DNA of 22,053 nucleotides. Source: Fibrobacteria bacterium (GTDB taxonomy: Bacteria > Fibrobacterota > Fibrobacteria > UBA11236). Below are positions 1 to 22,053 of this stretch, in pieces (the stretch's first letter is position 1; each line of letters opens with the position of its first letter). Under the pieces are notes generated by a model, which saw nothing but the letters and a program-made list of their open reading frames with translations, was not told the origin of the DNA and did no database searches. Location: positions 1-22,053 of the forward strand of contig JBGTHM010000033.1 of the NCBI GenBank assembly GCA_041746255.1, read 5' to 3'. Made by a program: the position numbers and the translations under genes.

Positions 1-6
1 CTTCGT

Positions 7-82
7 GGGGCCATAGCTCAGCTGGTAGAGCACTTGCATGGCATGCAAGGGGTCAGGAGTTCGACTCTCCTTGGCTCCACCA
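7..82 (+). tRNA. tRNA-Ala (anticodon GGC)
   Basis: 76-nt cloverleaf: acceptor stem GGGGCCA/TGGCTCC with the G3:U70 Ala identity pair, D arm AGCTCAGCTGGTAGAGC, anticodon stem CTTGC/GCAAG around loop ATGGCAT, T loop TTCGACT, encoded 3' CCA. Confidence 0.98.
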
Positions 83-83
83 T

Positions 84-121
84 AAAAAGCCTCCGTTTCA
101 AGCGAAGCGGAGGCTTTTTTT
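84..121 (+). terminator. Rho-independent terminator, possibly bidirectional
   Basis: 11-bp stem GCCTCCGTTTC/GAAGCGGAGGC (89-99/104-114, one G:U), 4-nt loop, T7 tract after it and A5 tract before it. Confidence 0.9.
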
Positions 122-136
122 AAAAGGGGAAAATCA

Positions 137-1015
137 ATGAATTCCAAAGTAAATGCGATATTAATAACGGGTTTAAGTCTGTTTGTAGGCATTCACGTAC
201 CTGCATCGACCCCGGATTTGCTACCCGAGACCCCAGTACCGGAATTCGGATGGAAAAGGCAATTCACGGGAATGCTGAATTTGAACCAGGTTTATTTCGA
301 CAACTGGGTTAAAGGCGGATCGAATGCTCTGGTCTGGGAAGTGAATTTCGGTGGCCAAGCCGTTTTGGAGCGGGAACCCTACCTGTGGGAATCCAACGCG
401 AAATTCCTTTACGGGCAAACGAATATCTCCGATGTGGGAATCCGTAAAGCAGCGGATGAATGGAAGCTGGAAACCATTTATACCCGCAAACTGGGCACTT
501 GGATCAACCCTTTCGCCGCTGCGGCCGGATGGTCCCAATTCACTACGGGATATAACTACGACGACGAGGCCGGAACTGAAACGGAAATTTCGAATTTTTT
601 CGATCCGGCTTATTTCACCCAGACGTTAGGTCTGGGGTTTACTCCTTTCGCCAATTTCAAGGAGAGGCTGGGTTTTGCGCTGAAGCAGACGATTTCGCCG
701 GAATACGGATATGCGGACGACGTCGAAACGGCGGGTGAAATCGAAACCTTCAAAATCGAATATGGTTTAAGTTCCATCACGGAATACCAGCGGTCACTTA
801 TGGAAAATATCCTGGGTGCCACCAAGCTGGATATATTCGTTAATTTCAAGGGCATCGATGCAATCGACGCGCGTTGGGAGAACAAGATTACCGCTAAGGT
901 AAACAAAAACATCAGCGTCAATCTTGAGCTGGAAATTCTCTATGATAAGGATCTGGACGACAGCTATCAGCTGCGCGAAAGCGTGGCGATAGGCATCACT
1001 TTCCTCTCGCTCTAG
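137..1015 (+). CDS. DUF3078-family putative outer-membrane beta-barrel protein
   Basis: Signal-peptide-like N-terminus; family-like segments LNLNQVYFDNWVKGG, SQFTTGY, ISNFFDPAY, WENKITAKVNK; alternating beta-strand pattern at the C-terminus; purine-rich SD (AAGGGG) upstream. Confidence 0.75.
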   Translation: MNSKVNAILITGLSLFVGIHVPASTPDLLPETPVPEFGWKRQFTGMLNLNQVYFDNWVKGGSNALVWEVNFGGQAVLEREPYLWESNAKFLYGQTNISDVGIRKAADEWKLETIYTRKLGTWINPFAAAAGWSQFTTGYNYDDEAGTETEISNFFDPAYFTQTLGLGFTPFANFKERLGFALKQTISPEYGYADDVETAGEIETFKIEYGLSSITEYQRSLMENILGATKLDIFVNFKGIDAIDARWENKITAKVNKNISVNLELEILYDKDLDDSYQLRESVAIGITFLSL

Positions 1016-2103
1016 GTTGTTCTATCCAAATCCACGACTTTGCCGGTGCGGCACGATTCGTCGGCCGCCAGCACGATGCGTAAACTGTCGATGGCTGCCC
1101 GGTGGTGCTCACGCAAGTCGAGATTCTCGCGCATGACTCGCAAAAAATAAGCCTGTTCCGCTTCGCAAAGGCTGGCATGGGTAAAACCGTCTTCCATTTC
1201 CATGCGAATGTCGGATTCCGACTGGGCGCCGTCGGGGGTTTGTTGCGCGGAATGGATGACCAGGTTGGTCAAGCGCGTATGTCTTATGGTATCCGACGTG
1301 TCGATGGGGGGGATATTGCCCGTGATTCGGTTGGCAATACTGATGCTGCCCCTTGGCCCGATAACATCCTTGATGTGGTGGGCCGTACTGCTGATCATGG
1401 GGCCCCAGCCGGCTTCGAACCAGCCCATGGATCCGTCGTCGAAGCGGATGTGCAGATGTCCGTAATTATAAGAATCGGCGGCGATTTCCTCGCTGAGGCG
1501 GGTAGCCAGGGCGTGCACATGCAAGGGCCGTGCCTGGGTAAGCCTGCACATGATGTCCACATAATGCACGCCGCAATCCACGAGAGGTGAAACGAAGGCC
1601 GAGAGGTTTTTATGCGTGGTCCAATATGCGCCGAAGCTTTGTTGGTTCGAATTCATGCGCATGACCAGGGGCTTTCCCAGCGTACGTCCGATTTCCACTA
1701 ATTTCATGTAGGTGGGATGATGGTGTAGAATATAACCTACCACCAATTTGCGATCGGTTTCCCGGGCGGTTTGAAGCACGGATTCGGCGGCGCTTACCGT
1801 TTCGGCCAAAGGTTTTTCCACGAAAACGTGACAGCCTTTACGCATCGCCGCAATGGCAAAGGCCGCGTGTGTGTCAGGATAGGTGTTGATGGAAACCGCA
1901 TCGGGCGTTGTTTCCCGCAGGGCGGTTTCGAAATCGGAGAATTGGGGGCAATCGCCGATTTCCGCGGCCAACTTTTCCCGGCTTCCATCCCCGCGGCTGA
2001 CCAGCCCCGCTATTTCGAAATCTTTGAGGCGTTGGTAAGCGCGGGCATGAGCGCTTCCCATATGCCCGCAGCCTACAACCAGAATCCTTATTTTACCGGT
2101 CAT
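1012..2103 (-). CDS. Gfo/Idh/MocA family NAD(P)-dependent oxidoreductase
   Basis: Rossmann motif VVGCGHMG, HVFVEKPLA, catalytic-region DCGVHYVD. ATG at 2103 preferred over GTG at 2121. Its stop overlaps the convergent gene's stop in CTAG (1012-1015). Confidence 0.92.
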   Translation of the reverse strand: MTGKIRILVVGCGHMGSAHARAYQRLKDFEIAGLVSRGDGSREKLAAEIGDCPQFSDFETALRETTPDAVSINTYPDTHAAFAIAAMRKGCHVFVEKPLAETVSAAESVLQTARETDRKLVVGYILHHHPTYMKLVEIGRTLGKPLVMRMNSNQQSFGAYWTTHKNLSAFVSPLVDCGVHYVDIMCRLTQARPLHVHALATRLSEEIAADSYNYGHLHIRFDDGSMGWFEAGWGPMISSTAHHIKDVIGPRGSISIANRITGNIPPIDTSDTIRHTRLTNLVIHSAQQTPDGAQSESDIRMEMEDGFTHASLCEAEQAYFLRVMRENLDLREHHRAAIDSLRIVLAADESCRTGKVVDLDRTT

Positions 2104-2268
2104 GCCAAAATCTTTTCCCACGTAAGTGTAGCCCGCTGAAATGTAAATACCGGGCTATTGCCATCGACCAAGCGAACCATGCAATAGAAAGTCCGATAGG
2201 GGTACAAGCCGCGGGAGCGGGAATGCACCCATTTCGATTCTGCCTTCGCGGAAGGGATCCCGGGTACG

Positions 2269-3300
2269 CTAGCAATCACCGCCACCCTGGGAGAATTCCA
2301 CGTCTTCCATTTGGGGAATGTTCATCAAACCCGTCAGCACGGTTTTGACGTCCTGGTTTTCGAACAGCAATGCGTGTAAACCTTCGAGAATATGCATGTG
2401 GATACCCAGTTCGGCGATTTTTTTACGGACAATTTTAACCGTATTCACGCCTTCGGCCACTTCGCCGATTTCCTCTACGGCTTCCTTTAAGGTTCTTCCC
2501 AAACCGATGAGGAAACCCACGCGAAAATTGCGGCTCAATTCACTACTGCACGTGGTCACCAGGTCGCCGACTCCGGCCAGACCCAGAAACGTAAGTGGGT
2601 TGGCCCCCAGCTTTTCGGCCAGGCGGCTCATCTCGATGAGCCCGCGTGTAATGAGCATGCCTTTGGTATTATCGCCCAAACCCATGGCGGCCGAAAGGCC
2701 CGTCGCGATGGCATAGACGTTTTTCAGGGCGCCGGCCAACTCCACTCCATAGACATCGTGATTGCTGTACACGCGGAAATAAGGGCAAGAGAGGACATCC
2801 TGTACGAGATTGCGTACTTCCTCGTATTGGCTTGCGATTACCGTACCGCTGGGTTTTTTGGCGATGATTTCCTTCGCAAGGTTGGGTCCGCTCAAAACCC
2901 CGACTTTGAGGCAGGGAGTCTCTTCACGGAGAATCTGGCTCATCAACTTGAAGGAATCGAGTTCTATGCCTTTGGTCATGGAGACCAATAATTGGCTACC
3001 GCTCAGGTGATCGCCAAGCTTATGCGCCACCTCCCGGAAATGCGGACTGGGAACCGCGAAAAAAATAAGGCGGCATTGCCGTCCCACTTCGGCGAGATCG
3101 GAAGTTGCGGCTACGTTTTCGCTCAAACGAAACCCCGGCAGGTATTTCCGGTTCTCATGCAGGCTATTCACTTCTGCGGCCATTTCGGCGCTGCGATGCC
3201 AATGCAGCACGCTGCGTCCGTTATTGCCTATGATATCGGCCACGGCGCTTCCGAAACTTCCGCCCCCAATTACCCCGACCTTGTCGCTGGCCTGGTTCAT
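2269..3300 (-). CDS. gpsA: NAD(P)H-dependent glycerol-3-phosphate dehydrogenase
   Basis: GGGSFGSA, HENRKYLPG, TKGIE, LSGPNLAKE, GVELAGALKNVYAIA, GLAGVGDLVTTCSSELSRN, VAEGV. Confidence 0.97.
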   Translation of the reverse strand: MNQASDKVGVIGGGSFGSAVADIIGNNGRSVLHWHRSAEMAAEVNSLHENRKYLPGFRLSENVAATSDLAEVGRQCRLIFFAVPSPHFREVAHKLGDHLSGSQLLVSMTKGIELDSFKLMSQILREETPCLKVGVLSGPNLAKEIIAKKPSGTVIASQYEEVRNLVQDVLSCPYFRVYSNHDVYGVELAGALKNVYAIATGLSAAMGLGDNTKGMLITRGLIEMSRLAEKLGANPLTFLGLAGVGDLVTTCSSELSRNFRVGFLIGLGRTLKEAVEEIGEVAEGVNTVKIVRKKIAELGIHMHILEGLHALLFENQDVKTVLTGLMNIPQMEDVEFSQGGGDC

Positions 3301-4946
3301 GCCGTTCCTTTCTCCAAACCGTAATGGTCCAGCTTGTTGCGATAATAATACAGCAGCTTCATGTTCAGCGAATAAGCGGTATTTTTTTCGACCCGTAAAA
3401 CCTCTCCGCTATGAAAACTCTTGAAATGCGACAAGGCGGACTGGAAAATTTCCCAGGGAGGCATTTTCCGTAAATACTCCGCCAGCCTAATCCCCTCCGC
3501 AGCTTCCAATTCCAAAAGCCGGGGCATGAGAAACTCGATGTATTCGCGCACATCGCCCAGGGGAACCTTGCTGGCTTCTCCGTCCAGGCGCACGAGATGG
3601 TAAAGGTCTTCTTTCGGATTGGCGGCTTTGATGGTTTCGAAAAGTGAGAAGGCGGCGACATGGGTGCATAAAATAATGTTGTTGCGCTTGAACGAATCCA
3701 GTATGGTTTCTCCCAGTACTCGGGTATATTGCCTGTCCCTCTGCTCATCGGGATGGTATCGGCCATGCAGTTCGATATAACTGCGTCTGTCCACCACCCG
3801 GCCCTGCTTGTCGCGGCTATTGCCTTCCCGATCGACCTTGTTTCCAAAAAGGTCGATCGGATCGCATAAATGCAAATGAATGTTCGAATCCATATTTTTC
3901 AGGTTCCGCCAAAAATTAAGTTGCCGTGTCAGGCGATTGGATTCCTTCTTTAAGCGGATGAACCGGCTTTTGCCCGTCTGTTGCAGGTGTTGTTCGATGA
4001 GAGACTTGGCTTCCAAGACCAATCCATAGGATAGCGTACAGGGTACTATGAATACGTCGGGTCGGCTTTTTCCCGATCGCAGATTTGCCTGGAAGGCGCT
4101 CAGGCCGCAACCCAAAAGGCCCAGTTTGATTTTTTGTTCGACATCCCCGCGGCGGTTGCGGGCTCCTCCCGGAAAGAACAGATTATGCTGACCGATTTTC
4201 AGCGTCATGGTTGCATATGCCTTCAAGGTCGCCTTATAGATGCGGCTGTGTTTGCGCCTGTCAACCTTGTAAGCCCCGAGGTGGTTCATGAAAAAGGAAA
4301 GTATCGGATTCGTGAAGAGATTGAGACCCGCGCCGTAAGTAAAGGGCGGCAGACGGCATGAATGCAGCGCCAATCCGATTACCATGCTGTCCAAATTACT
4401 GAGATGCGTGGGAGTCATCATGAGCGTGCCCCGTCGCGAAAGCTCCCGGATGTGGTCTACCGGTCCGGTGATGACGAGATTCTTTTCGAGACTAAAGCGC
4501 GATCCCATCGAAGTCAGGAACCCGACGGGTGAGAGACGGGTGAAGAGGGCTTTGAAGCCAAGCGGAAGCAGACGCGCGGCCAGCCGGTACACCCGTGGGT
4601 CGAAATAGCCGGTTATCTCCCGGACATAGCCCGAGATGATGTCGCGGAGCAATTCCAGACGGGTTTTTTCATCCGCATGCGGAAATTGCCCGGCGATTTG
4701 GGACCAATAGGCCTTTTGTCGACGGGTTTCCAGAGAGGGAGGTTCCGAACGGAGGCGTTCCAATTCATGGGTGGCGGCATCGTTGAGAAGGACATCGAGC
4801 GACCAGGCGGGATCTGTCTCCGCGGCGTCTAGGTGCTCCGCCAGGGCTTTTTCCACCACTTCGTTTCGCATTCGCGAAATTTCTTCGGGGGTGAGGAGTA
4901 GGCCTCCGGGGTGAGGAGGTTCCGGAACATTCATTTCAAAATTCAT
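3297..4946 (-). CDS. PlsB/GPAT-like glycerol-3-phosphate acyltransferase (LPLAT superfamily)
   Basis: HxxxxD motif PTHLSNLD, AGLNL, GAYKVDR (block II), FFPGGARNR (variant block III), IVPCTLSY (block IV); 549 aa; 4-nt ATGA overlap with gpsA. Confidence 0.85.
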   Translation of the reverse strand: MNFEMNVPEPPHPGGLLLTPEEISRMRNEVVEKALAEHLDAAETDPAWSLDVLLNDAATHELERLRSEPPSLETRRQKAYWSQIAGQFPHADEKTRLELLRDIISGYVREITGYFDPRVYRLAARLLPLGFKALFTRLSPVGFLTSMGSRFSLEKNLVITGPVDHIRELSRRGTLMMTPTHLSNLDSMVIGLALHSCRLPPFTYGAGLNLFTNPILSFFMNHLGAYKVDRRKHSRIYKATLKAYATMTLKIGQHNLFFPGGARNRRGDVEQKIKLGLLGCGLSAFQANLRSGKSRPDVFIVPCTLSYGLVLEAKSLIEQHLQQTGKSRFIRLKKESNRLTRQLNFWRNLKNMDSNIHLHLCDPIDLFGNKVDREGNSRDKQGRVVDRRSYIELHGRYHPDEQRDRQYTRVLGETILDSFKRNNIILCTHVAAFSLFETIKAANPKEDLYHLVRLDGEASKVPLGDVREYIEFLMPRLLELEAAEGIRLAEYLRKMPPWEIFQSALSHFKSFHSGEVLRVEKNTAYSLNMKLLYYYRNKLDHYGLEKGTA

Positions 4947-5614
4947 GCGAACAACCGTCTCACATCATCCAGACTGAGTTCGTCCATGCGTTTTACCACC
5001 CGGTGGGCTCCCGTGAGTTTATCCGCCGCGTGGGTGGTGGCCACCCCGACCACCTTCATTCCGCCGGCCAAAGCGGCGTCTATGCCGAATTGGGCGTCTT
5101 CGAAAACGAGGCAATGCTCGGGTGCGCGTTTAACCCTGTCGGCGGCCAGGAGGAATACCTGCGGATCGGGCTTTCCGGCTTGCACGTCTTCCGCCGATAC
5201 GATGGAGGCGAAATATTTTTCCAAACCGAGAACCTGCAATGCAGTAGTGATGTTCAAACGGTGGGTGGAAGAGGCGAGAGCGCAGGACATTTGGGCATCG
5301 AAGAGTTGAGCGAGGAATTCCCGAACACCGGGTAAAACCTCCAGGCCCTCGGCGAGAATTACTTCCCGGTACAACTCCTCTTTTCGCAGGGAAAGCCGCT
5401 TCACTTCCGCGGGATTATCCGTCCAGGCCAGGATGGAAGGAATGATCTTTTCGTTTTTCATGCCGAAGCCGCGTATGAAATGTCCGGCGGGGAGAGGTTT
5501 ATCGGACTCCTCGGCGAGTAATTCCCAGCTTTTTTCATGTGCCCTGGAAGAGTCGATAATGACTCCGTCCCAATCGAAGAGCATGCCGATTTGATGGAGT
5601 GTGGGCAAAGTCAT
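4943..5614 (-). CDS. HAD-superfamily phosphatase (beta-phosphoglucomutase/CbbY-like, subfamily IA)
   Basis: Motif I FDWDGVIIDS, motif II LASST, motif III GKPDP, motif IV VFEDAQFGIDAA. Start uncertain (5614 chosen; ORF open to 5659). ATGA overlap with the acyltransferase. Confidence 0.9.
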   Translation of the reverse strand: MTLPTLHQIGMLFDWDGVIIDSSRAHEKSWELLAEESDKPLPAGHFIRGFGMKNEKIIPSILAWTDNPAEVKRLSLRKEELYREVILAEGLEVLPGVREFLAQLFDAQMSCALASSTHRLNITTALQVLGLEKYFASIVSAEDVQAGKPDPQVFLLAADRVKRAPEHCLVFEDAQFGIDAALAGGMKVVGVATTHAADKLTGAHRVVKRMDELSLDDVRRLFA

Positions 5615-5790
5615 CGGATTCGGGTCTCCCTGGGCCACTTGCTTTCGCATGGCGTTCAAGTGGCGTATATGGATGCGGCTTTAATGTTAAAAATTTAACG
5701 ATCTCCGGCAATTTGGCCCTTGCCATGGATTCCCGAATATGCGTTTTTATTATCCCAGTAAACTTTTTTCACGATAGGGAGGCGAGTACT

Positions 5791-6234
5791 ATGGGCGCAT
5801 TGGATACCTGGAAAAAAAGTAAGCCGGTGGAAAAGGCCCTGGAAACCATGGGTGGGTTGTGGAGCAGCCGGGGTGGCGGGAAATCCTCACAGGGAATACC
5901 CGGATTTTCGGGGTCACCGACGGTGGACCTTTCGGAGGATGATAAGGAAATCGTGATAAAGGCCGAAGTTCCCGGGCTGACACAGAAGGATCTGGAAGTT
6001 TCCTATACCGGGGGCTATCTCACCCTCAAAGGCGAGAAACGGCAGGAGACCGAAGACCGCAAGAAGGGTTCCTATTACCGGGAGTCGTGGTACGGTAAAT
6101 TTTCCAGGACTATTCCCGTGGGACAAGAGGTGGAATGGGAAAAGGCGAATGCCCAATACCGCGATGGGGTGCTGCGGATTAGTATTCCGAAAAGATCGGG
6201 AGCGCCCGAAAAAACACGGATAAAAATACAATAG
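5791..6234 (+). CDS. Hsp20/alpha-crystallin small heat-shock protein (copy 1)
   Basis: VDLSEDDKEIVIKAEVPG, LTLKGEK, YGKFSRTIP, ANAQYRDGVLRISIPK, terminal IKI motif; SD GGGAGG precedes ATG 5791, so the longer ORF-track start is not used. Confidence 0.93.
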   Translation: MGALDTWKKSKPVEKALETMGGLWSSRGGGKSSQGIPGFSGSPTVDLSEDDKEIVIKAEVPGLTQKDLEVSYTGGYLTLKGEKRQETEDRKKGSYYRESWYGKFSRTIPVGQEVEWEKANAQYRDGVLRISIPKRSGAPEKTRIKIQ

Positions 6235-6248
6235 GAAGGAGAAAAAAT

Positions 6249-6674
6249 ATGATTTGGAATTTCGAACCATTCAGCGAATTGGAGCGTATGCGGCGCGAGA
6301 TGGACGGTTTGTTCGATCGCATGGGTTTCGCGACTACCGGATCTTACGCCACTTTTCCGGCCATGAATCTCTATGAATCGGATGAGGATGTCACCATCCT
6401 GGTGGAACTGCCCGGCGTGCGCAAGGAGGACATTCAACTCGACCTGCGCGAAAACGTTTTGGTCATCTCCGGCAAGCGCGAACCCGAGGACGCCGGTCAG
6501 GAAGCGGTAAACCTCCGCAAGGAAAGGATGGCCGGCGAGTTTCGTAAAACCTTCCGGCTTCCGGTCAAAGTGGATTCCAACCGGGCGGATGCCCAGTGTC
6601 GGAACGGCATACTTACGCTTAAAATGGCGAAGGCCGAAGAAGCCAAGCCTCATCAAATATCCATTCAAGCCTAG
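6249..6674 (+). CDS. Hsp20/alpha-crystallin small heat-shock protein (copy 2)
   Basis: EPFSELERMRREMDGLF N-terminus, ELPGV, LVISGKR, GEFRKTFRLP, NGILTLKMAK, terminal ISI; SD AGGAG. Confidence 0.94.
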   Translation: MIWNFEPFSELERMRREMDGLFDRMGFATTGSYATFPAMNLYESDEDVTILVELPGVRKEDIQLDLRENVLVISGKREPEDAGQEAVNLRKERMAGEFRKTFRLPVKVDSNRADAQCRNGILTLKMAKAEEAKPHQISIQA

Positions 6675-6683
6675 GAGGACAAC

Positions 6684-7082
6684 ATGGCAACGGAAGTTTC
6701 AAGAAGGGGACGCAAAGAGGTGAGCGCTTCAACCACGGAGAATGTATCCCAAGTCTCCAATGCCTATGAAGCCGATGCGGATATTTTCAGCACGGAATCG
6801 GAATTGACCTTATACCTGGATTTACCCGGCGTGGAAAAAGGAGCGGTAGAAATCGAGCTGGATGAAACCAACACTTTGCAAATCAAAGCGAAAGGATCGG
6901 TTGAAGAGCCGAAGGGTTTGCAATTTCGCGAGTTCCAAATCGGGGATTTCTATCGCGCCTTCCGCTTGGGCGAGGAATACGATCGCGATAAGGTTTCGGC
7001 GACGCTCGAGAACGGCGTTCTTAAAGTCAACGTACCCAAACGAGAAGAAGCGAAGCCCAAACGCATCGCCATCAGCGCTTAG
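6684..7082 (+). CDS. Hsp20/alpha-crystallin small heat-shock protein (copy 3)
   Basis: ADIFST, DLPGVEK, REFQIGDFYRAFRL, ATLENGVLKVNVPK, terminal IAI; SD AGGAGG. Confidence 0.93.
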   Translation: MATEVSRRGRKEVSASTTENVSQVSNAYEADADIFSTESELTLYLDLPGVEKGAVEIELDETNTLQIKAKGSVEEPKGLQFREFQIGDFYRAFRLGEEYDRDKVSATLENGVLKVNVPKREEAKPKRIAISA

Positions 7083-7086
7083 AAAA

Positions 7087-7135
7087 TCTTGATACTTCTG
7101 GAAGAGGCGGGGCCTGCTTCCGGAAGTAATCGGGG
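7087..7135 (+). terminator. Long stem-loop after the Hsp20 cluster (terminator or mRNA-stability hairpin)
   Basis: ACTTCTGGAAG/CTTCCGGAAGT pairing plus inner AGGC/GCCT and outer TCTTGAT/ATCGGGG; no U-tract follows. Confidence 0.45.
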
Positions 7136-7175
7136 TATCCCGAAAAGTCGAAGAACAGGATGATGTCGCTACGGG

Positions 7176-8171
7176 ATGTATATTTCCCTGATGAGCCCTT
7201 CCCAACGTTTTTCCCGAACCGGACGACCCCTTTTTCCAATTCTGTTATGCCTGTACATCCTTTCCGCTCCGATGTTTTCCAATGCCGAAGAGCCGTCCCC
7301 ACGCGTTGTCTCCGATTTGTGGCTTCCTGCCGCCAGCTTGTTTCTACCCGGCTTCGGCCAATATTTGCAAGGTGATTTTCCCTGGGGGGCAGGCTATTCC
7401 CTGACGGCGGTAGGCGGAGTGGTGTTGGCGATAAACAGCCGGTTCATGTTAGTGGATAAATACCTGAATGAGGGGCCCATCCCCACGGAACCCATCCCGA
7501 AATCACCGGAGATGCAGGGCATGTTTTACGGATTGCAGCTGTATCAAACCGCCGGTTTCCTAAGCGCTTATCAGGTTTTCGCGGCATCGGTTCCCAGTTT
7601 GCAGGAGCGTGGGCATTATCGATTTTTACCTAATCCGGAGGGTGTGGGTGACCTCTTGGTTTCCCCATTTCGATTGGAATACCTGAAAAAACCCACGACC
7701 TATATTCCCCTGGGTCTATTCACGGCCTTGGCCGGATTAGCAGTTAGTTCGGAAAGGGGAAGCAGCCAAACCGATAATAGCCGCCTCGTTCCCTATCATT
7801 TTCGCGATGCTCTTTTTACCACCGGCGTATCTTTCAATGCCGGTGTTTCCGAAGAGGCGTTTTTCCGCGGTTACGCCCTGCCCTGGTTTTACCAGGCATT
7901 CGGTGAGCGGTGGTTTTTCGCAAATGGGATGCAGGCGGCTGCCTTCGGATTGGCCCATTACAATCCAGAAAATGAAAGTACCGCGATCCACATGCTGATT
8001 ACCGGGACTATGGGATATTATTTCGGTTCCATGACCCGTCGAAATGATTGGAACGTCGGGGAAGCGATTTTCCTGCACTTTTGGTGGGATATCGTCGCAT
8101 TCACCGCAGGGTATCTGACCTTGCGGGAAATCCGTTTCGATTTTTCTTTTAAGACCTCCGTACCCCTGTAA
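7176..8171 (+). CDS. CPBP (Abi/CAAX type II) intramembrane glutamic endopeptidase
   Basis: EEAFFRG (EExxxR), FGLAH (FxxxH), HFWWD (HxxxD); multiple hydrophobic helices. Start uncertain. Confidence 0.88.
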   Translation: MYISLMSPSQRFSRTGRPLFPILLCLYILSAPMFSNAEEPSPRVVSDLWLPAASLFLPGFGQYLQGDFPWGAGYSLTAVGGVVLAINSRFMLVDKYLNEGPIPTEPIPKSPEMQGMFYGLQLYQTAGFLSAYQVFAASVPSLQERGHYRFLPNPEGVGDLLVSPFRLEYLKKPTTYIPLGLFTALAGLAVSSERGSSQTDNSRLVPYHFRDALFTTGVSFNAGVSEEAFFRGYALPWFYQAFGERWFFANGMQAAAFGLAHYNPENESTAIHMLITGTMGYYFGSMTRRNDWNVGEAIFLHFWWDIVAFTAGYLTLREIRFDFSFKTSVPL

Positions 8172-8257
8172 ACTTTTTTCATTCGCACTCTTCGCTTCCC
8201 ATCCGGCCCTTTCCGATGGTAATATCGATGTGTCGGCCCAATCGAACGGAGCGATTA

Positions 8258-9805
8258 GTGCAAGGTGACATCGATGAATTGAAAAGCTGGTATCGCGGTG
8301 GGCTCATCACTCCCATCAATGCCTTACGCATCGCCCAACGCGAAATTTCCCATAACGGCGACGCCATCGATTCCATCCGACGCATAGCCCACACCTTGCG
8401 CGGCTCGGGAGGTACTTACGGTTTTCCCGAAATCAGCGAGGCCGCCATGCGCCTCGAGGACGCTTCCCCGGAAGATATCCAGGCCGCTTTGATAAGGCTT
8501 TTGCGCACCCTGGAAGAGGTCGCTTCCCGGCCCGACATGGAAGATAAATCGGGAATCCTGGTTATCGACGACGACAGTTATATATCCGATCTCCTGCTCC
8601 GGTTGTTGGAAACCTCCAACCGGGAAATTTTTCAGGCCGGGAGCGCCAGGCAGGCCGAGCAGATTCTGGAAGAGAAAAAAATTTCCCTGATCATCCTCGA
8701 TCTCATGTTACCCGATACCGACGGGCGTAATTTTCTCGTGCGTCTCAAGGAGAGGCCGATTACCGCCTCCATTCCGGTTATCATCCTTTCCGCCAAACTC
8801 GGGTCACAGCCCAAAACCGAATGTTTCGCCCTCGGAGCCGACGCTTACTTCGAAAAGCCCTTTGAAATAGATACCCTCTCGGCCGCCGTCTCCGCGCAAC
8901 TGCACCGCAGCGAGGTCAATCTTCGGGAAGCCCGCGTCGACCACCTGACGGGTTTGCCCAATCGAGCCGCCTTCCGGGAGGCTTTTATAAGGCAATCCTC
9001 CCTGGCGGGACGAAAGCGGGAGCCTTTGTCGGTGGCCATTTTGGATTTGGACCATTTCAAGCAAGTGAACGACCAACACGGTCATACCATGGGCGACGAG
9101 GTTTTACGCCAATCGGCGCTTATCGTCCGGGACTCGCTGCGCCGATCCGATCTTCTGGCGCGCTGGGGAGGCGAAGAGTTCGTGGCCCTCTTCCCCGAAA
9201 CCAACCTGGAAGGGGCGGCTGCCGCGGTTCGTAAAGCAGCGGCTGCATTAAGTGAGCATAAGTTTACCGGCTCGGGCGATCAGATTTTTAATGTCACCCT
9301 ATCCGCGGGTTTGGCCGAAGTGGAGGAGAAGCATACGGTAGGAGAGGCCATTGCCGAAGCGGACCGATTTCTTTACAGCGCCAAATCGCAGGGTCGGAAC
9401 CGGGTGTTGTGCCGTCTCGACCCGATTAAGGAGCCTAGCCGCGACCTTCTGCTTGCCGAAGCCGACTTGACTGTGGCGACCATTATCAAAAGCCGCCTGG
9501 GAAGGGAGGGCTTCCGGATCACGCACTGTCCTTCGGGCGACTCCCTGCTGGCAGCGGCCGAAGCGGGAAATTTCTCCCTTTGCATCTTCGATTCCAACCT
9601 CCCCGACGGCAAAGGATTGGAATTATTGGAGCGCCTGCGGCAAACCCCCGGTTGTGTGGGAATGCCCGTGCTGCTGCTCACGGCCCTGGGTCGCGATAAT
9701 GATGTCGCCAAGGGGTTTCAGCTTGGAGCCGACGATTATCTGGTGAAACCCTTTTCCCCCTTGGAACTGGTGGCGCGCGTGCGCAACCTCCTCCGTAAAA
9801 CCTGA
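8258..9805 (+). CDS. Diguanylate cyclase response regulator, Hpt-REC-GGDEF-REC
   Basis: Hpt IAHTLRGSGGTYGF; REC1 VIDDD...LDLMLP...KPF; GGDEF domain DHLTGLPNR, DLDHFKQVND, RRSD I-site, RWGGEEF; REC2 FDSNLPDGKG...LTA...KPF. GTG 8258 has GGAG upstream; ORF open from 8216. Confidence 0.92.
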   Translation: MQGDIDELKSWYRGGLITPINALRIAQREISHNGDAIDSIRRIAHTLRGSGGTYGFPEISEAAMRLEDASPEDIQAALIRLLRTLEEVASRPDMEDKSGILVIDDDSYISDLLLRLLETSNREIFQAGSARQAEQILEEKKISLIILDLMLPDTDGRNFLVRLKERPITASIPVIILSAKLGSQPKTECFALGADAYFEKPFEIDTLSAAVSAQLHRSEVNLREARVDHLTGLPNRAAFREAFIRQSSLAGRKREPLSVAILDLDHFKQVNDQHGHTMGDEVLRQSALIVRDSLRRSDLLARWGGEEFVALFPETNLEGAAAAVRKAAAALSEHKFTGSGDQIFNVTLSAGLAEVEEKHTVGEAIAEADRFLYSAKSQGRNRVLCRLDPIKEPSRDLLLAEADLTVATIIKSRLGREGFRITHCPSGDSLLAAAEAGNFSLCIFDSNLPDGKGLELLERLRQTPGCVGMPVLLLTALGRDNDVAKGFQLGADDYLVKPFSPLELVARVRNLLRKT

Positions 9806-9888
9806 TTCTCCCAATTGCATCCCCCCCATCCGGAAGGGTAGAATGTTGGGGTAGTATGGGAACTGGCAAGAAATAGCCGGAAGGAACA

Positions 9889-10755
9889 ATGACGGAAAAC
9901 TGGATTGGTTATGCGGGTCTTATTACGGCCTTGGTCGCCTTTACCCAATTCTGGGTTTGGCAAATCATCCGTCGTTCGAGTACCCGGGGCCAAATTACGG
10001 TAGCGGCTTTGGGTACGCCCGAAATCGGATTCGATTTGAACGGGCCGCATATCGCGATAGCGGGAAGTTTCACAGCTACGCGTGGCGATGTACATGTCTT
10101 ATCCATGGAATTGACGCTGACCCAGAAAAAGACCCACAAAACCCGGACTTTCCTATGGGCCGGATTCAAACCGTCCTATGCCGTTTCCGCCGGAGACGGT
10201 TCCGCATGGCTACCCCCCGAGGGTTTCGGAATCTCCCCGTTGATGCCTCGCCGTTTCATCGCCCTGTTCCATGATTTTCCCACCGCACAAGAGATGAAAC
10301 CCATATTGCATCGTTACCGCCAAAATTGGTATGAAGCCGTGCAACGCTTCAGCGAAGGGAACGGATTGGGGCGTCCTTCATTTGATAACTCCGACTCATC
10401 CGAAATGAGTAAATCCCTGCTGGATGCGGTCAACGATTTCAAGCGTTCCCCTATTTGCATGCACTCCTATACCGAATTGGATAGGCTATGCTATTGGGAA
10501 CATGGCGATTACTCCTTATCGCTGAAAATCATCACGGAAGAGGAACCCGATTCCATTGGTCGTGAAGCCGACTTCAATTTACCCAAAGGAGACGTCAAGT
10601 TTCTGAAAGCCAATTGCGTGGAAATGCTGGACGAACCCATTGCGAAATTCCTGCGCAAGCCGGCCAAAGGCTACGATCTCGTCTATGCGCAACCCACGGC
10701 GGGTTGGCAAAAAGCCCGAACGGTAGCCCCGTCACCTCCCGCAACGTCCGACTGA
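9889..10755 (+). CDS. Hypothetical protein with N-terminal transmembrane anchor
   Basis: 288-aa ORF with SD GGAAGGA; hydrophobic segment WIGYAGLITALVAFTQFWVW followed by basic RR; no family recognised. Confidence 0.7.
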   Translation: MTENWIGYAGLITALVAFTQFWVWQIIRRSSTRGQITVAALGTPEIGFDLNGPHIAIAGSFTATRGDVHVLSMELTLTQKKTHKTRTFLWAGFKPSYAVSAGDGSAWLPPEGFGISPLMPRRFIALFHDFPTAQEMKPILHRYRQNWYEAVQRFSEGNGLGRPSFDNSDSSEMSKSLLDAVNDFKRSPICMHSYTELDRLCYWEHGDYSLSLKIITEEEPDSIGREADFNLPKGDVKFLKANCVEMLDEPIAKFLRKPAKGYDLVYAQPTAGWQKARTVAPSPPATSD

Positions 10756-10836
10756 AACGTCTCTGCCGGTTGGGTCGGCTTTTCCGGGGCTCCAACCACT
10801 TTACTTAATCGCTTCCAATTAACTAGATCCCTTCGT

Positions 10837-11583
10837 ATGGGCATACCCTTCCGCTTTACTGTTTGCACGCTGAATCTGTGGGAATCGGCGCGTTGGGAAG
10901 AGCGGCGCGAGCCTGTATCCCAATTTGTAAAACTACACACGCCCGATATCTTCTGCCTGCAGGAATTGCGTCCCGAAAGCCGGGATTTATTGGATGCCTG
11001 TTTACCTCTGCATCGTCGCGTCGAGGATGCTTTTCCGGGTTGGATTCAAGAAGGCAATATATTTTGGAACGCGGAATTGTTTTCGCTTAAAACCTACGGA
11101 GCGGAAGACATCGGACAGGAAGAAGAGCTCCGGCGGCTATTTTGGGTCGAATTGGAATCCCACGTCACTTCCGAAATATTGTGGGTCGCGACGGCGCATT
11201 TCACCTGGCCCGGGCATCCCCGTGAAAAAGCGACGGGAGTCAATTTGCGCATCGGTCAGGCGCGACGCGCCGTGGCTGCGATGGACAAGCTGGGTTCGCG
11301 CGAGCAAGCCCTGCTTTTCATGGGAGATTTGAACGAGCATTATCATACTTTGCGGGTATTAGAAGACGAAGGCGGATTTGTCGACAGTTTCAGCGCCTTG
11401 GGGCGTGACGGCATTCCCACCCGGCCGGCGTTTCCCACCTATCACGGGCCGGCGGAAAGCCTGGACTGGATAGTCCATCGGGGAGCGCTGCGACCGCTCT
11501 CTACTGAAGTGGCGCATTTCTATCACGGCGATATGGCCGTATCCGACCATTGGCCCGTGCTGGCGACCTACACCTTTTCTTAA
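10837..11583 (+). CDS. Endonuclease/exonuclease/phosphatase (EEP) family protein
   Basis: TLNLW, PDIFCLQE, TAHF, MGDLNE, LDWI, SDHWPV motifs. Confidence 0.92.
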   Translation: MGIPFRFTVCTLNLWESARWEERREPVSQFVKLHTPDIFCLQELRPESRDLLDACLPLHRRVEDAFPGWIQEGNIFWNAELFSLKTYGAEDIGQEEELRRLFWVELESHVTSEILWVATAHFTWPGHPREKATGVNLRIGQARRAVAAMDKLGSREQALLFMGDLNEHYHTLRVLEDEGGFVDSFSALGRDGIPTRPAFPTYHGPAESLDWIVHRGALRPLSTEVAHFYHGDMAVSDHWPVLATYTFS

Positions 11584-11595
11584 TCCGGAGAATTT

Positions 11596-12174
11596 ATGGC
11601 AAAGATCATATCCAAAACTGAAGTGAAGCGGGTACCGGCCAAAACTGCGAAGCAGACGGTGAAAAAGGCGACCTTAAAAATCCCGAAACCTTCGTCGCCT
11701 TCCTCCGGGAGCCCCGCTATCGGTGCTAAGGCGCCGGATTTTTCGGCCTTGGGTGATACCGGAAAATCCTTGACCCTGAAAAGTCTCCGGGGCCGAAAGG
11801 TTGTCCTCTTTTTTTATCCCAAAGACAGCACTCCCGGATGTACCCGTGAAGCCTGCGCCTTTCGGGACGGGTTGCAACAAATCCGCAAATTCGGCGCCGA
11901 GGTCGTGGGTGTCAGTATGGACAGCGTGGAATCGCATCGCCGTTTCAAGGAAAAAAATGCTCTCAATTTCCATCTGGTATCCGACGAGGACCGCAGCATT
12001 GTGAATGCCTATGGCGTTTACCAGGAAAAGTCCCTTTACGGCCGGAAATTCATGGGAATCGTAAGAACGACTTTCCTAATCGACGAAAAGGGGCGTATCG
12101 CACGCGTTTTCCCGCGTGTGAAGGTGGACAAGCACTACCAGGAAGTGTTGGAAGCCCTGGCGGAAATGGGATAA
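11596..12174 (+). CDS. bcp: Thioredoxin-dependent peroxiredoxin BCP/PrxQ with basic N-terminal extension
   Basis: FYPKDSTPGCTREACAFRD (PxxxTxxCxxxxC), GIVRTTFLID; SD GGAG. Confidence 0.95.
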   Translation: MAKIISKTEVKRVPAKTAKQTVKKATLKIPKPSSPSSGSPAIGAKAPDFSALGDTGKSLTLKSLRGRKVVLFFYPKDSTPGCTREACAFRDGLQQIRKFGAEVVGVSMDSVESHRRFKEKNALNFHLVSDEDRSIVNAYGVYQEKSLYGRKFMGIVRTTFLIDEKGRIARVFPRVKVDKHYQEVLEALAEMG

Positions 12175-12237
12175 AGCGCGAGGAGTTCTTTTTCATGAAG
12201 GTTTTGCCTGCGCACCTGCATCAGCTATATTTAACGC

Positions 12238-13473
12238 ATGAAAAGTTCCAGCCCCAGAAAACTGGTCGTGCTCGGATCGGGTTTCGCCGCCTTCCGATTA
12301 TTACGTGACATTGATACCCGCAAATTTGATGTGGTGGGGATAAGCCCTCGCAATCACTTTTTGTTCACGCCCTTGCTTCCCAGCACGACCGTCGGCACTG
12401 TCGAATTTCGCAGCATTATCGAATCCGTACGCCAAGCCTGTCCCAAGGTCCGCTTCTTTTCGGCCGAAGCCCTGGGCGTGGATTCGAGCGCGAAGAAACT
12501 CTCTTGTCGCGGCATCGTGGACGGTCGGACCTTCGACCTGGACTACGATATTCTAGTCATCGCGGTGGGGTCTACCAACAGCACTTTCGGCATACCCGGT
12601 GTAGCCGAAAACGCCTATTTTCTCAAGCAGCTCTCCGACGCCCGCGCGTTACGTCAGCGTATCATCGAATGTTTCGAAATGGCGTCGCAGCCCGGTCTTT
12701 CCGAGGAGGAGAGGCACGGTATGCTTTCTTTCGTAGTTATCGGTGGCGGCGCGACTGGAGTCGAATTTTCGGCGGAAATGCACGATTTCCTCACGGAGGA
12801 TTTGCGGAAAGCGTACCCCGATCGAATAGACGAGGTGCGCATTATTCTTCTGGAGGCCTCCAAGCAAATTCTCAGTACCTTCGATGCGGCTTTGTCCGAT
12901 TATACGCTCAAGCATTTTCAACGCCAAAAAATCCAGGTGCGCACCGAATCCCTTGTCGTCGGCATAGACCCGAAGTACATCCACCTGAAAGACAAGTCGC
13001 ACATCGCTTATGGTTTGGTGGTTTGGGCGGCCGGTGTGGCTCCGGTCGAATTCGTCAAGAACCTTCCCTTCGAAAAAGAAAAAGGACGTTTGATCACCGA
13101 CGAATATCTGCGTCTTTCCGGTCAGGATTCGATTTACGCGTTGGGAGATTGCGCCACCCTTCGCGATCAGGACCTGCCCATGACGGCGCAAGTGGCGGAA
13201 CAAGGCGGTAAATACCTGGCTCGCAGTCTGGCACGGCACGAATCCGGAAAAAACATCAAACCCTTCCATTATAAGCATGCCGGAATGCTGGCCTATGTGG
13301 GCAGCAATCGAGCCCTGGCCGATTTGAACAAAATCAAAGGCAAGGGATTCGCTACCTTTCTGTTCTGGCGCTCCGCCTATCTGACCAAGCTGGTGAGCCG
13401 CCGCAATAAAGTGCTGGTTCTGTTCGACTGGCTTAAAAATTTCCTATTCGGGCGCGACGTATCCCGCATGTGA
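12238..13473 (+). CDS. ndh: Type II NADH:quinone oxidoreductase (NDH-2)
   Basis: FAD site [19 protein letters not shown] site [16 protein letters not shown], quinone-site AQVAEQ, C-terminal amphipathic FWRSAYL...FDW. Confidence 0.92.
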
Positions 13474-13517
13474 ACTCAACCGGATTGCCTTTCGTTTTTC
13501 CACCGGAGAACCCCACT

Positions 13518-15560
13518 ATGAATGCTTCCGATTCTCGTCCTGAAAACCACCTTGCCGGCGAAACCAGCCCTTATCTGTTGCAACATGTCCGCAACCCCGT
13601 AGATTGGCATCCCTGGGGTGAAAAGGCATTGGAAAAGGCCAAGCTGGAGAACAAATTGTTGCTCATCAGTATCGGCTATTCCGCTTGCCATTGGTGCCAT
13701 GTGATGGAAAGGGAATCATTTGAAGACGAGGAAACCGCGCGAATCATGAACGCCGATTTCGTCTGCATCAAGGTCGACAGAGAGGAAAGACCGGACATAG
13801 ACCAGGTTTACATGCATGCCGTGCAGCTCATAACGGGGCAGGGGGGATGGCCTCTCAATTGTTTCGCGCTCCCGGATGGGCGGCCCATCTATGGAGGAAC
13901 CTATTTTCGCAATGCCCATTTCAAGGATGTACTCCGGACGCTGGCTACTCTCTACCGGGACGATACGGAAAAGGTGGTGGACCAGGCGGAGGAATTGACA
14001 AGAGGCGTGCGCCGGAGTGATTCAGCCAAGCCCGCGCAGGACTTGAGTGAGCCGACGCGCGAGGAAATAGCGGCAGTGTACACTGCTTTCGCGGGACAGT
14101 TCGACAATAAGGAAGGCGGCCCCAATCGGGCTCCCAAATTCCCCTTGCCCAACAACTATCGATTCCTGCTACGCTTCGGCTATCAAAGCGGTAATGAGGA
14201 GGCCTTGCAACATGTTAACCTGACCTTGGAAAAGATGGCCTTCGGAGGAATTTTCGATCAAATCGGCGGAGGGTTTTCCCGTTATTCCACCGATTATGAA
14301 TGGAAGGTCCCTCACTTCGAAAAAATGCTCTACGACAACGGGCAACTGCTGGAACTCTATGCCGAAGCCTATCAAGCCTCGAATATCCCGCTGTATGCCG
14401 ATACGGTATACGCTATCGCCGATTTCGTGGAACGGGAGTTGACCTCTCCCGAAGGCGGATTTTATTCGGCTTTGGACGCCGACAGTGAGGGCGTCGAGGG
14501 CAAGTACTACGTTTGGACCCGGGAAGAATTACAGTCGCTGCTGGGAAACGACTTCGCGCTTTTCGCCGAATATTACAATGTCAATTCCCAAGGCTATTGG
14601 GAGGAGGGAAACCATATCCCTCTGCGAAAGCTTACGGATACCGCTTTCGCCGCCGAAAAAGCCATGAGCGTGGAAGATTTGCGCCTCCGGATTTCCGCCG
14701 CACGGGAACGGGTTTTTGGCGCCCGCACGCGGCGGGTCCGGCCCGGATTGGATGATAAGATTCTCACTTCCTGGAACGCGCTGATGTCCAAGGGTCTTAT
14801 CACCGCATACTGCGCCTTTAAAGAAGAACGTTTTCTGGAGTCGGCCCGGGTAAACCTGGCCTATTTGCTGGAGAAGGCGGTAACTCCCGATGGAGGCCTT
14901 TATCATAACGGTAAGGACGGACGTTTCAACCTCAATGGGTATCTCGAGGATTACGCCTTCATCATTGAAGCTTTGCTGTCGCTCTATCAAGCCACCTTCG
15001 AACCATCCCATCTCGACAAGGCGCGTGAGTTGACCGAGTATGCCCTCGAAAATTTCTCCGATCCCGATTCCCCCCTGTTCTTCTTCACCTCACGGCGCGA
15101 TCCGGCGCTGGTGGCCCGCAAGAAGGAAATCATGGACAACGTAATCCCCGCTTCCAATTCGTCCATGGCGCGCAATTTGTTTCTCCTAGCGGATTTTTTC
15201 GATGAACCCCGCTATCGCGATCGCGCCCGCGCCATGCTTGATCAGGTGCGCCGCGAAATGCGCGTGTACGGAACGAGTTTTTCCAACTGGGCTTTGCTTG
15301 CCATGGACTTCGCCTACCCCTTCTACGAGGTCGTGGTGGCGGGCCCCGATGCGGAAAAGCGCCGGTCGGAAATCGCCCGTCATTATCTTCCGCATGTCGC
15401 GTTGGCGGGAGGGGAGGCTTCGGGTCACCTTCCGCTCCTAAAGGATAGGAACCACCCCACTCTCGGCCTCATTCACGTTTGCCGGCAGGGCGCTTGTAAC
15501 CTACCCGTCACTTCGGTGGAGGAAGCTCTCGGGCAGCTCGGAACTGCTTCAATCGCGTAG
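13518..15560 (+). CDS. YyaL/SPATA20-family thioredoxin-domain protein with six-hairpin glycosidase-like domain
   Basis: [89 protein letters not shown] 13518 has SD GGAG; alternative GTG 13470 overlaps the ndh stop. Confidence 0.95.
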
Positions 15561-15733
15561 ATGGCTTCGAGCAGTCGGTTCGTAGAGGCTAACTATCTCT
15601 TTGCAAATCAAGGCGTTAGTGGGGGCGTTGCGAAGGCATGCCATCGACAATCAACCCGCTCGACCGGTGTGCATCCCCGGCTGTGGACCCCATGGGCGTA
15701 AGGCTGGAGACGATCAAGTAAAAAAAAATCTCT

Positions 15734-15763
15734 TTGTTTTTTTCCAAATTCGTGTTATATAAT
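15734..15763 (+). promoter_or_regulatory. Putative sigma70-type promoter for HU gene
   Basis: TTGTTT-N18-TATAAT (perfect -10 at 15758-15763) with an A-tract upstream at about 15720-15728. Confidence 0.55.
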
Positions 15764-15816
15764 GTTGCGAAGCTTTTGCAAAAGGGTTTCGTGAACATCA
15801 ACAAGAGGTAAGGCAA

Positions 15817-16116
15817 ATGAATAAACAAGAATTGGTTGCGGCCGTCCTGCAAGATTCCAAATCCGGTATTGAGACCAAGGCTGCGGCCGAGCGGGCGGTC
15901 AACGCCGTTCTGGGTGGCATCGAAACCGGCATCAAGAAGGACGGTAACGTCCAGCTGATCGGCTTCGGCACTTTCAACATCAAGACCCGCGCCGCCCGCA
16001 AGGGACGCAATCCCGCAACCGGAGCCGAAATCAAAATCAAGGCTTCCAAAACCGTCGGCTTCAAAGCCGGTAGCGCTCTGAAGGAAACGGCCAAAAAGGC
16101 CAAGCCCAAGGGCTGA
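15817..16116 (+). CDS. hup: HU family DNA-binding protein
   Basis: MNKQELV, VQLIGFGTF, RAARKGRNPATG, IKIKASKTVGFKAGSALKE; SD GAGG/AAGG. Confidence 0.97.
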   Translation: MNKQELVAAVLQDSKSGIETKAAAERAVNAVLGGIETGIKKDGNVQLIGFGTFNIKTRAARKGRNPATGAEIKIKASKTVGFKAGSALKETAKKAKPKG

Positions 16117-16140
16117 TTTCCCCGCCACAGCGAAGTTTTC

Positions 16141-16170
16141 AAGAGGAGGCTCAGGCCTCCTCTTTTTTTT
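16141..16170 (+). terminator. Rho-independent terminator of hup
   Basis: AAGAGGAGGC-TCAG-GCCTCCTCTT perfect stem running into a long T tract. Confidence 0.92.
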
Positions 16171-16203
16171 GTGGTAACAGGAGCGATAATGTAATTTTGC
16201 CGG

Positions 16204-17067
16204 ATGCTTCAACACAGCGAACTGGTCGTGGGTCGGATCCCTTTTCTGGTTTGCGCACCTTTTTTCCATTCCTCCTTGAATGGATTGCAGGGAATCCGCT
16301 TTGTCGACGGTCCGCCCAGCCAACTCAACGAAATGCTCGCCCAAGGCACCGTTCACTGCGCGCCGTCTTCAAGTTTCGAATACGCGCGGCACCCCGAACG
16401 CTACCTGCTGCTACCCGGGCTATCCACTTCCAGCCGCTGGGAAATGAAATCCGTGCTTTTCCTCTCGCGCTTTCCCTGGGAGCAAATGACCGGCCGCAAG
16501 GTCGGGCTCTCACAGGATTCGGCTACTTCCAATATGCTTTTCCGTCTCTTGTCGAAAAACCTGCATGGCGTCGCTCCCTTGCTGGAAGCTTCGGGAAGCC
16601 CCGAGGACGATCCCGAGGGCAGGGTGGTTATTGGAGATACGGCGTTACGCGAGTCACAATCGGGAAAATGGCCTTATCGCTACGATCTCGCCGGCGAATG
16701 GCATCGCTGGCAGGGATTGCCCTTTTCTTTCGGCCTGTGGATTTTACGCGAAGACGCCGCCGGACATCCCGCCTTGCCCCTGCTGCTGGAATCCCTGGAC
16801 GCATCGTTGCAGGCTTTCCGACGCGATCCCGGGCCTGCGCTTGCGGCCTGGGGCGCCCGTTTCCCTGGGGGTTTCGATGGGAGTACCATGACCGAATTCT
16901 TTTCCACCGCCGATTATTCTTTTACCGCCGACCACGAAGAGTCGCTGAGACGTTTTTTCCACTTCGCATACCAAGAGGGTTTTCTGGTGGGTGAGCCGCG
17001 CTTCCGCTATTATCCGGTAACCGGCTCCGCCTTTTCTTCGGGCGGATCCATTTCCGCCGCTTCGTAG
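16204..17067 (+). CDS. mqnA: MqnA-family chorismate dehydratase (futalosine menaquinone pathway)
   Basis: VGRIPF, PSQLNEML, KSVLFLSR, SATSNML, VIGDTAL, YDLAGEW...GLPFSFGLW. Confidence 0.8.
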   Translation: MLQHSELVVGRIPFLVCAPFFHSSLNGLQGIRFVDGPPSQLNEMLAQGTVHCAPSSSFEYARHPERYLLLPGLSTSSRWEMKSVLFLSRFPWEQMTGRKVGLSQDSATSNMLFRLLSKNLHGVAPLLEASGSPEDDPEGRVVIGDTALRESQSGKWPYRYDLAGEWHRWQGLPFSFGLWILREDAAGHPALPLLLESLDASLQAFRRDPGPALAAWGARFPGGFDGSTMTEFFSTADYSFTADHEESLRRFFHFAYQEGFLVGEPRFRYYPVTGSAFSSGGSISAAS

Positions 17068-17696
17068 AGAAATCGAATTACCCAGCCGGGATGGGAAAAG
17101 GAAATAAGATGATGTCCGCCCGGTATCAGGGTGACATTCGTCGCGGTTTTAGGGGGACGGATGAGCCAATCGCTCTCGCTGTGAAGCCTCAGGACCGGGC
17201 AGGTGGGAGCGGCGCCTTTCCATCCCAACATCAATCGGGGAAAGCCTTTCATCAAGGAATCGGGGAATTCACCTATCATGTTGTAGAGTAACGACTCTGA
17301 ATTGCTTGCGAAAACCTTCTTGAATTTCAGCGCCATTACCACAAGGGGATACGCCGATTTTGCCACCCGTACAGGTATCACGGGCGCAAAGTGCGCGGCG
17401 AACCGGAAAAAAGGACGGATATCTCCGAAGTGAGAACAGGACGACATCAACAGGACTTTGCGGGCCCCGCGCAAGCGGGCGATTTCCAGGGAGAGCATTC
17501 CGCCGAACGATAGGCCGCCTATAATGTCGTCCGGGCGGAATCCGATTTCGTCGGCCAATCGCGCAGCATAGGTCGTGATGGTATCGCCGGGTTGCAATGG
17601 GATGAAGTCGACCCGTTTAAACGGCGGATCGGGAAGCTCGAGGCGGGTAAAGGCCCGGCTATCCAAAGCGTATCCTGGGAGCAGAAAAACCCGCAT
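17010..17696 (-). CDS. Alpha/beta-fold hydrolase
   Basis: FLLPGYALD oxyanion region, nucleophile elbow GLSFGG, acid in HSESDWLI, His in GGHHLI. ATG 17696 chosen (17717 possible). 3' end overlaps mqnA by 58 nt. Confidence 0.85.
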   Translation of the reverse strand: MRVFLLPGYALDSRAFTRLELPDPPFKRVDFIPLQPGDTITTYAARLADEIGFRPDDIIGGLSFGGMLSLEIARLRGARKVLLMSSCSHFGDIRPFFRFAAHFAPVIPVRVAKSAYPLVVMALKFKKVFASNSESLLYNMIGEFPDSLMKGFPRLMLGWKGAAPTCPVLRLHSESDWLIRPPKTATNVTLIPGGHHLISFSHPGWVIRFLYEAAEMDPPEEKAEPVTG

Positions 17697-17801
17697 AGCT
17701 ACCGCCCGGAAAGACATTTTCCAAAAATTCCCGATAACTCTATATATTATAGAGCGCAAACGCCTACAAGGCCTGTGAACCGTAAAAAAGGAAAAACCGG
17801 T

Positions 17802-19040
17802 ATGCCCATCGACAACCCGAGACCAGCAAAGGCCGCTACTTTGAACCGCGCAGAAAAAGGCGATTCCGCTGATGGGCCCAGGGTGGGTGAGGTATTCGCG
17901 GGCCGCTATCTCATTGAGCGGCACCTTGGATTAGGCAGTCTATGCTCCAACTTTCTCTGTATCGATAAAGCCGACGGCGACCAGGAAAAAGTTCTCAAGG
18001 TACTCCTGGCTCGCAAAGCCGCTGATCCCCATTTGGCTCAAGGCTTTATTTTCCTCGCCGACTCCGTTTCCCGCTACCGGCACCCGGGAATTAACCGGGT
18101 GCTTGAAACGGGAACCCACCTCGGGTCGGCTTATTACACTTCGTCGTTCATTTCCGGCAAACCCATGCGAATATGGCTTTTGGAAAAACTGGAATTCGAT
18201 CAGCGCGTACTTCCGGGCCTGGACCTGCTGAAACAATTGGCGGATATTTTCACATCCATACATGAACTCGGTTGTTATGGATGCCTTAAACCTGAAAATG
18301 TTTTTTTGATTGAGGGTGGACCCGTAATCACCGACTTCGGTGTAGTAGGCTTTCTGACTCCCCAGGAATTCGAATTCAATACCTATGCCAGACGTTACCT
18401 ACCCTATATGGCTCCGGAGTTGCGGCAGGACTGGAATAATCTGCTTCCGGAAAGCGACTTGTATTCCCTGGGCGCGATCGCATATGAAATCCTGGCCGGC
18501 CGGCCTCCGTCTCCTTCGCTGGCTCTTCCCAGTCAGTTAAGCCCGCGATTCGGATGGGAAATGGACGAATTCATTCTGAAGGCATTGGCGGTGGATCCGG
18601 AGGACCGGTTCCATTCGGCCTCCGCTTTTCGACGGGCGCTGGAAGGCGTTGAAATGGCCCTTAAAGCAACCCTTTCCAAGCAGGCGGTTTCCGCTCAAAA
18701 TGTGCCGGACATTGCCGAGGCGCCCATCCGGGAACAGGCAGCGGGTACCGAAACCATCTGGCAGATGGTGGACGAAAAATCCCCGGCAGAGTTGGAGGCG
18801 GATTCTATGGAAGAGGCTGATGTCAGCCTTTATCCTGAGCATTTCACTCCCAAAATCGAGATTGCCAGGCAACCCGAGTTCGCTTGGGGAGGCGTGGAAA
18901 GGGAATTACCCGCTCGCACCGATTCCCCCGACGATGCCGAAGAAGAGAGTACACCCGCATGGTTGGTGGCGATACTGATTTTATGCGGCGCGCTTATGGT
19001 TGGACTTTCCCTCTTTTGGGGCCTGCTTTCCACCTATTGA
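17802..19040 (+). CDS. Hanks-type Ser/Thr kinase-like protein, probable pseudokinase, with C-terminal membrane anchor
   Basis: GRYLIERHLGLGS, VLKVL, HPGI, LKPENV, TDFG, YMAPE, SDLYSLGAIAYEIL, KALAVDPEDRF; HRD replaced by YGC; acidic linker then hydrophobic WLVAILILCGALMVGLSLFWGLL. Start uncertain (17802 ATG or 17775 GTG). Confidence 0.85.
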   Translation: MPIDNPRPAKAATLNRAEKGDSADGPRVGEVFAGRYLIERHLGLGSLCSNFLCIDKADGDQEKVLKVLLARKAADPHLAQGFIFLADSVSRYRHPGINRVLETGTHLGSAYYTSSFISGKPMRIWLLEKLEFDQRVLPGLDLLKQLADIFTSIHELGCYGCLKPENVFLIEGGPVITDFGVVGFLTPQEFEFNTYARRYLPYMAPELRQDWNNLLPESDLYSLGAIAYEILAGRPPSPSLALPSQLSPRFGWEMDEFILKALAVDPEDRFHSASAFRRALEGVEMALKATLSKQAVSAQNVPDIAEAPIREQAAGTETIWQMVDEKSPAELEADSMEEADVSLYPEHFTPKIEIARQPEFAWGGVERELPARTDSPDDAEEESTPAWLVAILILCGALMVGLSLFWGLLSTY

Positions 19041-19179
19041 TCGCCAGCCTCCTTAAATGGCGTAATTTTTCCTGGCTTTTTTCCGGCGAGACGGTATAAA
19101 ATTAGGCCGGTCGAAGTTGGGGTCTTCCTGGGTTCATACCACATGCTGGTGTGAGCGCCGTTGGATTGGGAAAAGACTA

Positions 19180-19527
19180 TTGCAAACTATCCGTATCGAA
19201 GGAATTAACGCGCTGGGGCACGGTGAAGCCCGGATCTTCGAATTCGAGAACAATGGGAAAACGATACAAGGGTTTCTTCTCCGCCATGGTGGGCATTATT
19301 TCGCCTATCGCAACCAGTGCTGTCATTGGCCGGTTCCATTGGATTTGGGAGACGGGGACTTCTACTATGCGGCTATCGACAGGATCACATGCAAAACCCA
19401 CGGCGCCACCTATATTCCCTCCACCGGCGATTGCGATTCAGGTCCCTGCGCGGGTGCGCGTCTAACCCGTTACGGGGTAAAGATTGAGAACGACGCTATT
19501 TGGGTGCTCATAACGGAGGAAGACTGA
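19180..19527 (+). CDS. Rieske [2Fe-2S] ferredoxin
   Basis: AYRNQCCHW (CxH) and ITCKTHGATY (CxxH), GDCDSGPCAG. TTG 19180 has purine-rich GGGAAAAG upstream; ORF open from 19117. Confidence 0.9.
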   Translation: MQTIRIEGINALGHGEARIFEFENNGKTIQGFLLRHGGHYFAYRNQCCHWPVPLDLGDGDFYYAAIDRITCKTHGATYIPSTGDCDSGPCAGARLTRYGVKIENDAIWVLITEED

Positions 19528-19555
19528 ACCCGATAGGGTTGGTTGAAGGGGTGCC

Positions 19556-20980
19556 ATGAAGGAATTATTGCAGCGCATGGCCAAGCGCGAAGTGAAGGCC
19601 TTCGAAGTATTCTATGACCGATACGGGAAGGCATTCTACAGTTTCGCCTTTTGCATTTGTAAAAACAAAAGTGAAGCGGAAAGCCTAATCGGCGACACCT
19701 TCCGGTCCATCTGGGAAAACGCAGATGCTTTGGCGAATTCGAAAACCTCGATTTTCGGAACGCTGATTTCCCAGATACGCTATGCGGCGCTCGACCGACT
19801 GCGTTCGCGTGGATTCGGCAACCGACGCCAGGATTTCGCCGAGATGGAAGAAACCGACGTCTTCTGCGAGGAGAATTCCACCCGTCGACTGGATAGTGTA
19901 ATCCTCTCCGAAAGGGTCGCCGCGGCCACGCGCGCCTGGGGTAGGCTGAGCCAGGAGGAAAGGGACTTTCTCGAGGGCGCCTATTTTCAGGGGATGCCCC
20001 AATCACAATTATCGGAGCGATTCGGACTTCCTCCCGCGGTGGTTCGTTCGCGTCTGCGTATCGGGCTCTATAATTTATTGAAAGCCTTGCGCGAGTCGAT
20101 TCCCGGGGAAAGCGTTCCGATAACGACATCGGATTTCGCCAAGGACAGTTTCCGCGAATGGGCCGCGGCATTCGTGGTTGGGGCACTGGACGGCTCGGAG
20201 TTGGAACAATTCCAGTCCCGCATAAAGGACGCAGGAAACGCGGAAAAACGCATTTATAATGACCTGCTGGAGTCCTGCTGGTACTTGTCGCTGGTCACAC
20301 CACAAGAATGGCCTTCTCCTCGACTTAAACAGACCATTTTACTCAAGGTCCGACCCGATGCGGGCGCCGTCCGGGAGGGTGGTTGGGAAGGGGCCAGAGC
20401 CAAACCACCGCCGCATCACGCCTTATTGTATGCCTTAGGGTTGACGCCGGCCGGCTTCAATCGTTTCCTGGCCGCCTTTTTCTTTCTATCGACATTGTGT
20501 TTGGCCGCCTACGTCTATTTTTTACGGGAACAAATGTATGGGAACTGGGGGGTCATGGCCCAGCAGCGACAGATGCTGGTCTCATTGCGTGAGGGCGTCG
20601 AGAGTCGTGACTCCATGCTGACCATTCTCCACTCCAAGCGCCTGGAAGCCGTGGTACTGGAGGGGACGTCCCAGCATCGCCAGGGATACGGGCGGCTGAT
20701 GTGGAAACCGGGATCGCAAGAAGGGCTTCTCATGGTGCATCGACTACCCGATCCCCCCGAGGGCCAGTTTTTCCGCCTCTGGATTTTTCGCGACAACCTG
20801 CCGGTAAATGGAGGGGATCTTTCCCTTCGGGGAACCTGGGAGAAACCGGGAATCTATCGAATTCCTCTGGTCGAATCGGATCGAAGACGGATCAATGCTT
20901 TCGCCATCACTTTGGAATCCGATCCGAATGCCACCGCACCTGGTGGTCCGACCTATTTAATGGGAAATCCCCTCCTGTAA
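19556..20980 (+). CDS. ECF sigma factor (SigK-like) fused to an RskA-type anti-sigma factor
   Basis: aa ~1-85 sigma region 2 (AFEVFYDRY...AALDRLRSR); aa ~125-180 region 4 (LSQEER...AYFQGMPQSQLSERFGLP...SRLRIGL); aa ~200-265 anti-sigma domain (AAAFVVGALD, PSPRLKQTIL); TM helix FLAAFFFLSTLCLAAYVYFL; RskA-like C-terminus (LPDPPEGQFFRLW, FAITLE...PGGP). No internal stop. Confidence 0.85.
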   Translation: MKELLQRMAKREVKAFEVFYDRYGKAFYSFAFCICKNKSEAESLIGDTFRSIWENADALANSKTSIFGTLISQIRYAALDRLRSRGFGNRRQDFAEMEETDVFCEENSTRRLDSVILSERVAAATRAWGRLSQEERDFLEGAYFQGMPQSQLSERFGLPPAVVRSRLRIGLYNLLKALRESIPGESVPITTSDFAKDSFREWAAAFVVGALDGSELEQFQSRIKDAGNAEKRIYNDLLESCWYLSLVTPQEWPSPRLKQTILLKVRPDAGAVREGGWEGARAKPPPHHALLYALGLTPAGFNRFLAAFFFLSTLCLAAYVYFLREQMYGNWGVMAQQRQMLVSLREGVESRDSMLTILHSKRLEAVVLEGTSQHRQGYGRLMWKPGSQEGLLMVHRLPDPPEGQFFRLWIFRDNLPVNGGDLSLRGTWEKPGIYRIPLVESDRRRINAFAITLESDPNATAPGGPTYLMGNPLL

Positions 20981-21037
20981 AATTCTAGTTTATCCGCAGA
21001 CACCGGAGTTACGCTTCCTTATTACCAGGAGACTTTC

Positions 21038-21967
21038 ATGTTCATTCCCAGTCATTCCAGCGCCGCTCTTTATATGCGTAAAGATCGCCTTCCCGTAGTC
21101 AACCACGATAAAGCCGGCAACAAACTGAATCACCCGGCGCCCAAAGCGGCCCGAATTTTCGCAGATTCAGCCACCTGGAAGGATATCGAACCCCTGTATT
21201 TGGCCGGTATCATTAACGGTATCACAACCAACCCCACTCTACTTAAAAAAGCCGGGGCGGGATCCTGGAACCATGCCAAGGAAATCATGCAGGATTTGTG
21301 CCGTAAGCTGGCGCCTAATCCGGTTTCGCTGGAACTCACCGAGTTGACCGAAGACAAAATGCTGCGCCAGGCCGAGGAGTTGGCGGCTTTGGGGGAAAAT
21401 TCGGTCATCAAAGTGCCGGTGGGCGGCTATGCGGCCATCGACCCGAAAGCCGACCCCTTCACGGGATTGAAGGTGATTCGCAAATTGTGGGAACGTGGTA
21501 TCAAGGTGAATTGTACGCTTATTTTCAACACCACTCAGGCCTTCTGGGCGGCGAATGCGGGCGCTACCTATGTAAGTCCCTTTTTAGGGCGCTTGGCCGA
21601 CTATGGCTATAAACAGGATTTACCGGAACGCGCGCCGGGAAATTCTCTTTATTGGGTGGAAGATCATAAAAATGAACGTGGTGATCAGAAGATGCATAAT
21701 ACCGAATACGTGGCGTCGGGTGGACCGCTGAAAGATTCGGGCGCCAGGCTGATCCATGAAATTGCTACGGTCTTTGCGAATTATCAGATCACCACCGAGG
21801 TTTTGGCGGCCAGTTTTCGTAACGAGGTGCAGGTGATGGAATGTCTTCTGGCAGGCGCGGATATTCTTACGGTACCGGCCAACATTCTGGCCACGGTGGC
21901 GGATCACCCTTTGAGCGACGCGGGGATGAAGTCTTTTGTGGAGGATTCGAAGGCTTTTTCGGGTTGA
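21038..21967 (+). CDS. tal: Transaldolase (small TalC/FSA-fold type) with insertions
   Basis: IFADSA, GITTNPTL, PVSLE, Schiff-base IKVP, NCTLIF, YVSPFLGRL, LAASFR, HPLSDAG; the Glu in VSLE and Phe in SPF indicate transaldolase rather than fructose-6-phosphate aldolase; SD AGGAG. Confidence 0.88.
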   Translation: MFIPSHSSAALYMRKDRLPVVNHDKAGNKLNHPAPKAARIFADSATWKDIEPLYLAGIINGITTNPTLLKKAGAGSWNHAKEIMQDLCRKLAPNPVSLELTELTEDKMLRQAEELAALGENSVIKVPVGGYAAIDPKADPFTGLKVIRKLWERGIKVNCTLIFNTTQAFWAANAGATYVSPFLGRLADYGYKQDLPERAPGNSLYWVEDHKNERGDQKMHNTEYVASGGPLKDSGARLIHEIATVFANYQITTEVLAASFRNEVQVMECLLAGADILTVPANILATVADHPLSDAGMKSFVEDSKAFSG

Positions 21968-22053
21968 CGGGTTTTCTCCGGTAAACTTTGCGGTGGGCCG
22001 GGGCCTAAGGCCGGGGAGATTTCGCCGGCGCGCTCCGCCCATTCCGCTTTGCG

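Follow-up and report, generated by a model that had tools for sequence, protein, structure and literature searches.

The window studied here, a stretch of 22,053 nucleotides that makes up all of contig C33, carries on its + strand a gene (19556..20980) for a 474-aa protein in which an ECF-sigma-like head is joined to an RskA-type anti-sigma factor. This protein is probably a locked membrane sensor and not a working sigma factor. Sequence comparisons show a true fusion, restricted to one genus and under purifying selection, in which sigma regions 2.2-2.4 are relaxed and in which the region-2.3 Trp and the autoregulatory promoter have been lost. The gene is identified by its open frame, its Pfam matches and a counterpart in a second species of the same genus. 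We refer to the genome that carries it (4.59 Mb) as G000 and to that of the second species as G001.

Domain architecture of the fused protein

All features described here lie on the + strand. The protein begins with a degenerate sigma2 domain (aa 1-86, 19556..19813; Pfam and comparison with G001), of which regions 2.2-2.4 (aa 38-84, 19667-19807) are relaxed as judged from G000/G001 identity, followed by a sigma4 domain with a basic recognition helix (aa 126-177, 19931..20086). The fusion junction (aa 178-197, 20087..20146) leads into a class I-like anti-sigma domain (ASD) that lacks a zinc motif and has four predicted helices (aa 198-266, 20147..20353). Next come a single transmembrane (TM) helix recognized by hydropathy and in the model (aa about 301-325, 20456..20530), a periplasmic helical stalk (aa 326-362, 20531..20641) that forms part of a continuous model helix spanning residues 298-358, and an RskA_C extracytoplasmic beta-sandwich (aa 363-474, 20642..20977) that is 80% identical to its G001 counterpart.

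When the whole protein was compared with Pfam, Sigma70_r2 matched aa 19-86 with 23.6 bits, just below its cut-off of 24, while the matches to Sigma70_r4 (aa 130-174, 25.6 bits) and RskA_C (aa 337-465, 33.7 bits) were above theirs; residues 1-180 alone scored 24.8 bits for Sigma70_r2 and 29.0 bits for Sigma70_r4. The score for TIGR02937 was 44.6 (cut-off 42.9). According to Pfam, TIGR02937 and the structure model, sigma2 and sigma4 are present and sigma3 is absent, as in ECF sigma factors, and the four-helix non-zinc ASD, the one TM helix and the RskA_C ectodomain are those of RskA-type class I anti-sigma factors. A single hydrophobic segment was found, with a Kyte-Doolittle peak of 2.11 at aa 305-323; the 474 residues contain no HxxxCxxC zinc motif, and there is no Met between residues 147 and 327. 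Pfam, hydropathy and the motif search therefore agree with the initial annotation, which had placed sigma2, sigma4, a linker, an ASD without HxxxCxxC, one TM helix and RskA_C in one 474-aa frame that has no in-frame ATG at the junction. The linker that it had put at about 20 residues is indeed present, but its new part is shorter (~15 residues, about 179-193), because the anti-sigma factor of split relatives starts at about residue 193.

Two features of the RskA_C region are recorded here. Its modelled fold (20642-20977) is similar to that of the beta-sandwich in Cu/Zn superoxide dismutase, with VIA Z about 10 and an rmsd of 2.6-2.8 A for ~105 residues. Both fusions have a Gly-Thr pair at the beginning of the domain (aa 370-371, 20663-20668), of which the Thr is absent from the split relatives. 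A Gly-Thr self-cleavage motif is mentioned for anti-sigma factors in the accessible text of PMC7509140, and its equivalence to aa 370-371 is putative.

The fusion is genuine and restricted to one genus

G001 encodes the same collinear fusion, alignable without gaps over all 474 residues and identical at 70% of amino acids and 71% of nucleotides (pS 0.65 and pN 0.17 for the gene overall). A contig from sequencing run X1 covers positions 19100-21400 with 0 differences and 0 gaps, although X1 is possibly the source of this DNA and hence not independent; runs X2 and X3 yielded no match to the stretch. An indel or stop at the junction, or close relatives that are all split, had been named at the outset as observations that would overturn the fusion; no indel was seen, and G001 disposes of the latter. 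In 13/13 split family pairs examined, the stop codon of the sigma gene overlaps the start of the anti-sigma gene or is only a few bases away from it, and relative to these relatives the fusion added ~15 codons. The RskA alignment matched 15 of the 32 family genomes and 15 of 296 genomes across the phylum, all of the latter in the same family, and the genes were fused in G000 and G001 only. A metagenome scan with both fusions gave no further orthologue and one distant sigma among 544 candidate stretches, and protein searches by word index brought up few relatives. Together these comparisons confirm, at the level of sequence, that the fusion is genuine and not an assembly slip, and that it is restricted to one genus among the genomes searched.

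The junction (aa 178-197) is identical in G000 and G001 at 18/20 residues, with pS 0.74 and pN 0.055 (binomial p 0.037 for the 20 residues and 0.13 for the 15 new ones). Of the segments defined beforehand it is the most conserved, yet 50/455 sliding windows also reach 18/20, which weakens the view that it is the most conserved stretch of the protein; the best-conserved windows sit in RskA_C, starting at aa 389-404. The junction thus seems to be kept at the protein level, under constraint of modest significance.

Locus and history

The gene is preceded by a Rieske ferredoxin gene (19117..19527, +), found directly upstream of sigma in 5/5 syntenic loci, and followed by a transaldolase/FSA gene (21038..21967, +), found downstream in 4/5. 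G000, G001 and three genomes of other genera in which the pair is split (G003, G012 and G002) all have the gene order HU, MqnA, hydrolase, kinase, Rieske, sigma, RskA; intact frames occur in four genera. G017 is different in that a canonical pair lies behind the transaldolase gene, and in most other family genomes read there a transaldolase or an unrelated gene directly follows Rieske and the sigma pair is missing.

In a tree of the sigmas the fusions and the split syntenic orthologues fall together in a six-row clade (94/97), and a group of the fusions with G002, G012 and P0111 is supported at 98/94, although long branches could draw degenerate sequences together. This nesting indicates, by parsimony, that the fusion is the derived state.

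The kinase gene (17592..19040, +) encodes a membrane-anchored Ser/Thr pseudokinase whose catalytic loop reads YG[CAV]LKPEN, without the HRD Asp, in 5/5 loci read. Its homologues are present in 27/39 genomes of the order, mostly without an adjoining sigma pair. Both observations indicate that this neighbour is not coupled to the sigma pair as a dedicated partner, and for the same reasons we discarded activation of the sigma by the kinase. A role for the fusion as a decoy in trans for a canonical SigK is not supported either: with the queries used, neither another SigK-like sigma nor another RskA was detected in G000, G001, G012 or G002.

Three further observations concern this region. The split syntenic anti-sigma factor of G002 (L048:7958-9103) has an acidic N-terminal extension of ~100 residues before its ASD. 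A 372-base X1 contig matches the RskA 3' end and the start of the transaldolase gene (20945-21103) with 148 other letters between them, and comes from a relative with the same gene order. Finally, the window contains three tandem frames (5599-7082) for putative small heat-shock-like (Hsp20-type) proteins, a label based on reading of the sequence.

The promoter-melting half of the sigma domain is eroded

In regions 2.2-2.4 the two fusions are identical at 21/47 positions (45%), versus 78% for sigma4, ASD and RskA_C (Fisher p 9e-6; the rate test compares two fused sequences only). In canonical split family pairs, regions 2.2-2.4 were the more conserved part in 29/29 comparisons, by +9 to +28 points, these pairs sharing sequences and therefore not being independent. 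Among 154 split Ignavibacteria-class pairs the lowest 2.2-2.4 difference was -7, versus -31 for the G000/G001 fusions. Region 2.1 of the fusions is conserved at the usual rate, and the specificity loop is identical between them at only 1/9 positions. The positions that read the -10 element also differ (Y/H76 and A/Q77), while they are invariant or nearly so in canonical paralogues.

Both fusions have Thr69 in place of the region-2.3 Trp. This Trp was found in 0/2 fusions, 1/3 split syntenic orthologues and 10/10 canonical paralogues; it was also present in 41/42 split sigmas selected by RskA (49 loci minus four without a sigma in view, one partial and two with the sigma downstream) and in 12/24 other fusions. 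In sigmaH the equivalent Trp is described as stacking on a flipped -10 base, and its replacement (W81A) as strongly lowering transcription (10.1101/534826, available text); residue equivalences to sigmaH rest on spacing and alignments. The fusion accordingly lacks both the region-2.3 Trp and the conserved specificity loop by which ECF sigmas melt the -10 region.

Profile scores gave a similar picture. The fusion sigma is the weakest of the 20 Sigma70_r2 matches in G000 (26.3 bits, the next scoring 36.2). The sigma parts of the fusions score 24.8 (G000) and 28.0 bits (G001), and the ten canonical paralogues 49-62 bits. The 44 split sigmas picked solely by their RskA neighbour range from 27 to 73 bits, one of them below 36, and the G000 fusion lies below all of them. 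The next-weakest Sigma70_r2 matches in G000 belong to two tandem divergent sigma70-like frames of 266 and 388 aa (contig C101:274-2453).

All segments of the fusion have pN well below pS, and regions 2.2-2.4 are still under purifying selection (pN 0.32, pS 0.60). Residues 63-72 are altered, yet 8/10 are identical between the two fusions, which fits a changed and not a lost function. The DAED-type motif of region 2.2 reads EAES or EAEG, in which positions 1 and 3 are acidic and position 4 is lost; the core-binding acidic residues E40, E42 and D/E47 are kept, and the linker motif N89, Q92, D101 and F103 is invariant in 7/7 aligned sigmas including the canonical one of G008. A predicted complex between sigma2 (aa 1-90) and the beta-prime clamp helices encoded in the same genome scored 0.00 and weighs on neither side.

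The identity, Trp and specificity-loop data indicate that the promoter-melting half of the sigma has been released from its normal constraint. The split syntenic orthologues are likewise degenerate, which indicates that the erosion probably predates the fusion. The initial annotation, in which this degeneracy goes unmentioned, had assumed a working sigma that awaits release; the relaxed regions 2.2-2.4 and the lost Trp argue against this.

Sigma4 is conserved and the model is closed

Sigma4 is conserved at the canonical rate, with 85% identity between G000 and G001; its recognition helix is 92% identical, and R164, S165 and R166 are kept. The recognition helix is lost in two degenerate split orthologues, those of G012 and G002. 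Sigma4 of the fusion contains no Cys, and Cys35 is the only Cys common to both fusions. Redox control through the SigK cysteines was discarded because the cysteine pair is absent.

The initial annotation had called for the intramolecular sigma/anti-sigma contact to be modelled. The AlphaFold model of the fusion (mean pLDDT 80.9, pTM 0.52) places sigma2 and sigma4 in the closed arrangement of SigK: they match RskA-bound SigK (4NQW_A) with TM 0.83 and rmsd 3.8 A in Foldseek, and with VIA Z 14.3 and rmsd 2.4 A over 146 residues, versus an rmsd of about 25-28 A from polymerase-bound ECFs. The predicted closed conformation is compatible with the tether, and may echo 4NQW as a training structure. 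In class I anti-sigma factors contacts are made by helix 1 with sigma4 and by helix 4 with sigma2.1-2.2 (PMC7406223, available part), which makes it plausible that a short linker leads out of the final helix of sigma4. Genes for RseP-like, Prc and ClpX proteins are present in G000. The TM helix is rich in Phe and Leu and has no Ala-Ala motif common to both fusions, so that its sequence lends no support to a proteolysis step.

The autoregulatory promoter is absent from the syntenic loci

The motif [AC]ATCC-N16-CGTATCT occurs exactly, just upstream of the gene, in 10/12 canonical sigma genes (one of the ten from the unpublished genome G021), and near versions of it were read by eye upstream of the remaining two. 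We read it as the autoregulatory promoter that belongs to the family's canonical SigK-like sigma. The exact copies lie near position 1350-1530 of loci L163, L160, L169, L167, L154, L168, L158, L164, L165 and L153, the last from G021. Second copies upstream of secreted-looking genes in G009 (L151), G004 (L150) and G017 (L149) mark possible regulon members.

Upstream of the syntenic sigma genes the motif was found in 0/5 cases, the best match having two mismatches at a distance of 2.3 kb, and the single matches in G000 and in G001 are each inside open frames. A search for a retained regulon in G000 was negative (one motif, versus 0-3 for control spacers); this null result is weak because canonical genomes themselves show only 1-2 exact matches. 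A TATAAAAT-type element (19093..19106, +), common to G001 in the alignment upstream of the Rieske gene, is a candidate housekeeping -10, and we infer that it may drive the Rieske, fusion and transaldolase genes. A consensus scan gave no sigma70 promoter at its threshold.

Comparison with known systems

The closest match in sequence and fold is SigK/RskA (ECF19/ECF18; complex 4NQW). Like the fusion, this system has a non-zinc class I ASD, one TM helix and RskA_C, and the split relatives of the fusion have its usual two-gene layout. The fusion differs in being one polypeptide and in lacking the two conserved sigma4 cysteines of SigK and the region-2.3 Trp; with 69.3 bits against a cut-off of 226 for the SigK model NF007228, it falls outside SigK (ECF19/ECF18).

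Sigma/anti-sigma hybrids are known (PMC7826278, PMC5411451, PMC8999054, PMC7509140, PMC7406223, PMC7776599, 10.1101/534826, PMC5826349; accessible parts). An experimentally characterized case is IutY of Pseudomonas putida (ECF243), a 374-aa protein with a cytosolic sigma, one TM helix and a periplasmic cell-surface-signalling anti-sigma domain, from which RseP releases an active sigma of ~23 kDa (PMC5411451). Like the fusion, IutY crosses the membrane once and unites the functions of sigma and anti-sigma factor in a single protein. Unlike IutY, the fusion has an inhibitory domain of ~70 residues between sigma and TM helix, an RskA_C sensor, and Rieske and transaldolase genes as neighbours with no adjoining gene for a TonB-dependent receptor, which sets it apart from the ECF243 type. 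ECF48, ECF52 (SCO4117) and ECF53 have a fused zinc anti-sigma domain and TM helix (PMC7826278, PMC8999054, PMC5826349). As in the fusion, sigma, a cytoplasmic anti-sigma-like domain, TM helix and an extracytoplasmic domain form one chain, which poses the same puzzle of release. These groups, however, are actinobacterial, with an HxxxCxxC zinc finger and carbohydrate-binding or Pro-rich ectodomains, whereas the fusion has no zinc motif, carries RskA_C and comes from a family that we assign to Fibrobacterota, since the RskA of one family relative bears the label Fibrobacteres.

ECF204 anti-sigma factors contain RskA, DUF3040 or DUF4367 domains, and the ECF is said to be fused to the anti-sigma factor "in some cases" (PMC7826278); this group is described from Actinobacteria only, with a GGAACC/CGGTGTA promoter, and the text available specifies neither the type of fused anti-sigma factor nor its functionality. 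Beyond that sentence, the largely open-access literature accessible to us (outside Table S2 of PMC7826278, which could name such subgroups) contained no sigma-RskA fusion, no fused pseudo-sigma and no eroded sigma joined to a full RskA. The one-polypeptide design, put forward as possibly novel in the initial annotation, had thus been described in IutY, ECF48/52/53 and some ECF204 members; the proviso that it might already define an ECF group holds for the hybrid class, but in the same literature no group defined by an RskA fusion was found.

PhyR and the predicted membrane anti-anti-sigmas beside ECF51s9 are, as the fusion probably is, sigma-like folds paired with an anti-sigma factor that are no longer sigmas. 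PhyR-type mimics titrate the anti-sigma factor in trans and so free a real sigma, whereas the putative mimic in the fusion is tied to its own anti-sigma factor. ECF43 (EcfP/PknT; PMC8999054, available part) shares with the fusion a non-canonical region 2.2 and a nearby Ser/Thr kinase gene. In ECF43 the third DAED position is Ser/Thr, the kinase is active and there is usually no anti-sigma factor; in the fusion that position holds an acidic residue (E42), the kinase next to it is without a catalytic Asp, and the anti-sigma factor is part of the protein.

A proposed locked pseudo-sigma sensor and its alternatives

The explanation that we favor, and to which we give about an even chance, is that the fusion is a pseudo-sigma/RskA sensor closed on itself, and that any output it has passes through sigma4. 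A two-gene pair of the SigK/RskA type would have come to lie in the Rieske-transaldolase operon in a single family of Fibrobacterota; there the pair would have lost its autoregulatory promoter, and the sigma its residues for promoter melting. With sigma release no longer of consequence, the overlapping stop and start could have disappeared in one genus, a linker of ~15 residues joining the genes. The resulting protein would cross the membrane once and would consist of a head in which the sigma-like and anti-sigma parts stay paired for good, a stalk in the periplasm and RskA_C as the sensor. It would be expressed together with its housekeeping neighbours, and its pseudo-sigma module would not start transcription as sigma factors usually do. 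A signal from the envelope, received at RskA_C, might then trigger cleavage by a site-1 protease and RseP, and trimming or opening of the ASD in the cytoplasm might free the conserved sigma4 helix-turn-helix, which could act as a non-initiating regulator by binding -35-like boxes or the polymerase flap. As a whole, this chain from periplasmic cue to regulation by sigma4 is tentative and somewhat doubtful.

A serious alternative, to which we give rather less than an even chance, is that the protein is, in line with the initial annotation, a working one-component ECF of shifted specificity, closed in cis, and activated by RseP plus partial cytoplasmic degradation up to the conserved Pro-rich junction or by adopting an activating conformation of the RskA type without release. 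The canonical rate of sigma4 evolution (85% identity), the retained acidic core-binding residues, the 18/20 identical junction residues and the TIGR02937 score of 44.6 versus 42.9 are consistent with it. So are the presence of RseP-like, Prc and ClpX genes and published precedents: the IutY hybrid works (PMC5411451), SCO4117 activates genes despite its fused zinc finger and TM helix (PMC5826349), and RskA can also activate SigK (PMC7509140), all according to the accessible text. It is difficult to reconcile, however, with the loss of the Trp and with -10-reading positions that differ between the two fusions (Y/H76, A/Q77, 1/9 in the loop), and intramembrane cleavage would, unlike in IutY, leave the full inhibitory domain attached. 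Absence of the autoregulatory motif also speaks against it, although a changed specificity or a mere loss of autoregulation would have the same effect.

It is improbable that the protein is a slowly decaying relic in which selection acts only on folding and on the TM/periplasmic part, for a structural or scaffolding purpose, the sigma-like head serving as a folding partner of the ASD without passing on a signal. In favor of this reading, lineages have lost different DNA-contact residues (sigma2 in the fusions, sigma4 too in G012 and G002), split orthologues have very long branches, the pair is missing at the Rieske neighbourhood in most family genomes read there, and the best-conserved windows are periplasmic. 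Against this stand the intact frames in four genera, pN well below pS in all segments, the 92% identical sigma4 recognition helix and the conserved new junction. It is highly improbable that the fusion reflects an error of assembly or that the frame yields two proteins by way of an internal start: a single indel would fuse genes that overlap by a few bases and an in-frame TTG is present at codon 178 in both genomes, but G001, which was assembled independently and is 71% identical in nucleotides, has the same fusion, its ~15 extra codons show many synonymous and few replacement changes, the junction has no ATG, and by eye no Shine-Dalgarno-like run precedes codon 178.

If the pseudo-sigma reading is right, some proteins labelled "ECF sigma with C-terminal extension" would not be sigmas, and joining a full ASD could mark lost sigma function and not a new release mechanism. 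At or near this one locus, relatives form a natural series of a canonical split pair with promoter, a degenerate split pair without promoter and a degenerate fusion, by which escape from self-inhibition in ECF48/52/53 becomes testable by simple comparison. If instead the sigma works, the fusion would add a member with an RskA sensor to a design already known. The host is uncultured, which limits immediate impact.

Sigma-RskA fusions in other bacteria

The 150 best representatives include 23 further proteins of 433-611 aa in which an RskA-like part comes after a sigma domain, and 17 of these have a Pfam RskA_C match (E up to 1e-4). Named members come from Rokubacteria and Paenibacillus piri, and genome loci are labelled Ignavibacteriales and Chlorobiaceae. 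In the atlas, one cluster combines r2 with RskA_C (60 members) and another contains RskA_C with r4 in 31% of its 121 members. The fusions are polyphyletic: in a quick tree a single origin was rejected (16 fused versus 20 rows, AU p 1.7e-32). Of the 50 RskA loci inspected among 74 matching genomes of the Ignavibacteria class, only the centre locus was fused. Fusion is rare per genome.

It is possible, though we consider it unlikely, that SigK/RskA pairs repeatedly become membrane pseudo-sigma sensors by losing melting, then fusing, and signalling through a repurposed sigma4 helix-turn-helix, which would act as a repressor or bind the polymerase flap in place of initiating transcription. If so, the G000 gene and the Ignavibacteria-type fusions would be independent cases of undescribed one-component regulators annotated as sigma factors. 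In 15 other fused pairs, some of whose ASDs are unaligned to match columns, the within-pair 2.2-2.4 difference ranged from -7 to +31, and sigma2-specific relaxation as a rule for all fusions was rejected on this range.

Two groups of fusions deserve mention. The Ignavibacteria-type fusions P0023, P0038, P0088 and L053:4989-6431 have a zinc-like ASD and an altered yet highly conserved sigma4 recognition helix, which is 92-100% identical among the four. The fusions of loci L053-L055 are divergent from a gene that, from its N-terminal motif, we take to encode a phosphofructokinase-like protein. The fusions P0073, P0077 and P0086 are interspersed with split Ignavibacteria-class pairs and show hardly any additional erosion of the sigma; they may be young fusions or frameshift artefacts.
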